A DNA stretch of 64,000 nucleotides from Alphaproteobacteria bacterium (GCA_965249135.1 OZ252220.1:1990056-2054055); one strand, 5' to 3'; shown: positions 1-64,000, counted from the stretch's first letter. Numbers and translations: made by a program. The notes: generated from the letters alone by a model not told the origin.

Positions 1-263
1 TCCAAAGTCCGCAGGCGAAGGCGAGGATGATAGCGGTCTGAACGGCGCCGACGAAGATGGAGCCCATGGCGGGAAGCGATTCGATGAAATAAAAGGCTTG
101 AAACACACTGGCCGCTCTCTCAGGCGCGGCAATCTTCTCGATGGACCAGACAAAGAAAGAAGGCCGCGGCCGTTAAACGAATAACGGCAAGGCCAAACTC
201 GAGACGGCGTGTGCTTAGGATTTCATTTAACATATCTATCGAAAATCGTAGGCTTTTTTTAGC

Positions 264-476
264 CTAAAGGGCCATAGATTCCCCTTCCAAGGCTTCTTCC
301 TGTGCTTGTTCCTCGATTTTCCAGCAAGCGTCACAAAGATCAACAAGCCTGCCACCACACGGGCAATCTTCGATTTCAGGGTCCGGATGGTGTGCCAGAA
401 TGCGCGACGTCGTCGCCACCGTTTCGATACCCTTTCGGATGCAGATTTCGCAGAGGTCCTTCGGTTCGGATGACAT
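264..476 (-). CDS. small Cys-rich protein (CxxC...CxC...CxxC), putative zinc/metal(loid)-binding protein, ~70 aa from internal Met
   Basis: Listed ORF 264..512, 82 aa. An internal ATG is preceded by GGAGGA. Six Cys in three pairs (DLCEIC, DCPCGG, DLCDAC). Divergent from the rhodanese-arsM pair. Third-position GC is only moderate. Confidence 0.35.
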   Translation of the reverse strand: MSSEPKDLCEICIRKGIETVATTSRILAHHPDPEIEDCPCGGRLVDLCDACWKIEEQAQEEALEGESMAL

Positions 477-797
477 TCGATCCTCCGGCAAGTCCGATTG
501 TTGTAGATACAAGCAACCTCATCATAGCGTAATTTTAAGGGGCTGGAAAAGGGCTCTTCGGCAACGGTCAGGGCGGCGGGCGAATCCAACTGCCTTCCCA
601 TGGACTTATCCAACAAGCCAACCCGTCGCGCTCGGTTTCTGGTAAAATCTGGGCAAACAACAGATTGCCCTTGTCCATGGGCGCGTACGGAAACATGAGA
701 GGGCTCGATGGCTTCCCGATTCAAGTTCACCATTGCCGCAGCAATTTTTGCCATTCTGTGGTGGTTGATTGCGAATTTCCTATAATAACCGCTTCGA

Positions 798-1415
798 ATG
801 ACGACTAGACTTTCACCAATGCAGGCAAGGGGATTTCGAAAAAAGGTAATTCTTTTTGCCATTCTCATTTTTGCACTCGCAGGCATTGGCGGCTTTTTCG
901 CCTTCAAAAATGAGGTCGGGCGGATCGCCAGCATCCCCAATCTCTCCCCGGAGGAACTCTCCCAGGGCCTTTCCACGCGTAAGGAAGATTTCGTTCCCTT
1001 TGACGTGCGAACGCCGGCAGAGTTTAGAGAAAGCCACCTTGCGGGAGCGATCCGGATCGAGCCCGGGATGAAGGCGCAAGGCTTTGCTCGGGAGCATGGG
1101 GATCGGCTGGAGGGGAAGACCGTGGTTTTCTATTGTACGCTTGGTGTGCGCAGCACGCGGCTTGTCCATCGAATCCGGGATCGCCTGGAAGGCCTAGGCA
1201 TTACCGCCTTCTATAACCTGAGCGGCGGCATCTTCCGATGGTCGAGGGAAGGCTATCCCGTCGTGAGGACAGAAACACCGGTGGACAGCCCCTTTACCCG
1301 CCGATCACCGATCGTTGATGAAGTTGCTGCACAACAGCGCTTTGCTCACGTTTCTCCTCGGGATAAAACAGGGTTTTCCATTACCGCTCCGATGGGTGAG
1401 GGGGACGCGCCATGA
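798..1415 (+). CDS. membrane-anchored rhodanese-domain sulfurtransferase
   Basis: N-terminal TM helix. Rhodanese active-site loop CTLGVRS (6-residue loop, sulfurtransferase type). Stop overlaps the arsM start (ATGA). Confidence 0.8.
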   Translation: MTTRLSPMQARGFRKKVILFAILIFALAGIGGFFAFKNEVGRIASIPNLSPEELSQGLSTRKEDFVPFDVRTPAEFRESHLAGAIRIEPGMKAQGFAREHGDRLEGKTVVFYCTLGVRSTRLVHRIRDRLEGLGITAFYNLSGGIFRWSREGYPVVRTETPVDSPFTRRSPIVDEVAAQQRFAHVSPRDKTGFSITAPMGEGDAP

Positions 1416-2580
1416 GCACGACGACACTCGATAAGGACGCCGCCGTTTTACGCCGTTATGCGGCAGCGTCGCAGGTTCGCGAAGAGGCCTTATGCTGCGC
1501 CCCGCAATACGACCCCGCCTATCTCAAAATTCTGCCCAAGGAAATTATCGAACGCGACTATGGCTGCGGAGATCCGACCTCTTACGTTCGTGAAGGCGAG
1601 ACGGTGTTGGATTTGGGAAGCGGCAGCGGTAAAACCTGCTATGTGCTTTCGCAGGTCGTAGGGTCGTCCGGCCGTGTGATCGGCATCGATTTTAATCCCG
1701 ACATGCTTGCCTTGGCGGAAAAGCACCGCCTCACAATCGCCAAGCGGATCGGCTGGGACAACGTCACCTTTTGTCGGGCTCGGATTCAAGACCTTCGGAC
1801 GGATATCGGGGTCCTCGAGAAGCAAATTGCCGAGAAACCGATCGCCAGTTACGAGGATTACAGCGCTTTCGAATCTCATCACCGCGAGATGGTGACGCCA
1901 CTCATTGCCGACAATAGCATCGACGTCATCGTCTCGAGCTGTGTGCTGAATCTTATCCATCCGGATGAAAAACAACTGCTATTCCAGGAGATGTATCGCG
2001 TGCTGAAAGTAGGCGGGCGCGTGGCGATCTCGGATATTGTGTCGGATGAAGAGGTCCCGGCACGCCTACGCGAAGATGCGGAGCTCTGGTCCGGTTGTGT
2101 TTCTGGTGCCTTTCAGGAGACGGCCTTCCTGCGTGCGTTCGAAGAAGTGGGTTTCTACGGGATTTCGATCGAAAAGCGCGACTCGACTCCATGGTGCACC
2201 GTCGAGGGTGCACCGTCGAGGGAATCGAATTTCGGTCCGTAACGGTAACCGCTCACAAGGGCAAGGAGGGCCCTTGCTGGGAGCGCAATCAGGCAGTGAT
2301 CTATAAGGGCCCTTGGCGGGAGGTACAGGACGATGACGGTCACGTTCTGCAACGCGGCGTACCGACGGCCGTATGTGACAAAACCTATCGGATTTTCACC
2401 CCCCCGTATAAGGGCGAGATCGATCCAGTGTCTCCTCGGGTCGATATTCCTTTGGAACAAGCCCATCCCTTCGACTGTTTACGCACCGTCGCACGTCATC
2501 CCAGAGAGACGAAGGGGATGGACTACGACGTCACCACGGAAGCGGCCGACGTTTGCGGATCGGAGAAGGATTGTTGTTGA
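1412..2580 (+). CDS. arsM: arsenite S-adenosylmethionine methyltransferase ArsM, reading frame interrupted by a 14-bp tandem duplication (ORF pieces 1412..2242 and 2095..2580); possible pseudogene
   Basis: N-terminal CC pair, YGCGDP and LDLGSGSG SAM motifs. The downstream frame carries conserved C-terminal segments (KGKEGPCWERNQAVIYKGPW and a Cys-rich tail). The frame change is +2, matching the 14-bp duplication. Confidence 0.8.
2193..2220. repeat. perfect 14-bp tandem duplication (ggtgcaccgtcgag x2) inside arsM
   Basis: Read directly: 2193-2206 equals 2207-2220. 14 mod 3 = 2 explains the switch from the frame of 1412 to the frame of 2095. Confidence 0.95.
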
Positions 2581-2598
2581 GAGTGAGGCCGTGGCCGC

Positions 2599-3129
2599 TT
2601 AGAGCCGTTCCGCGATAGCGTCTGCGTCGGGAGCCAGGTTTGCCAGAGTGGCGACCACTTCTTCCCACTGACCGGGCTTCATTTGTTGGACAAGCTGGGT
2701 TTGTACTTTCGTCCAAAGCGGCAGGGCTTCCTTCAGTCGCTTAACCCCTTTCGCGGTTAGGGCAAGCTCCTTATGGCGCTGCTTGGGACGGGCCTTCACC
2801 TTGATCAGACCATCCCGTTTAAGCGGCCTTAGATTGCGGGAAAGGGTTGAGGGATCCATCGCCATCTCCTGGGCAAGGCCCGAGATTGTTGGCCGATCCG
2901 CAAGCGCCGTACTGACCAGGATGGCCATTTGGTTTGCATGAAGCCCTGTGGGAGCCAGTGCTTCGTCGTAGAGCCGCGTCACCGCTCGGGAGGATCGCCG
3001 CAAGTTGTGGCAAACACAGACCTTTCTAGTCCGAGCAAATTTCTTAAGTTCTTCGCGATTCCATGCATCCGGCATGTGCATATCCCTTGATACTATCTCG
3101 GCAAGATAAGGAAAGCCGAACAATCCCAC
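2599..3129 (-). CDS. MarR-family transcriptional regulator
   Basis: MarR wHTH signature (NLRRSSRAVTRLYDEAL...GLHANQMAILVSTAL...ISGLAQEMAMDPSTLSRNLRPLKRDGLI). The real start is probably the internal MHMPDAW. Confidence 0.85.
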   Translation of the reverse strand: MGLFGFPYLAEIVSRDMHMPDAWNREELKKFARTRKVCVCHNLRRSSRAVTRLYDEALAPTGLHANQMAILVSTALADRPTISGLAQEMAMDPSTLSRNLRPLKRDGLIKVKARPKQRHKELALTAKGVKRLKEALPLWTKVQTQLVQQMKPGQWEEVVATLANLAPDADAIAERL

Positions 3130-3174
3130 AACTTCCCAGCTTTTGGCGGCCTCTCGTCTGCTGACAAAAAACTC

Positions 3175-3188
3175 TCACAAATTTGTGA
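3175..3188. promoter_or_regulatory. perfect 14-bp palindrome tcacaaatttgtga in the marR / P460 divergent intergenic region; candidate MarR operator
   Basis: Read directly; the only AT-rich stretch between two divergent genes. Confidence 0.4.
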
Positions 3189-3370
3189 TCGTCCAGAATT
3201 TGAACAGGCAAGTCCGTGTATATACAATCAAATATATATGGAACGATTCTAAAAATCAAAAACAAATCTCACTTACGGATTAAGAGGATCTCCTGAGGTT
3301 GGAACGTACCGAAGGAGGAAATGCAGAAGAAAAAAGTTGGTGTAATGCGACTTGGAATCAGGAGACTCCG

Positions 3371-4305
3371 ATGAGTGCAGATTCCCTAAAAACCCTTAAA
3401 TCCGTTTTGCTATCCGGCACCATGCTTCCTTTGGTGGCGGGGGCAGGCGTTATTGCGATTGGCGTGACGCTTGGTGACACCCCTGTGCAAGCCGAGCAGC
3501 TCGCGGGCTATTACAAAAATCAGGGAACGAAGAATCCCTGTGCCGCGAAGAATCCCGATATGGCAAGGCGGGGCTGCAACCCTTGTAACCCTTGCGCGGC
3601 GAAGGGCTGTACCCCTGTGGCCCGTGCGGTCCATGCGGTGCCGCTGCAGGCCCAGAGCTTTCGGATAAGGAAGCAGACGCGCTTTATAAGAAGCTCAAGG
3701 GCAAGATGGCGAAGGCCTACAAGCAATCCGGTCTTCCCTTCGCCGCCTATTACCAGACCTGGAAACGCTTCAATACCGTCCCATACGTTTCCGCCACCCA
3801 TGGCGGTCGTTATGTGAACAACTATGGGAACGCGAAGGCAGGCGCATACAGAAAATTCGAAGAAGCTGGGAAGATGCCCAAAAGCGCCATCCTTGTGAAA
3901 GACAGCTTCACGAGCGTGGCTGCGAAAGGATGCAACCCCTATAATCCCTGTGCGGCGAAGAACCCTTGTGCGGCGAAAGGATGCAATCCCTGCAACCCCT
4001 GCGCGGCGGAGAACCCTTGTGCGGCCAAGGGCTGCAACCCTTGCAGCCCGTGCGGTCCCTGCAACCCATGTGGGGCTACATCGAAATCTCCCATTGGTCC
4101 CCTCTTCGTCATGGAAAAGATGGGAGAAGGATTCTACCCCGCGAGCGGCGATTGGCGTTACACGATGGTCTTGCCAAACGGGCAGGTCTTTGGGACGACG
4201 AAGGGAAAGGGCTCCGACAAGGTTGAGTTCTGCATAACCTGTCACGTAGCTGCGGAAGATTACGATCACTTGATGTTCTTGCCGGACGAATATCGGAAAA
4301 AGTAA
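3371..4305 (+). CDS. cytochrome P460-family protein with signal peptide and two inserted Cys-rich NPC/AAK repeat modules; 1-nt frameshift near 3607-3617 (ORF pieces 3299..3817 and 3592..4305)
   Basis: AGGAG RBS before the ATG at 3371, followed by a signal peptide. C-terminal CITCH heme motif followed by [10 protein letters not shown], resembling the N. europaea P460 C-terminus (CAACH...DMVFTQFYP). About 20 extra Cys in [11 protein letters not shown] repeats. The frames join if one base is restored in tgtacccctgt. Confidence 0.7.
3919..4075 (+). repeat. coding tandem repeat (18-nt NPCAAK-type units) inside the P460 gene; a shorter block lies at 3535-3655
   Basis: Read directly: repeated aacccttg(t/c)gcggcgaag-like units. 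Confidence 0.8.
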
Positions 4306-4411
4306 CCGAAACCGGCATCCGAACATCCAAGCACTTTGGCCCATCCGCGGCGGCATCGCGTTAAAACGTGAGTCGCCCGGTGGTGTCAAGGTGCAAGTCT
4401 AGGGAAGAATC

Positions 4412-5440
4412 ATGCGCGAGGATTGGACAAGGCCCCTTTTATTGGCAGCTGGCATATTTATCTTTTGTGTAACCGCCTACCATCTTTTTTCAGGGAACGA
4501 CGTCCTGGCCAGCGATTTGCGCAAATCCAGCGATTTGCGCAAATGGAGGTCAGAATGGCCCCATACGGACTTTGCAAAAACATCGATCGACTTCAATGAG
4601 ATTTCTTCCGGGGGACCCAAGAAAGACGGTATTCCTGCAATTGATTATCCGAGATTTAAGCCGATCGATGAGATTTCGACGGTCGGCAATGATGAACTCG
4701 TTGTGACGGTTATTATTGGTGATGAGGCACGTGCCTATCCAGTGCAAGTCCTGATGTGGCACGAGATCGTCAATGACAAGATCGGGGAGGTGCCCCTTTC
4801 CGTCACGTTCTGCCCGCTTTGCAACTCGGCAGTCGTTTTCGACCGGCGGCTGAAAGGGAAAGTCCTGGATTTTGGGACCACCGGTAAACTTCGCAACTCA
4901 GACCTCGTCATGTACGACCGTCAAACGGAAAGCTGGTGGCAACAGTTCACGGGTGAGGCGATTGCCGGATCCCTTACCGGCGAAAAATTGACGTTCCTCC
5001 CGGCGCGGGTCGAATCCTTCGCGAAGTTTCGGAAGCGGGCTCCAAAGGGAAAAGTGCTGGTCCCGAATTATACGAGCATGCGTGCCTACGGCTACAATCC
5101 CTATGCCGGCTATGACCGCAATCCCTATCCTTTCCGCTATCGGGGCGAAATGCCGTCAAACATCGCCCCGTTGGAAAGAGTCGTCTCGGTGGGGAAAGAG
5201 GCCTGGAGCCTCAAATTTCTCCGCAAACGTCGAAAGATCGTCGCCGATGGTCTTATTCTCACATGGGAATCCGGCCAGAACTCGGCGCTTGATACAGAGC
5301 GTATCAGCGAGGGGCGCGATATAGGGAATGTCATCGTCCAACGGAAAACGGCGGATGGCCCGGAAGATGCCGTTCACGACATAAGTTTTGCCTTTGCGTT
5401 TCATGCCTTTCATCCCGACGGCGTGATTCACGTGGATTAG
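4412..5440 (+). CDS. DUF3179-family protein with N-terminal TM anchor
   Basis: Characteristic DUF3179 segments (VTFCPLCNSAVVFDR, TGKLRNSDLVMYDRQTESWWQQFTGEAI). Confidence 0.75.
   Translation: MREDWTRPLLLAAGIFIFCVTAYHLFSGNDVLASDLRKSSDLRKWRSEWPHTDFAKTSIDFNEISSGGPKKDGIPAIDYPRFKPIDEISTVGNDELVVTVIIGDEARAYPVQVLMWHEIVNDKIGEVPLSVTFCPLCNSAVVFDRRLKGKVLDFGTTGKLRNSDLVMYDRQTESWWQQFTGEAIAGSLTGEKLTFLPARVESFAKFRKRAPKGKVLVPNYTSMRAYGYNPYAGYDRNPYPFRYRGEMPSNIAPLERVVSVGKEAWSLKFLRKRRKIVADGLILTWESGQNSALDTERISEGRDIGNVIVQRKTADGPEDAVHDISFAFAFHAFHPDGVIHVD
4510..4545. repeat. in-frame 18-bp perfect tandem duplication (SDLRKS x2) in the DUF3179 gene
   Basis: cagcgatttgcgcaaatc repeated twice (4510-4527, 4528-4545). Confidence 0.9.
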
Positions 5441-5512
5441 GGAAACCCGGGTCGACGCGATGGGGATTATCAGCCCCGACGGCAATCAGAAAATACTATA
5501 TTTTTCAACAAA

Positions 5513-7093
5513 CTACGCAAAGTTGATCGGCCGTCCGATGAGCGATTCCGTAAGCCGTGCCGTGTTCCGGGCAACCAGCGCATAAATCGATACCTGGGGA
5601 TTGACGCCGAGGCTCGTCGGAAAGACGGATCCATCAAAAATGGAAAGCCCTTCGACTTGGTGATGGCGACCAAACGAATCGACGACCCCAAGCTTGGCAT
5701 CGTCCGACATCGCACAGCCGCCCATGATATGTGCAGAGAAGATAAGTGCGCGAGGAGGTTTCATCGAAAGACCCTCGGTGATCGCCTGTTTTGCCTCTCG
5801 CCAGCTTTCATAAGGCCGCGTCTCCCGGTGAACGGGAAAAACGGATTTTGCACCTGCTGCAAAGCTAAGTTCCGCCATCGAAAGATAAGCGTGACGGAAT
5901 CCTTCCCAGTGAAATTCATTTGTACGGTAGTCGAGCACGGGACTTTCATCTTTTTGGAGAACGACCGTGCCGCCTTCGAAAGAGGGATTGAACCCATCCC
6001 GTATTAGCGCAATCAAGGCATGCGTATAGGGAAGCTGCGCCATCCCGTCTGCACGCTGATCACCGAACGTCGGGATCGAAATCGCCGCATGAACGGGGAA
6101 AAGCGGAGGCACCTCAAGTTTATAGCCGACCTTTCCATCGATACCGTCGCGCCAGAGAAACTCATCCGAATAGATCGACTGCGGTGCTCCATCGAAAGGC
6201 AGGACTTCTTTCGATAATTCACCGGCAAGGGCATTGACCGGATGGAGGAAGGTTCGTTTACCAAGCCGTTGATAAGGATCTGGAATCTTGGATCGGAGAA
6301 GCAGGCCGGGTGAATTGATGCCACCCCCCGCCACGACGACGTTTGATGCATAAACCCTGATCTTCCGGCCGTTCGGATGAATACCTTCCGGATCGAGAGC
6401 CAGACACTGCACCATTTTCACCTGACCGTGCGCCGTTTCGATCTTCCTGGCTCTGGCATGGCTGATCAGGATGGCGCCGTGGTCAAGCGCCGCTGGAATC
6501 GTCGTTACCAGCATGGATTGTTTCGCATTCGTCGGGCATCCATAGCCGCAATAGCTGATGTTCCAGCATCCACGGACATTCCGGGACACGATGCCATGTT
6601 TCCAGCCAAGGGCATCGCAGCCACGAAGCAGCGCGCCGTTGTTGGCATTCGGAGGCACGTCCCAGGGCGCGATGGCAAAGCGGCGTTCCACCATTTCGAA
6701 CCACGGCGCCATCGTCTCTGCGTCCGTCTCCTTCACGCCAAACGCTTCCGCCCAATGGGCAAGGGTCTCGGGCGGCGTGCGGAAGCTTGCCGTCCAGTTG
6801 ACGACGGTGCCGCCGCCGACGGCCCGCCCCTGAAGGATGGTGATTGCCTTGTCCTTCGTCTTATGGCTTCCCGTGTCCCAATAGAGCCTACGGTAGGCGT
6901 CCCCCTCCCGGCCCGTGAAATCACGCGCCGTCCAATAGCCGCCTTCCTCGATCAGCACGACCTGCAGGCCGGCCTGGGCCAGCATTTCCGCCGCCACGCC
7001 GCCGCCGGCACCGGTACCGATGATGGCGACATCGGCGGCGAAGCTTTCGTCCTTCTCGAGCGTCGCAGCGTCGATATGGATTTGTTCCGCCAT
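5513..7093 (-). CDS. GMC-family FAD-dependent oxidoreductase (choline/alcohol/gluconate-2-dehydrogenase-like)
   Basis: N-terminal FAD fold (DVAIIGTGAGGGVAAEMLAQAGLQVVLIEEGGYW); GMC C-terminal domain. Confidence 0.85.
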   Translation of the reverse strand: MAEQIHIDAATLEKDESFAADVAIIGTGAGGGVAAEMLAQAGLQVVLIEEGGYWTARDFTGREGDAYRRLYWDTGSHKTKDKAITILQGRAVGGGTVVNWTASFRTPPETLAHWAEAFGVKETDAETMAPWFEMVERRFAIAPWDVPPNANNGALLRGCDALGWKHGIVSRNVRGCWNISYCGYGCPTNAKQSMLVTTIPAALDHGAILISHARARKIETAHGQVKMVQCLALDPEGIHPNGRKIRVYASNVVVAGGGINSPGLLLRSKIPDPYQRLGKRTFLHPVNALAGELSKEVLPFDGAPQSIYSDEFLWRDGIDGKVGYKLEVPPLFPVHAAISIPTFGDQRADGMAQLPYTHALIALIRDGFNPSFEGGTVVLQKDESPVLDYRTNEFHWEGFRHAYLSMAELSFAAGAKSVFPVHRETRPYESWREAKQAITEGLSMKPPRALIFSAHIMGGCAMSDDAKLGVVDSFGRHHQVEGLSIFDGSVFPTSLGVNPQVSIYALVARNTARLTESLIGRPINFA

Positions 7094-7415
7094 CAGACTA
7101 CCTTTTGCACCTCGTCCGGGATGTCCGGCGGCCCGTCATAGCCCACCCAGGGCCAGGCGCGCGGATTGTCGTACCAGGCGGCCATAACCAAGTCGTGGAA
7201 GGCGGCATAGGCAAGCTGCAGGAGCGTAAATGAGCTCGTCGACCAACGGCCCCCAGGAAATCCTCCACCTCTTTCCCGGAGGCCGTCTCCCAGCCGCTCC
7301 AAATGCCCGTGAGTGCTATTCTGGCCGGCGGGAAGTCCAATAGGTCGAAAAGCTGGCGCAGGTCAGCCTGCATCAGGGGGGACATGGCGGCGATTAGGCG
7401 GTCGATTTCACCCAA
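7093..7415 (-). CDS. small hypothetical protein translationally coupled to the GMC oxidoreductase (TGATG overlap); apparent frameshift near 7226-7234 (ORF pieces 7098..7415 and 7093..7302)
   Basis: Each overlapping ORF has one protein-like half and one junk-like half; the halves join across an A3/T3 run. Confidence 0.45.
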
Positions 7416-7441
7416 GATTTCGGCAATCGCAGCCGGCCGCC

Positions 7442-9106
7442 CTAACCGGCCTTGTGCGCTCCGTCCTGCTTGCGCAGTTTCCGACGCATGATCTTGCCGG
7501 TTGCCGTCATCGGCAATTCGGAAACGAACTCAACTTCGCGCGGATATTCATGCGCCGCAAGACGCGACTTTACGAAAGCCTGAATCTCGCTCGCCAGCGC
7601 ATCATTTGGCGAGAACTCCGGCTTGAGAACGACGAATGCCTTGACGACCTCTGTGCGCACCGGATCCGGGATGCCGATGGCAGCGACCAGCGCGATGGCC
7701 GGATGCTTCATCACGCATTCCTCGATCTCACCGGGACCGATGCGATAGCCAGCGCTGGTGATAATGTCATCGTCGCGACTCTTGTACCAAAAGTAGCCCT
7801 CGTCATCCTTACTTGCCAGATCGCCGGTCAGACACCAATCGCCGATGAATTTCTTCTTGGTGGCTTCCGGGTTCCGCCAATATTCGAGAAACATCACTGG
7901 ATCCGGGCGTTGGATTGCAACCTGACCGACGGTCCCCGGTGCTACCGGATGACCCTCCTCGTCGACGATATCGACGTTATGCCCTGGGATCGGACGTCCC
8001 ATGGAACCAGGTCTCACGGGCAGAATGGTAGCGCAATTGCCCAGCACCAAATTGACCTCGGTCTGACCATAGAACTCATTAATGGTAAGGCCGAATACCT
8101 CGTCCCCCCAACGCAACAATGCCTCGCCCAGCGTTTCGCCGCCACTGCCAAGGCTTCGTAGGTTGACGGCATGACGTTCCTTCGGATTTTCGACCTGACG
8201 CATGAGCTTGAGAGCGGTCGGCGGCAGGAAGACGTTGCGTACATTGTGCTTTGCGATCAGATGAAACGCATGTTCAGGATCAAACTTGCGCGCCCGGTGG
8301 GCGAGAACCGGAATGCCATGATGCCAACTCGGCAACAGCACATCGATCAGTCCGCCGATCCATGCCCAATCCGCCGGTGTCCAGAACAGATCTCCCGGCT
8401 GCGGAAACAGGTTGTGAGGAAACTCGACCCCTGGCAGATGACCGAGCAGTACACGATGGGCATGTACGGCTCCTTTCGGCGGGCCGGTCGTGCCGGAGGT
8501 ATAGATGATCAGTGCCGGGTCATTGGCGGTCGTGGCGACAGGCTTGAAATCGGCCGACGCCTCATCGAGGAGGGCCCAGAAATTGGCAGTGTCTTCATCC
8601 TTTCCCTCAGTCACGATAATGGTGGAAAGGCTCGGCAGGCGGTCGCGAATGGTGAGTAGCTTTTCAAGATTTGAACCGTCCGTGACGACCACGCGGGCAT
8701 CGCTGTTGGCGAGCCGGTATTCGATGGCATCCGGTCCAAACAGCGTAAACAGCGGAACGGCAATACCCCCCGCTTTGTAGACGGCAAGGTGGGTAATCGC
8801 CGCTTCGGGGGATTGCGATAGCAAAATGCCAACGCGTTCGCCGCGCTCGAGACCCAAAGCCTGTAACACGTTCGCGAAACGATTGGAAAGTTTTCTCAGT
8901 TGACCAAAGGTGTAGGTGGTAACGTTGCCGGCCTCGTCTTCGTAGATTAAGGCCCGTTTATTGGCCGGGTGCTTGTCGCAGACATCGATGCCAAGGTTGT
9001 ATTGCTCGGGCACCTCCCAGCGAAATGCTTGGCGAATTTCCTCGTAGCTTTTGCCCGGTTTTAGCATGCTTCTTCCCAAAAAATTTATTGGTTTTTTTTC
9101 ATTCAT
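7442..9106 (-). CDS. AMP-dependent acyl-CoA synthetase/ligase
   Basis: AMP-binding motif IYTSGTTGPPKGAVHAH; adenylate-forming C-terminal domain. Confidence 0.85.
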   Translation of the reverse strand: MNEKKPINFLGRSMLKPGKSYEEIRQAFRWEVPEQYNLGIDVCDKHPANKRALIYEDEAGNVTTYTFGQLRKLSNRFANVLQALGLERGERVGILLSQSPEAAITHLAVYKAGGIAVPLFTLFGPDAIEYRLANSDARVVVTDGSNLEKLLTIRDRLPSLSTIIVTEGKDEDTANFWALLDEASADFKPVATTANDPALIIYTSGTTGPPKGAVHAHRVLLGHLPGVEFPHNLFPQPGDLFWTPADWAWIGGLIDVLLPSWHHGIPVLAHRARKFDPEHAFHLIAKHNVRNVFLPPTALKLMRQVENPKERHAVNLRSLGSGGETLGEALLRWGDEVFGLTINEFYGQTEVNLVLGNCATILPVRPGSMGRPIPGHNVDIVDEEGHPVAPGTVGQVAIQRPDPVMFLEYWRNPEATKKKFIGDWCLTGDLASKDDEGYFWYKSRDDDIITSAGYRIGPGEIEECVMKHPAIALVAAIGIPDPVRTEVVKAFVVLKPEFSPNDALASEIQAFVKSRLAAHEYPREVEFVSELPMTATGKIMRRKLRKQDGAHKAG

Positions 9107-9224
9107 CTACCCACTTAAACTTGTTGTGGATTATGACCAGCGTCTTTGGTCGCACCTAGCATTTTTCAGAACTCCTTGTATGCTAAGGGGTTCTTACTAA
9201 ATAAGGGGGCAGGAGTCAGAACGG

Positions 9225-10496
9225 ATGATGGTGAAGACAAGGATCATTTGGATATGGGCCATGTTGGCCGCTGGCCTGATCTTTGGGATTCCGGCTTATG
9301 CCGAAGAAGTGCCCGAAGGGACAGTCATCAGCGCCAAGAATCTTGGCTCCCTTCTCGATAAGACCTTCGAGGGGGAAACCATTCAGAATCTTATCTCTGA
9401 GCAGTTTCAGTGGCAGATTCGCGAGAAGGGTCTGACGATGAAACTTAAGCATTCGAAGCCTCATCCAAAGGATCCGCAATGGGTGGCGGCGACGAATCGC
9501 AATCTGGAAGCGGTAACGCTGGATGGCGCAACGAATCAGGTGAATGGCTGGCTGGCTGGTGCGCCTTTTCCGGCGATCGACTTGCAAGACCCGAAGGCGG
9601 GCATCAAGGTCATGTGGAACATGTTCCTGGGCAAGCAGCAGGGCGATAGTCAGGAATACCCGAACACGGTCATTGCACTTCTCAACGACAAATCAGGGCT
9701 CGAACGGGTCCAGAAACAATTTGTCAAGCGGGTTTTCGTGAGAGGGGCTTTGCGCCGGGGCGGGCAAGTCTCCGAAGAGAAGAGAATCTTGGAAAAAACG
9801 CTTTCCGTCCTGACCGCACCCCTGGACTTGAAGGGAAATGGGCTGGTCCTGATCCGCTACGTAAATGGGGATCCGGATTGGCTATTGGCCTACGCGGTAG
9901 CGGCGCGCAAAGTACGGCGTTTTTCAGGGGCCTTCTGGATGGATAAGTTGGGTGCCACGGACTTCCTTACCGACGATTTGATGGTCTTGAGCGCACATCC
10001 GACCTGGTATCCAGAATTCAAGATAATCGCGAAAAAGAAGATCCTTGTAGTTGCCCATTCGAAGGACCCTTTCTGGCAGCCAAAGGCTGCCACGCCCCAA
10101 GAACGATTTCCTCTCTTCGATTTAGGAACGCCACCCTATTGGAATCCGGTCGATGAGTGGGAACCCCGTGAGGTCTACGTCGTCGAGGGAAAAACGCCCG
10201 AACAGCACCCCTATAGCCGCAAGGTGGTCTATGTCGATGCCGAGTTCTGGACCCCTTATTTGGGCGAGTATTACACGCCGAAGGGGCAGCTCTGGAAAAC
10301 GACGATCCAGGGCTACAGCGTCTTCCCGACCCAGGATGATCCAGACGGAAAGGTCTTGTGGCCGACATGGTCGGCGGTTTTTGATTTTCAGATCGGCCAC
10401 GCCACTATTCTGATGACGGATGAAAACATCCGATTCAATACCGATATTTCGCCAACGGAAATCAATCTGAAGGCCGTCAAAAGAGCAAAGTGGTGA
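9225..10496 (+). CDS. secreted DUF1329-like (LolA-like fold) protein
   Basis: AGGAG RBS and signal peptide; resemblance to the DUF1329 family recalled from memory. Confidence 0.5.
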   Translation: MMVKTRIIWIWAMLAAGLIFGIPAYAEEVPEGTVISAKNLGSLLDKTFEGETIQNLISEQFQWQIREKGLTMKLKHSKPHPKDPQWVAATNRNLEAVTLDGATNQVNGWLAGAPFPAIDLQDPKAGIKVMWNMFLGKQQGDSQEYPNTVIALLNDKSGLERVQKQFVKRVFVRGALRRGGQVSEEKRILEKTLSVLTAPLDLKGNGLVLIRYVNGDPDWLLAYAVAARKVRRFSGAFWMDKLGATDFLTDDLMVLSAHPTWYPEFKIIAKKKILVVAHSKDPFWQPKAATPQERFPLFDLGTPPYWNPVDEWEPREVYVVEGKTPEQHPYSRKVVYVDAEFWTPYLGEYYTPKGQLWKTTIQGYSVFPTQDDPDGKVLWPTWSAVFDFQIGHATILMTDENIRFNTDISPTEINLKAVKRAKW

Positions 10497-10522
10497 GGGG
10501 TAGCTTTTTGTGAAGCATCGCA

Positions 10523-10559
10523 AAACCGGGCAGAGCCGATAGGCTCCGCCCGGTTTTTA
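10523..10559 (+). terminator. rho-independent terminator (12-bp GC stem, T5)
   Basis: aaaccgggcagagcc...ggctccgcccggttttt immediately after the DUF1329 gene. Confidence 0.6.
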
Positions 10560-10602
10560 TATGTGCCGTCTCATAGGATGCCTTCCACATAAGAGGAAGC
10601 TC

Positions 10603-10635
10603 AAAAAAAAGAGGAGCGCGAAAGCGCCCCTCTTG
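10603..10635 (-). terminator. rho-independent terminator (10-bp stem with one G.U pair, U8 tail on the minus transcript)
   Basis: agaggggcgc-tttc-gcgctcctct-tttttttt on the minus strand, downstream of the P460-like paralog. Confidence 0.6.
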
Positions 10636-10660
10636 CATAAATCCGGAACGAATTTAGGTT

Positions 10661-11863
10661 CTAGCTCGCATCGGTCTCGAAATAAAGCGTCTTCTTGTAC
10701 TCATCCGGAAGGGCGAACAAATAATTGGATTTTGCGCCTCTTTCCTTTGTGATATCTGCAGCACTACCTTTGGCGTCGATCCTGGTGATCTTCCAGTCGC
10801 CGGTTGCAGCGCTGAAGCCTTTTTCCATCTTTTCAAGAATGACGAGCTCGCCGGCCCTCCACCTGGCGGTGAAGCCGGTGCGATTGCCATCACCGTGGAA
10901 GCTCTCCAGCACGAGAATCGTGTCGGCCGGCATCCGGTTGAAATTGCCCCACTTGTCCACCTTGTCGTTTGCATAAAGGTTGACGTAATGGTCGCCGGTG
11001 TATTTTCCGATTTGGAAGGGAACGAAGTTATAGCGCTTCCATTCCGTGTATTCGGAAACGATCTCGTTCTGGGATTTTTCCCACTCTTCCACCATCTTCC
11101 ATCCAACCGCCATATAGAGGGCCTGCGCTTCCTTCTTCGAGAGCTTGTTGCGGGCGACCAATTCAGCTTGCTCTTCAGCCGACCTCAAGTCTTCACGACC
11201 GATCACTTCGCCGCGCACGACTGGAGATTCAATGGCGTTGACGACCAAGGCGTCTCCCTCGGTGTGAACGATGATCTCCCAGAACATGCCGGTTGCGAAA
11301 AGCGACGTCACGGCAAGAACGAACTGATCGTAGTCAAACGGCTCACCCGGACGTGTACGCTTGGCGTGGTCTTCGCCCAAGATATAGCGTTCGGCAAAAC
11401 CTGCTTCGAGATCCTTCTCGCCCTCGACGCGAAGCTCTTTAACGACCTTGCCGTTCTTCATAGGCCAAGTCTTGCCGGCACCGGGCGCGTAGAACGTGCC
11501 AGGGAGGTCAATCGTATCCGGGTAAAACCGGTAATAGTCCTTCGGCAAATCTTGCGTGAAGTTTTGGGGGGCGGCATCTGTTCGATCGTGATGCGTGAAC
11601 GTGTTTTCTTTCACGTTGTAGATATGCCCGCCCCGAATGAAGGTGTCTGGTGCGTCCGGCGATTCGGCCCTGGCAGACGTGCCCATGACCAGAGCGGCTG
11701 TCGTTACGACGACAGCCCCAAAGGCTATTGGAAGTATCGCTCCGGACGACAGAAGGGATTTCACGAAACTGGAACTCATGGCTTCCTCGCTGTCTTTGTT
11801 CTGTTTAGAAATTCTTTGTTTTTTATCGTTGGCGCCAAGCTGGCGCGTTGAATTATTTAACAT
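10661..11863 (-). CDS. P460-fold paralog lacking the CXXCH heme motif, with a ~200-aa N-terminal extension and signal peptide
   Basis: C-terminal 180 aa align with the 3371..4305 protein (WKRYNFVPF vs WKRFNTVPY; ILEKMEKGFSAATGDWKITRI vs [22 protein letters not shown]; LFALPDEYKK vs [10 protein letters not shown]), but SNY replaces CITCH. Confidence 0.65.
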   Translation of the reverse strand: MLNNSTRQLGANDKKQRISKQNKDSEEAMSSSFVKSLLSSGAILPIAFGAVVVTTAALVMGTSARAESPDAPDTFIRGGHIYNVKENTFTHHDRTDAAPQNFTQDLPKDYYRFYPDTIDLPGTFYAPGAGKTWPMKNGKVVKELRVEGEKDLEAGFAERYILGEDHAKRTRPGEPFDYDQFVLAVTSLFATGMFWEIIVHTEGDALVVNAIESPVVRGEVIGREDLRSAEEQAELVARNKLSKKEAQALYMAVGWKMVEEWEKSQNEIVSEYTEWKRYNFVPFQIGKYTGDHYVNLYANDKVDKWGNFNRMPADTILVLESFHGDGNRTGFTARWRAGELVILEKMEKGFSAATGDWKITRIDAKGSAADITKERGAKSNYLFALPDEYKKTLYFETDAS

Positions 11864-12039
11864 ATTTTCAACGGGTCAGGAAATCTAGTCAATATCGCTT
11901 GATTGGTGGCCTGACTTTGCGGGCGCGGGAGACCAGGGCTTGGCCTTATTTCTTAAGCTGTTGATCTGACTTAAGAACTGGGATTAACCTTAGCGACGAT
12001 ACCGAATTTTAAAAGCCGGCCCAGAGGCGCCAGGGTGCA

Positions 12040-12747
12040 ATGACCGACCAAAACCCGATTTCTCGCCCTAAACTCGAGGCCATGCTGACGGCCGGCCACG
12101 AGATCCTGGAATGCTACCGGCTGCTCACCAAGACAGGCGACAACGTCGTCGGCGAGCTGATTCGCGGTCACGAGACCTTCTATGAGTGGAATCACTATCC
12201 CGAGGGGGATGCCTACGATCCGGAGACCCATTCCCAGTACTACTACCACGCCCATCGGGAGGATCGGGAGGAACACGGCCATTTCCACACCTTCCTGCGG
12301 CCAAAGGGCATGCCTTCGGATATCCTGCCGGCTCTTTTGGCGGATTTCGAGCCGCCTGAAGGCGACAACGCCGCCCTCAGCCATCTCATCGCCATCTCGA
12401 TGGATGCCCATGGGTACCCGACCGGACTGTTCACCACGAACCGCTGGGTGACCGGCGAGGTCTGGTATGCCGCAAAGGATGTCTGCCGGATGGTTGAAAT
12501 TTTCGAGATGGATCAGGCGCGTCCATCCTGGCCAGTCAATCGCTGGGTTACGGCAATGCTGCGGCTTTTTCAGCCGGAAATTTTTGATCTCCTTTCACGT
12601 CGCGACGCGGCGGTAAAAGCCTGGGAGGAGAAGCATCCGGATCGCAATGTTTACGAAGACCGGGAATTCGAGGTCGCTTCCGAAATCGACATTTCCGTGG
12701 AGGGTAAACTTCGCCAACTCGAAGCGATGCTCCAGGAAAGCGCCTGA
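12040..12747 (+). CDS. His-rich hypothetical protein (DUF-type, conserved in alphaproteobacteria)
   Basis: Complete ORF. His cluster HYPEGDAYDPETHSQYYYHAHREDREEHGHFHTF. Confidence 0.5.
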   Translation: MTDQNPISRPKLEAMLTAGHEILECYRLLTKTGDNVVGELIRGHETFYEWNHYPEGDAYDPETHSQYYYHAHREDREEHGHFHTFLRPKGMPSDILPALLADFEPPEGDNAALSHLIAISMDAHGYPTGLFTTNRWVTGEVWYAAKDVCRMVEIFEMDQARPSWPVNRWVTAMLRLFQPEIFDLLSRRDAAVKAWEEKHPDRNVYEDREFEVASEIDISVEGKLRQLEAMLQESA

Positions 12748-12833
12748 TATCGGCGCGATTCATCGGTCGAAATGGAAAAGGCGCCGCTACCCGTTAAGGT
12801 GACAGCGCCTTAAAAGCATGCGGTTCGGAAGGC

Positions 12834-13211
12834 TTACTTTGCCGCTTCCTTCAAATACGCGATTAGATTCTGGCGTTGGGCTTCCTTCTTCAGTCCCGGG
12901 AAGGCCATTTTGTTGCCTTTAATGTAGGTCTTCGGGCTTGCAAGATAGGCGTCGATCGTTTCTTCGTTCCAGGTGACGCCCGCCGCCTGCATCGCCTTCG
13001 AGTAGTTGAAACCTTCCGCCGTTCCCGATTTCCGACCGAAGATGCCGGCAAGGGAGGGACCTACTTTGTGTTTGCCAGCCTCCAATGTGTGACAGGCTTT
13101 GCACTTTTTAAAAACCTTTGCGCCTTTTTTCGCGTCACCCGCCAACGCGGATACACTCGACAGTGCGAGCACTAAGGCAACCGAAACGGCCAGAATCTTC
13201 GATGATTTCAT
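12834..13211 (-). CDS. class I c-type cytochrome (cytochrome c2/c550-like) with signal peptide
   Basis: CKACH heme motif; mitochondrial cytochrome c-like GRKSG...Y...M signature. Confidence 0.85.
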
Positions 13212-13365
13212 CTATTCTCTCCTGAACCTTTCACAGGCTTGGGGAATTCGTTCAAAATGCGTCCGCAGTATCCGAAAGATATAGGCGCCTTGCAACCGGT
13301 TAGCTGGAAATCGGCCGAATCATTGTTCCCATACGGGACGCACCCTCAGACGTAATGCCCGCGTC

Positions 13366-14475
13366 TTAAAAAGGCGTAAATCCAGACTGACCCCCCATAC
13401 GACGGTAACGGAAAGGGGGCGGCGCCTCGCCAGGCTCGCTTTCCACCAAGCGTCTTACCAAGTCGTGGTCTGGGGAAAGTTCACAGACCGGGTCCGTGTT
13501 TGCCGCGTTTCCGGTCAACATCAGCGCCTGGCAACGACAGCCCCCCCAATCGACTTCTCGCCGGTCGCAGGACCGGCAGGGCTCTGGCATCCAGTCGGTA
13601 CCTCGGAAACGATGGAAGGCGTCCGATTCCAACCAGATATCGGTCAAACTCCGCTCCCGGACATTGTCGAAGTGAAGGTCGGGGATGGTCTCGGCGGCAT
13701 GGCACGGAAGCACCTTGCCGGATGGGCTTACATTCAGGAATTGGTTGCCCCATCCGCCCATGCAGGCCTTTGGCCGCCTCGCATAGTAATCCGGCGGCAC
13801 GTAATCGATGAGTAGAACCCCCTTCAGCCGCTCTTCCGCCTCCACGACGACGGCATTTGCCGCTTCAATCTGCTCACGGCTGGGAAGCAGTGCACGTCGG
13901 TTTTCGATGGCCCATCCGTAATATTGGGCATGGGCGATCTCCAGCCGTCCGGCGCCGAGATCGACGGCAAGATCAATCATTGCGTCCAGCCGCTCCAGAT
14001 TCTGGCGGTGAAAGACGCAATTGATCGTGAGCGCAAGGCCGGCATCGCGAATAAGCCGTGCCACCGTAAGTTTCTTTTTGTGTGCACCTTGTATGCCGGC
14101 GATCCGGTCTGCTGGCTCAGCAGAGACGTCCTGAAGACTGAGTTGAACATGCTCGAGGCCAGCTTTCCTAAGTGCGGCAATCTTCGATTCATCAAGGGGG
14201 ATGCCAGAAGTGATCAGGTTCGTATAAAGCCCAAGGCCTGTGGCATGGCGAACGAGGGTGGAGAGGTCCTTGCGAGCGGCGGGTTCGCCGCCGGAGAAGT
14301 GGATTTGATAGGCGCCAAGGGCAGCTGCTTCCTCCACTACCCGGCACCATTCCTCCGTTCCTAGTTCGTCGCCTACGCCCTCCAGTGCCAGCGGGTTCGA
14401 GCAATATGGGCATTGCAGCGGGCAGCGGTGGGTGAGCTCGGCTAGCACGGCAAGAGGGGGTGCCGGCGTGTTCAT
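13366..14475 (-). CDS. pqqE: PQQ biosynthesis radical-SAM enzyme PqqE (start at MNTPAPP; the listed ORF extends spuriously to 14673)
   Basis: CPLQCPYC radical-SAM motif; SPASM C-terminal cysteines; ATGA overlap with the pqqD stop. Confidence 0.9.
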   Translation of the reverse strand: MNTPAPPLAVLAELTHRCPLQCPYCSNPLALEGVGDELGTEEWCRVVEEAAALGAYQIHFSGGEPAARKDLSTLVRHATGLGLYTNLITSGIPLDESKIAALRKAGLEHVQLSLQDVSAEPADRIAGIQGAHKKKLTVARLIRDAGLALTINCVFHRQNLERLDAMIDLAVDLGAGRLEIAHAQYYGWAIENRRALLPSREQIEAANAVVVEAEERLKGVLLIDYVPPDYYARRPKACMGGWGNQFLNVSPSGKVLPCHAAETIPDLHFDNVRERSLTDIWLESDAFHRFRGTDWMPEPCRSCDRREVDWGGCRCQALMLTGNAANTDPVCELSPDHDLVRRLVESEPGEAPPPFRYRRMGGQSGFTPF

Positions 14476-14759
14476 ACCGCAAGGATCCCCTGATCCGCGA
14501 GGTCCTGAAGAAGCTCCAATACGTCCTCCCCAACCCTTTCGCTGGAGGTCTCGTAGCGCTCGGCAAGGGTTGTAACCATAGCAGCAACGGATGAATTCCC
14601 ATCGCAGAGCTTCAGTACCTCGACCGCGATTTCGTCTGGCACGAGAAGGCGTTCCGGGGCCAGCACGATCCACCGCCCGCGCTTTTCATCGAAACGAAAC
14701 CGAACATGCGGCGCAAGTCGTGGCATGGTCTCGGTGTCAAGCACACGTCGTTTATTCAT
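14472..14759 (-). CDS. pqqD: PqqA-binding chaperone PqqD
   Basis: 95 aa, characteristic PqqD sequence; operon position. Confidence 0.85.
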   Translation of the reverse strand: MNKRRVLDTETMPRLAPHVRFRFDEKRGRWIVLAPERLLVPDEIAVEVLKLCDGNSSVAAMVTTLAERYETSSERVGEDVLELLQDLADQGILAV

Positions 14760-15496
14760 GCACCGCTCTCCGGTTGGAAGGCGCCAGGTGGAACCCGTCC
14801 GGGATCAACATAGGCATAGGTAAGCGCATCCAGCTGTGTCCACAAAACGTCACATTTGAAGTGGAGGGCCTGAAGGACGCGTTGCTGGGCTTCTGCCGTT
14901 CGTGCTTCCCTCTTCACATAGTCGAGGGCAAAATCGGCGTCCCGCGTTGCCTGGTCGAGGCGCTTGCGAAAATAGGAAAGCGTCGTCTCATCGATGAAAT
15001 CGTAGTGTTCCAGCATGCCGGCGATCCGCTCGCGATGGATTTTCGGCGCGAAGAGTTCCGTCAATGAAGAGGCGATTCCCTCAAGAAGGGATCGCTCGGC
15101 GACGAAGTGAACATAGGCTTTCACGGCAAACCGCGTGGCTGGCAGGACCCCTTGCATGGAGACGACGTCGTCCCGGGGAAGTCCCAGGCCATCCGTCAGT
15201 TTCAGCCAACGGGCGATACCCCCCTCGCGTTCCGGCGTCCCGTCGTGATCCTCGATGCGAACACGCCAGGCGCGTCGGAGTGCCGGGTCCGTCATACGCG
15301 AAAGCAGCACGGCATCCTTGATCGGAATGTGCGCTTGATAGCAATAGCGGTTAAGTGCCCAAGCCTGCACCTGTCCTTTCCGAAGCTTCCCTCCGTGAAG
15401 AAGTGCATGGAAAGGATGCTTGTCATGATAGCGCTCGGCTCCGATCGCATGCAGCGCCGCTTCAAGTTCATCCGGTGTCAATGGCACGCCACTCAC
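14756..15496 (-). CDS. pqqC: pyrroloquinoline-quinone synthase PqqC
   Basis: PqqC/TenA-like sequence; operon position. Confidence 0.9.
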   Translation of the reverse strand: MSGVPLTPDELEAALHAIGAERYHDKHPFHALLHGGKLRKGQVQAWALNRYCYQAHIPIKDAVLLSRMTDPALRRAWRVRIEDHDGTPEREGGIARWLKLTDGLGLPRDDVVSMQGVLPATRFAVKAYVHFVAERSLLEGIASSLTELFAPKIHRERIAGMLEHYDFIDETTLSYFRKRLDQATRDADFALDYVKREARTAEAQQRVLQALHFKCDVLWTQLDALTYAYVDPGRVPPGAFQPESGA

Positions 15497-16425
15497 AACT
15501 GAATCTCCATGCCGTCATAGGCCACTTCCCAGCCCTTCTCGGTAACCGACTCGCGTTCCGGCGAATCATCCATGAGAACAGGGTTCGTATTGTTGAGATG
15601 AACGAAGATTTTCCGTTTCACCTCTAACGTCCGAAAGGCGGCAAGGCTACCTTCTTCACCGGAGATACTCATGTGTCCCATACGCTTTCCCGTCTTTACG
15701 CCAGTGCCGGCCGTGACCATTTCATCGTCCTGCCATAGCGTTCCGTCGAAAAACACAAGGGGCGTCTTACGAAGGCGCTTCGCCAACCCATCGGGGAAGG
15801 CCGCGCAGCCCGGTATGTAATAGAAATAACCATCCCCCGTCTCGGATGCCACCCGAAGCGCGATGGTGTCTTCCGCAACGCTGCCGAAATCTGGTCCCGC
15901 CGTCGGATCCTCCAGATAAAGCGCCACTTTCCCCGGGACGGTGAATGCCTCGACGACGAGGCCGGAGGGAGCGCGATCGGCGTTTTCGAGTCGCGTTGGT
16001 GTGTCGAGGGTAAATTTTCTCCGGCTCACTACCTCAGGGTTTAGCGCTTGAAAAATTTGATTTGCATCGAAAGTCCCGTGCACCCTTGCCGTCGCGTAAA
16101 GGCTTAACGGTTGCCCCTCACGAAGGGTAAGAAGCCCTGCGATGTGATCGACATCGGCATTCGTCACCACGACACCGCCAATCGGACTGTGCCTTGCCCC
16201 ATCCGCTGGATGAAGGGCCGGATTGTCGTTCAGTTGCTGGCGAAGATCGGGGGAGGCGTTGAGAAGAAACCAGGGCCCTTCATCCGCGCGCACGGCAAGG
16301 GAGGACTGGGTTCTGGGGTGGACTTTCGGATCCCCCGAACGGGCGCGCTGGCAGACGGGGCAGTTACAGTTCCACTGAGGGAGCCCCCCACCGGCAGCCG
16401 ATCCCAGAACGAGAATCTGCAACAA
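15493..16425 (-). CDS. pqqB: PQQ biosynthesis protein PqqB (metallo-beta-lactamase fold)
   Basis: Conserved N-terminus LVLGSAAGGGLPQWNCNCPVC. Confidence 0.9.
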   Translation of the reverse strand: MLQILVLGSAAGGGLPQWNCNCPVCQRARSGDPKVHPRTQSSLAVRADEGPWFLLNASPDLRQQLNDNPALHPADGARHSPIGGVVVTNADVDHIAGLLTLREGQPLSLYATARVHGTFDANQIFQALNPEVVSRRKFTLDTPTRLENADRAPSGLVVEAFTVPGKVALYLEDPTAGPDFGSVAEDTIALRVASETGDGYFYYIPGCAAFPDGLAKRLRKTPLVFFDGTLWQDDEMVTAGTGVKTGKRMGHMSISGEEGSLAAFRTLEVKRKIFVHLNNTNPVLMDDSPERESVTEKGWEVAYDGMEIQL

Positions 16426-16484
16426 CCGGCGCCTCCCGTTGCGATGTTTTCTTCGAGGGCTGTGTGAAACTTAAAAGTTTGAAA

Positions 16485-16568
16485 TCAGCCTTCCGCACAG
16501 GCGTAGGCGTTGATCTCAAGGCCGATGCGGATCACTTCGATCCGGGGTTTCTTCCACTGCTTTCGCAT
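16485..16568 (-). CDS. pqqA: PQQ precursor peptide PqqA (27 aa: MRKQWKKPRIEVIRIGLEINAYACAEG)
   Basis: Conserved W-K-K-P and the E-x-x-x-Y precursor motif (EINAY). Lies 59 bp upstream of pqqB. It is the C-terminal 27 codons of the listed 95-aa ORF 16485..16772. Confidence 0.8.
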   Translation of the reverse strand: MRKQWKKPRIEVIRIGLEINAYACAEG

Positions 16569-16686
16569 ATCTGCTTCCCTGGGCCTTGTCTTCTTTTCGT
16601 CTAAGGCCTTTCCATGCAAAGTATGGCCTTTCCGTCTGCAGAGAGGCAAGGGCTTTATCTGGAGGATGGGGAGGTAAGGTACCGCA
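16569..16686. promoter_or_regulatory. pqqA / ABC-transporter divergent promoter region with direct repeat ggcctttcc x2 (16-bp spacing)
   Basis: Read directly: aaggcctttccatgcaaagtatggcctttccgtc. Confidence 0.3.
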
Positions 16687-17691
16687 ATGCTGCGAAGGCA
16701 AAGAGCCCAATGGAAAATATTGCTGGTCACGGCGCTTATCCTCGCCGTTGCGCCTGCCGGAGCCGTGTCCACTCAAGAGGCCACGCCGTTAATCCGGCTT
16801 GCCGTCCTGAAATACGGTTCCGTGGCCTGGGAACGCGACGTGATCGAACACCATGGGCTTGATCGCAAACATGGCTTTACCCTGGATACCGTCGAGCTTG
16901 CCGGCACACAGGCCTTGAAGGTTGCGCTCCAGGCGAATCGCGTCGATATCATTCTCTCCGATTGGCTCTGGGTTTCCCGCATTCGCCAGATGGGTTCCGA
17001 TGTTACCTTCGCCCCCTATGGGGCGTGGGCGGGCGGACTCGTGGTTTCGGCGGACTCCTCGGTCCAAACTCTCGCGGCGTTGCGGGATCGCCGCCTCGGT
17101 GTTGCCGGTGGGCCGATCGATAAGAATTGGCTTCTCTTGCGGGCATTGGTCGCTCGTGAAGAAGGCATGCGGCTTGTCGAAGCGACGGACGTCGTCTTCG
17201 GTGCGCCGCCGCTCTTGCGGATGGAATTACAACAAGGGCGTTTGGATGCTGTGCTCACCTATTGGCAAGACGTGGCGAAGCTTCGAATGACCGGATTCCG
17301 CCTGCTTATCGACACGGCAGAAGTCGCGAAACGTCTTGGCATTCAACGGCGGGTCCCGTTTTTGGGCTATGTCTTCTCGGAAGGGTGGGCGGAGAAGCAC
17401 CAAAAGACCGTTCTGGGGTTTCTGGCGGCCTCCCGTGAGGCAAAGGCGATCCTTCGTGATTTGGACGCGGAATGGGACCGGATTGCCCCGCTCACCCGCA
17501 CACAGAATGAGGCGCAGCTTCATGGCGTACGTGATGCCTATCGGCGTGGCCTTCTCGATCGCTGGGGAAACGAGGAGCGGACAGCGGCGAAGGCCCTCTT
17601 CCGGATTCTTGCTGAAATTGGGGGCGAGCCGTTGACCGGTGGGCAGGCGGTCCTTGCGGCGGGTACGTTCTGGGCGGAGGACCGATTTTAG
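16687..17691 (+). CDS. ABC transporter periplasmic substrate-binding protein (NMT1/NitT-TauT family)
   Basis: Signal peptide; NMT1-like fold signature; followed by its permease and ATPase. Confidence 0.75.
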   Translation: MLRRQRAQWKILLVTALILAVAPAGAVSTQEATPLIRLAVLKYGSVAWERDVIEHHGLDRKHGFTLDTVELAGTQALKVALQANRVDIILSDWLWVSRIRQMGSDVTFAPYGAWAGGLVVSADSSVQTLAALRDRRLGVAGGPIDKNWLLLRALVAREEGMRLVEATDVVFGAPPLLRMELQQGRLDAVLTYWQDVAKLRMTGFRLLIDTAEVAKRLGIQRRVPFLGYVFSEGWAEKHQKTVLGFLAASREAKAILRDLDAEWDRIAPLTRTQNEAQLHGVRDAYRRGLLDRWGNEERTAAKALFRILAEIGGEPLTGGQAVLAAGTFWAEDRF

Positions 17692-17694
17692 GGA

Positions 17695-18444
17695 ATGTTC
17701 AGCCTGAAAGAACACGCACCGAGGCTTGCCTCTTTTCTCCTCTTTCTCCTTCTTTGGGAGGTTGGGGCGGTTGCGTTCGAGAGCCGTCTCCTGCCGCTGC
17801 CGGAAGCCGTCTTTTCCGTACTGCTTGACGGCCTGCGAAATGGCGAAATCCCCTATCATATTGCCATTACGCTTGGACGCGTGGCTGCGAGTTTTGTGCT
17901 CGCGATGGCGATCGGGTCTGCCGTCGGCATTGCGATGGGGCAATCTCGGTTGCTTGATCGGTTGTTTGATAGCTGGCTTGTTTTTTTCCTGAACGTTCCT
18001 GCGCTGGTCGTCATTTTGCTGGCCTATGTTTGGTTTGGACTGATCGAAGCCGCCGCGATCTTGGCCGTTGCCGTGAACAAAATCCCAAACGTTGCCGTTA
18101 CCTTACGGGAAGGCTCTCGTGCACTTGATCGAGACTACCTTGAAATGGCGAGAAGTTTTCACTTGAGTTCCATCCGAACGTTTCGCCATGTGGTTCTCCC
18201 GCAACTTTCCCCGTATTTCCTTGCCTCTGCGCGTTCCGGACTGGCGTTGATCTGGAAGATTGTCCTCGTCGTCGAACTGCTTGGGCGAAGTGATGGGGTC
18301 GGCTTTCAATTGCATCTCTATTTTCAACTGTTCGACGTGACTTCCATTCTTGCCTACACCCTGGCCTTCATTGCCGTCGTGCTGGTGATCGAAGCGACGG
18401 CCCTTCGGCCGCTTGACCGTCGGGCGCTTCGGTGGCGGCGATGA
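17695..18444 (+). CDS. ABC transporter permease (NitT/TauT-type)
   Basis: Polytopic membrane protein with the EAA-like loop of binding-protein-dependent permeases. Confidence 0.8.
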   Translation: MFSLKEHAPRLASFLLFLLLWEVGAVAFESRLLPLPEAVFSVLLDGLRNGEIPYHIAITLGRVAASFVLAMAIGSAVGIAMGQSRLLDRLFDSWLVFFLNVPALVVILLAYVWFGLIEAAAILAVAVNKIPNVAVTLREGSRALDRDYLEMARSFHLSSIRTFRHVVLPQLSPYFLASARSGLALIWKIVLVVELLGRSDGVGFQLHLYFQLFDVTSILAYTLAFIAVVLVIEATALRPLDRRALRWRR

Positions 18445-19190
18445 GCGGAATCCGGGTCGATGTCCATGCGAAGCACTTTCCGGATACAACCGGGGCCGGG
18501 TTGCGGAAGGTCCTCGACACACTCCGTTTTACGGCCGAAAAGGGGGAATTTCTAGCCATCGTCGGGCCATCCGGCTGCGGCAAGACGACGCTTCTCAACC
18601 TGATTGCGGGTCTGGATTTGGCTTACGAGGGCAATGTCGAACTTCCTCTCGCATCCGGAAAGGACATGCCTGCCATCGGTTATGTCTTTCAAAATCCGCG
18701 CCTGCTTCCTTGGCGGACGGTGCTCGAAAACATCCACCTTGTACTCGAACACCCTGGGAAGAAGGCGGCCCTTGTAGAGGCACTGCTAGAAGAAACCGGT
18801 CTCTCGGAATTCCAGGATGCGTACCCTGGGAAACTCTCCCTCGGTCAATGCCGGCGCGCCGCCATCGTCCGCGCCTTTGCCCCTGAACCGGACCTGCTCC
18901 TTATGGATGAACCTTTCGTCTCGCTCGATGCGACGACGGCCGAACGGCTTCGCCAGCTCCTTCTGCGAATTTGGCAGGTTCGCCCGACGACAGTTCTGTT
19001 CGTCACGCACGATCTGGACGAAGCGATCACGCTTGCCGATCGCATTCTCGTTCTTTCGGATATTCCGGCGACGGTGGTGGCGGATGTGCCGGTCACGATT
19101 CCACGCGAGAAACGCATGGACGCTGCGTTGATCGATGAATTCCGGCGCCGTCTTCCTGAATCCAAGGCAACCGGTTCGTCGGATTCCTAA
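18432..19190 (+). CDS. ABC transporter ATP-binding protein
   Basis: Walker A GPSGCGKTT, LSGGQ-like signature, Walker B LLMDEP. Confidence 0.85.
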   Translation: MAAMSGIRVDVHAKHFPDTTGAGLRKVLDTLRFTAEKGEFLAIVGPSGCGKTTLLNLIAGLDLAYEGNVELPLASGKDMPAIGYVFQNPRLLPWRTVLENIHLVLEHPGKKAALVEALLEETGLSEFQDAYPGKLSLGQCRRAAIVRAFAPEPDLLLMDEPFVSLDATTAERLRQLLLRIWQVRPTTVLFVTHDLDEAITLADRILVLSDIPATVVADVPVTIPREKRMDAALIDEFRRRLPESKATGSSDS

Positions 19191-19194
19191 TGCC

Positions 19195-19998
19195 CTAGGT
19201 ACCAACCTTCCGCTGCATCATGCCGCGTGCCGGGTTGTAACCAAGGACGGCGAGGGCTAGGAACAAAACAAAAGTTCCGGTGGTGATGGCGATGGCCCAG
19301 AGATTAACCTCGCCGTATAGCGCAAAGCGGATGGTTTCGACTGCATGGGTGAACGGGTTGAAGCGGCAAATCTCATAAAGCAACACGCTCGACTCTTGCA
19401 TTTTCCAAAGCGGGTAAAGTGCGGAAGATAGAAAGAACATCGGGAAAATCACGAAGTTCATGATACCAGCGAAGTTCTCAAGTTGGCGAATGGCAGACGA
19501 AAGCAAAAGCCCAAGTGCACCGAGCATAAGACCAGAAAGGACCAGTGCTGGAAAGATGGTGACATAGCCAAGGATCGGTGCCTCGATGCCGATCAGCCAG
19601 GCAATGCCCAGAAAGGCGTAGACTTGCAGGATCGAGACGAAGGTTCCCGCCATAAGTTTACAAATTAAGAGATACCATCGGGGCAGCGGGCTTACGAGAA
19701 GCGTGCGCATGCTTCCCATTTCCCTGTCGTAAACCATCGAGAGGGAACTTTGCATGCCGTTGAAGAGTTGGATCATGCCGATGAGACCGGGGACGATATA
19801 GACCTCGTAGGTGATATAGGTTTCGTAAGGTGGAATAATCGAAATACCAAGCGCTGCTCGGAAGCCGGCTGCAAAAACGACAAGCCAGATGAGAGGACGA
19901 ACGAGAGCGGCGAGAAACCGTTCGCGCTGTTGTATGAATCGCAGTGCCTCGCGGGTCAGAATCCCGATAAAGCAACGGAGGTAATGCATGGCACTCAC
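19195..19998 (-). CDS. ABC-2 type transporter permease
   Basis: Six-TM ABC-2 permease pattern; coupled to the upstream ATPase. Confidence 0.8.
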   Translation of the reverse strand: MSAMHYLRCFIGILTREALRFIQQRERFLAALVRPLIWLVVFAAGFRAALGISIIPPYETYITYEVYIVPGLIGMIQLFNGMQSSLSMVYDREMGSMRTLLVSPLPRWYLLICKLMAGTFVSILQVYAFLGIAWLIGIEAPILGYVTIFPALVLSGLMLGALGLLLSSAIRQLENFAGIMNFVIFPMFFLSSALYPLWKMQESSVLLYEICRFNPFTHAVETIRFALYGEVNLWAIAITTGTFVLFLALAVLGYNPARGMMQRKVGT

Positions 19999-20789
19999 GC
20001 GGCGCCCTCCATCGGCGTCAGTTTCGTGAAGGCGTCGCCAATCGTTGCCACGCCAGCCGCTCGAACGACGTCTGCAACCGAGCCCTCGGCCTGAATCCGT
20101 CCTTCATGCAGCAAGACGATACGATCGGTGGGTGCAATTTCATCGATCAGATGCGTTGCCCAAAGAACGGCGATCCCTTCGTCTTCGCAGAGATGATGAA
20201 TGTGATCGATGATGGCTTGGCGGGTTGGAACGTCCAGACCGACGGTAGGTTCGTCTAGTAGAAGAAGGCGCGGCCGGTGAAGGAGTGCGCGGGCGATTTC
20301 AACCCGGCGGCGGTGTCCACTGTTGAGTGTCCGGACCTTCTCGTTTCGACGCTCTTCCATGCCGAGTCGCTGGAGTTCGATTTCGATCCGCGCGAAGACC
20401 TCTCGCTTCCGCATGCCACGAAGCGCCGCGTGGTAGCGAAGGTTCTGCATCACGCTAAGGTCCAAATCCAGCGTCGATTGCTGGAAAACGACCCCCATCT
20501 CCGCCAGCGCCGGCAGGGGGGCCGTTTGAACGTTATGACCGCCGACGGCGATGGTTCCCTGGCCGGCGTCGTAGAGGCGGGTGATCAGGGAAAAAAGCGT
20601 CGTCTTTCCGGCGCCGTTCGGGCCCAAAAGCGCGGTGAACCCACCCGGCGCAATCGTAAAACCGATGTCGGCAAGGGCTGGTTTCGCGCCATAGCCGAAG
20701 CTTATCCCCTCGACGCGAAGAGCCGGCCTTGAACCGCCATTTGGTTTACGGTCCGACATCGATCCCCCAGGGATAGCGACCCGTGGCAA
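19995..20789 (-). CDS. ABC-2 type transporter ATP-binding protein (PQQ-dependent-dehydrogenase-system-associated type); true start probably at MSDRKP (~20759)
   Basis: Walker A GPNGAGKTT, Walker B LLLDEPT. Confidence 0.85.
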   Translation of the reverse strand: MPRVAIPGGSMSDRKPNGGSRPALRVEGISFGYGAKPALADIGFTIAPGGFTALLGPNGAGKTTLFSLITRLYDAGQGTIAVGGHNVQTAPLPALAEMGVVFQQSTLDLDLSVMQNLRYHAALRGMRKREVFARIEIELQRLGMEERRNEKVRTLNSGHRRRVEIARALLHRPRLLLLDEPTVGLDVPTRQAIIDHIHHLCEDEGIAVLWATHLIDEIAPTDRIVLLHEGRIQAEGSVADVVRAAGVATIGDAFTKLTPMEGAA

Positions 20790-21720
20790 CGGATTTCCGA
20801 ACCTTCAGGGCCTCCACATCGATGATGGAGATGTCGTTGCTGACCCCGTTCGTCGAATAAAGCCACTTTCCGTCCGGCGAGAAGGCAAGATTCCATACCC
20901 TGTTGCCGACAAGAAGATATTTCTCCACCTCATAAGTATGACGGTTCACTACGGCGACGTGATTTGCCGGACCGAGCGCCACGAATGACCGTGAGCCGTC
21001 CCCAGAATGAGCAATGCCGACCGGCTGGATCTTCTCGGATTCGATGCCAGAGATGGCAAACGCAATTCTTTGGGTAATTTCGTGGGAGGTGCTGTCGATG
21101 ACATTCACCGTGCCGCCGATCTCGGAGGAAACCCATGCCTCCTTCGCATCCGGCGTAAAGGCGATGTATCGAGGGCGGCCGTCGACAAGAATGTTCTTGA
21201 CGACCGTTTGCGTCTCCACCTCGATCCAGTGAACCATGTTTGTGGTCTCGGAGGTGACGACGGCCCATCGCCCATCCCCGCTTATGCCCACGCCCTCCGG
21301 TTCGACTCCGACCGGGATTTCGGCCACGACTTCGCGTTTCTCGACGTCGATGACGGTGGCGAGGTTGTCATCTTCATTCGATACATAGAGAAGCCGTCCA
21401 TTTGGGTGAAGGGCGAAGGTTTCCGGATCATCCCCCGAAGGAAGCGTATGCGTGATTTTACCCGTCTCCAGATCAAGAACCTGGATCGTATCGTCGTCGC
21501 TGGCACAGATGTAAAGCGCCTTCTTGTCGTGGCTTAACGTGATCCCACGGGGGCGTTGACCGACGGCAATCGTCTGCTTGAGTTCACCTGTCTTGCCATC
21601 GAGGATGGCGATCGAATTGTCCTTTTCGTTCGAGACATAGACGGTCTGAGCGAAAGCCGCATTTGGGACGGAAAGGGCCAATGCCAAAAGTGTGATTCCT
21701 AACGCCCGTTTTGCCGCCAT
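20746..21720 (-). CDS. YVTN-family beta-propeller repeat protein with signal peptide (PQQ-dependent catabolism-associated beta-propeller type)
   Basis: Start taken at MAAKRALGITLLALALS (signal peptide) rather than the 398-aa extension. Repeated propeller blades; position between the LivK-like binding protein and the ABC-2 ATPase. Confidence 0.7.
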   Translation of the reverse strand: MAAKRALGITLLALALSVPNAAFAQTVYVSNEKDNSIAILDGKTGELKQTIAVGQRPRGITLSHDKKALYICASDDDTIQVLDLETGKITHTLPSGDDPETFALHPNGRLLYVSNEDDNLATVIDVEKREVVAEIPVGVEPEGVGISGDGRWAVVTSETTNMVHWIEVETQTVVKNILVDGRPRYIAFTPDAKEAWVSSEIGGTVNVIDSTSHEITQRIAFAISGIESEKIQPVGIAHSGDGSRSFVALGPANHVAVVNRHTYEVEKYLLVGNRVWNLAFSPDGKWLYSTNGVSNDISIIDVEALKVRKSVATGRYPWGIDVGP

Positions 21721-21724
21721 GGTC

Positions 21725-22915
21725 TCACTCTCTGTTCTTGGTCGTTGAAGTTTTGCAGCTGCTTTCCGGCTCATCGTAACCCAGGGTATCGAGCGTGGTT
21801 TCGGGATGCAGGAAACCTTCTTGGGGGGCGGTCGCCACCAGGGCCTTCGGTGCGGCAAGCAGGATCGGCTGCCGCAGCTGTCGATTCCATTGGCGGAAGG
21901 TAAGTTTCCGACCCTTGAAGCCCTGCAGGGCGAAGCTCTCATCCAGGAGGTGATGGCGGATCGCCCTGAATTCGACGGACTGCGTTCGCGTTGCCGCTTC
22001 TCCGATGGCCCGTACGGAAAGCCAGGCTGCGTAATCGATCGCCCGCATTGGGCGGCCGGTTAGTTTCCTGAAGCGCCGTTGGAGTTGGGTGGCGCCCCAT
22101 TGCTCATGCGCATGGTGCCAGGCCGTTGGCGTCAATCCCTGTGTGCCGGCGGTTGGTCGAGGCTCCCAACTGCGGTATGCGAAATATTCACCGAAATCGC
22201 CGCGTTCGTCGGCAAGGATTAGGATGTCATAATCCACCCCTTGTGTGAATACCGGCACCTCGGCCTGCGCCGTTCGCCTGGCGTCATGAGTATAGGTCCA
22301 GTTTTTTTCCGCGACGATACGGCCACCGAAGCGATCGGCAGCCCGCTTAACGGCTTCGGCAAAGCGCATGTCCGCCTTGCTGGGACCGACGACAAGAAAC
22401 CATCGCGACCAACGTTTACGAATGAGGTATTGCGCAAGGGCATCCGCCAGCATTGCGCGGCTTGGAAATATATGGAGAAGGTTTGGCCGACACGAACCAT
22501 TCCGCAAAGCATCGTCCGGCGCACTGGCGTTATAGAGAAGTACATCCTTCGCCTCCGGTAGGTCTGCAATCTTGAGAAGCGTGTCTGCGGGAAGATGTGT
22601 CACGATATGACGAACGTTGGACGTGACGAGGTCGTGAAACGCGGCTAACGGATCGCCATCTATCGGTACGACGACTTCTTCAAGCTGGAAATCCTGTTTC
22701 AGGAAACTTCCCGTCGTATCGTTATCCCGAAGGGCAAGACGGGCCCCTTGCATACCAAGATCGCCGGGTTCCGTCTCAAGATTCGAAAGTGCCGGCGGCG
22801 CCTCCCTTTCCATCGTTAGAAAGGCAATGCGGACCGTTGCCATACCCGTTTTTTCGGCAAAGGCGTGATTTCCAGCAATCGCCAGAGGCAGCAAGCACCA
22901 CGCCAAGACGGCCAA
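21725..22915 (-). CDS. LivK-like periplasmic substrate-binding protein (PQQ-dependent alcohol dehydrogenase system type)
   Basis: Signal peptide; Peripla_BP_6-type fold; operon with beta-propeller, ATPase and permease. Confidence 0.7.
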   Translation of the reverse strand: MAVLAWCLLPLAIAGNHAFAEKTGMATVRIAFLTMEREAPPALSNLETEPGDLGMQGARLALRDNDTTGSFLKQDFQLEEVVVPIDGDPLAAFHDLVTSNVRHIVTHLPADTLLKIADLPEAKDVLLYNASAPDDALRNGSCRPNLLHIFPSRAMLADALAQYLIRKRWSRWFLVVGPSKADMRFAEAVKRAADRFGGRIVAEKNWTYTHDARRTAQAEVPVFTQGVDYDILILADERGDFGEYFAYRSWEPRPTAGTQGLTPTAWHHAHEQWGATQLQRRFRKLTGRPMRAIDYAAWLSVRAIGEAATRTQSVEFRAIRHHLLDESFALQGFKGRKLTFRQWNRQLRQPILLAAPKALVATAPQEGFLHPETTLDTLGYDEPESSCKTSTTKNRE

Positions 22916-23031
22916 TCCCCGCCTCCAGTGCGATAACCCAGTGATTTTTTTACGTTTTATCAGGAATTCCTCCAGATGATCGGATTGTCGAAAAGGAATC
23001 TGCCGCCGTCAAGGCCATCTCCGTCCCGTAC

Positions 23032-26000
23032 TTGGCCTTGAGGGATCAAAGTGGAAGCGAGTCTTTCGGAATGGATGCGGAATGGGCTAGCTTATCCAAG
23101 GGTAATACCCCTGTTCTCCAGGGCGAAGAAGGCATGTTAGAGAAAACCCAACAAGCACAAACGACCCTCATTGATAGCGTCGTTCAGGCGGCGGCGAAGA
23201 AAAAAGAAGGCGGAAAAAATACCTCGCTGGGAAAGTTTATCCGTCTTTATTTTTCGAACGTTTCGCCTGTGGACCTGGCTGGTTGTTCCATTGACGAACT
23301 TTGTTGTGCGGCACTCTCTGTCTGGCGCTTAGGTCAGGAACGCGCCCCTTGCGAGGTGCGGATTAGGACTTTCAATCCAGACCGTAAAAAAGACGGATGG
23401 GAATCCTCACACACAATCATTGAAATCATCAACGACGATATGCCGTTTCTCGTCGATTCCCTGACGATGGAACTCAACCGTCATGGACTCACGGTGCACC
23501 ATATCATCCATCCAGTTTTCGAGGTTAAACGTACGAAAGCTGGAAAACTTTCTCGGATTGATGGACTCGAGGATGGCGGTGACAAAACGACCCGTGAATC
23601 CTTCATGCACATCGAGATCGATCAGCAAACCGCGCCCGATTTCCTAAAGCGCCTTAAAGAAGGGCTGACAAGTGTTTTGGAAGATGTACGGTTTTCAGTC
23701 GAAGACTGGATGCCAATGCGCAACCAGATGAATGCGATTATCGACGAGCTTAACCAAAAGCCGCCTCCCTTGCCGGCGCACAAGGTTGCCGAGGGAATCG
23801 CCTTCCTTCAATGGCTGCTCGACAATCACTTTTCTTTTCTTGGGTATCGTGAATACAGCTTGGTGGAGGAGGGGGGGAAGGAATATGTACGCCCGGTTTC
23901 CGAATCTGGGCTTGGAATCCTTCGGAAGATGACGCCGGAAGCAATTGCCCATAGCGAGCAGGCCCTTCGCCCGGCAATCCAGCGCTTCGCTCACAAGAAG
24001 GCCTTGTTGATTGTTACGAAGACAAACGCACAGGCCACTGTCCATCGGGCGGCCCATATGGAGTATATCGGGATCCGGGTCTTTGATGCGGATGGCAACG
24101 CAGTGGGCGAGATGCGATTCCATGGTCTTTACACTTCCACCGCCTATAGCCGAAGCCCGAGAGAGATCCCAATTCTTCGCGACAAGGTTGCTGCCACGCT
24201 TGAACGGGCCGGTTTCCTTCCCGCCAGTCACAGTGGAAAGGCGCTACTCCACATTCTTGAGACCTATCCGCGGGATGAATTATTCCAAATCTCAAAGCCC
24301 GAGCTTCATCGGATCAGCACTGGAATACTCGCCCTTCAGGAGCGTCGGCGCGTAGCCCTTTTTACCCGCCATGACGTGTTCCAACGTTTCGTTTCCTGTC
24401 TCGTTTACCTTCCACGGGACATTTTCGACACCGAATTACGCGAGCGCATACAGAAGGCTCTTGAGGAATCCTACAAAGGCGAGATGACCGACTACTACAC
24501 GCAGGTCGGCGATCCGGCCCTTGCTCGTCTTCTATTCATTATTCGAAGCACGCCCGGGAAGGCTTCAAAAGTTAACGATGCCGATGTTGAACAACGGCTG
24601 ATCGTGATCGCGCGCTCCTGGGAAGCGGATCTTCGAGAGGTATTGATTGAAAGTAGTGGAGAAGAGAAGGGCTTAAGCCTGCTCCGAAAATATGAAAAGG
24701 CTTTTCCGCCTTCCTATCGTGAGCATTTCGATACCGGCGCTGCGGTTGGCGATATAGAGAAAATTTCGAACGTGCTCACAACCGGCGAGCTTGACCTCGA
24801 TCTTTACCGGCAGGAAGGCGAGGCAGGCAACCAACTAAGATTCAAGATTTACAATCCCAGTGTACCCGTACCGCTCTCGGATGCCTTGCCCATGCTTGAG
24901 AATATGGGGCTTCGTGTTATTGGCGAAGTTCCATTCCAGATTACACCGAAGGATGCCGAACCCGTCTTCATTCATGATTTTCGGATGGTGACGCAAGACG
25001 GGAGTGAAATTTCACTCGAAAAGGTCAAAGAGAATTTCGAAGAGGCGTTCCAACAGGTCTGGTGCGATCATGTCGAGGATGATGTTTTCAATCGTTTGGT
25101 TTTAATTGCCGGCCTCACCTCACGGGAAGTCGTTATCCTCCGTGCCCTACATAAATTCCTTCGTCAGATTGGTATTCCATTCAGCCTGGCTTATATGGGC
25201 GAGACGCTGGCAAGCAATGCGCATATCGCGCGTATGATCGTTGAATTGTTCGCGGCTCTTTTTGATCCGAGGAATCGCAAGCGAGCGGAAGTTCGTACTG
25301 TGAAGCTTCGCAATGAAATTGAAGAAGCATTGGACAAGGTTCCGAATCTTGATCAGGATCGAATTCTTCGGCGGTTTCAGAACCTCGTCGAATCGACTTT
25401 GCGCACAAACTATTTTCAACGGGACGCGGAAGGGGAGCCGAAAACTTACGTTTCCTTCAAATTCGCCAGCCAATGCATTGAAGGCCTGCCATTACCGCGG
25501 CCGATGTATGAGATTTTTGTATATTCACCGAGAATGGAGGGGGTGCACCTTCGTGGTGGTCCAGTCGCTCGTGGTGGTATTCGCTGGTCGGATCGGCGCG
25601 AGGATTTTCGAACCGAAATATTAGGCTTGATAAAAGCCCAGATGGTGAAGAACGCCATCATCGTACCGGTTGGCGCAAAGGGAGGTTTCGTGATCAAACG
25701 CCCGCCGACGGAAGGTGGGCGTGAGGCGCTGATGACCGAGGTCGTCGCCTGTTACAAAACGCTCATCCGGGGCATGCTGGACATCACGGACAATCTCAAG
25801 GGCGATCAGGCCATTCATCCGTTGGAGACGCTCTGCAAGGATGGGGCGGATCCGTATCTGGTGGTTGCCGCCGATAAAGGGACGGCAACTTTTTCCGATA
25901 CCGCGAACGAGCTTTCGCAAGATTACGGCTTCTGGCTTGGGGATGCCTTCGCCTCCGGCGGGTCACAAGGCTACGATCATAAGAAGATGGGCATCACGGC

Positions 26001-27975
26001 ACGTGGAGGCTGGGAATCCGTCAAACGCCACTTCCGTGAAATTGGTATTGATACCCAACAGACGGATTTTACCGTCGTCGGGGTGGGGGACATGTCCGGG
26101 GACGTCTTCGGTAATGGAATGTTGCTATCCGAGCACATTTGCCTCCTCGCCGCCTTCAATCACCTGCATATCTTCATCGACCCCGAGCCGGATGCGGCCA
26201 AGAGTTTTCAGGAACGCAAACGGCTTTTCGAAACGCCACGTACGACTTGGCTTGATTACGATGCGAAGTTGATCTCAAAGGGAGGCGGGGTCTTCGATCG
26301 CTCGGCGAAATCCATCAAGCTTTCCCCGGAGATCCAAAAGCGATTCGGGATTTCGTCCGCAAGTGTTACACCGAACGATTTGATTCTTAACCTTTTACGT
26401 GCGGAAGCGGACTTGCTTTGGTTTGGCGGCATCGGAACCTATGTGAAGGCGGCCAGCGAAAACAATCTCGATGCCGGCGATCGTGCAAACGATGCGCTTC
26501 GGGTAGATGGAAAAGACCTTCGCTGTAAAGTCGTGGGCGAAGGGGCAAATCTTGGCATTACACAATTGGGACGGATTGAGTATGCCTTGGCAGGAGGACG
26601 TCTTAATACCGACTCGATCGATAATTCCGCGGGCGTGAACTGTTCCGACCACGAAGTCAATATCAAGATTTTACTAAACGAAACCGTAGCAAGAAAAAAG
26701 CTTACGGAACGCCAGCGCAACAGTCTTTTGGCGCGCATGACGAGTGAGGTTTCCAACCTCGTGCTCCGAGACAACTACTTGCACACGCAGGCCATCACAT
26801 ACGTCGCTTCGCGGGCCGGGGACCTTCTTGATCGTCAGGCGGGGTTGATCCGGATGCTGGAACGTCAGGGAAGGCTTGATCGTGAGATCGAGTTTTTTCC
26901 AAATGATGAGTCGATTGAAGAGCGACTCATGGCACGGCAAGGCTTAACCCGGCCGGAAATCTCCGTTCTCATTTCCTACGCGAAGAATTGGGTCTACAGC
27001 GAACTTCTAAATTCGGATCTACCCGACGATCCCATTCTTGCTGCCGATCTCGAGCGCTATTTCCCGTCACCTCTTCAAAAAGATTATGGGCCCGAAATTG
27101 CAAACCATCGTCTCCGCCGCGAGATCATTGCAACGCAGGTCACGAATGGCATGGTAAACCGGATGAGTGGCGCCACCATTGCTCAATTGATCGAAAGCAC
27201 AGGCATACCGCTTGGCGACATTGCGCGCGCCTATCTTATTACGCGTCAGGTATTTGGCTTTCTCGATATGTGGGAGCATATCCAGAAGCTCGATAACAAA
27301 GTCGATGCAAGCATACAGACGGAAATGTTCTGTTATATCGGACGACTTACCGAACGGGGAACGCTCTGGTTCCTTCGAAACGGAAATCGGCCATTGACGA
27401 TTGCGGGGCATCTCGAAGAATTCGAGTCTGGCGTTGTTGAATTTGTTGGATCCCTTAGGGAAATTTTGCCTGAAGAGGATCTTGAGGCAGTCGAAAAGCG
27501 AAAGGCGCACTACGTTTCGGCGGGGGTTCCGAAAAAACTAGCAGGCCAAGTATCGGCCATGGATTTTCTTGCGTCGGCCTTTGATGTGGTGTTGGCGGCT
27601 CAGGATTCCGGTCATACCGTAAAAGAAATCGGTGAGCTTTACTTTAAAATAGGCGTCGCCTTTGGTCTTGATTGGCTACGCATCGAGGGACAACGGATCA
27701 TGCCGGAAAGCCACTGGCAGAAGGCGGCGATCGAGGCGATTCTGGATGATTTATTCGGCCAGCAGGCGGCGGTCACATGTCGGATTGTCCGTGCCGGAAA
27801 AGGGGTTCCGCGTCTCGATGGCGTACTCGATTCGTGGATGTCGGACCATAAACTCTCCGTAGAACGGACCCGCCAGCTTTTTAACGACATCCGTTCGGCA
27901 AGCGCGCTGCACAGCTTCGATCTTGCCATGCTGACGGTTGCAAACCGTCAGGTGCGATCGCTCATCCAGGAATAG
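23032..27975 (+). CDS. NAD-specific glutamate dehydrogenase, large (~1600 aa) bacterial GDH family
   Basis: 1647-aa single ORF; sequence and length recognised as the large NAD-GDH family (from memory). Confidence 0.85.
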   Translation: MALRDQSGSESFGMDAEWASLSKGNTPVLQGEEGMLEKTQQAQTTLIDSVVQAAAKKKEGGKNTSLGKFIRLYFSNVSPVDLAGCSIDELCCAALSVWRLGQERAPCEVRIRTFNPDRKKDGWESSHTIIEIINDDMPFLVDSLTMELNRHGLTVHHIIHPVFEVKRTKAGKLSRIDGLEDGGDKTTRESFMHIEIDQQTAPDFLKRLKEGLTSVLEDVRFSVEDWMPMRNQMNAIIDELNQKPPPLPAHKVAEGIAFLQWLLDNHFSFLGYREYSLVEEGGKEYVRPVSESGLGILRKMTPEAIAHSEQALRPAIQRFAHKKALLIVTKTNAQATVHRAAHMEYIGIRVFDADGNAVGEMRFHGLYTSTAYSRSPREIPILRDKVAATLERAGFLPASHSGKALLHILETYPRDELFQISKPELHRISTGILALQERRRVALFTRHDVFQRFVSCLVYLPRDIFDTELRERIQKALEESYKGEMTDYYTQVGDPALARLLFIIRSTPGKASKVNDADVEQRLIVIARSWEADLREVLIESSGEEKGLSLLRKYEKAFPPSYREHFDTGAAVGDIEKISNVLTTGELDLDLYRQEGEAGNQLRFKIYNPSVPVPLSDALPMLENMGLRVIGEVPFQITPKDAEPVFIHDFRMVTQDGSEISLEKVKENFEEAFQQVWCDHVEDDVFNRLVLIAGLTSREVVILRALHKFLRQIGIPFSLAYMGETLASNAHIARMIVELFAALFDPRNRKRAEVRTVKLRNEIEEALDKVPNLDQDRILRRFQNLVESTLRTNYFQRDAEGEPKTYVSFKFASQCIEGLPLPRPMYEIFVYSPRMEGVHLRGGPVARGGIRWSDRREDFRTEILGLIKAQMVKNAIIVPVGAKGGFVIKRPPTEGGREALMTEVVACYKTLIRGMLDITDNLKGDQAIHPLETLCKDGADPYLVVAADKGTATFSDTANELSQDYGFWLGDAFASGGSQGYDHKKMGITARGGWESVKRHFREIGIDTQQTDFTVVGVGDMSGDVFGNGMLLSEHICLLAAFNHLHIFIDPEPDAAKSFQERKRLFETPRTTWLDYDAKLISKGGGVFDRSAKSIKLSPEIQKRFGISSASVTPNDLILNLLRAEADLLWFGGIGTYVKAASENNLDAGDRANDALRVDGKDLRCKVVGEGANLGITQLGRIEYALAGGRLNTDSIDNSAGVNCSDHEVNIKILLNETVARKKLTERQRNSLLARMTSEVSNLVLRDNYLHTQAITYVASRAGDLLDRQAGLIRMLERQGRLDREIEFFPNDESIEERLMARQGLTRPEISVLISYAKNWVYSELLNSDLPDDPILAADLERYFPSPLQKDYGPEIANHRLRREIIATQVTNGMVNRMSGATIAQLIESTGIPLGDIARAYLITRQVFGFLDMWEHIQKLDNKVDASIQTEMFCYIGRLTERGTLWFLRNGNRPLTIAGHLEEFESGVVEFVGSLREILPEEDLEAVEKRKAHYVSAGVPKKLAGQVSAMDFLASAFDVVLAAQDSGHTVKEIGELYFKIGVAFGLDWLRIEGQRIMPESHWQKAAIEAILDDLFGQQAAVTCRIVRAGKGVPRLDGVLDSWMSDHKLSVERTRQLFNDIRSASALHSFDLAMLTVANRQVRSLIQE

Positions 27976-28000
27976 ACCGGATGGGGATGACCGTTCCTCT

Positions 28001-29617
28001 TTAATGATGGAAGTGGCGCATGCCGGTGAACATCATCGCAAGCCCCTTCTCGTCGGCTGCCGCAATCACCTCTGAATCGCGCTTTGAACCGCCCGGCTGA
28101 ATGACGGCGGTTGCTCCCGCCTCCGCCGCTGCAAGGAGGCCGTCGGCAAACGGAAAGAAAGCATCGGACGCAACGACGGAACCCTTGGCTAGGCTATCCG
28201 CCTCATTGGCTTGTTTCGCCGCCTCAGCCGCTTTGTGCGCGGCGATGCGGGAGGAATCGACGCGACTCATTTGGCCCGCGCCGATCCCAACGGTCGAAAG
28301 GTCCCTCGCATAGACGATGGCGTTGGATTTGACATGCTTGGCGACGGTAAAGGCAAAAAGGAGGTTGGCCACCTCGTCCTTTGTCGGTTCGCGCTTCGTT
28401 ACCACTTGGAGATCGCCATTGTGGATTTGGCCGTTATCACGGCTTTGCAGGAGGAATCCGCTCGCCAGGTCACGGAAGACGATCCCCGCCTCGCCCAGAT
28501 CCGGCATGCCGCCGGTGATCAGCACGCGTAGGTTCCTCTTCGCTCCCAGGATATTCCGTGCTGCCTCATCCAGGGCCGGCGCGATGACGACTTCTACAAA
28601 AAGCTTGGCGATTTCCTCCGCCGTCGCGACATCCAGGGGTCGGTTGACGGCGATAATTCCCCCGAACGCGCTTACCGGATCGCAGCGCAGGGCTTTCTCC
28701 CATGCAGTCCTCAGGTTTTTAGCTTCGGCAACCCCGCAGGGATTGGCATGTTTGATGATGGCGATGGCCGGCTCCTTGAACTCGGCAACCAGCTCAAAGG
28801 CGGCATCCGTGTCATTCAGGTTGTTGTAGCTGAGTTCTTTTCCCTGAATCTGTTTTGCCGTTGCTACGCCGGGACGGCTCGCACCATCGGTATAGAAGGC
28901 AGCCTTCTGATGCGGATTTTCACCGTAACGAAGCGTTTGCTGCAATTCCCCGGAAAAAGTGACCCGCCGCGGGAAGAAATCCGAAAGCACGCCCGCGAAC
29001 CAGTTGCCGATCACGGAATCATAGGCGGCGGTTCGTTGGTAGGCATTCGTGGCGAGGCGATAGCGTAATTCCAGTGTCGTAGCACCCTTTGTCTCCTTCA
29101 TTTCCGCCATTACCGCCTCATAGTCGATTGTGTCCACGACGACGGTGACGAAGGCATGGTTTTTTGATGCCGCACGTAGCAGTGCGGGTCCCCCGATGTC
29201 GATATTCTCGATGCAATCTTCGAAAGAGGCCCCTTTCGCAACCGTCGCCTCAAACGGGTAGAGATTGACGACCAAAAGGTCGATCGGCGCAATGCCGTGA
29301 TTCTTTATTGCCTCCACGTGGGACGGGTCATCGCGTCGCGCGAGAAGCCCACCATGTATGAGCGGGTGAAGGGTTTTTACCCGACCATCCAGGATTTCCG
29401 GAAAACCGGTGTGGTCCGACACCTCGGTGACAGGAATGCCGGCCTCCCGCAGCTTTTTTGCGGAGCCACCCGTAGAAAGAATCTCTACTCCGAAATCCGC
29501 AAGGAAACGGCCGAATTCCTCCAGCCTGGTCTTGTCGGAGACCGAAATCAGCGCCCGACGGATGGGGATGAGATGAGGATCAGACATGCAAGGGCTCAAT
29601 TCCGAAGTGATGGACAA
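28001..29617 (-). CDS. purH: bifunctional AICAR transformylase / IMP cyclohydrolase PurH
   Basis: MGS-like and AICARFT domains ([11 protein letters not shown]...; ...[12 protein letters not shown]...). Confidence 0.9.
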
Positions 29618-29674
29618 TACGATGTTCGCTGGACGCGAGTGTGCATGACCGACTTCCGAACGGCAACCACTCGC

Positions 29675-31612
29675 TTAGGATATGGATTCGCGGCTAACGG
29701 GACTTGAAACCGGGGCCGGCGCTACCCCCTCAAACTCTGGAACGAGTTTGTCGAGAAGCTCCCTTACATCATCTGTTTTACGAGCTTGGCAAAGCTCGGA
29801 AAGCTCATCGAAGCCACGGGCAAGGATTGCGTGGTCGGCCGTGCGCGGCGCGGCAAGCAGGATGCCTTTGTAAGCCGTTTCTATCAGCTCCTCCGAGGCA
29901 TGGAAGAGTTCCTCGTTGAGCTTCTCGCCAGGACGAAGACCGGTAAATTCGATGTGAATGTCATCCCCGGGCTGAAGACCTGCCAGACGAATCATTTGTC
30001 GGGCCAAATCCTGAATGCGGATAGGTTCACCCATATCGAGAACGAAGATGCCGCCGTGTTCTTTCTCATGGGCGCCAAGAGCGGATGCTTGCAGCACGAG
30101 TTCGACTGCTTCTCGGACAGTCATGAAATAGCGGCTCACCTCCGGATGTGTGACGGTTAAAGGCCCGCCATGTCGCAGCTGATGCTGAAAAAGTGGTACG
30201 ACAGAGCCAGTCGAGCCAAGAACGTTGCCGAAACGAACGGTCAGGAACCGCGTGCCACTTCCACTCGTCGCGGAGGTCAGATCAAGCGATTGGCAATAGC
30301 TTTCCGCCAAGCGCTTCGTTGCCCCCATTACATTCGCCGGATTCACAGCCTTGTCGGTGGAAACCATAACCATGGCCGTTACGCCTGCCTTGCGGCAGGT
30401 ATCGGCCACGTTTCGGGTGCCAATGGCATTCGTTAGTACACCTTCAATCGGGTTTTTCTCGACCATCGGAACGTGTTTGAGGGCGGCCGCATGGAAAACG
30501 AGATCCGGAGTTTCGCGGGAAAAAACGATTGCGAGTCGTCCAAGATCCCGCACGTCACCGAGGAGCGTGCTTCGCGAGAGTTCAGCATGTCGGCGAATGA
30601 GTTCCTGATCGATCTGGTAGAGGTTGAATTCGGAGTTATCGAACAGGGTTAAATGCGATGGCGTGTAATCGGAGATTTGTCGAACGAGCTCGGCACCGAT
30701 CGTACCTCCTGCACCTGTCACCAAGACTCGCCGCCCGGCAATCAATTCTCGCATGACATCCCGATCCAATACTGTCTGCGGCCGGCCCAACAGGTCCTCG
30801 ATCGCAATGAGGCGGACCTCAAGGCCGTCACTATCCCCTCGGTGGAAATCCGTGATTTTTGGAATCCGCGACAGCGATATTCCAAGTTCATCGGCGATTT
30901 CAAGTAGTTCCCTTACTTTCGCGCCGTCCAGGTTCTGACGCGTCAGGATCAGGCGTTGAGGCCGCTCGCCCCTGCGTTCGAGCCGCTCGACAATATCGGG
31001 GAGCCTATCAGGGGTGCCCAAAACGGGGATGCCGCGAATATTTCGTCCGACCCGGCTACCCTTCTCATCGATGACGCCAATCACGCGGTAAGCGGCACCA
31101 GCCTCGTGATCGGTCGCGCGGATGAACATCTCCGTGCCTTCGCCAGTTCCGACCAGAAGAACGGGCACGCGCCGGTGTTGGTTTCGTTCCAACAGATAAT
31201 CGAACTTACGATCCTTGGTCAGCCGATAGAGAAAACGCGGTCCTCCAAGAAGTGCCATAAGCACAAACCAATTAATCACAAGGAGCGAGCGCGGCAATGC
31301 TTCAAGGCGTGTCACCATGAACATGAGAGGTGTGAAAATCAGGATCACAAGCGTTACAGCGCGTGTGATTGCAACAAGATCGTCAAGCGATGCATAGCGC
31401 CAGATGCCGCGATAAAGTCGCATCGACAAAAATATGCCGGCCGCCACGGCAGTGAAGATTGCCGTTCCCTCGAACAGGAAGTCTTGGGAATATTCGAATA
31501 GCTTATTGCCCAACCGAAGGTGGAGCGAAATCAAAAATGACAACGCCGCCATGACGATGTCGTGGGTGAAGGCGACCCAAGGATGACTAATGCGGCGGAA
31601 GAAATCAGCCAT
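29675..31612 (-). CDS. membrane-anchored nucleotide-sugar 4,6-dehydratase/epimerase (WbpM/CapD/PglF-like)
   Basis: N-terminal TM helices followed by a Rossmann fold (VLVTGAGGTIGAEL) and SDR catalytic region. Confidence 0.8.
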   Translation of the reverse strand: MADFFRRISHPWVAFTHDIVMAALSFLISLHLRLGNKLFEYSQDFLFEGTAIFTAVAAGIFLSMRLYRGIWRYASLDDLVAITRAVTLVILIFTPLMFMVTRLEALPRSLLVINWFVLMALLGGPRFLYRLTKDRKFDYLLERNQHRRVPVLLVGTGEGTEMFIRATDHEAGAAYRVIGVIDEKGSRVGRNIRGIPVLGTPDRLPDIVERLERRGERPQRLILTRQNLDGAKVRELLEIADELGISLSRIPKITDFHRGDSDGLEVRLIAIEDLLGRPQTVLDRDVMRELIAGRRVLVTGAGGTIGAELVRQISDYTPSHLTLFDNSEFNLYQIDQELIRRHAELSRSTLLGDVRDLGRLAIVFSRETPDLVFHAAALKHVPMVEKNPIEGVLTNAIGTRNVADTCRKAGVTAMVMVSTDKAVNPANVMGATKRLAESYCQSLDLTSATSGSGTRFLTVRFGNVLGSTGSVVPLFQHQLRHGGPLTVTHPEVSRYFMTVREAVELVLQASALGAHEKEHGGIFVLDMGEPIRIQDLARQMIRLAGLQPGDDIHIEFTGLRPGEKLNEELFHASEELIETAYKGILLAAPRTADHAILARGFDELSELCQARKTDDVRELLDKLVPEFEGVAPAPVSSPVSRESIS

Positions 31613-31689
31613 GTTACTCAGTATCTGACATATGGCTCACGGGCAGTATAACGGCCGGGGCCACACCGCGCATAGAGGCATTCCCCTGT

Positions 31690-32640
31690 TTATTTGGTCT
31701 TTCCTTGTGCTCGATACCAATGAACGGTTTTACGCAGGCCCGCATCAAGGGAATCCGGCGGCCACCAGCGAAGGGTATCGTGGATATGTGTGCTACTCAA
31801 TGTAAGGGAACCGAGAAGGCGACGCGCCAAATCCGTTTTCCCGACCAGCTTAAGCGCGAATTCCAGAAATACCGGGGAAACCGGTAGCATATAGACTCGT
31901 TTTCCCATTTTTTCAGAAATTCCGATAGCAAGCTCCGGTGTTGAAACATCCTCGCCGTCACTCACGAGAAAAGTTTCGCTGGCGGCTTTTGGATGTGTCA
32001 AACAACAGCAGATTGCACTCGCAAGATTATCAGCGCCGATCAAACTTCGCCGATTGTGAATTCCGCTGAATGGGAGTGGAAGGCCCAGTTCGCAGAGGCG
32101 TAATAACTTAAGCAAATTGCCTTTCACGCCTGGCCCATAAACGAGTGGGGGGCGCAGAATAACCAACTCCATCGACGTTTCGCTAACCATCTCTCTTAAT
32201 GCAATCTCTGCCTCCAATTTCGAAATGCCGTAGGGGTCTTTCGGTGCCGGGATATCTTCTTCCCGGTAAGGCTGCGGGCCTTCGCCATTGACCTTGATGC
32301 TGCTCAAAAAAACGAAGCGTTTGATTCCAGCCTTGATGGCTTGCTCGGAAAGACGGCGGCTGCCCTCGACGTTTACTCGGCGGTAGGTGGCCAGCGGGTC
32401 CACCGCTTCGTCTCGTAGGATGTGGACGCGTCCAGCAAGATGAACGACCGCATCCATTCCATCCAACGCCGATTCCCATGACGTTTCCGGACCGATGTCG
32501 GCGATTTTCCGGATCGGGATTGTCGGGTCAAGCGAGTGAGTGTCGCGCACGGCGGCAACGACGTCGTGTCCGTTCGCAATCAGGGCCGGGCAAAGCGCCT
32601 GTCCGACCAATCCATTCGCCCCGGTTACCAGGATGCGCAT
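31690..32640 (-). CDS. NAD-dependent epimerase/dehydratase family protein (start at MRILVTGANG; the listed ORF extends to 32667)
   Basis: Rossmann fold LVTGANGLVGQAL; TAATG overlap with the upstream transferase. Confidence 0.8.
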   Translation of the reverse strand: MRILVTGANGLVGQALCPALIANGHDVVAAVRDTHSLDPTIPIRKIADIGPETSWESALDGMDAVVHLAGRVHILRDEAVDPLATYRRVNVEGSRRLSEQAIKAGIKRFVFLSSIKVNGEGPQPYREEDIPAPKDPYGISKLEAEIALREMVSETSMELVILRPPLVYGPGVKGNLLKLLRLCELGLPLPFSGIHNRRSLIGADNLASAICCCLTHPKAASETFLVSDGEDVSTPELAIGISEKMGKRVYMLPVSPVFLEFALKLVGKTDLARRLLGSLTLSSTHIHDTLRWWPPDSLDAGLRKTVHWYRAQGKTK

Positions 32641-33644
32641 TATGCCTTCTCCCGAAAGGGATTCCATAGGATTCCGAGAACCATTCCAACCAAGAGGGTG
32701 GCGACGAAAAGAGAAAGCCAGGGCAAACCAGTCGAAGCCAGAACCGCAAGTCCGATAAGTCCTAAATTCGTCGCCAGGACAACATAGACAACGCTCGCAT
32801 GGCTAAGGCCGCGACGAATCGCCAGTTGATAGAAATGGCTGGCATGTGCTTCCCAGATTTGTTCTCCTGCAAACAAACGTCGAATCAGTGTCATTGTCGA
32901 ATCCGCCAGGTAGTAGAAGGGCAACACCAATGACTCGACCCAATGGCCACTCGCTGCTAGGGAAATTAAGAGCCAGCCAAGCAAAAAGCCGAGGGGGATA
33001 CTTCCCACATCGCCAAGAAAAATCTTGGCCGGCGGCCAGTTCCAAACTAAGAACCCAAGCGCCGCCGCTGCGATCGTGATCCCGTAATAGGAGAAGCTCG
33101 GCGCCAACCCGACGAGCAATGCGACCAGTGCCACGCCGAACCCGAGAGCCGCAGTCTCCACGCCGGCAATGCCGTCGATTCCATCCATAAAATTAAAGAG
33201 ATTGAGGAACCAGATCCAGAGAAGGCCTGCCGCAATTCGATCAAGCAATGGAGGCAGGATTCCTTGAAAAACCATAGCATCGCTTGGGAAGACAATAAGA
33301 ACGGTCGTGACAGCGATGCCCTGAAACAACAGACGGATCGTCGGAGATAATCCCTGAAGATCGTCGACCCAAGAAATCGTCGCCAAAAAGAAAGCTGCGC
33401 CGAGTAGGGTCCATCCCCCAACCGGGACGGACGGAACGAAATAGACGATGGCGCTCCACGCCAACAGCAGTACCGCGATCACACCCAACCCGCCACCGCG
33501 CGGTGTGGGTAGGGTGTGGCTGCTGCGCGGGTTTGGATGATCGAGAACGGCGTACCGATGAAGGAGGTGTCGAACGAAGCCCGTGCTTGCCCAGGCGGCA
33601 ATTAACGTCACGCCCCCGGCAAGAAAATACGTAAGCCATTCCAT
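32640..33644 (-). CDS. UDP-HexNAc:undecaprenyl-phosphate HexNAc-1-phosphate transferase (glycosyltransferase family 4, WbpL/WecA/MraY-like)
   Basis: Polytopic membrane protein with DDxxD-like motifs (NLFNFMDGIDGIAG). Confidence 0.8.
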   Translation of the reverse strand: MEWLTYFLAGGVTLIAAWASTGFVRHLLHRYAVLDHPNPRSSHTLPTPRGGGLGVIAVLLLAWSAIVYFVPSVPVGGWTLLGAAFFLATISWVDDLQGLSPTIRLLFQGIAVTTVLIVFPSDAMVFQGILPPLLDRIAAGLLWIWFLNLFNFMDGIDGIAGVETAALGFGVALVALLVGLAPSFSYYGITIAAAALGFLVWNWPPAKIFLGDVGSIPLGFLLGWLLISLAASGHWVESLVLPFYYLADSTMTLIRRLFAGEQIWEAHASHFYQLAIRRGLSHASVVYVVLATNLGLIGLAVLASTGLPWLSLFVATLLVGMVLGILWNPFREKA

Positions 33645-33716
33645 GATGCGGGTTATAGCCTGCTCACTCGGCTCTCTGCAAAAGCAAGTTCTATGGGTGT
33701 GAGGCTACCATTTTCC

Positions 33717-34943
33717 CTAGGAAGTACCCTTTGGTAAGGCTTCACCCTTCCCTTCCTCGCCGAGCCCCACCATTACGGCAGTGATTAGAAGCAGCAAAGC
33801 AAGCCACCAGGATTGCCATATGCCATAACCAGTAGTAGCAATGGCAATGCCCGTGACTAGTGCTCCGATGAAAACTGCATTCTGGAATGGATCCAGTCGT
33901 CTTCGTTGGATGATGACAAATAACCAAGTCATAAACAGGCCACCGATAACGGCTCCAAACAATCCAAGTTCCAGCCACCATTGTAGAATCGCGTTATGTG
34001 GATGGAGGGGCAAGATCTCGCCGCCACCTCCAACGTTCCAGACAATTTGCGCGCGGCCAGGCATGTCCCTGCCAGTGTCGAGCCCCCATCCCGTGAAAGG
34101 GCGCTCTTCGACGCGATCGGCTACGTATTGCCAAATGTAGAGCCGGTGAATTACCGAAGTTGGAATTTCAGGCACTGCTTCCCAAAGTACTTTTGGTTCG
34201 GGGAGGGCGCGCGGAATAAGCGGCGCCAGTGCAGTGCCGGCCATGGTTAAGCAAATAAATACGATAGCGGTCCGCTTCGGAGAATTTAGCGCAAAAACAA
34301 ATGCTATTAGACCAATACTGAAACCAACCAGCGATGAAGCATTTTCAAGTTGGATAAGAATGGCAAATAATAAGGCAAAAACCGTAACAATCATCCAAGG
34401 GCGGGGTTTTGGTCCGATCGATAATAGGATCGGCCATGCAAGTAGTGTGACAAGCGTAGTCCAGCGATTGAACTTCGTATATAGCGGGTATTGTTCGCCC
34501 CAAAGTGGATTGTCCCAGCGATAAATTGCTAGGTCTGTGAAGACCTCGATTGTCATGAATAGCGTTGCAACTGCAAATCCGGCTAGCAATGCTAGGCTAA
34601 TCGGGTGCCGTTCATGCGGCTCCAGTGCGCGCGCTCCTGCCAGCAACACAAGCCCACATGCAGCAATACCGATAAGTTCGAGCGCTTGAGTCACACTCCT
34701 TTCCGGTGCGACGGACCACAAGCTGCTTACCCCTCCCCAAGAAGCAAGAACGATAAAAAAAGCTGCAGCTATCCAAGAGATCTTCAATCGACCCGTTTTT
34801 CGGCAGAAAGAAAGAACGAGAATTAGCAATGTCATAAGAATTAGAAGTGGCATAAAAAATCCGGATAGATATACGCCGAGCGTTGGAATAAAAAATGCAC
34901 ATGTGGCCAGAAGGTGTCCGTTATGCAGTTCGCGAAGTCTCAC
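33717..34943 (-). CDS. O-antigen ligase / Wzy_C-family polymerase-like membrane protein
   Basis: Ten to twelve TM helices; a large periplasmic loop characteristic of the Wzy_C family. Confidence 0.7.
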   Translation of the reverse strand: MRLRELHNGHLLATCAFFIPTLGVYLSGFFMPLLILMTLLILVLSFCRKTGRLKISWIAAAFFIVLASWGGVSSLWSVAPERSVTQALELIGIAACGLVLLAGARALEPHERHPISLALLAGFAVATLFMTIEVFTDLAIYRWDNPLWGEQYPLYTKFNRWTTLVTLLAWPILLSIGPKPRPWMIVTVFALLFAILIQLENASSLVGFSIGLIAFVFALNSPKRTAIVFICLTMAGTALAPLIPRALPEPKVLWEAVPEIPTSVIHRLYIWQYVADRVEERPFTGWGLDTGRDMPGRAQIVWNVGGGGEILPLHPHNAILQWWLELGLFGAVIGGLFMTWLFVIIQRRRLDPFQNAVFIGALVTGIAIATTGYGIWQSWWLALLLLITAVMVGLGEEGKGEALPKGTS

Positions 34944-35740
34944 CGAAAATGTGCCCCTCGAGAAGGATGAAGAAAGAAGTAATCACGCCACGGCTCGTCT
35001 ATTACCGTGTCTACTCGCTTTGGTTTTCCGTCTTTTAGACAATAGGGCTCATAACCTCGAGATTCAAAGAAACCGAAAACCTCTTCTTTCGAAGCGTTGA
35101 AACTACCTTCAAGTGCGTGAGGGTGAATTTCAATGAGTGCATTTGGAAGATTACGGTCGATCATTCGTTCTCCGCCCCTAAGCACCTTGTATTCCGCCCC
35201 CTCTACGTCGCATCTTAGAAAGTCGATTTTCTCAATGCGATTTCGTTTGCAAAAAGCATCGAGGGTTACCGCTTGAGTCAGTTCCGTGACAACGTCTTCC
35301 ATCTGAATGTCAGGGAAAGAAGCGCGGCCTTCTTCTAAGGCGGCGACATGGCCGAAAGAATGGCCAAGACGGCCACTCGTCTTCACGGGCACAATAAGAT
35401 CAAGTTCGCCAATGTGGTCCATGAGGGCAACGTTAAAACAGCTTACGTTCCCAAGTCCATGAAACGCCATGGCGCGCTTTAAAATCTCAAAGCTGTAACT
35501 CGAGGGCTCAAAGCAGTAGACGTGGCCTCGCTCTGCGAGACGGGCCATCACCAATGTATGCCTTCCATCGCTGGCCCCAACGTGCAGACAGATGTCATCT
35601 GACTGAATGATATCTTTTAGATAGGCCACTTCGGGTTCGAATTTATAGTGGCGCAGATTTCTGGAGATGACGCGAGCTGTTGCCATCCAGGATCGCAGGG
35701 GTTTACCCATTATCGTCCAGATATCCTCATTCCGGAACAA
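34940..35740 (-). CDS. FkbM-family methyltransferase
   Basis: FkbM signature (DICLHVGASDGRHTLVMA...CFEP). Confidence 0.75.
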   Translation of the reverse strand: MFRNEDIWTIMGKPLRSWMATARVISRNLRHYKFEPEVAYLKDIIQSDDICLHVGASDGRHTLVMARLAERGHVYCFEPSSYSFEILKRAMAFHGLGNVSCFNVALMDHIGELDLIVPVKTSGRLGHSFGHVAALEEGRASFPDIQMEDVVTELTQAVTLDAFCKRNRIEKIDFLRCDVEGAEYKVLRGGERMIDRNLPNALIEIHPHALEGSFNASKEEVFGFFESRGYEPYCLKDGKPKRVDTVIDEPWRDYFFLHPSRGAHFR

Positions 35741-35756
35741 GAGGCACCGTCCAGTG

Positions 35757-37523
35757 TTAAGCTGTTTTGTGTGATGGAATGCGTTTGAATGCCCACTTCA
35801 CTTGGATGGGGCTTCCTTCCAGCGGGCCGCTGACAACAATTTGTTCGCTGCGATACATTTTACGCCAATCGCCAAGGTAAGCGCTTTTTTCAAGGTGGAT
35901 CACACCACCAATGGCTTGAAATTTCCAGCCACCGCCTTTTGGAAGACGAAGCAAGGCGGTAAAACCATCACGTGCCAATGAGATAGAAATATTTGGGTGC
36001 AGATGAAAACGAATATCGAATCGAGACTCACCGAGTCCATCGATGTGGTCTTCGCCACGCAAGTCCTCTCCATCTGCTGAAAGATAAAGCCGTCGTCGGT
36101 GCACAAGACCGAACGGCCCGCGATAGCCATCGTGGCTTCCCTCGACCCAAACGTTGCCGTCTTTCTCATCGCGGCGGCAGGTTACCTTGCGAGGTCGTCG
36201 TCCTATACTTCCATCCGAAAGAATCTCTGACGAATTCGTATCCTCGATCGTAACGGTCGAATGGGCTGCGGTTGAACGGATAGCCTCACGCCACTCATTC
36301 TTGTTTCCTGCGTAGGCGCCACTATTTACGACTAGGCGTTCCTTGCCGCTGCTCATTTCGAAAGAAAGGGTTCCGGCATGGGGTTGTTGAATGCCAGGTG
36401 CAGCGGGTTCGGGTACGCCGGTGTCAAAAAGAACAAGTGCGCGGCCAGCCACCAGTCGCTCGAAGCCTGTATAGGGAGCGCTTTCCGGTGGATTGCCACT
36501 CGCATCTGCTCGTCCTAGCACCATGTCGATCAACCAGCTTTCTTCCTCATGCGCACCATTGAAAAGAGCAAGCCCTCCATCACCATGTCGGAAGAAACGA
36601 AGCATGGCTCCCATACGATCCGTCGTCGATTGCAGCACTCCAGGCACTTCGCGATGGGTAGACAAAAGAAGCGCTCGGATCTCCGCAAGATCACGAAGAA
36701 CGACAAGCTGAACGGAAGGACTCCGAAGGATGTGTCCGCCGTCGCTATAGATCTGTCGGGATATTTCCTTCTCCAGCAGTCGGAGACCGCTTTCAAGGTA
36801 CGGCTCATGCTTTGCAAAGACGGCGCCGACATAAATCAGGCCTTTGGCAACGGCGATTCGGGCCGGGCCATGAAGATGGCCGGGAGCTGCGCGATAAAGG
36901 TGCCGCGCCTGGCGTGCAAGAGAGGCTAGAAAAGTGATGCGGAAACTGTCTTCTGCACCGGCACATAGAAATTCACCATGACTGGCCCAGGAAGAAAGGC
37001 GCGAGCCAAGCACATCGGCGCGCCAACCGATTGGATGCCAAAAATGATTGGCTTCGATCCAGTCAAGGATAAGCTTACGTCCCTGACGGCGTGCCGCATC
37101 CGACCCGATCGAGCGAAGGTCACGCAACCAGGCAAAACCATGCAGCTCGGCAAGCCAGTTTGGGTCTACCCCAGGCGCCCCCCAAAACCGCGCCTCGTGG
37201 CGGATGGTCGTACCCTGGAAGGCGAAGGTGTTGTTGAGGATGGCCTCGCCGCGCTCGTAATTGCCTGGCCATGGATCCGAGGGGATGACTTCAAGGCGCC
37301 TTGGCGCCTTTCCGATCAGGAAGAGCGAGTAGAGTGGGTTTCCACAGAAAACGCTTTCGAAACCGCTCTTAAGTTTCCGAAGGTAACGCTGCAGCCAAAT
37401 GCTGAAAGCCGACGTTCCTGAACCCGTGTGGGCATAGAGTTCAGACGGTTGGACCGCACTTCCTTTAAGCCCGTCTAGAGGTGACATCAAACCCATTCCG
37501 GAGGTGCTGGATATTTTCGGCAT
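35757..37523 (-). CDS. heparinase II/III-family protein (polysaccharide-modifying/lyase-like)
   Basis: Heparinase II/III-like sequence, recalled from memory. Confidence 0.65.
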
Positions 37524-38151
37524 AGCGGTTTGGACCGCCTTTAAATGTGGCGGTTCCGGCCACTAGCACATCGGCCCCCGCCGCGACGGCTTCAGCTGCG
37601 GTTTTTACATTAATGCCGCCATCGACCTCGAGGTCGATGGCCCGGCCATTCGCGTCGATTCGTTCTCGCAATGCGCGAATTTTTTCCAGTTGCGACCGAA
37701 GGAAGGCCTGTCCCCCAAAGCCCGGGTTGACGGTCATGACGAGCACCAGTTCGATGTCGTGGAAGACGTTTTCCACGGCCTCCAATGGCGTTCCCGGATT
37801 TAACGAGACCCCGGCTTTCTTGCCGGCTGACTTGATGAGTTGAACCGTGCGGTGGAGATGCGGCCCCGCCTCGGGATGAACGGTGATGATGTCGGCTCCG
37901 GCTTCTGCAAACTGTGCGACGTAAGGATCGACCGGACTAATCATCAAGTGGACATCAAAGGGCAGATCCGTATATGGCCGGAGTGCCGCCACGACCGAGG
38001 GCCCGATGGTGAGATTCGGGACGAAGTGGCCGTCCATGATGTCAATGTGGATGTAATCCGCGCCTGCTGCGCTGATCGCCTGGATCTCCTCGCCTAATTT
38101 TGCGAAATCGGCGGAGAGGATGGAGGGGGCAATCCGCGTAGGCTGCTGCAT
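37465..38151 (-). CDS. rpe: ribulose-phosphate 3-epimerase
   Basis: PSILSADF..., [12 protein letters not shown] and [11 protein letters not shown] motifs. Confidence 0.92.
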
Positions 38152-38227
38152 GGCGCTTTCCTAACAGCTTCCCGGGTGGCTCGCAAGACGAAGCAGGAAA
38201 GGGGGAATGGCAATGGACTCAGAGGGT

Positions 38228-39520
38228 TCAGCGCAGTTTTCGAAGGCGGGCCGCGTAGAAGCCGTCCATGCCGCCGAGCGTATCGAGATGCGAGGGTAGC
38301 GTGCGAAGATCGCCTACCGGGGTGAGCAATTCACCGATCCCGCCGACCTCATCCGGCTCGATCGGCAAACGCACCAGTGGCGCGCCTTTTGCCAGCAGCG
38401 CTTCGATCCGTTTTTCCGCCTCCTCCGGCTGCAGCGAGCACACCGCATAAACGAGGATTCCATCGTCTGCCATCATCGCAACGGCGGACTGAAGCAACGC
38501 ATCCTGTATGACCGCCAGCTTCTTGATGTCGTCCGGCGTCTTCTGCCAGGCAATGTCCGGATGGCGCCGTATCGTGCCAGTCGCACTGCAGGGGGCATCC
38601 AGAAGGACGAAGGAGGCGGGTTGCTCCGGTTTCCAATCGGTGGCATCCGCCTCGATGGTTTGTGCGTCCAGATGAAGGCGGGCAAGATTCTCGTGAAGAA
38701 GCCCCAAACGCGAAGGCGAGCGATCGATGGCGATTACACGCGCCCCATGATCGGCAAGTTGGGCTGCCTTTCCCCCAGGGGCGGCGCAAAGGTCCAGAAC
38801 GAAGGCATCCTCCACATTGCCGAAAAGCTTCGCCGGAATGGCGGCGGCTGCATCCTGCACCCACCAGATACCTTCCCCATAGCCGGGAAGCGCATCGATG
38901 GACCCATGTGTGTGCAATCGAAAGCTTCCTGTAGGAAGCAGCGTTGCATCGAGTTTTGCGGCGAAATTTTCCATGCCCTGTCGAAAGGTAAAATCCAAAG
39001 GTGCTTTCCGAAGATGGGCGAGGGCAATCTCTCGGCAAATTTCCCCTCCATAGGCATGCTGCCACGATTCCCAAAGCCAGGCCGGTGTATTGAGGTGCGC
39101 CGCATCGTACGATCGAAGCAGTTTCGTTCCCTCTTGCGACAGACGGCGAAGAACCGCATTCACAAGCCCCTTGTAGAAGGCGAACGGAGTGGCGTGAAGA
39201 AGCTCGACGCTGCTGTCGACAGCGGCATGCGGAGGGGTTTTGAGGAAGCAAAGCTGTGCGATTCCTATACGCAACACATCCCGCACGATGGCGGCTTTTC
39301 GTGGGAGCGGCTTTTCGAGGACGTGATCGATGAGGGCGTCGATCTCGCCAAGATGGCGAAGGGTGGTGGCGACGAGATTGTAAACGAAGGCGCGATCGCG
39401 CGGATCGAAACTGGCGATTCCGGGGTCCTCCGCGAAGGCTTCCTCGAAAGGCGCCTTCCGGCCAAGCACGGCGGCAAGAAGGTCGAGAATGGAACGACGC
39501 GGGTTTCGAAAACGGTTCAT
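38228..39520 (-). CDS. rsmB: 16S rRNA (cytosine-C5)-methyltransferase RsmB/Sun family
   Basis: NusB-like N-terminus plus SAM MTase domain (DLCAAPGGK, PCSATG). Confidence 0.85.
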   Translation of the reverse strand: MNRFRNPRRSILDLLAAVLGRKAPFEEAFAEDPGIASFDPRDRAFVYNLVATTLRHLGEIDALIDHVLEKPLPRKAAIVRDVLRIGIAQLCFLKTPPHAAVDSSVELLHATPFAFYKGLVNAVLRRLSQEGTKLLRSYDAAHLNTPAWLWESWQHAYGGEICREIALAHLRKAPLDFTFRQGMENFAAKLDATLLPTGSFRLHTHGSIDALPGYGEGIWWVQDAAAAIPAKLFGNVEDAFVLDLCAAPGGKAAQLADHGARVIAIDRSPSRLGLLHENLARLHLDAQTIEADATDWKPEQPASFVLLDAPCSATGTIRRHPDIAWQKTPDDIKKLAVIQDALLQSAVAMMADDGILVYAVCSLQPEEAEKRIEALLAKGAPLVRLPIEPDEVGGIGELLTPVGDLRTLPSHLDTLGGMDGFYAARLRKLR

Positions 39521-39574
39521 GAGCCAAACCGACGATGCTAAGCTTCGGGTCCTAATCTCTCTCAGAGGTTTTCG

Positions 39575-39775
39575 ATGGCTGCAAGCTCCGATAAGCCAAC
39601 ACCATCCGCCGTACCTTCCGCGAGAAGGGTGGAAGGGAAGAAGAAGCGAAAACGAAAAAAAGGCAGCCCGCCGGGTCCGACGAAGGCGGCTCCTGCCGAA
39701 ATCGGCGGGCCGAAAGGGCCGGAGCCGACCCGCTATGGCGATTGGGAGCGAAAGGGCCGTTGCTCGGATTTCTAG
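39575..39775 (+). CDS. DUF1674-domain protein (SDH assembly factor 4-like)
   Basis: C-terminal EIGGPKGPEPTRYGDWERKGRCSDF signature. Confidence 0.75.
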   Translation: MAASSDKPTPSAVPSARRVEGKKKRKRKKGSPPGPTKAAPAEIGGPKGPEPTRYGDWERKGRCSDF

Positions 39776-40062
39776 GCGCCGGAAAATTAGGCCTTAATTC
39801 CCAATTATATACTTTAAAAATACACCATATCTTGTTAAAAAATGGATATCTAGTAAAGGCACGGCGTCAGCATCCTCTCTCTGGTAGAGAGAACTTGCCA
39901 AAGACGGCCGTTTCTGGAATCGATGCAAGGTTGAATGCTAGGAAAAAGGCCGGGGCTTGTAATCCCGGCCTCTATAGGCGTCCCCGCTGCAATTTATCGG
40001 AACCGCCGCGGGGCATTGGATTTCTGTAGTAGGGCTTATCTAGCCTCAAGCGCTTCCTTCGT

Positions 40063-40138
40063 CAAGGCGGTTCTCTTACGAGAAGGAGAACCGCTATGAA
40101 CAAGGCGGTTCTCTTACGAGAAGGAGAACCGCTATGAA
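40063..40138 (+). repeat. perfect 38-bp tandem duplication (caaggcggttctcttacgagaaggagaaccgctatgaa x2); each copy carries an SD-containing hairpin and an ATG
   Basis: Read directly: 40063-40100 equals 40101-40138. Hairpin cggttctc / gagaaccg encloses or abuts AAGGAGA. Confidence 0.9.
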
Positions 40139-40367
40139 AAAGCGGAAAATCGTTGATGCAAGGGCGGACAAAGAGGGTGACATCACCCATGTCCGTTTCG
40201 AAGATAACTCTCGATTTACCTCTGTCGAGCAGGCCATTCCGATGGCCGATCGCGGGGAAATCAAAGACACCCATGTTGTCAGACGCCAAAATGCGAAGAC
40301 GCACTTGCGGACGGACCGCGATGGCAGGAAAAGCAACAACCTCGATTACATGGCTGGCGGCGGCTAA
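40134..40367 (+). CDS. DUF3892-family small protein
   Basis: 77 aa; DITHVRF...SVEQAI...TH(L)RT.RDG...NNLD pattern recalled as DUF3892; SD in the duplicated leader. Confidence 0.55.
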   Translation: MKKRKIVDARADKEGDITHVRFEDNSRFTSVEQAIPMADRGEIKDTHVVRRQNAKTHLRTDRDGRKSNNLDYMAGGG

Positions 40368-40527
40368 AGCCAGTAGGTGAAGCGCGGCTTCATAACGCGT
40401 TCATTCCTGTAATCGTCGAGATTCCGATACAGGTTGGCCGTTATGGAGCCGTCTTCATCGTCCCGGTTCATCGTCCCGGAATATTTCGCTCGCGATATAA
40501 ATTTTATCGTCCAAGACGACGAGATAA

Positions 40528-40698
40528 TCATAGTTTCTCAGCATCATCGCGGTGCTTCGTTTGCGGTTTGGCTTTTGGTTTACGTGGACGCGGGGGCGTG
40601 TTCAACATGCGACGAATGACTGCTTTTTCAATAGGACGCTGGCGGATGCTCTTATCGGTCACGACTTTGTTTTTATTACCTTTTTTTGTATCAGTCAT
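40528..40698 (-). CDS. small basic hypothetical protein (56 aa, K/R/P-rich)
   Basis: Unlisted ORF MTDTKKGNKNKVVTDKSIRQRPIEKAVIRRMLNTPPRPRKPKAKPQTKHRDDAEKL with an AAGG-type RBS. No recognisable family. Confidence 0.25.
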   Translation of the reverse strand: MTDTKKGNKNKVVTDKSIRQRPIEKAVIRRMLNTPPRPRKPKAKPQTKHRDDAEKL

Positions 40699-40748
40699 CG
40701 TAGCTACCTTGGGCTGGTAAAAAATAAACGGCTGCTTTTAAAGAGGGG

Positions 40749-41210
40749 GTGAACAATACCGTGCAGCAAACCATTTCGCGGGATAAATGGGAGGTCGCTT
40801 TTCTCGAATCGGCAAAAGACACCCTGTTATGGGCGGCTGATTATTGTGCTTGGGCCATACAAAGGAAGTGGGAGACTGGCGATACTCGCTCCTTTGATTT
40901 GATTGCCGATAAGGTGGCAGTGGAGGCAGGGTACACGCCATTACTATTAAAGAAAGCGAGACCCGCAATCTTAGCTATCCTTTCGGAGGTGCCCAGGGGC
41001 ACTTTCGCTAAGCAAGGGTCCCGCTTCTGGAACCTACAGAATCACGGCTGGCAAGGAAGGTCAAATCACAATCAACCGCGCCTCAACCAAACCAACCATC
41101 TAGCTTTTTCAAGCACTTGTCGGACGTTTAGCCTGGCAAGCCGAAGCTTCGGCAATTCACCACCCTTGAGACCTCCCATAGGTAAGCCGTTTGCCTTCGA
41201 TGCCTCTTAA
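40749..41210 (+). CDS. hypothetical protein (GTG start after AAGAGGGGG RBS); C-terminal ~20 codons overlap the transposase 3' end
   Basis: ORF with a strong RBS; no recognisable family. Confidence 0.35.
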   Translation: MNNTVQQTISRDKWEVAFLESAKDTLLWAADYCAWAIQRKWETGDTRSFDLIADKVAVEAGYTPLLLKKARPAILAILSEVPRGTFAKQGSRFWNLQNHGWQGRSNHNQPRLNQTNHLAFSSTCRTFSLASRSFGNSPPLRPPIGKPFAFDAS

Positions 41211-42081
41211 GGCCATATCCGCACGGGTGGCATCCTCAATCTTGCGGGTGTTGTAGCGGAAATCGAACTCCGCCAGGTACCGATGAAGGTGTTTCTCTTG
41301 GCAGTGCTGGTAAACGCCCCTCATGCCCCGTTTAAATACGCTGAAATAGGTTTCCACGGCATTCGTGGACTCACCCGAAGGGCCGACATACTGACCCCTA
41401 GCGTGAACGACCGTCCTGTGGGCTGCGAACTCCTTGCCAAGTTTCGTATAGATGCGGCTTTCGTCCGTATGCAATTCCGACTTGCGGGAGATGTGACGGA
41501 CGAGAATTTCACGCACCGTCCGGGCATTGGCCGTTTTAACATTGAAGGAGCGAACACTACCGCCGGGCTCTACTAGGGTCACGACCGAGCGCTTTTTGGA
41601 CAGGCCCTTTTTCTCCGGCCATTTCTTGCCGCGCACTACATCCTTGGAGCCGAAGTAGGTTTCGTCCACCTGGATGGCCTTGCCGGGGCCGCCCATAGGC
41701 GAGGAATTGTCCCCTCGCATGGGCCTCGCGGATGCGGTGGGCCATGAACCACGCCGTCTTGTAGGTAATGCCAAGCATCCTGTGTAGTTGGTGGGCGCTC
41801 ATGCCCTTCTTGGAGGCGCAAATAAGGTGGTTCGCCGCCAACCATTTATGCAGGGGGACGTGGGAGCGCTCGAAAAGGGTGCCTACCGTCACGGAGAACT
41901 GCTTTCTGCAAGCGCCGCAATGCCATAGGCCGGGGCGGGCTGCCTTGCCGCGAATTCGCGTCGAGCGGCCTTTCTTGCCACAATGAGGGCAAGTAGGAAT
42001 TTTGTCCGGCCAGCGGGCCGATTCCAGCCATTTCCGGGCTGTTTTCTCGTCGTGAAACCGCTTTTCACCAAGGCTTACCAT
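41157..42081 (-). pseudogene. IS1595-family transposase, frameshifted (ORF pieces 41557..42081 and 41157..41774; shift at C4/G4 run 41711-41714)
   Basis: N-terminal zinc-ribbon (CPHCG...CGACRK) and ...YKTAWFMAHRIREAHARG in one frame; ...KAIQVDETYFG... DDE domain in the other. Confidence 0.75.
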
Positions 42082-42323
42082 CTTCTTAGCTCCTTCATAT
42101 CCTTACATAAAGGAGCATATCGGAATCAGAGTGTATGTGTCAAGTATATAATTAGGCCTTAATTCCTTAATTAAGATTATTAACCTAAAAATTCTTGCTT
42201 TGTTCCAGGATCCGTTCCACACTTTCGACGGATTTCAGCCGGGCGAGGGCAATTTTCATACGCCCGTATTCAGGCAGGCCGGGCCTGCCGTGGAATAATC
42301 CGGCACATGCAATGGTAAGAAGG

Positions 42324-42806
42324 GTAAGGAGGATGATCGGTTCCTTCCGGCCTTTTACACTCTTCTTCGGTCTCGTTCTTGGCTTCTGGGCTTCGGCTGC
42401 AGATGCAGTGGAAGCGTTGCCGGGGCCGGCGCCGGCGCGAGTGCTGCGCGTCGTCGATGGCGACACACTGGTTGTGCGGGCCAGGGTTTGGCCGGGCCAT
42501 CAGGTGGAAACGCTCGTCCGCCTTAAGGGCATCGACGCACCGGAACTGAAGGCAGGCTGCGAGAGAGAACGTGCCCTTGCTCACCAGGCGCGTAGCTTTC
42601 TGGAACAACATGCCGCCGAAGGGCCCGTCTGGCTCTCGGATATCCGTTTCGGGAAATATGCCGGTCGGGTCCTCGCGCGCGTAACGGTCGATTCCGGGGC
42701 GGATCTAAGCATGCAGCTGTTGGCGGTCGGCCTCGCACGCGTCTATGCAGGGGGCGCGCGCCTTTCCTGGTGCGGCGAAACGCATTCGGAGCACACGACG
42801 CCTTAA
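42324..42806 (+). CDS. thermonuclease (SNase)-family secreted nuclease (start at [12 protein letters not shown] signal peptide)
   Basis: SNase motifs VVDGDTL...RL.GIDAPE. Confidence 0.75.
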
Positions 42807-44740
42807 CGATTCATTCGGTGCTCGACCAGTTCGTTCACGACGCTTGGGTCCGCCAGAGTCGAGGTGTCACCAAGGTTTTCGTATTCATTTTCGGCAATCT
42901 TGCGAAGGATTCGCCGCATGATTTTGCCGGATCGCGTCTTTGGTAGTCCCGGCGCCCATTGGAGAAAATCCGGAACGGCGATCGGTCCGATTTCCTTTCG
43001 GACCCATTGGACGAGCTCTTTGCGCAGCGAATCGCTTGGCTCCTCGTGTGCCATCAGGGTGACGTAAGCATAGATGCCTTGACCCTTGATCTTATGGGGG
43101 TAACCGACGACGGCCGCTTCCGATACCTTCGGATGCGCGACCAATGCGCTTTCAACCTCGGCCGTGCCCATCCGATGACCAGAAACGTTGATCACGTCGT
43201 CGATTCGACCGCTGATCCAGTAGTAGCCGTCTTCATCCCGGCGGCAGCCGTCGCCGGTGAAGTAGTGGCCTGGATAGGTCGAGAAATAGGTCTGCACGAA
43301 CCGCTCATGGTCGCCATAGAGGGTCCGCATCTGGCCGGGCCAGGAATTGGCGATGCAGAGGGCGCCTTCGCAAACGCCTTCCTGGGGATTTCCCTTTTCG
43401 TCGACGATCTCCGGCTTCACACCGAAGAAGGGCCGGGCGGCGGATCCCGGTTTTAATTGGGTGGCCCCCGGCAGGGGTGTGATCAATATACCGCCCGTCT
43501 CCGTCTGCCACCAGGTGTCCACGATTGGCGAACGCTTATCGCCGACGACACGGTAGTACCAAAGCCATGCCTCCGGGTTGATGGGCTCCCCAACCGTGCC
43601 AAGAAGGCGAAGCGACTTTCGGCTCGTTTGCTTTACCGGGCCATCCCCCTCATGCATGAGGGCCCGGATCGCCGTCGGCGCGGTGTAGAAGATATTGACC
43701 TGGTGCTTGTCTACAACCTGCCAAAAGCGGGAATAGTCCGGATAATTCGGCACGCCTTCGAATATCAGTGTCGTCGCGCCGTTCGCCAGCGGGCCATAGA
43801 TGATGTAGCTGTGTCCGGTTACCCAACCGACGTCCGCCGTGCACCAGTAGGTATCGCCATCGTGATAGTCGAAGACATACTTATGCGTCATCGCGGTGTA
43901 GACGAGATAGCCACCACTCGTATGCAAAACCCCCTTTGGCTTTCCCGTTGAGCCCGATGTGTAAAGGATAAAAAGCGGATCCTCCGCCGCCATTTCCTCC
44001 AGAGGACAATCGGGAGAGGCGGCTTCCAGTGCTTCCTCGTACCAGACGTCGCGCCCTTCCACCCAGTTTACGTCGCCACTGGTCCGCCGGACCACGATAA
44101 CGGTATGGACGTTCGGGTAGGTTTCGAGTGCTTGGTCCGTATTCGCCTTAAGTGGAACCGTTTTCCCGCCGCGGATTCCTTCATCTGCGGTAATGACCAC
44201 CGTGCTATCGCAATCCTCAATTCGGCCATGCAACGAAGTCGGTGAGAACCCGCCAAAGACGACGGAGTGAATCGCTCCGATCCGCGCGCAGGCGAGCATG
44301 GCGTAGGCCGCCTCTGGGATCATCGGCATGTAGATGGTGACTCGATCGCCCTTCTTTGTGCCCCGGTCTTTCAATACATTCGCAAAACGTGAAACCTGCT
44401 CGTGAAGCTCACGGTAGGTAATTTTCTTGTCATCCTTTGGGTCATCCCCTTCCCAGATAATGGCCGTCTGGTCTGCGCGTTCGGGAAGATGGCGATCGAT
44501 GCAGTTTGCACAGACATTCAGTGTCCCGTCATAGAACCAGCGGATGTGAACGTCACCCTTGAAAGAAGCGTCTTTTACTTTCGTGTATGGCGTGATCCAG
44601 TCGAGGCGCTTGCCCTGCTCGCCCCAGAATCCTTCCGGGTCCTTTATCGAGCGTTCGTACATTTCCTGGTAGGTCGCAGCATCCGCCCAGGCGGCCTTTG
44701 CCACGGCCTCTGGCACCGGAATCACAAGGTGTTCGGACAT
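42803..44740 (-). CDS. acs: acetyl-CoA synthetase (acetate--CoA ligase)
   Basis: 645 aa; canonical Acs sequence along the whole length ([12 protein letters not shown], ...[11 protein letters not shown]). Confidence 0.95.
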
Positions 44741-44859
44741 CTTATGGGCTTCCTTCCCTGATTTAGGCTTTTCGTTTCCAAATAGTTTAGGGGATCAACG
44801 GTTGAAGGCAAAGCCGTCCCGTGACCGGGCGCCGGGTTCAGATTTAAGAAGCCAGTAGT

Positions 44860-45162
44860 TCATCGGATTCGGATGTTGTTTTCCTTAGGCAACACAATTT
44901 TATAGGGCTGAATCGTGACCGTTTGAAAAATCCCATCCTTCTTATAGGGGTCACCTTCCGCGAAGGCCTCAGCTTCCGCCAGACTTTTAAACTCGACGAC
45001 AAGAAGGCTTCCAGTGGGCTTGCCGTTTTCTTTCGAAAGCGTCGGTCCGGCGAGGATAAGATGATCCTTTTGCTCCTCGAGATAAGCAAAGTGACGTTCG
45101 CGGAATTTTGCGCGGTGTTCTAGGCCATCCGGGCCGTCATAGCAATGAATCAAGTAGAACAT
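44860..45162 (-). CDS. YciI-family protein
   Basis: 100 aa; YciI-like fold signature (HCYDGPDGLEHR...HFAYL). Confidence 0.8.
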   Translation of the reverse strand: MFYLIHCYDGPDGLEHRAKFRERHFAYLEEQKDHLILAGPTLSKENGKPTGSLLVVEFKSLAEAEAFAEGDPYKKDGIFQTVTIQPYKIVLPKENNIRIR

Positions 45163-45195
45163 GCCCCGTCTCCTTAGCCGCGCTGTAAGAGAGAT

Positions 45196-46206
45196 TTAAG
45201 CAAATACGACGCCGTCCGGCAGCTCTTCTCCAAAGGGTCGGGCAAGAAGGCCTTTGATCGTCTGATCGATGTCCGCGCCATGATGGAGCACGTCACGAAT
45301 TGCATTGGCGATCGGCATTTCAAGCCCATGACGGTTGGCAAGCTCGGGTATGGCACGCGCCGTAAAGATCCCCTCTGTTACGGACTTGCGGGCGGCCAGT
45401 ATTTCTTCGAGCGTTTTTCCTTCGCCTAACGCGATGCCGAGGGTGAGGTTGCGGGACTGACGGCTACTGCAGGTGAGCGTAAGGTCTCCCAATCCCGAAA
45501 GCCCCATGAAGGTTTTGGCATGGCCCCCGAGCACGACACCCAAGCGTAGGATTTCAGCAAGCCCGCGGGTAATCAATGCTGCTCTGGCATTCTCACCAAG
45601 ACGGCGCCCATCGACGATCCCACAGGCGATCGCCAGCACATTCTTCACGGCGCCACCGATCTGGGTGCCAACGACGTCTTCGGAAAGGTAGGTGCGAAAA
45701 CGAGGACTTCCTAAAATCGCCTGCAATTGCTCGCCAACATGCGTGTCTTCGCAGGCCAAAGTCGCGGCCGTCGGCAAACCACGCGCTACCTCCGCTGCAA
45801 AAGTTGGTCCCGACAGCACGGCAAGGGATGCGTTTGGAAGCGTCGCGCCTATGACTTCGCTCATCAAGGCGCCGCTCTTCTCCTCGATACCTTTCGCGCA
45901 GATAACCACCGGGGTCTCGTTCTTCACGTGGGGGGCAAGTGATTCGGCGGCCTTGCGTAGGTATTGTGCAGGTGTGGTGAGTAAAAGCACGTCCGCTTTC
46001 GCCACTACATCAAAGGCATCGGTCACATGGATTTCAGAGTCGAGCTTGATTCCAGGTAAGTAGACCGCATTTTCGGAAGTCTCTCGAATGACCTCGATGA
46101 CCTCCGGCTCCCGGGCGTATAGAATCGTTTCCTTGCCTTGCCGCCGTACGACTTGTGCAAGGGCCGTTCCCCAGGCACCCGCTCCCACAATCCCGATTCG
46201 CGTCAT
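45196..46206 (-). CDS. gpsA: NAD(P)H-dependent glycerol-3-phosphate dehydrogenase
   Basis: Start at MTRIGIVGAGAWGTALA (Rossmann); the listed ORF extends spuriously to 46308. Confidence 0.9.
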   Translation of the reverse strand: MTRIGIVGAGAWGTALAQVVRRQGKETILYAREPEVIEVIRETSENAVYLPGIKLDSEIHVTDAFDVVAKADVLLLTTPAQYLRKAAESLAPHVKNETPVVICAKGIEEKSGALMSEVIGATLPNASLAVLSGPTFAAEVARGLPTAATLACEDTHVGEQLQAILGSPRFRTYLSEDVVGTQIGGAVKNVLAIACGIVDGRRLGENARAALITRGLAEILRLGVVLGGHAKTFMGLSGLGDLTLTCSSRQSRNLTLGIALGEGKTLEEILAARKSVTEGIFTARAIPELANRHGLEMPIANAIRDVLHHGADIDQTIKGLLARPFGEELPDGVVFA

Positions 46207-46237
46207 GGTATTCACTCTAGCATGGATGCTGGTTGCG

Positions 46238-47296
46238 TCATGGGCGGGTCCCGCTGCCACGATTCGATATGGCGCACGGGTCAAGCGGCCAACGGGGCTT
46301 CGCCGCAAAATCGAGGCCGTCCGTTAACCCAAGACGAAGGCGTTCGATACCAGCCCAGGCGATCATCGCGCCATTGTCTGTACAAAGGTTCTGAGGCGGT
46401 ACGTGAAGCCGCATGCCTTCACCTTCGGCCAGTTCGGAAAGACGTGCCCGCAAATATTCGTTGGCGGCGACCCCGCCGGCGATGACGAAGGCCTCTTGGT
46501 TCGGATGACGTGCCAGGAATTGCTGGATTGCGTTTCTGGACCGATCTACCAGTACGTCGCCGATCGCCGCTTGGAAGGCGGCTGCGATATTCGCCAAATC
46601 TTCGGTTGGTTTGGGGCCCTTCGCGAGCTTTGCGACGGTTTGCCGGACGGCCGTTTTCAATCCAGAGAGGGAAAGGTCACATCCCTCCCGCCCGATCATC
46701 GGCCGCGGAAGATCGATGCCTTTCGCATCGCCTTTCTTGGCCAGCTCCTCAACCTTCGGGCCACCCGGATAGCCGAGACCAAGAAGCTTTGCCGTCTTGT
46801 CGAAGGCCTCTCCTACTGCATCGTCAATCGTAGAGCCAAGCAAAAGGTAATTGCCAACGCCTTCCGCGATCACAAACTGCGAATGCCCTCCGGAAACAAG
46901 AAGAAGGAGGTAAGGAAAATCGATATTTTCCAAAAGACGAAATGAAAGGGCATGTCCCTCCAGATGATTGATGGCGAGAAAGGGAAGTCCATGAAAGGCG
47001 GCGATGGCCTTTGCTGTCATTACACCCACTAGAAGGCCACCGATTAAACCGGGTCCAGCCGTCGCCGCAACGCCGTCAAGCTCATCGAATTCAAGCTCCG
47101 CGTCCGCTATGACCCCCGCCACGATTCCATCCAGATAATCGAGATGGGCACGCGCAGCGATCTCCGGAACAATGCCGCCATAGGGTTCGTGAGCCGCTAC
47201 CTGAGAATGGATGCACTCTGCCAGAACTTGGCGTTGGTCGTTTACGATTGCGGCGGCGGTCTCGTCACAACTGCTCTCTAAGCCAAGGACGATCAT
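46238..47296 (-). CDS. tsaD: tRNA N6-adenosine threonylcarbamoyltransferase TsaD
   Basis: Kae1/TsaD N-terminus MIVLGLESSCDETAAAIV and metal-binding His pair. Confidence 0.92.
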   Translation of the reverse strand: MIVLGLESSCDETAAAIVNDQRQVLAECIHSQVAAHEPYGGIVPEIAARAHLDYLDGIVAGVIADAELEFDELDGVAATAGPGLIGGLLVGVMTAKAIAAFHGLPFLAINHLEGHALSFRLLENIDFPYLLLLVSGGHSQFVIAEGVGNYLLLGSTIDDAVGEAFDKTAKLLGLGYPGGPKVEELAKKGDAKGIDLPRPMIGREGCDLSLSGLKTAVRQTVAKLAKGPKPTEDLANIAAAFQAAIGDVLVDRSRNAIQQFLARHPNQEAFVIAGGVAANEYLRARLSELAEGEGMRLHVPPQNLCTDNGAMIAWAGIERLRLGLTDGLDFAAKPRWPLDPCAISNRGSGTRP

Positions 47297-47399
47297 AGTT
47301 TTCTGTCACTATCCGCCTTTCAAAATGAAGGGGCGGATGATGGTTTTTCCCTTCCGTAATAACCACTTTACCTTGCGGGTCAGCAAGCACTACACACAT

Positions 47400-48344
47400 G
47401 GCATGGCCGAAAGAAAGCCCATTCGCATCGGCACGAGAGGTAGTAAGCTTGCGCGTGTCCAAGCAGAAGAGGTGATGAGCCGTCTGATGGCGGCCCATAC
47501 GGCGCTTGCCGAGCCGGAGGCGCTTGCGATCCAGGTCGTTCGGACGACCGGTGACCAGGTCCTCGACCGCCCACTCGCTGAGCTGGGCGGCAAGGGGCTC
47601 TTCACGAAAGAGATCGAGACGGCCTTGTTGGCAAACGAGATCGATCTTGCCGTCCATTCCATGAAGGACGTTCCGACCTGGCTGCCCGATGGGCTCGTTA
47701 TCGCCGGCTGTCTTCCTCGGGAAGACCCAAGGGATGCCTTCATTTCCCGCCGATATATAACATTTGCAGACCTACCGAGAAGGGCCATCTTGGCCACCTC
47801 TTCCCTTCGCCGCCAAGCGCAGGTCCTCAGTCGGCGATCCGACCTTCGGGTCGTACCCATGCGTGGGAATGTAGGAACCCGGCTTCGCAAGCTCTCGGAA
47901 GGGGAGGCGGATGCCATTCTTCTCGCCGTGGCCGGGCTCAAGCGGCTCAACCTTGCCGATCACGTCACCACCGTGCTTGAACCCGACGAGTTTTTGCCTG
48001 CTGCGGCGCAAGGGGCAATCGGGATCGAATGTCGAACCGATGACGATGCGCTCAAGTCTCTCCTTAAACCGATCTTCGATGTGAACACAGATTGTTGCAT
48101 CGCGGCCGAACGTGCAACCCTTGCCGCACTGGACGGTTCCTGTCGAACGCCGATTGCCGTGCTGGCAGAGCTCGTCGGCGAGGGCAAACTTTTCCTTCGT
48201 GCGATGGTTGCGCTGCCGGATGGCTCGCTTCGCTATGATGCGGAACGTCGCGGGCCGGTTGCGGACGCGGAAGCACTTGGCAAAGACGCAGGCGAAGAAC
48301 TTCGCGGCCGGGCAGGTCCGGATTTTTTTGCAGGGCTCGGCTGA
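47400..48344 (+). CDS. hemC: hydroxymethylbilane synthase (porphobilinogen deaminase)
   Basis: Start at MAERKPIRIGTRGSKLA; HemC domains throughout. The listed ORF begins spuriously at 47211. Confidence 0.9.
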   Translation, partial: GMAERKPIRIGTRGSKLARVQAEEVMSRLMAAHTALAEPEALAIQVVRTTGDQVLDRPLAELGGKGLFTKEIETALLANEIDLAVHSMKDVPTWLPDGLVIAGCLPREDPRDAFISRRYITFADLPRRAILATSSLRRQAQVLSRRSDLRVVPMRGNVGTRLRKLSEGEADAILLAVAGLKRLNLADHVTTVLEPDEFLPAAAQGAIGIECRTDDDALKSLLKPIFDVNTDCCIAAERATLAALDGSCRTPIAVLAELVGEGKLFLRAMVALPDGSLRYDAERRGPVADAEALGKDAGEELRGRAGPDFFAGLG

Positions 48345-48348
48345 CGAA

Positions 48349-49104
48349 ATGCAGGTTCTTTTAACCCGTCCGAAAGAAGACTCCGAAAGCCTTGCGGCCC
48401 TTCTTCAAGCGCGAGGAATCACAAGCCTTATCGAGCCGATGCTTACGATCCGCCCGCGTACCAACGTCCGGCTTTCGATCGACGATGTTCAGGCCTTTCT
48501 CCTTACGAGCGCAAATGGCGCACGTTCTTTGGCAGAAGCCACACCGGAACGAGGCCTTCCGGTCTATGCGGTTGGGAACGTAACGGCAGAGATCGCGTGC
48601 GCCCTTGGTTTCAGGGAGGTGCATAGTGCGGCTGGGGATGTGCGTGCATTGGCGGACCTCGTCGTGGAGCATGTGGACCCAAAGGCTGGCCCTCTCCTAC
48701 ATGCGGCAGGCAAGACGGTTACCGGTGATTTGGCGATGCAGCTCGCCGATCGTGGGTACGACATAGCGTGCAAGACACTCTATGACGCAACGCCGGCGGA
48801 GAGGATTTCCCCCACCGTTGCCGAGGCACTTCAGAAAAGAGAGATCACAGCGGTCCTTTTTTTCTCTCCCCGAACGGCGGCTGCCTTTGTTAGGCTAGCG
48901 AGCGAAGCCGGGCTTGCCCCTCACTGCGAACGGGTGTTTGCGCTCTGTCTCAGCCCCGCGGTGGCCAGAGAGGCAGATGCCATCCGTTGGCAAGAACTGC
49001 GGGTATCCGCACATCCGGATGTAGCTTCCCTTCTTCGTGATCTTGATGACGTTGCGAATCACGCAGGCAAACGAAAACTCGGTAAAACTGGCCAAAACCG
49101 ATGA
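48349..49104 (+). CDS. hemD: uroporphyrinogen-III synthase
   Basis: Start at MQVLLTRP; HemD fold; immediately after hemC. Confidence 0.8.
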   Translation: MQVLLTRPKEDSESLAALLQARGITSLIEPMLTIRPRTNVRLSIDDVQAFLLTSANGARSLAEATPERGLPVYAVGNVTAEIACALGFREVHSAAGDVRALADLVVEHVDPKAGPLLHAAGKTVTGDLAMQLADRGYDIACKTLYDATPAERISPTVAEALQKREITAVLFFSPRTAAAFVRLASEAGLAPHCERVFALCLSPAVAREADAIRWQELRVSAHPDVASLLRDLDDVANHAGKRKLGKTGQNR

Positions 49105-50099
49105 ATGATCAAGAAAGTCCGACGACGAAAGCCAACGCAACGCCTGCACAAAAGAAAGGCCGGGTGCTTTGGATCGCCGCTCTTTTGTTGCTGGTGGGTC
49201 TCGGCGCGCTTTACTACTACGTTCCCTTGTCGAAGGAGCTTGCCGGATTGACAGCGACCGTGCCGCTTCCAAAAGCGTCGGAAACCCTTTCCGAGAGAAT
49301 TACCGCCCTTGAAGAGATGCTGGCGACTCTTCCGCAAGCTTCTCCAGATTCGAGTTCGACATTGAATGCGATCGAAGCCGACATAGCCTCGCTCGACGCT
49401 CGGCTTGCCGCCCTCGAACAAAGAGCGACGCAAAATCCAAGCGGGAAAGAGACAGGGACTCTTAAACCAGAGACCGAAAAACTCCGAAACGAGCTTCAGA
49501 ATCTTTCCTCGCGACTTGCAAACCTTGAGCGCGCTCCGGAAAAAGCCGCTTCGATTGACGTTCCCATGAACCCGCGCCTTCGCGCCGTCGAGGATCTCCG
49601 GGAGGGCCTTTGGGAGTATGGGCCCTTCAGCGAACGGTTAGCCGTTCTCTTATCGGTAGCGGGCGATGATCCGGTGGTGATGGAGGTGCTTGCGCCTATT
49701 ACCGCTTATGCGGATCAGGGAATCCCAACGCTTCCGATGCTTCGCGTGCGATTCGATGACATGGCCGCGGCCGCGCTTGAAGCCGGATGGAAGAAGCCGG
49801 AAGCCGACTGGCGGGAAAGGATTCTTGCAAACCTTGCCAGCGTCGTGACGATTCGACGGACCGGGGATCTGGAAGGCGACGACCTGGAAGCGGTGCTCGC
49901 GCGTGCGGAAGTGGCCCTTAATTCTGGCGATCTTGAACGCACCGTTTCCCTTCTCGAGGGAATCGGAGAACCGGCCTTGAAAGCAGCGGAATCCTGGTTC
50001 CGTGATGCCCGTGCCCGCCTTGCGGCAGAGACCGCGATACGGCGTTTACGGCAGGTGGCTTTCTCGAAGGGAAAAACACCGACGGAATCGCAACAATGA
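49101..50099 (+). CDS. alphaproteobacterial Mic60/mitofilin-like membrane protein (HemX-position gene)
   Basis: N-terminal TM anchor, long coiled-coil, C-terminal mitofilin-like region. Conserved position between hemD and the hemY-like gene. Confidence 0.65.
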   Translation: MNDQESPTTKANATPAQKKGRVLWIAALLLLVGLGALYYYVPLSKELAGLTATVPLPKASETLSERITALEEMLATLPQASPDSSSTLNAIEADIASLDARLAALEQRATQNPSGKETGTLKPETEKLRNELQNLSSRLANLERAPEKAASIDVPMNPRLRAVEDLREGLWEYGPFSERLAVLLSVAGDDPVVMEVLAPITAYADQGIPTLPMLRVRFDDMAAAALEAGWKKPEADWRERILANLASVVTIRRTGDLEGDDLEAVLARAEVALNSGDLERTVSLLEGIGEPALKAAESWFRDARARLAAETAIRRLRQVAFSKGKTPTESQQ

Positions 50100-51475
50100 T
50101 TCGCGCTTTCGTGTTCTTTCTGATTCTTGCGATTCTTGTCGTGCTTACGGCATGGGTTGTTGAGCATCCTGGAGCCGTCCTTGTTACGTTTGGCGAATAC
50201 CGTCTTCGTACCTCGGTTGGCTTTCTGGTCGTCGCAGCTGCATTGCTTGCATTTGCCATGACCTTCCTCGATCGAATCTGGCGTTATCTTGCGGTAGCAC
50301 CTCACCGGATCGCCCTTGCCTTTCAGGAAAACCGTCGCCGGCGTGGCTACCGGGCACTCACTCAGGGCATGGTCGCGGCGGCGGCGGGGGATGCGGACGA
50401 AGCCGGCCGCCAGGCCAAACGGGCGGAGGGGCTTTTGCATGATCCGCCGCTTACCATGCTGCTTTCCGCGCAAGCCGCCCAACTGAGTGGCGATGAAGGC
50501 GCGGCGACCGGCTATTTCGAATTGATGCTTAACCACCCTGAGATGGCGTTTCTCGGTATCCGCGGCCTTTTCATGCAGGCCCTTCGAGAAGGGGACGAGG
50601 AAAACGCTCTCCGGCTCGCCCAGCGCGCCTATGAGCTTCATCCTAAGACGCCATGGGTCGTTCAGGCGCTCTTCGATCTGCAGGTGCGCGCCGGCAGGTG
50701 GGAGGAAGCCGAAGCAACGCTCAAGGATGCGACGTCACGAAAGGCGATTCCGACTACCGAAGGCAAACGGCAAACGGCCGTTCTTCTGCTTCGCCAAAGC
50801 GAAATTGCGGAAGGGCAGAGACGGGACCACGAAGCGCGGCGCTTCGCTCAGGATGCCTTGAAGCTGGCGCCCGATTTCGCGCCGGTGGCGGCCCACTGTG
50901 CACGGCTCTCTGCAAAGGAGGGGGATGTGCATCGCGCCGAAAAGACGATTGAAAAAGCATGGTCAAAAGTACCGCATCCGGATCTTGCCGCTACCTATCT
51001 GGAAATATTTTCAGCTGAAGACGCATTGGAACGTCTGAAACGAATTGAGAAATTGGTGGCACTCTATCCCGATCATCCGGAAAGCCATCTTGCCATTGCA
51101 GAGGCGGCGATCGCCGCGAAGATTTGGGGCGAAGCTAGAAATCACCTAGCAGAAGCAATCGCAGCCATGCCATCGGTGCGTGCCTTTCGAAAAATGGCGG
51201 AACTTGAAGAGGCAGAAGCGGGAAAAGGGCGCACAGCCGAGCAATGGCGTACACGTGCCACCGAAGCGTCGGCGGACAACATGTGGGTGTGTGCAAATTG
51301 TGGCGCGATTGCCGAATCTTGGTCCCCGACTTGTGCAAATTGTGGGGGGTTTGATGGCTTTCGATGGCGTTCCCCAAGGCTTGGTAGTATCGAGAGCACC
51401 GCTGCGTTTCGACGCCGTAGAGCCGGTCGAAGTAGCTGGTTTCCTAGAGAAAATTTAGCAATGCCTAACCGTTGA
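50096..51475 (+). CDS. HemY_N-domain TPR membrane protein with C-terminal zinc-ribbon
   Basis: Two TM helices; HemY_N region; TPR-like repeats; CANCG...CANCGG near the C-terminus. Confidence 0.75.
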   Translation: MIRAFVFFLILAILVVLTAWVVEHPGAVLVTFGEYRLRTSVGFLVVAAALLAFAMTFLDRIWRYLAVAPHRIALAFQENRRRRGYRALTQGMVAAAAGDADEAGRQAKRAEGLLHDPPLTMLLSAQAAQLSGDEGAATGYFELMLNHPEMAFLGIRGLFMQALREGDEENALRLAQRAYELHPKTPWVVQALFDLQVRAGRWEEAEATLKDATSRKAIPTTEGKRQTAVLLLRQSEIAEGQRRDHEARRFAQDALKLAPDFAPVAAHCARLSAKEGDVHRAEKTIEKAWSKVPHPDLAATYLEIFSAEDALERLKRIEKLVALYPDHPESHLAIAEAAIAAKIWGEARNHLAEAIAAMPSVRAFRKMAELEEAEAGKGRTAEQWRTRATEASADNMWVCANCGAIAESWSPTCANCGGFDGFRWRSPRLGSIESTAAFRRRRAGRSSWFPRENLAMPNR

Positions 51476-51497
51476 CGTGGCGATTTTCTGCCGCTAC

Positions 51498-51525
51498 CTT
51501 CGCCGCCTTCGCCGCCTTCGCCGCG
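51498..51525. repeat. 9-bp tandem repeat (cttcgccgc x3) abutting the 5' end of tRNA-Thr
   Basis: Read directly. Confidence 0.8.
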
Positions 51526-51595
51526 TTAGCTCAGTTGGTAGAGCACAGCATTCGTAATGCTGGGGTCGTAAGTTCGAGTCTTACACGCGGCACCA
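51520..51595 (+). tRNA. tRNA-Thr (anticodon CGU)
   Basis: Cloverleaf. Acceptor stem gccgcgt/acgcggc plus CCA. D-loop agctcagttggtagagc. Anticodon stem cagca/tgctg with loop ttCGTaa. T-arm ggttcgagtcc-like (aagttcgagtctta). Confidence 0.9.
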
Positions 51596-51715
51596 TTTAA
51601 CCTCCACTTCCCGAGACGCGCCCGGTGCGCTAGACTGTGCCTTCGCTTCCGGCGTCGTTCGCGAATCGAACGACGCAGTGCGGAGGCGTGATTGTGTATT
51701 TGGAGTTGCAGTCTA

Positions 51716-51925
51716 ATGTCAGTAGGAACGGTGAAGTGGTTCAACCCGGCCAAAGGATACGGTTTTATTCAACCAGAGGACGGCTCGAAGGATGTGTTTG
51801 TGCATATCTCGGCCGTGCAGCGTGCGGGTTTGAATACATTAACCGAAGGACAGCGGGTTGAGTACGAGCTTGTGCCCGGCAAGAATGGTCGGTCTGCAGC
51901 CGAGAATTTGGTTGTCAGCGAGTAA
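51716..51925 (+). CDS. cspA: cold-shock protein, CspA family
   Basis: [20 protein letters not shown] with RNP1/RNP2 motifs; GGAG RBS. Confidence 0.92.
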
Positions 51926-51960
51926 TCGCGGCAAGCTACTCCACCACCGCTAAAGGTTTC

Positions 51961-51980
51961 TGACGGCCGGCGTCGTTTTT
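51961..51980 (+). terminator. weak putative intrinsic terminator after the csp gene (short GC hairpin + T5)
   Basis: tgacggccggcgtcgttttt. Confidence 0.35.
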
Positions 51981-52135
51981 CACTTCCGTGACATTCTCAG
52001 TCGGCAAGCCCTTGGTTCCTCAAGTGGGGTTCCGGCGAAAGGCGGCTGCGCCCGCAAACCTGGTGCCCTTAGACGGCTAGTTGTGGCCGAGGATTAGGGC
52101 CTTGACAGGGTTTCCCGGGCACGCTATTTTGGTTG

Positions 52136-52161
52136 CGATTGAGAATGATTTGCAATCTCAT
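52136..52161. promoter_or_regulatory. Fur-box-like imperfect palindrome gattgagaatgatttgcaatctcatc upstream of the cupredoxin-FTR1 operon
   Basis: 13/19 match to GATAATGATAATCATTATC. Dyad symmetry gattg...caatc. Lies 28 bp upstream of the ATG of the first iron-uptake gene. Confidence 0.45.
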
Positions 52162-52188
52162 CTAGCAATAGATCCTTACGGATCTGAG

Positions 52189-52542
52189 ATGAAACGACCA
52201 ATTTATCAAAGACTTGGATATTTAACGGCGACCCTGTTCTTGGCCTTGGCCCTCTCCATTGGCCCGCTCTTGGCCGGCGATGAGGTCTACACGATCACCA
52301 TTAAGGACCACCGGTTCGATCCAGTCGATCTGGAGATTCCTGCCGGCAAGAAGGTGAAGCTGCTCATCAAGAATCTCGACCCCACCCCGGAGGAGTTTGA
52401 AAGTTACGACCTCAACCGCGAGAAGATCATCGCTGGTGGCCGGGAAGGAACCGTCTATGTCGGACCGCTGGATCCGGGGACCTATGAATATTTCGGTGAG
52501 TTCAACCCGGACACGGCCCAAGGCCGCATCATCGCCAAGTAA
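52189..52542 (+). CDS. periplasmic cupredoxin-like protein (FtrB/EfeO-N-like), first gene of the FTR1 iron-uptake operon
   Basis: Start MKRPIYQRL with signal peptide; cupredoxin-like beta-sandwich sequence. Precedes the FTR1 permease. Confidence 0.7.
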   Translation: MKRPIYQRLGYLTATLFLALALSIGPLLAGDEVYTITIKDHRFDPVDLEIPAGKKVKLLIKNLDPTPEEFESYDLNREKIIAGGREGTVYVGPLDPGTYEYFGEFNPDTAQGRIIAK

Positions 52543-52564
52543 CCATTAGCCTTTTTGAAAAACC

Positions 52565-53446
52565 ATGCTCGCCAGTGCCCTGATCCTGTTTCGCGAAGTT
52601 TTCGAGGCGGCCCTCATCATCGGGATCGTTATGGCGGCGACGAAAGGGGTCTCCGGACGTAGCCGCTGGGTGCTCTATGGCATCGGCGGCGGCCTTGCCG
52701 GCGCCTCGCTGGTCGCGGCCTTTGCGCAAACGATCGGCGATGCGGCAGAAGGCATGGGTCAGGAATATTTCAACGCCGGCGTGCTGTTCCTCGCCGTCGT
52801 CATGCTCGGCTGGCACAACGTCTGGATGAGCCGCCACGGCCGCAAGATCACCAGCCAGATGAACGAGATGGGAAAAGCGGTTTCCTTGGGCGCCCGTCCG
52901 CTTTACGTGCTTGCCACCGTCGTCGGGCTTGCCACCCTGCGGGAGGGCTCCGAGATTGTGCTCTTCCTTTACGGTATTGCGCTCAGCGGCGCCGCCGCGA
53001 TGGAAATGCTGATCGGCAGCGCAGGGGGGCTGGCCGGTGGCGTAGCGGTCGGCTTCGCCCTTTATTTCGGTCTCCTGCGCATTCCGACGAAGCATCTCTT
53101 CACCGTGACGAACTGGATGATCCTGTTACTGGCTGCCGGGCTCGCCTCCCAAGGCGCCCACTACCTTGTTCAGGCAGGCGTCCTGCCCACGTTCGGCCAG
53201 ACGATCTGGGATAGCTCCCATCTCCTTTCCGAACGCAGCATGCTGGGTCAACTCCTTCATACATTGATCGGTTACAGCGCCCGGCCGGACGGTATCCAGC
53301 TCGTCTTTTATATCGTGACCTTGATTGTCATCGGTGCGCTGATGCAGCTCTATGGCGGCACAGCCATGCCGAAGCCGAACGCAGCCCTACGCACGATGGC
53401 AGCGCCTGCTGTCGGCGGGTCTTCTTCTTGCCGGCAGCGCCTCTAA
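52565..53446 (+). CDS. FTR1-family high-affinity iron permease (EfeU/FtrC-like)
   Basis: REGxE motif (LREGSEIVLFL) and a second ExxE-type region; 7-TM topology. Confidence 0.85.
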   Translation: MLASALILFREVFEAALIIGIVMAATKGVSGRSRWVLYGIGGGLAGASLVAAFAQTIGDAAEGMGQEYFNAGVLFLAVVMLGWHNVWMSRHGRKITSQMNEMGKAVSLGARPLYVLATVVGLATLREGSEIVLFLYGIALSGAAAMEMLIGSAGGLAGGVAVGFALYFGLLRIPTKHLFTVTNWMILLLAAGLASQGAHYLVQAGVLPTFGQTIWDSSHLLSERSMLGQLLHTLIGYSARPDGIQLVFYIVTLIVIGALMQLYGGTAMPKPNAALRTMAAPAVGGSSSCRQRL

Positions 53447-54133
53447 GGCACATGCGACCCATAAGGTCTATTCACCGCATGTCGAAGAGGGCGAAGCAGA
53501 GATCGAATTGCGAAGTCATGTGGACTTCGATGGCAATTCCTCGAAGAACAAGAAAAACAAACACAAGCTCGATCTTGGTTATGGCTTCACGGATTTCTGG
53601 TGGCAGGAAGTCGTTTTTGAATATGAACAGGTACAGGGAGAGAGCCTGAACTTTGAAGCGGTCGAGTTCGAAAGTGTTTTTCAATTAACGCCGCAGGGCG
53701 CCTACTACGCCGATCTTGGGCTATATGTCGAATATTCCCTCGCCGATGATGCAGGCAAGGCCGACAAGGTGAAGCTCGGCCCCATTTTCCAAAAGGGCTT
53801 CGGACGGACGCTGATCACCTTCAACACGTTCTTCAGGAAAGAAATTGGTGCGAACCAGGAAAAGGAACTCGAATTCGAGTATGGCTGGCAGGCAAAGTAT
53901 CGCTTTATGCCTGAGTTCGAGTTTGGCTTGGAGGCCTTCGGTAAACCCGGCGAGATCAACGACTTCAAGGCTGTCTCCGCACAAGAGCACCAGCTTGGCC
54001 CGGTCATTTACGGGAAATTCCCCTTAACGAACATGACCGCCTTCAAATACGAGGCAGGCCTGCTGTTCGGCCTCACGAGTGCTCCCCGAACACCACCTTC
54101 AAGTGGCTCTTGGAATACGAATTCCGCCTTTAA
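53352..54133 (+). CDS. putative outer-membrane beta-barrel protein, frameshift at C4 run ~54084-54087 (the listed ORF 53352..54227 ends in junk; the shifted frame ends ...FKWLLEYEFRL)
   Basis: Signal peptide; alternating amphipathic beta-strand pattern rich in Y/F/G. Restoring one C gives a barrel-like aromatic C-terminus. Confidence 0.5.
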
Positions 54134-54138
54134 AAAGC

Positions 54139-55401
54139 TTAGGAAAGCCAATCGGGGACCGATTCCCGAGCGAGGATCGATTCGACCGTCGGTCGCGGGC
54201 GAATCACCGCAAACCGGTCGCCATTGACCAGCACCTCCGGTACAAGCGGGCGCGTGTTGTACTCGGATGCCATGACGGCGCCGTAGGCCCCGGCCGAGCG
54301 AATGGCCAGCAGGTCTCCCGTCTGGACCGGCGGCAAGGGCTGGCCGCTTGCGAAAATGTCGCTGCTCTCGCAGACCGGGCCTACGATCTCGACCGGCTCC
54401 TGGTGATCGGCAGCCCCTGGCTCCGCCACGGGCTCGACGCGATGGGAGGCACCGTAAAGAGCCGGCCGGAGCAGGTCGTTCATGGCCGCGTCCACGATGA
54501 CGAAGGGGCGCTCCGAGCCTGCCTTTACGTGGATAACCCGCGTTACCAAGATCCCGGCATTGCCGGCAATCAGCCGGCCCGGTTCGAGGATCAATCGGCA
54601 ATCGAGTGGCGCCGTTACCTGCCGGATCAGATCCGCATATTCCGAAGGCTCCGGAGGGAGTTCGTCACCATAGGGAATGCCAAGCCCGCCTCCGAGATCG
54701 AGCCGTTCGATCCGATGGCCATCTTCCTTAAGGGTCGTCACGAGCTCGGCCACCCGTGCGAAGGCGGCACGAAACGGCGCCAGGTCGACAAGCTGCGATC
54801 CGATATGAACGGCGATGCCGACGACCTCGATTCCGGGCAGGCTGGCGGCCAGCGCACAGGCGTTCTCGATGTGCTCCCTTTCGATACCGAACTTGTCTTC
54901 TCGACGCCCGGTCGCAATCTTCTGGTGGGTTTGGGGATCGACGTCCGGGTTCACGCGCAGTGCCACCGGGGCTTGCACGCCGCGCGCACTGGCCAGCTCG
55001 CTTAAGGCCTCCAGCTCGGCCTCCGATTCGACGTTGAACTGCAGGATCTGCGAATCGAGCGCATGAGCCATCTCCTCCCTTGTCTTGCCGACGCCGGAAA
55101 AGACGATTCGTTCCGCCGGGATCCCCGCCGCCAGCGCGCGCTGGAGTTCGCCACCCGAGACGACATCAGCGCCGGCGCCAAGCTCGGCCAGCGTACGAAG
55201 CACCGCCTGGTTCGAATTCGCTTTTACGGCATAGCAGATCGTCGCATTCTGGCCTTCGAAGGCAGCCTCGAACACGCCGTAATGGCGAACTAGCGTCGCC
55301 GTCGAATAACAATAAAACGGCGTACCGATCGCCTCGGCGATGCGGGGGATCGGTACCTCCTCGGCGGAGAGCACCCCGTCGCGATAGATAAAATGGTTCA
55401 T
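54139..55401 (-). CDS. lysA: diaminopimelate decarboxylase
   Basis: 420 aa, PLP-dependent Orn/DAP decarboxylase fold; canonical LysA. Confidence 0.92.
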   Translation of the reverse strand: MNHFIYRDGVLSAEEVPIPRIAEAIGTPFYCYSTATLVRHYGVFEAAFEGQNATICYAVKANSNQAVLRTLAELGAGADVVSGGELQRALAAGIPAERIVFSGVGKTREEMAHALDSQILQFNVESEAELEALSELASARGVQAPVALRVNPDVDPQTHQKIATGRREDKFGIEREHIENACALAASLPGIEVVGIAVHIGSQLVDLAPFRAAFARVAELVTTLKEDGHRIERLDLGGGLGIPYGDELPPEPSEYADLIRQVTAPLDCRLILEPGRLIAGNAGILVTRVIHVKAGSERPFVIVDAAMNDLLRPALYGASHRVEPVAEPGAADHQEPVEIVGPVCESSDIFASGQPLPPVQTGDLLAIRSAGAYGAVMASEYNTRPLVPEVLVNGDRFAVIRPRPTVESILARESVPDWLS

Positions 55402-55529
55402 TGCGGGTATTGCCTTGGGTAGTCGCTTTTCTTCCCAGGCGGTGGCTCAAGTGAACCCTTCTTGCCACAAGCGTTCAGCGTTATGGCAAGACAAAAGGCA
55501 AGCACCAGCGAAAGAATCGCCTGCCTCAT
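55398..55529 (-). CDS. micro-lipoprotein (43 aa, lipobox LNAC), LptM/YifL-like, overlapping the lysA start (ATGA)
   Basis: Unlisted [46 protein letters not shown]; signal peptide plus lipobox. Conserved position upstream of lysA. Confidence 0.6.
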
Positions 55530-56947
55530 AAGAAACGACCTCTCGCCTTACGTATAGCTTCCCGTACGTTTTCCGGTGCTGTACCGCCGGCGCTCGTCCG
55601 GCTTTCGACGGAACGCTCGACGCCCAGCACATCGAAAACGGCCTCCGTGATTCCAGCCTCGACGCGCTGCATATCTCCAATGAAGAGCGCTTCCAGGCCG
55701 ACGCCCTTCTTCTCCGCCTGCTTCACGAGCTCGCCGGTGACGCGATGGGCCTCGCGGAAGCTGAGTCCAAGCACCCGGACCAGCCAGTCGGCGAGATCCG
55801 TCGCCGTCGTATAGCCTTCGCCCGCCGCCACATGCATCCGCTCCTTATCCACCTCGAGGTCGACAACCATGCCGGTCATCGCGGCGAGGCACAGAAGCAA
55901 GGTATCAGTCGTATCAAACACCGGCTCCTTGTCCTCCTGCATGTCCTTGCTATAGGTGAGCGGCAGCCCCTTCATCACGATGAGAAGGGCGGAAAGCGCG
56001 CCCAGGATCCGGCCTGTCTTGCCACGAACGAGTTCGGCGGCATCCGGATTGCGCTTTTGGGGCATGATCGAGCTGCCCGTCGAAAAGGCGTCGGAAAGGC
56101 GTACAAAGCCAAACGCCGTGCTTGACCAAAGCACGATCTCTTCGGCCAGCCGCGATAGGTGTGTCGCCGCAATCGCCGCAGTGCTCAGAAATTCCAACGC
56201 AAAGTCCCGATCGCTCACGGCGTCCATCGAGTTTGCCATTGGGCGGTCGAAGCCAAGGGTTGCCGCCGTCATCTCCCGATCGATGGGGAAGGACGTTCCG
56301 GCAAGCGCCGCCGCACCGAGCGGACTTTCGTTCAGCCGCTTCCGACAATCCTGAAACCGTCCCCGGTCGCGCCCGAACATCTCGACATAGGCCAGAAGAT
56401 GATGGCCGAAGGATACCGGTTGGGCCGCCTGGAGATGCGTGAAGCCGGGCAGCAAGGTCTCGGCGTGCTCTTCGGCCCGGTCGATCAGTGCCGCCTGCAG
56501 CTCCCGGATCGCAAGGTCGCACGCGTCGATCGCCTCCCGCACCCAAAGCCGAAGGTCGGTGGCCACCTGATCGTTCCGCGAACGCGCCGTATGCAGTTTC
56601 CCTGCGGCGTTGCCGATAAGCTCCCGAAGCCGTACTTCGATATTCATGTGGATGTCCTCAAACACCGTCTTGAACTCAAATTCACCTTTCTCGATCTCCG
56701 CTTCGATTCGCTCAAGACCCATGAGAATTTCCTCACCGTCCTTGCGATCCAGAATCCCAGTCGCGATGAGCATGGCGCAATGCGCCTTCGAGCCGGCGAT
56801 GTCCTGCGCATAAAGGCGCTTGTCAAAGCCGATGGAAGCATTAATTGTCTCAAGGACAGCATCCGGGCCGCCGTCAAAACGGCCCTGCCGTATTGTTCGG
56901 TTGCCATCCTTCGCGGAGGAGGTCTTTGGTTTCATGTCACAATACAA
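55526..56947 (-). CDS. argH: argininosuccinate lyase
   Basis: Fumarate-lyase family signature [12 protein letters not shown]. Confidence 0.92.
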
Positions 56948-56955
56948 GATTCACA

Positions 56956-57537
56956 GTGTCTAACCGCTTACGTCTAATTCTCTTTTTGGGAGCGTTTGCC
57001 GTTCTTGCCAGTCTTGCGGTCTGGTGGTGGCAACCCAACCGCGTGCCGGCTGAACGCCCCGTGCCAACGGTCCAGCACTTTACGCCGCTTTCAAAGCCCC
57101 GACCAGTACCGGATGTGGTCTTCTATGACGGGGATGAATCGGAACGACGCTTTGCGGATTTTCGCGGAAAGGGGATCGTTCTGAACTTCTGGGCCACTTG
57201 GTGTGGTCCTTGCGTCCGTGAAATGCCGACCCTCGATCGGTTGGCGGATCGGATCGCCAAGGATGACATTGTCGTTCTCCCGCTTTCCCAGGACCGCAAG
57301 GGACTTGCGGTCGTGAAACCCTTCTATAAGCGCCTCGGAATAAAAAATCTCGAGATTTATCTAGATCCGAAAGGCAAGGCAGCAGGTCCGTTTGGCCTGG
57401 AATCCCTGCCCGTCACCGTCTTCGTCGATCGCGAGGGCCTGATGGTCGGAAGCCTCACCGGCCTTGCCGAGTGGGATTCCCCGGAAGCCATCGCACTCAT
57501 CCGCTCTTATCTTGGGAAATCGGCTGCCCGGGATTAG
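56956..57537 (+). CDS. tlpA: thiol:disulfide interchange protein TlpA-like (membrane-anchored thioredoxin), probable GTG start; the listed ORF begins at 56845
   Basis: TM anchor followed by thioredoxin fold with WATWCGPC active site. Confidence 0.8.
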   Translation: MSNRLRLILFLGAFAVLASLAVWWWQPNRVPAERPVPTVQHFTPLSKPRPVPDVVFYDGDESERRFADFRGKGIVLNFWATWCGPCVREMPTLDRLADRIAKDDIVVLPLSQDRKGLAVVKPFYKRLGIKNLEIYLDPKGKAAGPFGLESLPVTVFVDREGLMVGSLTGLAEWDSPEAIALIRSYLGKSAARD

Positions 57538-58406
57538 CGAGTGGGCACGGGCTCTGCGCCGGAGTAGTCGTAAAAGCCGCGTTTTGTCTTTCGACCCAGC
57601 CAACCGGCTTCGACGTATTTCACCAGCAGCGGGCAGGGGCGATACTTCGTGTCCGCCAAACCCTCGTTCAATACCTGCATGATGGAGAGGCAGACGTCGA
57701 GTCCGATGAAATCGGCGAGCTCCAGCGGTCCCATCCGGTGGTTTGCACCCAATCGCATGGCGCGATCGATCTCTTCGACGGAGCCGACGCCCTCATAGAG
57801 GATGTAGATCGCCTCGTTGATCATAGGAACGAGAATACGGTTCACAATGAAAGCTGGAAAATCTTCCGCAACGGAGACGGTTTTCCCAATCCGCTTCGCA
57901 AGGTCCTGGATCGTGTGAAACGTCTCGTCATTCGTCGCAATCCCGCGAATCAACTCGATCAGCTCCATAACCGGCACGGGGTTCATGAAATGCATGCCGA
58001 TAAATTTCTCCGGTCGGTCCGTTACCGAAGCGAGCTTTGTAACCGAAATCGACGAGGTGTTCGTAGCGACGATAGCGTCTGGCTTTAGATTTGGAACAAG
58101 CTCTTCCAAAATCTTCGACTTCACTTGTTCATCTTCGGTCGCGGCTTCGATCACAAGATCACACTCCTTGAAGGATGCGTAATCCGTCGTTGTATGAATC
58201 CGTTTGAGAGCTGCGTCCTGATCGTCCTCCGAGATTTTTCCGCGGCTGATTTGGCGGGCCATATTATGCTTGATCGTATCCATCGCCTTGTTCAGTCGTT
58301 CATCGCTCACGTCCTTGAGCGCGATATCCATACCGGCGAGCGCCAGCACATGGGTAATGCCGCTGCCCATTTGCCCTGCGCCGATAACACCAACTTTTTC
58401 AATCAT
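57534..58406 (-). CDS. hbd: 3-hydroxybutyryl-CoA dehydrogenase
   Basis: IGAGQMGSGI Rossmann motif; 3HCDH N and C domains. Confidence 0.9.
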   Translation of the reverse strand: MIEKVGVIGAGQMGSGITHVLALAGMDIALKDVSDERLNKAMDTIKHNMARQISRGKISEDDQDAALKRIHTTTDYASFKECDLVIEAATEDEQVKSKILEELVPNLKPDAIVATNTSSISVTKLASVTDRPEKFIGMHFMNPVPVMELIELIRGIATNDETFHTIQDLAKRIGKTVSVAEDFPAFIVNRILVPMINEAIYILYEGVGSVEEIDRAMRLGANHRMGPLELADFIGLDVCLSIMQVLNEGLADTKYRPCPLLVKYVEAGWLGRKTKRGFYDYSGAEPVPTR

Positions 58407-58439
58407 AAGATGGACTCTTCCGACCGACTCTCAAGCTGG

Positions 58440-59372
58440 TTATAGCACCTTGTCGAGTTCTTCCGCCAGCGCCGGTAAGGCTTTGAACAAATCCTCGACC
58501 AATCCGTAGTCGGCCACTTGGAAAATGGGCGCTTCCTCGTCCTTGTTGATGGCAACAATTACCTTGCTGTCTTTCATCCCCGCCAGGTGCTGAATCGCCC
58601 CCGAGATGCCAACGGCAATGTACAACTCTGGCGCGACGATCTTCCCGGTCTGACCAACCTGATAATTGCTGGGAACGAAACCCGCATCGACGGCCGCTCG
58701 AGAAGCGCCGATGGCCGCTCCCAGACGATCGGCGATTTCTTCCAAGAGTTTGAAATTTTCACCGCTTTGCATGCCGCGTCCACCGGAAATGATGATCCGT
58801 GCGCTGGTCAGCTCGGGGCGTTCCGATTTGCTCAATTCCTGTCCCATGAAACTGGAAAGATCGCTTGCTTCTATTGCTTCCGCGGTTTCGATGGTGGCCG
58901 ATCCCCCTTCCGCGTTCGCTGCCTGGAAGGCGGTAGCACGTACGGTGATGACCTTGATTGGATCCGAGGATTGCACGGTCGCAAGCGCATTTCCGGCGTA
59001 GATCGGACGCACGAACGTATCCGCAGAAAGGATTCCCACAATGTCGGAAATTTGTGCGACGTCGAGTAGCGCTGCAACGCGCGGTAAAACATTCTTCCCA
59101 AACGTCGTCGAAGGGGCAAGCACATGGCTGTAAGCGCCGGCGAGTTTAACGACAAGCGGGGCAAGGCTTTCGGCAAGCGCATGATTGTATTGTTCCTCGT
59201 TCGCTGCGAGGACTTTCGTAACTCCTTCGATCCGTGCCGCTGCCTTTGCGTCTCCTTTACCGGCAAGCAGAAGATGTACGTCCGTATCCAGTTCGCGGGC
59301 GGCCGCAACGGTATGCCGGGTCGCGGGCCGGATCCCGGTCTCGTCGTGTTCGGCGATTACAAGAACACTCAT
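58440..59372 (-). CDS. etfA: electron transfer flavoprotein subunit alpha
   Basis: ETF alpha FAD-binding C-terminal domain ([19 protein letters not shown]). Confidence 0.92.
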
Positions 59373-60124
59373 CCAAGGACCCCGGCTTCGTTTTTGAGTT
59401 TGTCGACCAGTTCCGTGACGCTCCCGACCTTGACGCCTGTTTCCCGCTTCGGGGGCTCCTCAACCTTCAGCAGCTTTAGCCTTGGGCTTGCATCGATGCC
59501 AAGTTCCTCCGCTTTTAGGATGTCGAGCGGCTTCTGTTTTGCCTTCATGATATTCGGAAGTGAAGCATAGCGTGGCTCGTTCAGGCGAAGATCCGTCGTT
59601 ATGATCGCCGGAAGTTTTAAGGAAACCGTCTCAAGACCACCGTCGACTTCACGTACAACTTCTGCCTTGCCATCATCCTTTATCGTCACCTTCGAAGCAA
59701 AGGTCCCCTGCGGCCAGCCAAGAAGAGCGGCCAGCATCTGACCGGTCTGATTGCTGTCGTCGTCAATGGCCTGCTTGCCGGCAAGCACGAGATCGATTTC
59801 TTCCTTTTCAACCACCGCTTTTAGGGTTTTTGCGACAGCGAGCGGTTCCATATCGGTTTCCGTCTCGACGAGGATTGCACGATCCGCCCCCATGGCCAGC
59901 GCCGTGCGAAGCGTTTCTTGGCATTTCGGAACGCCGATCGAAACAACAACGATTTCGGTAACCACCCCACCTTCCTTCAAACGAACCGCCTCCTCGATGG
60001 CGATCTCGTCGAAGGGATTCATCGACATCTTTACATTGGCGGTCTCGACGCCCGTGTTATCCGCCTTCACCCGAACACGAACGTTGTAATCAATGACCCG
60101 TTTAACGGCGACGAGTGCTTTCAT
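59369..60124 (-). CDS. etfB: electron transfer flavoprotein subunit beta
   Basis: ETF beta signature ([15 protein letters not shown]). Confidence 0.92.
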
Positions 60125-60288
60125 CAGAAATAAGTAAAGTTGAGAAAACCGATCGATTGGCTGGTTCAGGGATTAAGATCGGCGCTGGTCAAATCAACCC
60201 GGCCACCGCTTTTCGCCGTCGCACAGTAAGGGCGCATAAGGGAGGTGTCAATTCTAAGGAGGGGGAATTTGGAAGGATTGGGAAGGGG

Positions 60289-60846
60289 TTAACGATTGGC
60301 GCCCGGGCGCCAGAGGACGTCTTCCTTGCCGTCGTCGTTCAGGTGCCGGGTGAGAACGAACAGAAGATCGGACAGACGGTTCACATAGCGGATGGCGATG
60401 GGATTGACGGATTCCTTGCTCGCGAGCTCCGTCATTTGGCGCTCGGCGCGCCGAACGACGGTGCGTGCAAGATGAAGATAAGCGGCGGCCGGATTCCCTC
60501 CGGGCAGAACGAAAGAATCGAGAGGCGCCAGCTTGGCATTGATCGTGTCGATTTCCTCTTCAAGCCGAGTGACCTGGGAGTCAACGATCCGAAGGACATT
60601 CTCCTTCCCATCCTCCGGTGTGCAAAGGTCGGCCCCTAAATCGAAAAGGTCGTCCTGAATGCGACGCAGGATATCATCGGCCTTTCCACTGGTATGGAGG
60701 CGTGCGATCCCGATAACGGCGTTTGCTTCATCGATCGTTCCGTAAGCCGCGACGCGTAAGTCATGCTTTGGAACGCGCCCGCCTCCTCCAAGGGAAGTCT
60801 CTCCTTTGTCGCCACCGCGCGTGTAAATTTTTGTGAGCCGTACCAT
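60289..60846 (-). CDS. cob(I)yrinic acid a,c-diamide adenosyltransferase, PduO/MMAB type
   Basis: TRGGDKGETSL N-terminus typical of PduO-type ATP:cob(I)alamin adenosyltransferases. Confidence 0.85.
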   Translation of the reverse strand: MVRLTKIYTRGGDKGETSLGGGGRVPKHDLRVAAYGTIDEANAVIGIARLHTSGKADDILRRIQDDLFDLGADLCTPEDGKENVLRIVDSQVTRLEEEIDTINAKLAPLDSFVLPGGNPAAAYLHLARTVVRRAERQMTELASKESVNPIAIRYVNRLSDLLFVLTRHLNDDGKEDVLWRPGANR

Positions 60847-60855
60847 CGTGCTTAA

Positions 60856-61065
60856 TTAGCTTTGCGTTGTCAGAAGAAACATCAGCGCGAGGAGGACAAT
60901 GGCGACCCCCTGCGTGATGACGCGCCAGCGCATGAGCTTGTTTGAATATTTCGCGTTAAATTCGCCGCCTCGGAACATGGCAACGATGCCCGTCGCCAAC
61001 ACGGCAAGAACTGCGAACAGGGCGAGCCCAATGAGATAGGGAAGGATATCCTTAAGCATTTCCAT
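60856..61065 (-). CDS. twin-transmembrane-helix small protein (HIG1-like)
   Basis: 69 aa with two TM helices separated by a short basic loop. Confidence 0.6.
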   Translation of the reverse strand: MEMLKDILPYLIGLALFAVLAVLATGIVAMFRGGEFNAKYSNKLMRWRVITQGVAIVLLALMFLLTTQS

Positions 61066-61150
61066 ATGGAAAGCTTAGCCCGCCATCCGTCGGAGACCCA
61101 GCAAAAAGAAGCCGCTTGATTTAGGACAGGAAGGTCTCAAGCGTCATGCC

Positions 61151-61420
61151 TTACGCACCTTGAGAGGGGAAAAACTCGGCGACATCTCCCGGCATCTTCA
61201 GTGCGGCTTTCTCCGCCGCGATCAGATCCGACTCACCGTTTTTGTCCACGGCACAAACCGCGCGCCCGTCCTTGAACAGAAGCGCGTTGGCCTTCGGGTG
61301 TAGAACTGGCTTCGCGTAGCGGTAGGTTTTCACGGCGAGGCCGTAGGGCGTCGGGGCCCCGTTCGCATCGGCGTACCCCTCGGCCTCGATGAGAGTTGAA
61401 AATTCCAGATACTTTATCAT
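61151..61420 (-). CDS. hypothetical protein (89 aa), third gene of an overlapping three-gene operon
   Basis: ORF with ATGA overlap to the upstream gene; no family recognised. Confidence 0.45.
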   Translation of the reverse strand: MIKYLEFSTLIEAEGYADANGAPTPYGLAVKTYRYAKPVLHPKANALLFKDGRAVCAVDKNGESDLIAAEKAALKMPGDVAEFFPSQGA

Positions 61421-62213
61421 GAAAGCGTGATCCCATATTTCGCTGCGAAATGGTTCCGCAAGGTCATCTGTTCGTCGGCGCTTGGGATGGAGGAATAAAG
61501 CGCGACCTCCGCGATCTTGCCGTCGTAATCACGCCCGCTCGACCAGTCCGCCCCAAGATGGAGGTCGGCAGCCGCGTCGCTGGTAGCCGTCCCCACTGGA
61601 GTGACGGCTTCGGTCAGCGTATTCACGACCCCATCTACTCTAATTATTGGGTCGTTCGACACGCTGTCCCTGTCATATTCAATTTCGACAAGGTGGGTTT
61701 GCCCCGCCACGATCGGACGGATGGGGTTGGACGTAATCCAGTTTGGGGATGCTGTATCGAAATCTTGCCAGAAGGTAATGCGCCCCGCTCCGCCACTCTC
61801 AGCGGAGATATAAAATCCCCACCCAACGACACCAGAAGCGTCCTTCGCAACAACACGCTCCCAATCATCCGGGTTCTTGATCTGGTCGGCGTTCATCACC
61901 ACAGCAACGTAACCACCAGCAGCAAATAGATTATCAATGGTGGTGTCGGCCGGAACGTCCAAACGGTCAACCGCGCTGACCCCAACGAAGTCAACGGCCG
62001 GAAAACCGTTAACTGTGCCTGGCGGCGGTTGCTTCATCGCCGTCCCTTGCGCGGCGTGGTTGCCGTTCCCGGAGAAGTCATCCCATTGCGAGATGGCGCT
62101 TCCATTCATCGTGAGCGGCGACTTGTTCCCGACGAGCCAGAGCGCAAGTCCCGGAATCGCGGCCGGCGAAAAGGCCGCCCCCGGATTTAGAAGAGCCCCC
62201 GCCTTGCCGAGCA
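61417..62213 (-). CDS. LamG-like (concanavalin A-like lectin/glucanase fold, Laminin_G_3-type) protein; start at MLGKAG, the listed ORF extends to 62589
   Basis: LALWL...SQWDDFSGNGNHAAQ...FDG and a later W...H hallmark of Laminin_G_3 domains. Confidence 0.6.
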
Positions 62214-62549
62214 TTACTCCAGCTCCGAGACGTAGAGCGTGACGTCCGCGCTCGCGCGGATTGCCGCGAGATGGGTGTCCCGTCCCGCCTTTCCCTGACC
62301 GAGAGAAAGATAAAGATAGGTTCCGCCGGGAAGGTAATGGTCCGTCGCTGCGGCCACGACGGTCGAATCGCCGCTGCGGATGAAACTCGGCCCCGTCGCA
62401 TAGACGGCAATCACGCGGGCAGCCGCATCGAAGGCTGTGGTGTTTCGCATGCTGGTCGCCGTCACGCCCAAGGAATGGGCCTTGCCGGCCTTGAGTCGGA
62501 GTGCCTGGATCGGCAGGTTGTCGTCGTCTCGGGGAAGGAGGGTCGTCAT
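62214..62549 (-). CDS. hypothetical protein (111 aa), first gene of the three-gene operon
   Basis: Stop TAA immediately followed by the ATG of the LamG-like gene; weak resemblance to small phage structural proteins. Confidence 0.45.
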   Translation of the reverse strand: MTTLLPRDDDNLPIQALRLKAGKAHSLGVTATSMRNTTAFDAAARVIAVYATGPSFIRSGDSTVVAAATDHYLPGGTYLYLSLGQGKAGRDTHLAAIRASADVTLYVSELE

Positions 62550-62686
62550 GGGTAGCTCCTGGATTGGCGATAAGGAAAATTGGGCGCAAAAAACGCCCGC
62601 CGGCTGTGCCGTGGGCGCCGGTCTTCCAAGGGTAGATAGGATTTTATTCCCTTTTTAGGGGATTTGTCAAGGCCGCGATGGGCCCA

Positions 62687-63937
62687 CTAATTGCGCTTGG
62701 CCAACAGTCCGCGGGTGATCACCTGGGCCTGGATTTCACCAGCCCCTTCAAAAATATTGAGAATCCGCGCATCGCACAGGACCCGGCTGATGGCGTATTC
62801 CTCCGCATAGCCGTTGCCGCCGTGAATCTGGAGTGCGTTGTCGGCGCTCGCCCAGGCGATCCGGGCCGCCAACAGCTTCGCCATGCCCGCCTCGACGTCG
62901 CAACGTCGCTCTGCATCCTTCTCGCGCGCGGCAAAATAGGTAAGCTGCCGTGCTAGCATGATTTCCGCCGCCATCGAGGCAACCTTTCCCGCGACCCGGG
63001 GGAATTCATAAATCGACTGTCCGAATTGGATCCGCTCGAGTGCATAGCGAAGACCGAGCTCCATCGCATTCTGGGCAACGCCCACCGCGCGGGCCGCTGT
63101 TTGAACGCGCGCACTCTCGAAGGTTGCCATCAATTGCTTGAAGCCCTCGCCCTCCTTCTCGCCGAGCAGGTTTTCCGCCGGCACCTCAAAATCATCGAAG
63201 CCGATCTCATATTCTTTCATCCCCCGGTAGCCGAGCACCTTGATCTCCCCGCCGGACATGCCCGGACCCGGGAAAGGATCGGCATCGCTGCCACGCGGTT
63301 TTTCCGCGAGGAACATGCTTAAGCCCTTGTAACCTTTTTCATCCGGATTGGTGCGGACGAGCAGCGTCATGAGATCTGCCCGCGCGGCATGGGTGATCCA
63401 GGTCTTATTCCCGGTGACGCGATAGACCTCGGCGCCATCCGCATTCGTCGTCCGCACGGCGCGGGCACGCAGGCTTGCCAGATCCGAGCCGACATTCGGT
63501 TCTGTAAAAACGGCCGTCGGCAAGATTTCACCGTTCGCGATTCTTGGAAGGTAGCGTTCCTTCTGGGATGCAGTTCCATGATTTCGAATAAGCTCGGCGG
63601 CGATTTCCGATCGCGTGCCCAGAGAACCAACGCCGATATAGGCGCGACTCAATTCTTCCGTGACGACGCACATGGTGGTCTTGCTCAGCCCATGGCCACC
63701 GAACTCTTCCGGAATCGTGAGACCGAAGACACCCAACTCGCCCATCTGCCGAAGAATATCCAGCGGGATAAGCTCGTCTTTAAGATGCCATTCATGGGCA
63801 TAAGGCGTGATTTGCTCATCGGCAAAGCGATGAAACTGCTCCCGGATCAATTCCAGGGTTTCATCGGCAAGGCCAAGTGCCCCGAAATTTCCGGTGTCGA
63901 GACTATCCCTTAACAATTCCGCAAGCCGCATCCTCAA
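62687..63937 (-). CDS. acyl-CoA dehydrogenase family protein
   Basis: ACAD N/M/C domains; catalytic region ...YAEEYAISR near the C-terminus. Confidence 0.88.
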
Positions 63938-64000
63938 CCCGTCGCCCCTCCCGCGGAAGGCGAGTTCGTTTACCGACTCGTCCGCGACGAAGCCCCTGAA

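Follow-up and report, generated by a model that had tools for sequence, protein, structure and literature searches.

A 38-bp tandem duplication of the start region of a DUF3892 passenger gene in an IS1595-family element, its probable origin and its genomic setting

The start region of a DUF3892 gene, carried as a passenger by an IS1595-family element, contains two head-to-tail copies of a 38-bp unit. They probably arose through a recent tandem duplication, specific to this lineage, of the entire initiation cassette; the change would have been tolerated as self-restoring, the signals for initiation surviving across the two copies. The upstream open-reading frame (uORF), its ATGA overlap with the main gene and the "twin hairpins" would therefore be by-products of the mutation, not an evolved regulatory device. 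We infer that the duplication arose by slippage and was nearly neutral. Replication slippage or unequal exchange would have duplicated a cassette comprising anti-Shine-Dalgarno (anti-SD) arm, SD arm and start codon, and the event would have taken place on the DUF3892 passenger gene within a recently inserted, partly broken element. Copy 1 would have retained a conserved upstream box and the ancestral geometry, and copy 2 the intact SD, ATG and ORF; because a unit of 3n+2 length was duplicated in a gene that natively begins ATGA, it follows by arithmetic that the ORF from the first ATG stops on the second. The two copies would then refold into one nested hairpin, in which both SDs are paired and the real start costs the same to open, and the conserved control element would be the single-copy, SD-burying hairpin directly downstream of the GTCAA[GC] box. 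The features are listed in Table 1; "the window" is the whole 64-kb stretch of DNA that was analysed.

Table 1. Coordinates of the features in the window
Feature	Position	Strand	Remarks
Further tandem repeats (four)	2193-2222, 4509-4544, 51497-51524, 3919-4071		last is a diverged 51-nt array
Terminal inverted repeats	39784-39825 and 42131-42172		imperfect; share AATTATATACTTGAC with relatives
Flanking direct repeat of target	39785-39801 and 42150-42166		AATTAGGCCTTAATTCC; 13-17 bp duplicated target
IS1595-family passenger-carrying element	39802-42150		2.35 kb; imperfect terminal inverted repeats
Candidate sRNA	39943-40031	-	~90 nt; two hairpins and terminator-like tail
Invariant box, -35-like	40061-40066	-	GTCAAG on plus strand, CTTGAC on minus strand (40066 to 40061)
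Copy 1 of 38-bp unit	40063-40100	+	last 4 nt of GTCAAG box, anti-SD arm, loop, SD arm, ATGAA
Copy 1 hairpin	40066-40095	+	12-bp stem, 40066-40077 with 40084-40095; 6-nt loop 40078-40083; SD1 AAGGAGA 40083-40089
Nested composite hairpin, two-copy RNA	40066-40133	+	predicted minimum-energy fold
uORF	40096-40137	+	13 codons, MNKAVLLREGEPL and stop; created by the duplication
Copy 2 of 38-bp unit	40101-40138	+	same sequence as copy 1; SD and ATG of DUF3892 ORF
Copy 2 hairpin	40104-40133	+	same hairpin; SD2 40121-40127
DUF3892 gene	40134-40367	+	77 aa, intact; Pfam PF13031, e-value 2.6e-12
Small convergent gene	40364-40698	-	conserved, 65-111 aa in relatives; broken here into several frames
Second perfect tandem duplication	40454-40479	-	13 bp x 2, TTCATCGTCCCGG x 2
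IS1595-family transposase	41157-42081	-	PF12760 e-value 1.7e-12 (Zn-ribbon), PF12762 e-value 2.7e-33 (DDE_Tnp_IS1595)

The duplicated unit and its predicted folding

The two copies are identical, with 0 mismatches. TRF returned a period of 38, 2.1 copies and a score of 153 over 40063-40142, and an exact pattern search for the 38-mer CAAGGCGGTTCTCTTACGAGAAGGAGAACCGCTATGAA found exactly two occurrences, in tandem, with no third copy elsewhere in the 64-kb window and with two matches in 0 of 100 shuffles, so that the perfect duplication at 40063-40138 described in the original prediction was correctly placed. Since 29 nt separate the box from the first start codon (ATG1), copy 1 stands in the ancestral place and copy 2, in which the box remnant reads AACAAG, is the extra one. 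The junction of the copies (40088-40101) makes a GAAC-N6-GAAC motif, 1 base short of the LexA-type direct-repeat spacing, which is probably meaningless. Elsewhere the window holds further perfect tandem repeats (14 bp x 2.1, 18 bp x 2 and 9 bp x 3.1) and a diverged array of 51-nt repeats with copies 63-86% identical, and tandem duplication seems to be a recurrent type of mutation in this genome.

Translation of 40096-40137 bore out the claim that the ATG of the first copy opens a uORF whose stop overlaps the DUF3892 start: its TGA (40135-40137) shares two bases with the ATG (40134-40136) of the main gene, forming ATGA at 40134-40137. The uORF has its own SD, and its peptide is simply an out-of-frame reading of the hairpin. 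It begins after the second of the four complementary segments formed by the two copies and spans the third and fourth, covering the entire second hairpin; any ribosome translating it would thus expose SD2 and necessarily unwind copy 2, and to this extent the earlier interpretation is supported. Among 18 relatives a leader ORF ending at the start is erratic or absent, and none is conserved. A second upstream ORF (39935-40099), which ends on the first ATGA, was considered and rejected, no comparable ORF being conserved and no Pfam match being found for it.

Folding against shuffles gave the single hairpin -19.5 kcal/mol (z -4.7), and it ranks in the top 0.34% of the region's 39-nt windows. Of the seven SD bases the stem pairs six, with P(unpaired) of ~0.02-0.03, and AUG1 abuts the foot of the stem. 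The SD-sequestering hairpin is thus present and buries the SD as claimed, with a stem of 12 bp where 8 bp had been given. Because the unit is itself an inverted repeat, two copies provide four mutually complementary arms, and these are predicted to combine into a nested structure: an outer helix (40066-40077 with 40122-40133) pairs the 5' arm of copy 1 with the 3' arm of copy 2, an inner helix (40084-40095 with 40104-40115) pairs the 3' arm of copy 1 with the 5' arm of copy 2, and the apical loop AUGAACAA (40096-40103) holds AUG1. In these calculations, all of which predict states at equilibrium (during transcription the local hairpins would be the first to form), diagnostic pair probabilities at 37 °C were 0.988 for the nested fold vs. 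0.012 for the local hairpins, so the twin hairpins originally proposed give way to a composite fold that dominates at ~99%. The total energy is ~-46 kcal/mol, vs. -24 kcal/mol for one copy, and both SDs stay paired in the nested and in the local folds. Thermo-sensing fares no better: in a folding series from 15 to 50 °C the SD pairing probability was flat, the unpaired SD fraction remaining at 0.15-0.17, nearly all of which is one loop base (1 of 7, or 0.14), and an Rfam search of 39500-40800 (E <= 10) gave no match to ROSE, fourU or any other family except chance miRNA-type hairpin hits.

Start accessibility was expressed as opening energy, the free energy needed to clear the ribosome footprint (-15 to +12). 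At equilibrium this was 18-19 kcal/mol for the reconstructed one-copy start, 17-18 kcal/mol for AUG2 and 24 kcal/mol for AUG1, vs. 11.3 +/- 3.9 kcal/mol for 26 other gene starts, and the DUF3892 start is among the least accessible in the window. The opening energy of AUG2 is not raised because the copy 1 hairpin re-forms once SD2 is pulled out. The duplication is thus predicted to leave the real start as inaccessible as before, the uORF start being the harder one, and this thermodynamic proxy argues against the proposal that translation of the main ORF depends on that of the uORF. The predicted outcome also depends on where the transcript starts: with a modelled 5' end at or beyond ~40076, SD2 is ~77% open and SD1 is captured by the 5' arm of copy 2, so the main start would still work, and in a modelled one-copy leader with its 5' end inside the 5' arm the SD opens to 95%.

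The mobile element and related DUF3892 loci

The element with the duplication sits between the DUF1674 and SNase genes as a strain-specific insertion: the three contigs L067-L069, whose flanks are 99.1-99.3% identical, lack it, and their empty site reads ..GAAAATTAGGCCTTAATTCCTTAATT.. (around 4210-4235). Assignment to the IS1595 family follows from transposase domains (found on two overlapping ORFs), inverted repeats with a target duplication seen against the empty site, and internal passenger genes. Inverted repeats with ..TATA.ACTTGAC.. enclose transposase, DUF3892 and the small convergent gene in seven relatives (L007, L019, L022, L039, L049, L051, L062). The transposase is split into ORFs of 174 and 205 aa, with a frame change near 41720, and in relatives is a single frame of ~308 aa. 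In most relatives it lies upstream of DUF3892 on the same strand, which implies that read-through transcripts exist, and the module occurs in both orientations. No closer copy of the element came from exact look-ups (DUF3892, both transposase ORFs, Rpe), and plasmid searches gave transposase-level matches of 68-75% only. The flanks of four independent assemblies agree with at most 1 gap in 8 kb, which makes an indel-type assembly error unlikely.

The small convergent gene overlaps the 3' end of DUF3892 by a few bases. Its protein carries the motif GDYFLV..GK.R.A...EDGSITADLYRNLDDYR.GRVME..F.YWL, with relatives at L003, L007, L008, L022, L039 and L047-L051, and matched no Pfam or PADLOC family; the gene is a conserved partner of the IS-borne DUF3892. 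In the window it is frameshifted by the second perfect tandem duplication, and removal of one copy brings back both its reading frame and the family sequence ..EIFRDDEDGSITANLYRNLDDY.. DUF3892 is the sole gene of the element still intact. The two perfect tandem duplications lie within 400 bp of each other in a broken mobile element (the second ~320 bp from the first), one of them plainly destructive, which we read as a signature of recent slippage. Between the small gene and the transposase there is also a 153-aa ORF (40749-41210, plus strand), which overlaps the 3' end of the transposase gene and has no family match and no homologue in related loci.

The window DUF3892 protein has 108 homologues, the best 84% identical, and its exact sequence occurs on a single contig. 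From 66 related loci collected, 62 were examined for repeats, and none of these (up to 84% protein identity) carries a tandem repeat of unit 8-60 within -150 to +40 of the start; as the closest carrier of the module has 84% protein identity, the one-copy ancestor of the window element is a reconstruction. In 19 loci, the window and 18 relatives, an invariant GTCAA[GC] box lies 27-44 nt (mostly 29-36) upstream of the ATG and is the sole conserved block of the upstream region. The hairpins that follow it differ in stem sequence (for example CTCCTAT/ATAGGAG, GGCATC/GATGCC, GGTTCC/GGAACC), the SD always lying in the 3' arm. Leaders were assessed by folding each sequence against shuffles and against a control group: mean leader MFE was -9.6 kcal/mol in the box loci vs. 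-4.7 kcal/mol in 35 other DUF3892 loci (p = 7e-5; z-scores p = 8e-4), and the SD was paired more often in the box loci (p = 0.003). RNAalifold on a MAFFT alignment of 16 leaders returned no consensus pairs; sequence alignment cannot register the leader helices because these vary in position and length. A structure-fitted, N-padded leader alignment was left out of the covariation counts, as helices picked by complementarity would make them circular. These comparisons run against a control element born of the duplication, the SD-burying hairpin being single-copy and built on other stems across the 19 loci, and the duplication with its uORF occurring in 0 of 62. The hairpin is therefore an ancestral regulator, and the duplication and uORF are private to the window's genome.

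Other readings of the box were tried and rejected. As a plus-strand promoter element it has no -35 or -10 at fixed spacing and no other conserved column, and an ECF-type -35 reading fits, by eye, L001 and L002 only. Inspection ruled against pairing between the box and the gene's V-D codons: several MFE folds do pair GUCA with UGAC/UGGC at the start codon, but this is indistinguishable from common second-codon usage. A leader variant in L065/L066, L013 and L020 replaces GTCAA[GC] by AATCAA[CT]CC and keeps the distance to the start (~29 nt). It adjoins an IS1595 transposase fragment in L065 and may be a diverged version of the box.

A candidate divergent sRNA and the DUF3892 protein

Read from the minus strand, the box is [CG]TTGAC and so matches the alphaproteobacterial -35 consensus; in the window a -10-like CTAGAT (40043 to 40038) follows it after a 17-nt spacer. 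Such -10-like hexamers are enriched 16-19 nt downstream of the box on this strand (p = 0.001), and the box is probably the -35 of a divergent sRNA gene. The candidate sRNA of the window folds at -37 kcal/mol (z -3.0): its hairpin 1 (40013 to 39982) carries GGCGGUUCC in the loop/stem, and a terminator-like hairpin, GGCCGGG..CCCGGCC followed by UUUUU, occupies 39970 to 39943. A hairpin of high stability (-15 to -29 kcal/mol) begins 64-117 nt from the box in all 19 loci, and in most of them a first hairpin comes before it, at 45-58 nt. Behind the second hairpin, minus-strand tails are rich in T (p = 0.006), and a strict terminator rule was passed at seven loci on the minus strand vs. 0 on the plus strand. 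Composition-corrected z was -3.5 on the minus strand vs. -2.0 on the plus strand (p = 5e-5), with 80 vs. 33 G-U pairs. In L001-L004, L007, L022, L027, L042, L047, L049, L051, L053, L059, L061 and L062 a candidate occupies the same position (window 39943-40066). Rfam gave no match for it in the window or in 13 relatives. MAFFT alignments of the region were not structure-consistent.

A word in the first hairpin of the candidate recurs, in the same polarity, where the anti-SD arm begins. It keeps to fixed positions in 13 of 19 loci, so the sRNA could pair with the SD arm. Cognate compared with non-cognate sRNA-leader duplexes gave weak evidence of locus-specific pairing (p = 0.14 with duplexfold, p = 0.012 for a contiguous helix). 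An alternative is that the region near the box is a plus-strand anti-anti-SD segment of a long leader and not an sRNA. Taken as a prediction, a divergent sRNA of ~90 nt beside DUF3892 seems to us somewhat more probable than its absence.

The start of the DUF3892 gene agrees with the N-termini of 26 homologues, and all 15 family-invariant residues are present. Its AlphaFold model (pLDDT 89) is a three-strand meander with a helix, a charged, hydrophilic alpha/beta domain, consistent with the description of DUF3892 as a dsRBD/HPF-like fold (PMC12419801). The PDB held no sequence match, Foldseek of the model found no significant PDB neighbour, and PADLOC gave a sub-threshold match to DpdH only. 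DUF3892 has been linked to DNA-damage-responsive regulators and defence (10.1101/2022.04.27.489752), and alphaproteobacterial LexA-type boxes at DUF3892 loci fit these links: an exact GAAC-N7-GAAC or GTTC-N7-GTTC lies within 100 nt of the start at 11 of 38 loci without the GTCAA[GC] box vs. 0.09 expected, which suggests SOS control of this family. The LexA-type boxes lie 30-75 nt upstream of the start (L005, L006, L009, L014, L021, L025, L028, L032, L040, L046, L052), and none occurs in the GTCAA[GC]-box subfamily. LexA control of the window gene itself was considered and rejected, its leader having no GAAC-N7-GAAC.

Known systems, rival explanations and meaning

The leader resembles several known systems in part. 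As in the SD-sequestering hairpins of RNA thermometers such as ROSE and fourU, the 5'-UTR forms a hairpin with the SD in its 3' arm and the start codon at its foot, and a CUCC-type anti-SD 5' arm, conserved through covariation across relatives, is present. The SD is indeed paired in the window; however, the stem is not marginally stable but a perfect helix with no predicted melting to 50 °C, the signatures of the thermometer families are lacking, and DUF3892 is not a heat-shock gene. In the fold-back inhibition of IS10/IS50, from the work of Kleckner and Reznikoff, read-through transcripts reportedly mask the RBS, and the element's own transcripts are without the 5' arm. Here too an IS-borne gene has its SD masked by an upstream complementary segment, with SD release predicted, in one- and two-copy states, if the 5' end falls inside the arm, but the gene is a passenger, not a transposase, and the adjacent conserved box reads as an opposite-strand promoter. 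Leader-peptide coupling and antisense control act together in plasmid replication (repA/tap/CopA of R1, repZ/repY/Inc RNA of ColIb-P9), and the window shares with these a short leader ORF stopping on the main start, a hairpin-buried main SD that leader translation could open, and a nearby candidate sRNA gene. Unlike theirs, the leader ORF is found in one genome only, as a by-product of the duplication, and its own start is the less accessible.

In ermC/cat-type translational attenuation four complementary segments exchange partners. The window's four segments (a, a', a, a') likewise allow 1:2 + 3:4 or 2:3 (+ 1:4), with SD2 in segment 4, but the uORF lies over segments 3-4 and not over the first, it has no evident stalling motif, no resistance gene follows and either fold keeps the SDs paired. 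IS1595-family elements with passenger genes are known from ISfinder groups such as ISNwi1+. The element shares with these a Zn-ribbon and DDE_Tnp_IS1595 transposase, terminal inverted repeats, a target duplication and internal non-transposase genes; it differs in that DUF3892, the small convergent gene and the structured upstream element recur together in many relatives, in both orientations, in that the target duplication of 13-17 bp exceeds the usual 8 bp of the family, and in that the transposase is frameshifted. Type I toxin-antitoxin loci include tisB/istR-1, which has a divergent sRNA. Common to both are a small gene, a structured translation-blocking leader and a divergent candidate sRNA, with LexA-type boxes at other members of the DUF3892 family. 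DUF3892 is, however, a hydrophilic 77-aa alpha/beta domain and not a small hydrophobic membrane peptide, the sRNA is predicted, and cognate sRNA-SD complementarity is weak.

Could the duplication nevertheless have created a translational control device, in which the uORF is translated first, the second hairpin melts and ribosomes reinitiate at the ATGA, sensing temperature or ribosome load? ATGA overlaps are the usual signature of translational coupling, the uORF has its own SD and ATG, a ribosome on it would open SD2, and the local hairpins would form first during transcription. We nonetheless regard this reading as improbable, as the uORF start is predicted to be the harder to open and the main start to open at no greater cost than with one copy, the SD is paired throughout 15-50 °C, neither the duplication nor a conserved leader ORF occurs in any relative, the peptide is no more than an out-of-frame reading of the hairpin, and a clearly destructive tandem duplication sits 320 bp away in the same element. 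That the sole intact gene has kept all its signals does count against a purely mutational account, for selection in favour of a new arrangement would leave the same picture. A silencing step in the decay of the element would have the nested 24-bp structure lock both SDs tighter and turn DUF3892 effectively off, which would suit the lower energy of the nested fold, the other inactivating lesions and a start already among the least accessible; set against this, the opening energy of AUG2 is not increased and the ORF is intact with its family-invariant residues, and we consider such silencing unlikely.

A reversible switch, in which gain and loss of the 38-bp unit by slippage toggles DUF3892 (phase variation), appears highly unlikely: the copies are identical and perfect tandem repeats containing an inverted repeat are slippage-prone, but, in contrast to contingency loci, the repeat has just two copies and its unit is long, the predicted effect on expression is small and copy number varies in no relative. 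We give even less credence to an assembly or sequencing artefact. The strong palindrome in the unit can disturb polymerases and the gene is on one contig only in public data, yet any read is longer than an exact direct repeat of 76 bp, neither long nor short reads typically err in this way, and the four flank assemblies agree. A recent, self-restoring duplication of the initiation cassette thus remains the explanation we favour.

The duplication alone is an ordinary mutation, and the conserved single-copy leader, the candidate sRNA and the IS-borne module matter more. It does provide a worked example in which a complete initiation cassette (anti-SD, SD and AUG) was doubled, probably almost neutrally, yet produced a new uORF and a new RNA fold, and such duplications are raw material for the evolution of leader-peptide control. 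The locked-start DUF3892, the box, the candidate sRNA and the small convergent gene travel repeatedly in IS1595-family elements. Tentatively, and with more doubt than conviction, we suggest that they may form an undescribed IS1595-borne cargo module, in which a divergent sRNA of ~90 nt, with the GTCAA[GC] box as its -35, accompanies a dsRBD/HPF-like, defence-linked DUF3892 with a covarying anti-SD lock and a small convergent gene. If so, the two-copy leader would be a natural variant of an sRNA-controlled, translation-locked passenger gene, which may stabilise or police the IS, and other DUF3892 genes would be under LexA-type boxes instead. The locus offers testable leads on the regulation of a defence-linked domain of unknown function and on why an insertion sequence carries DUF3892.
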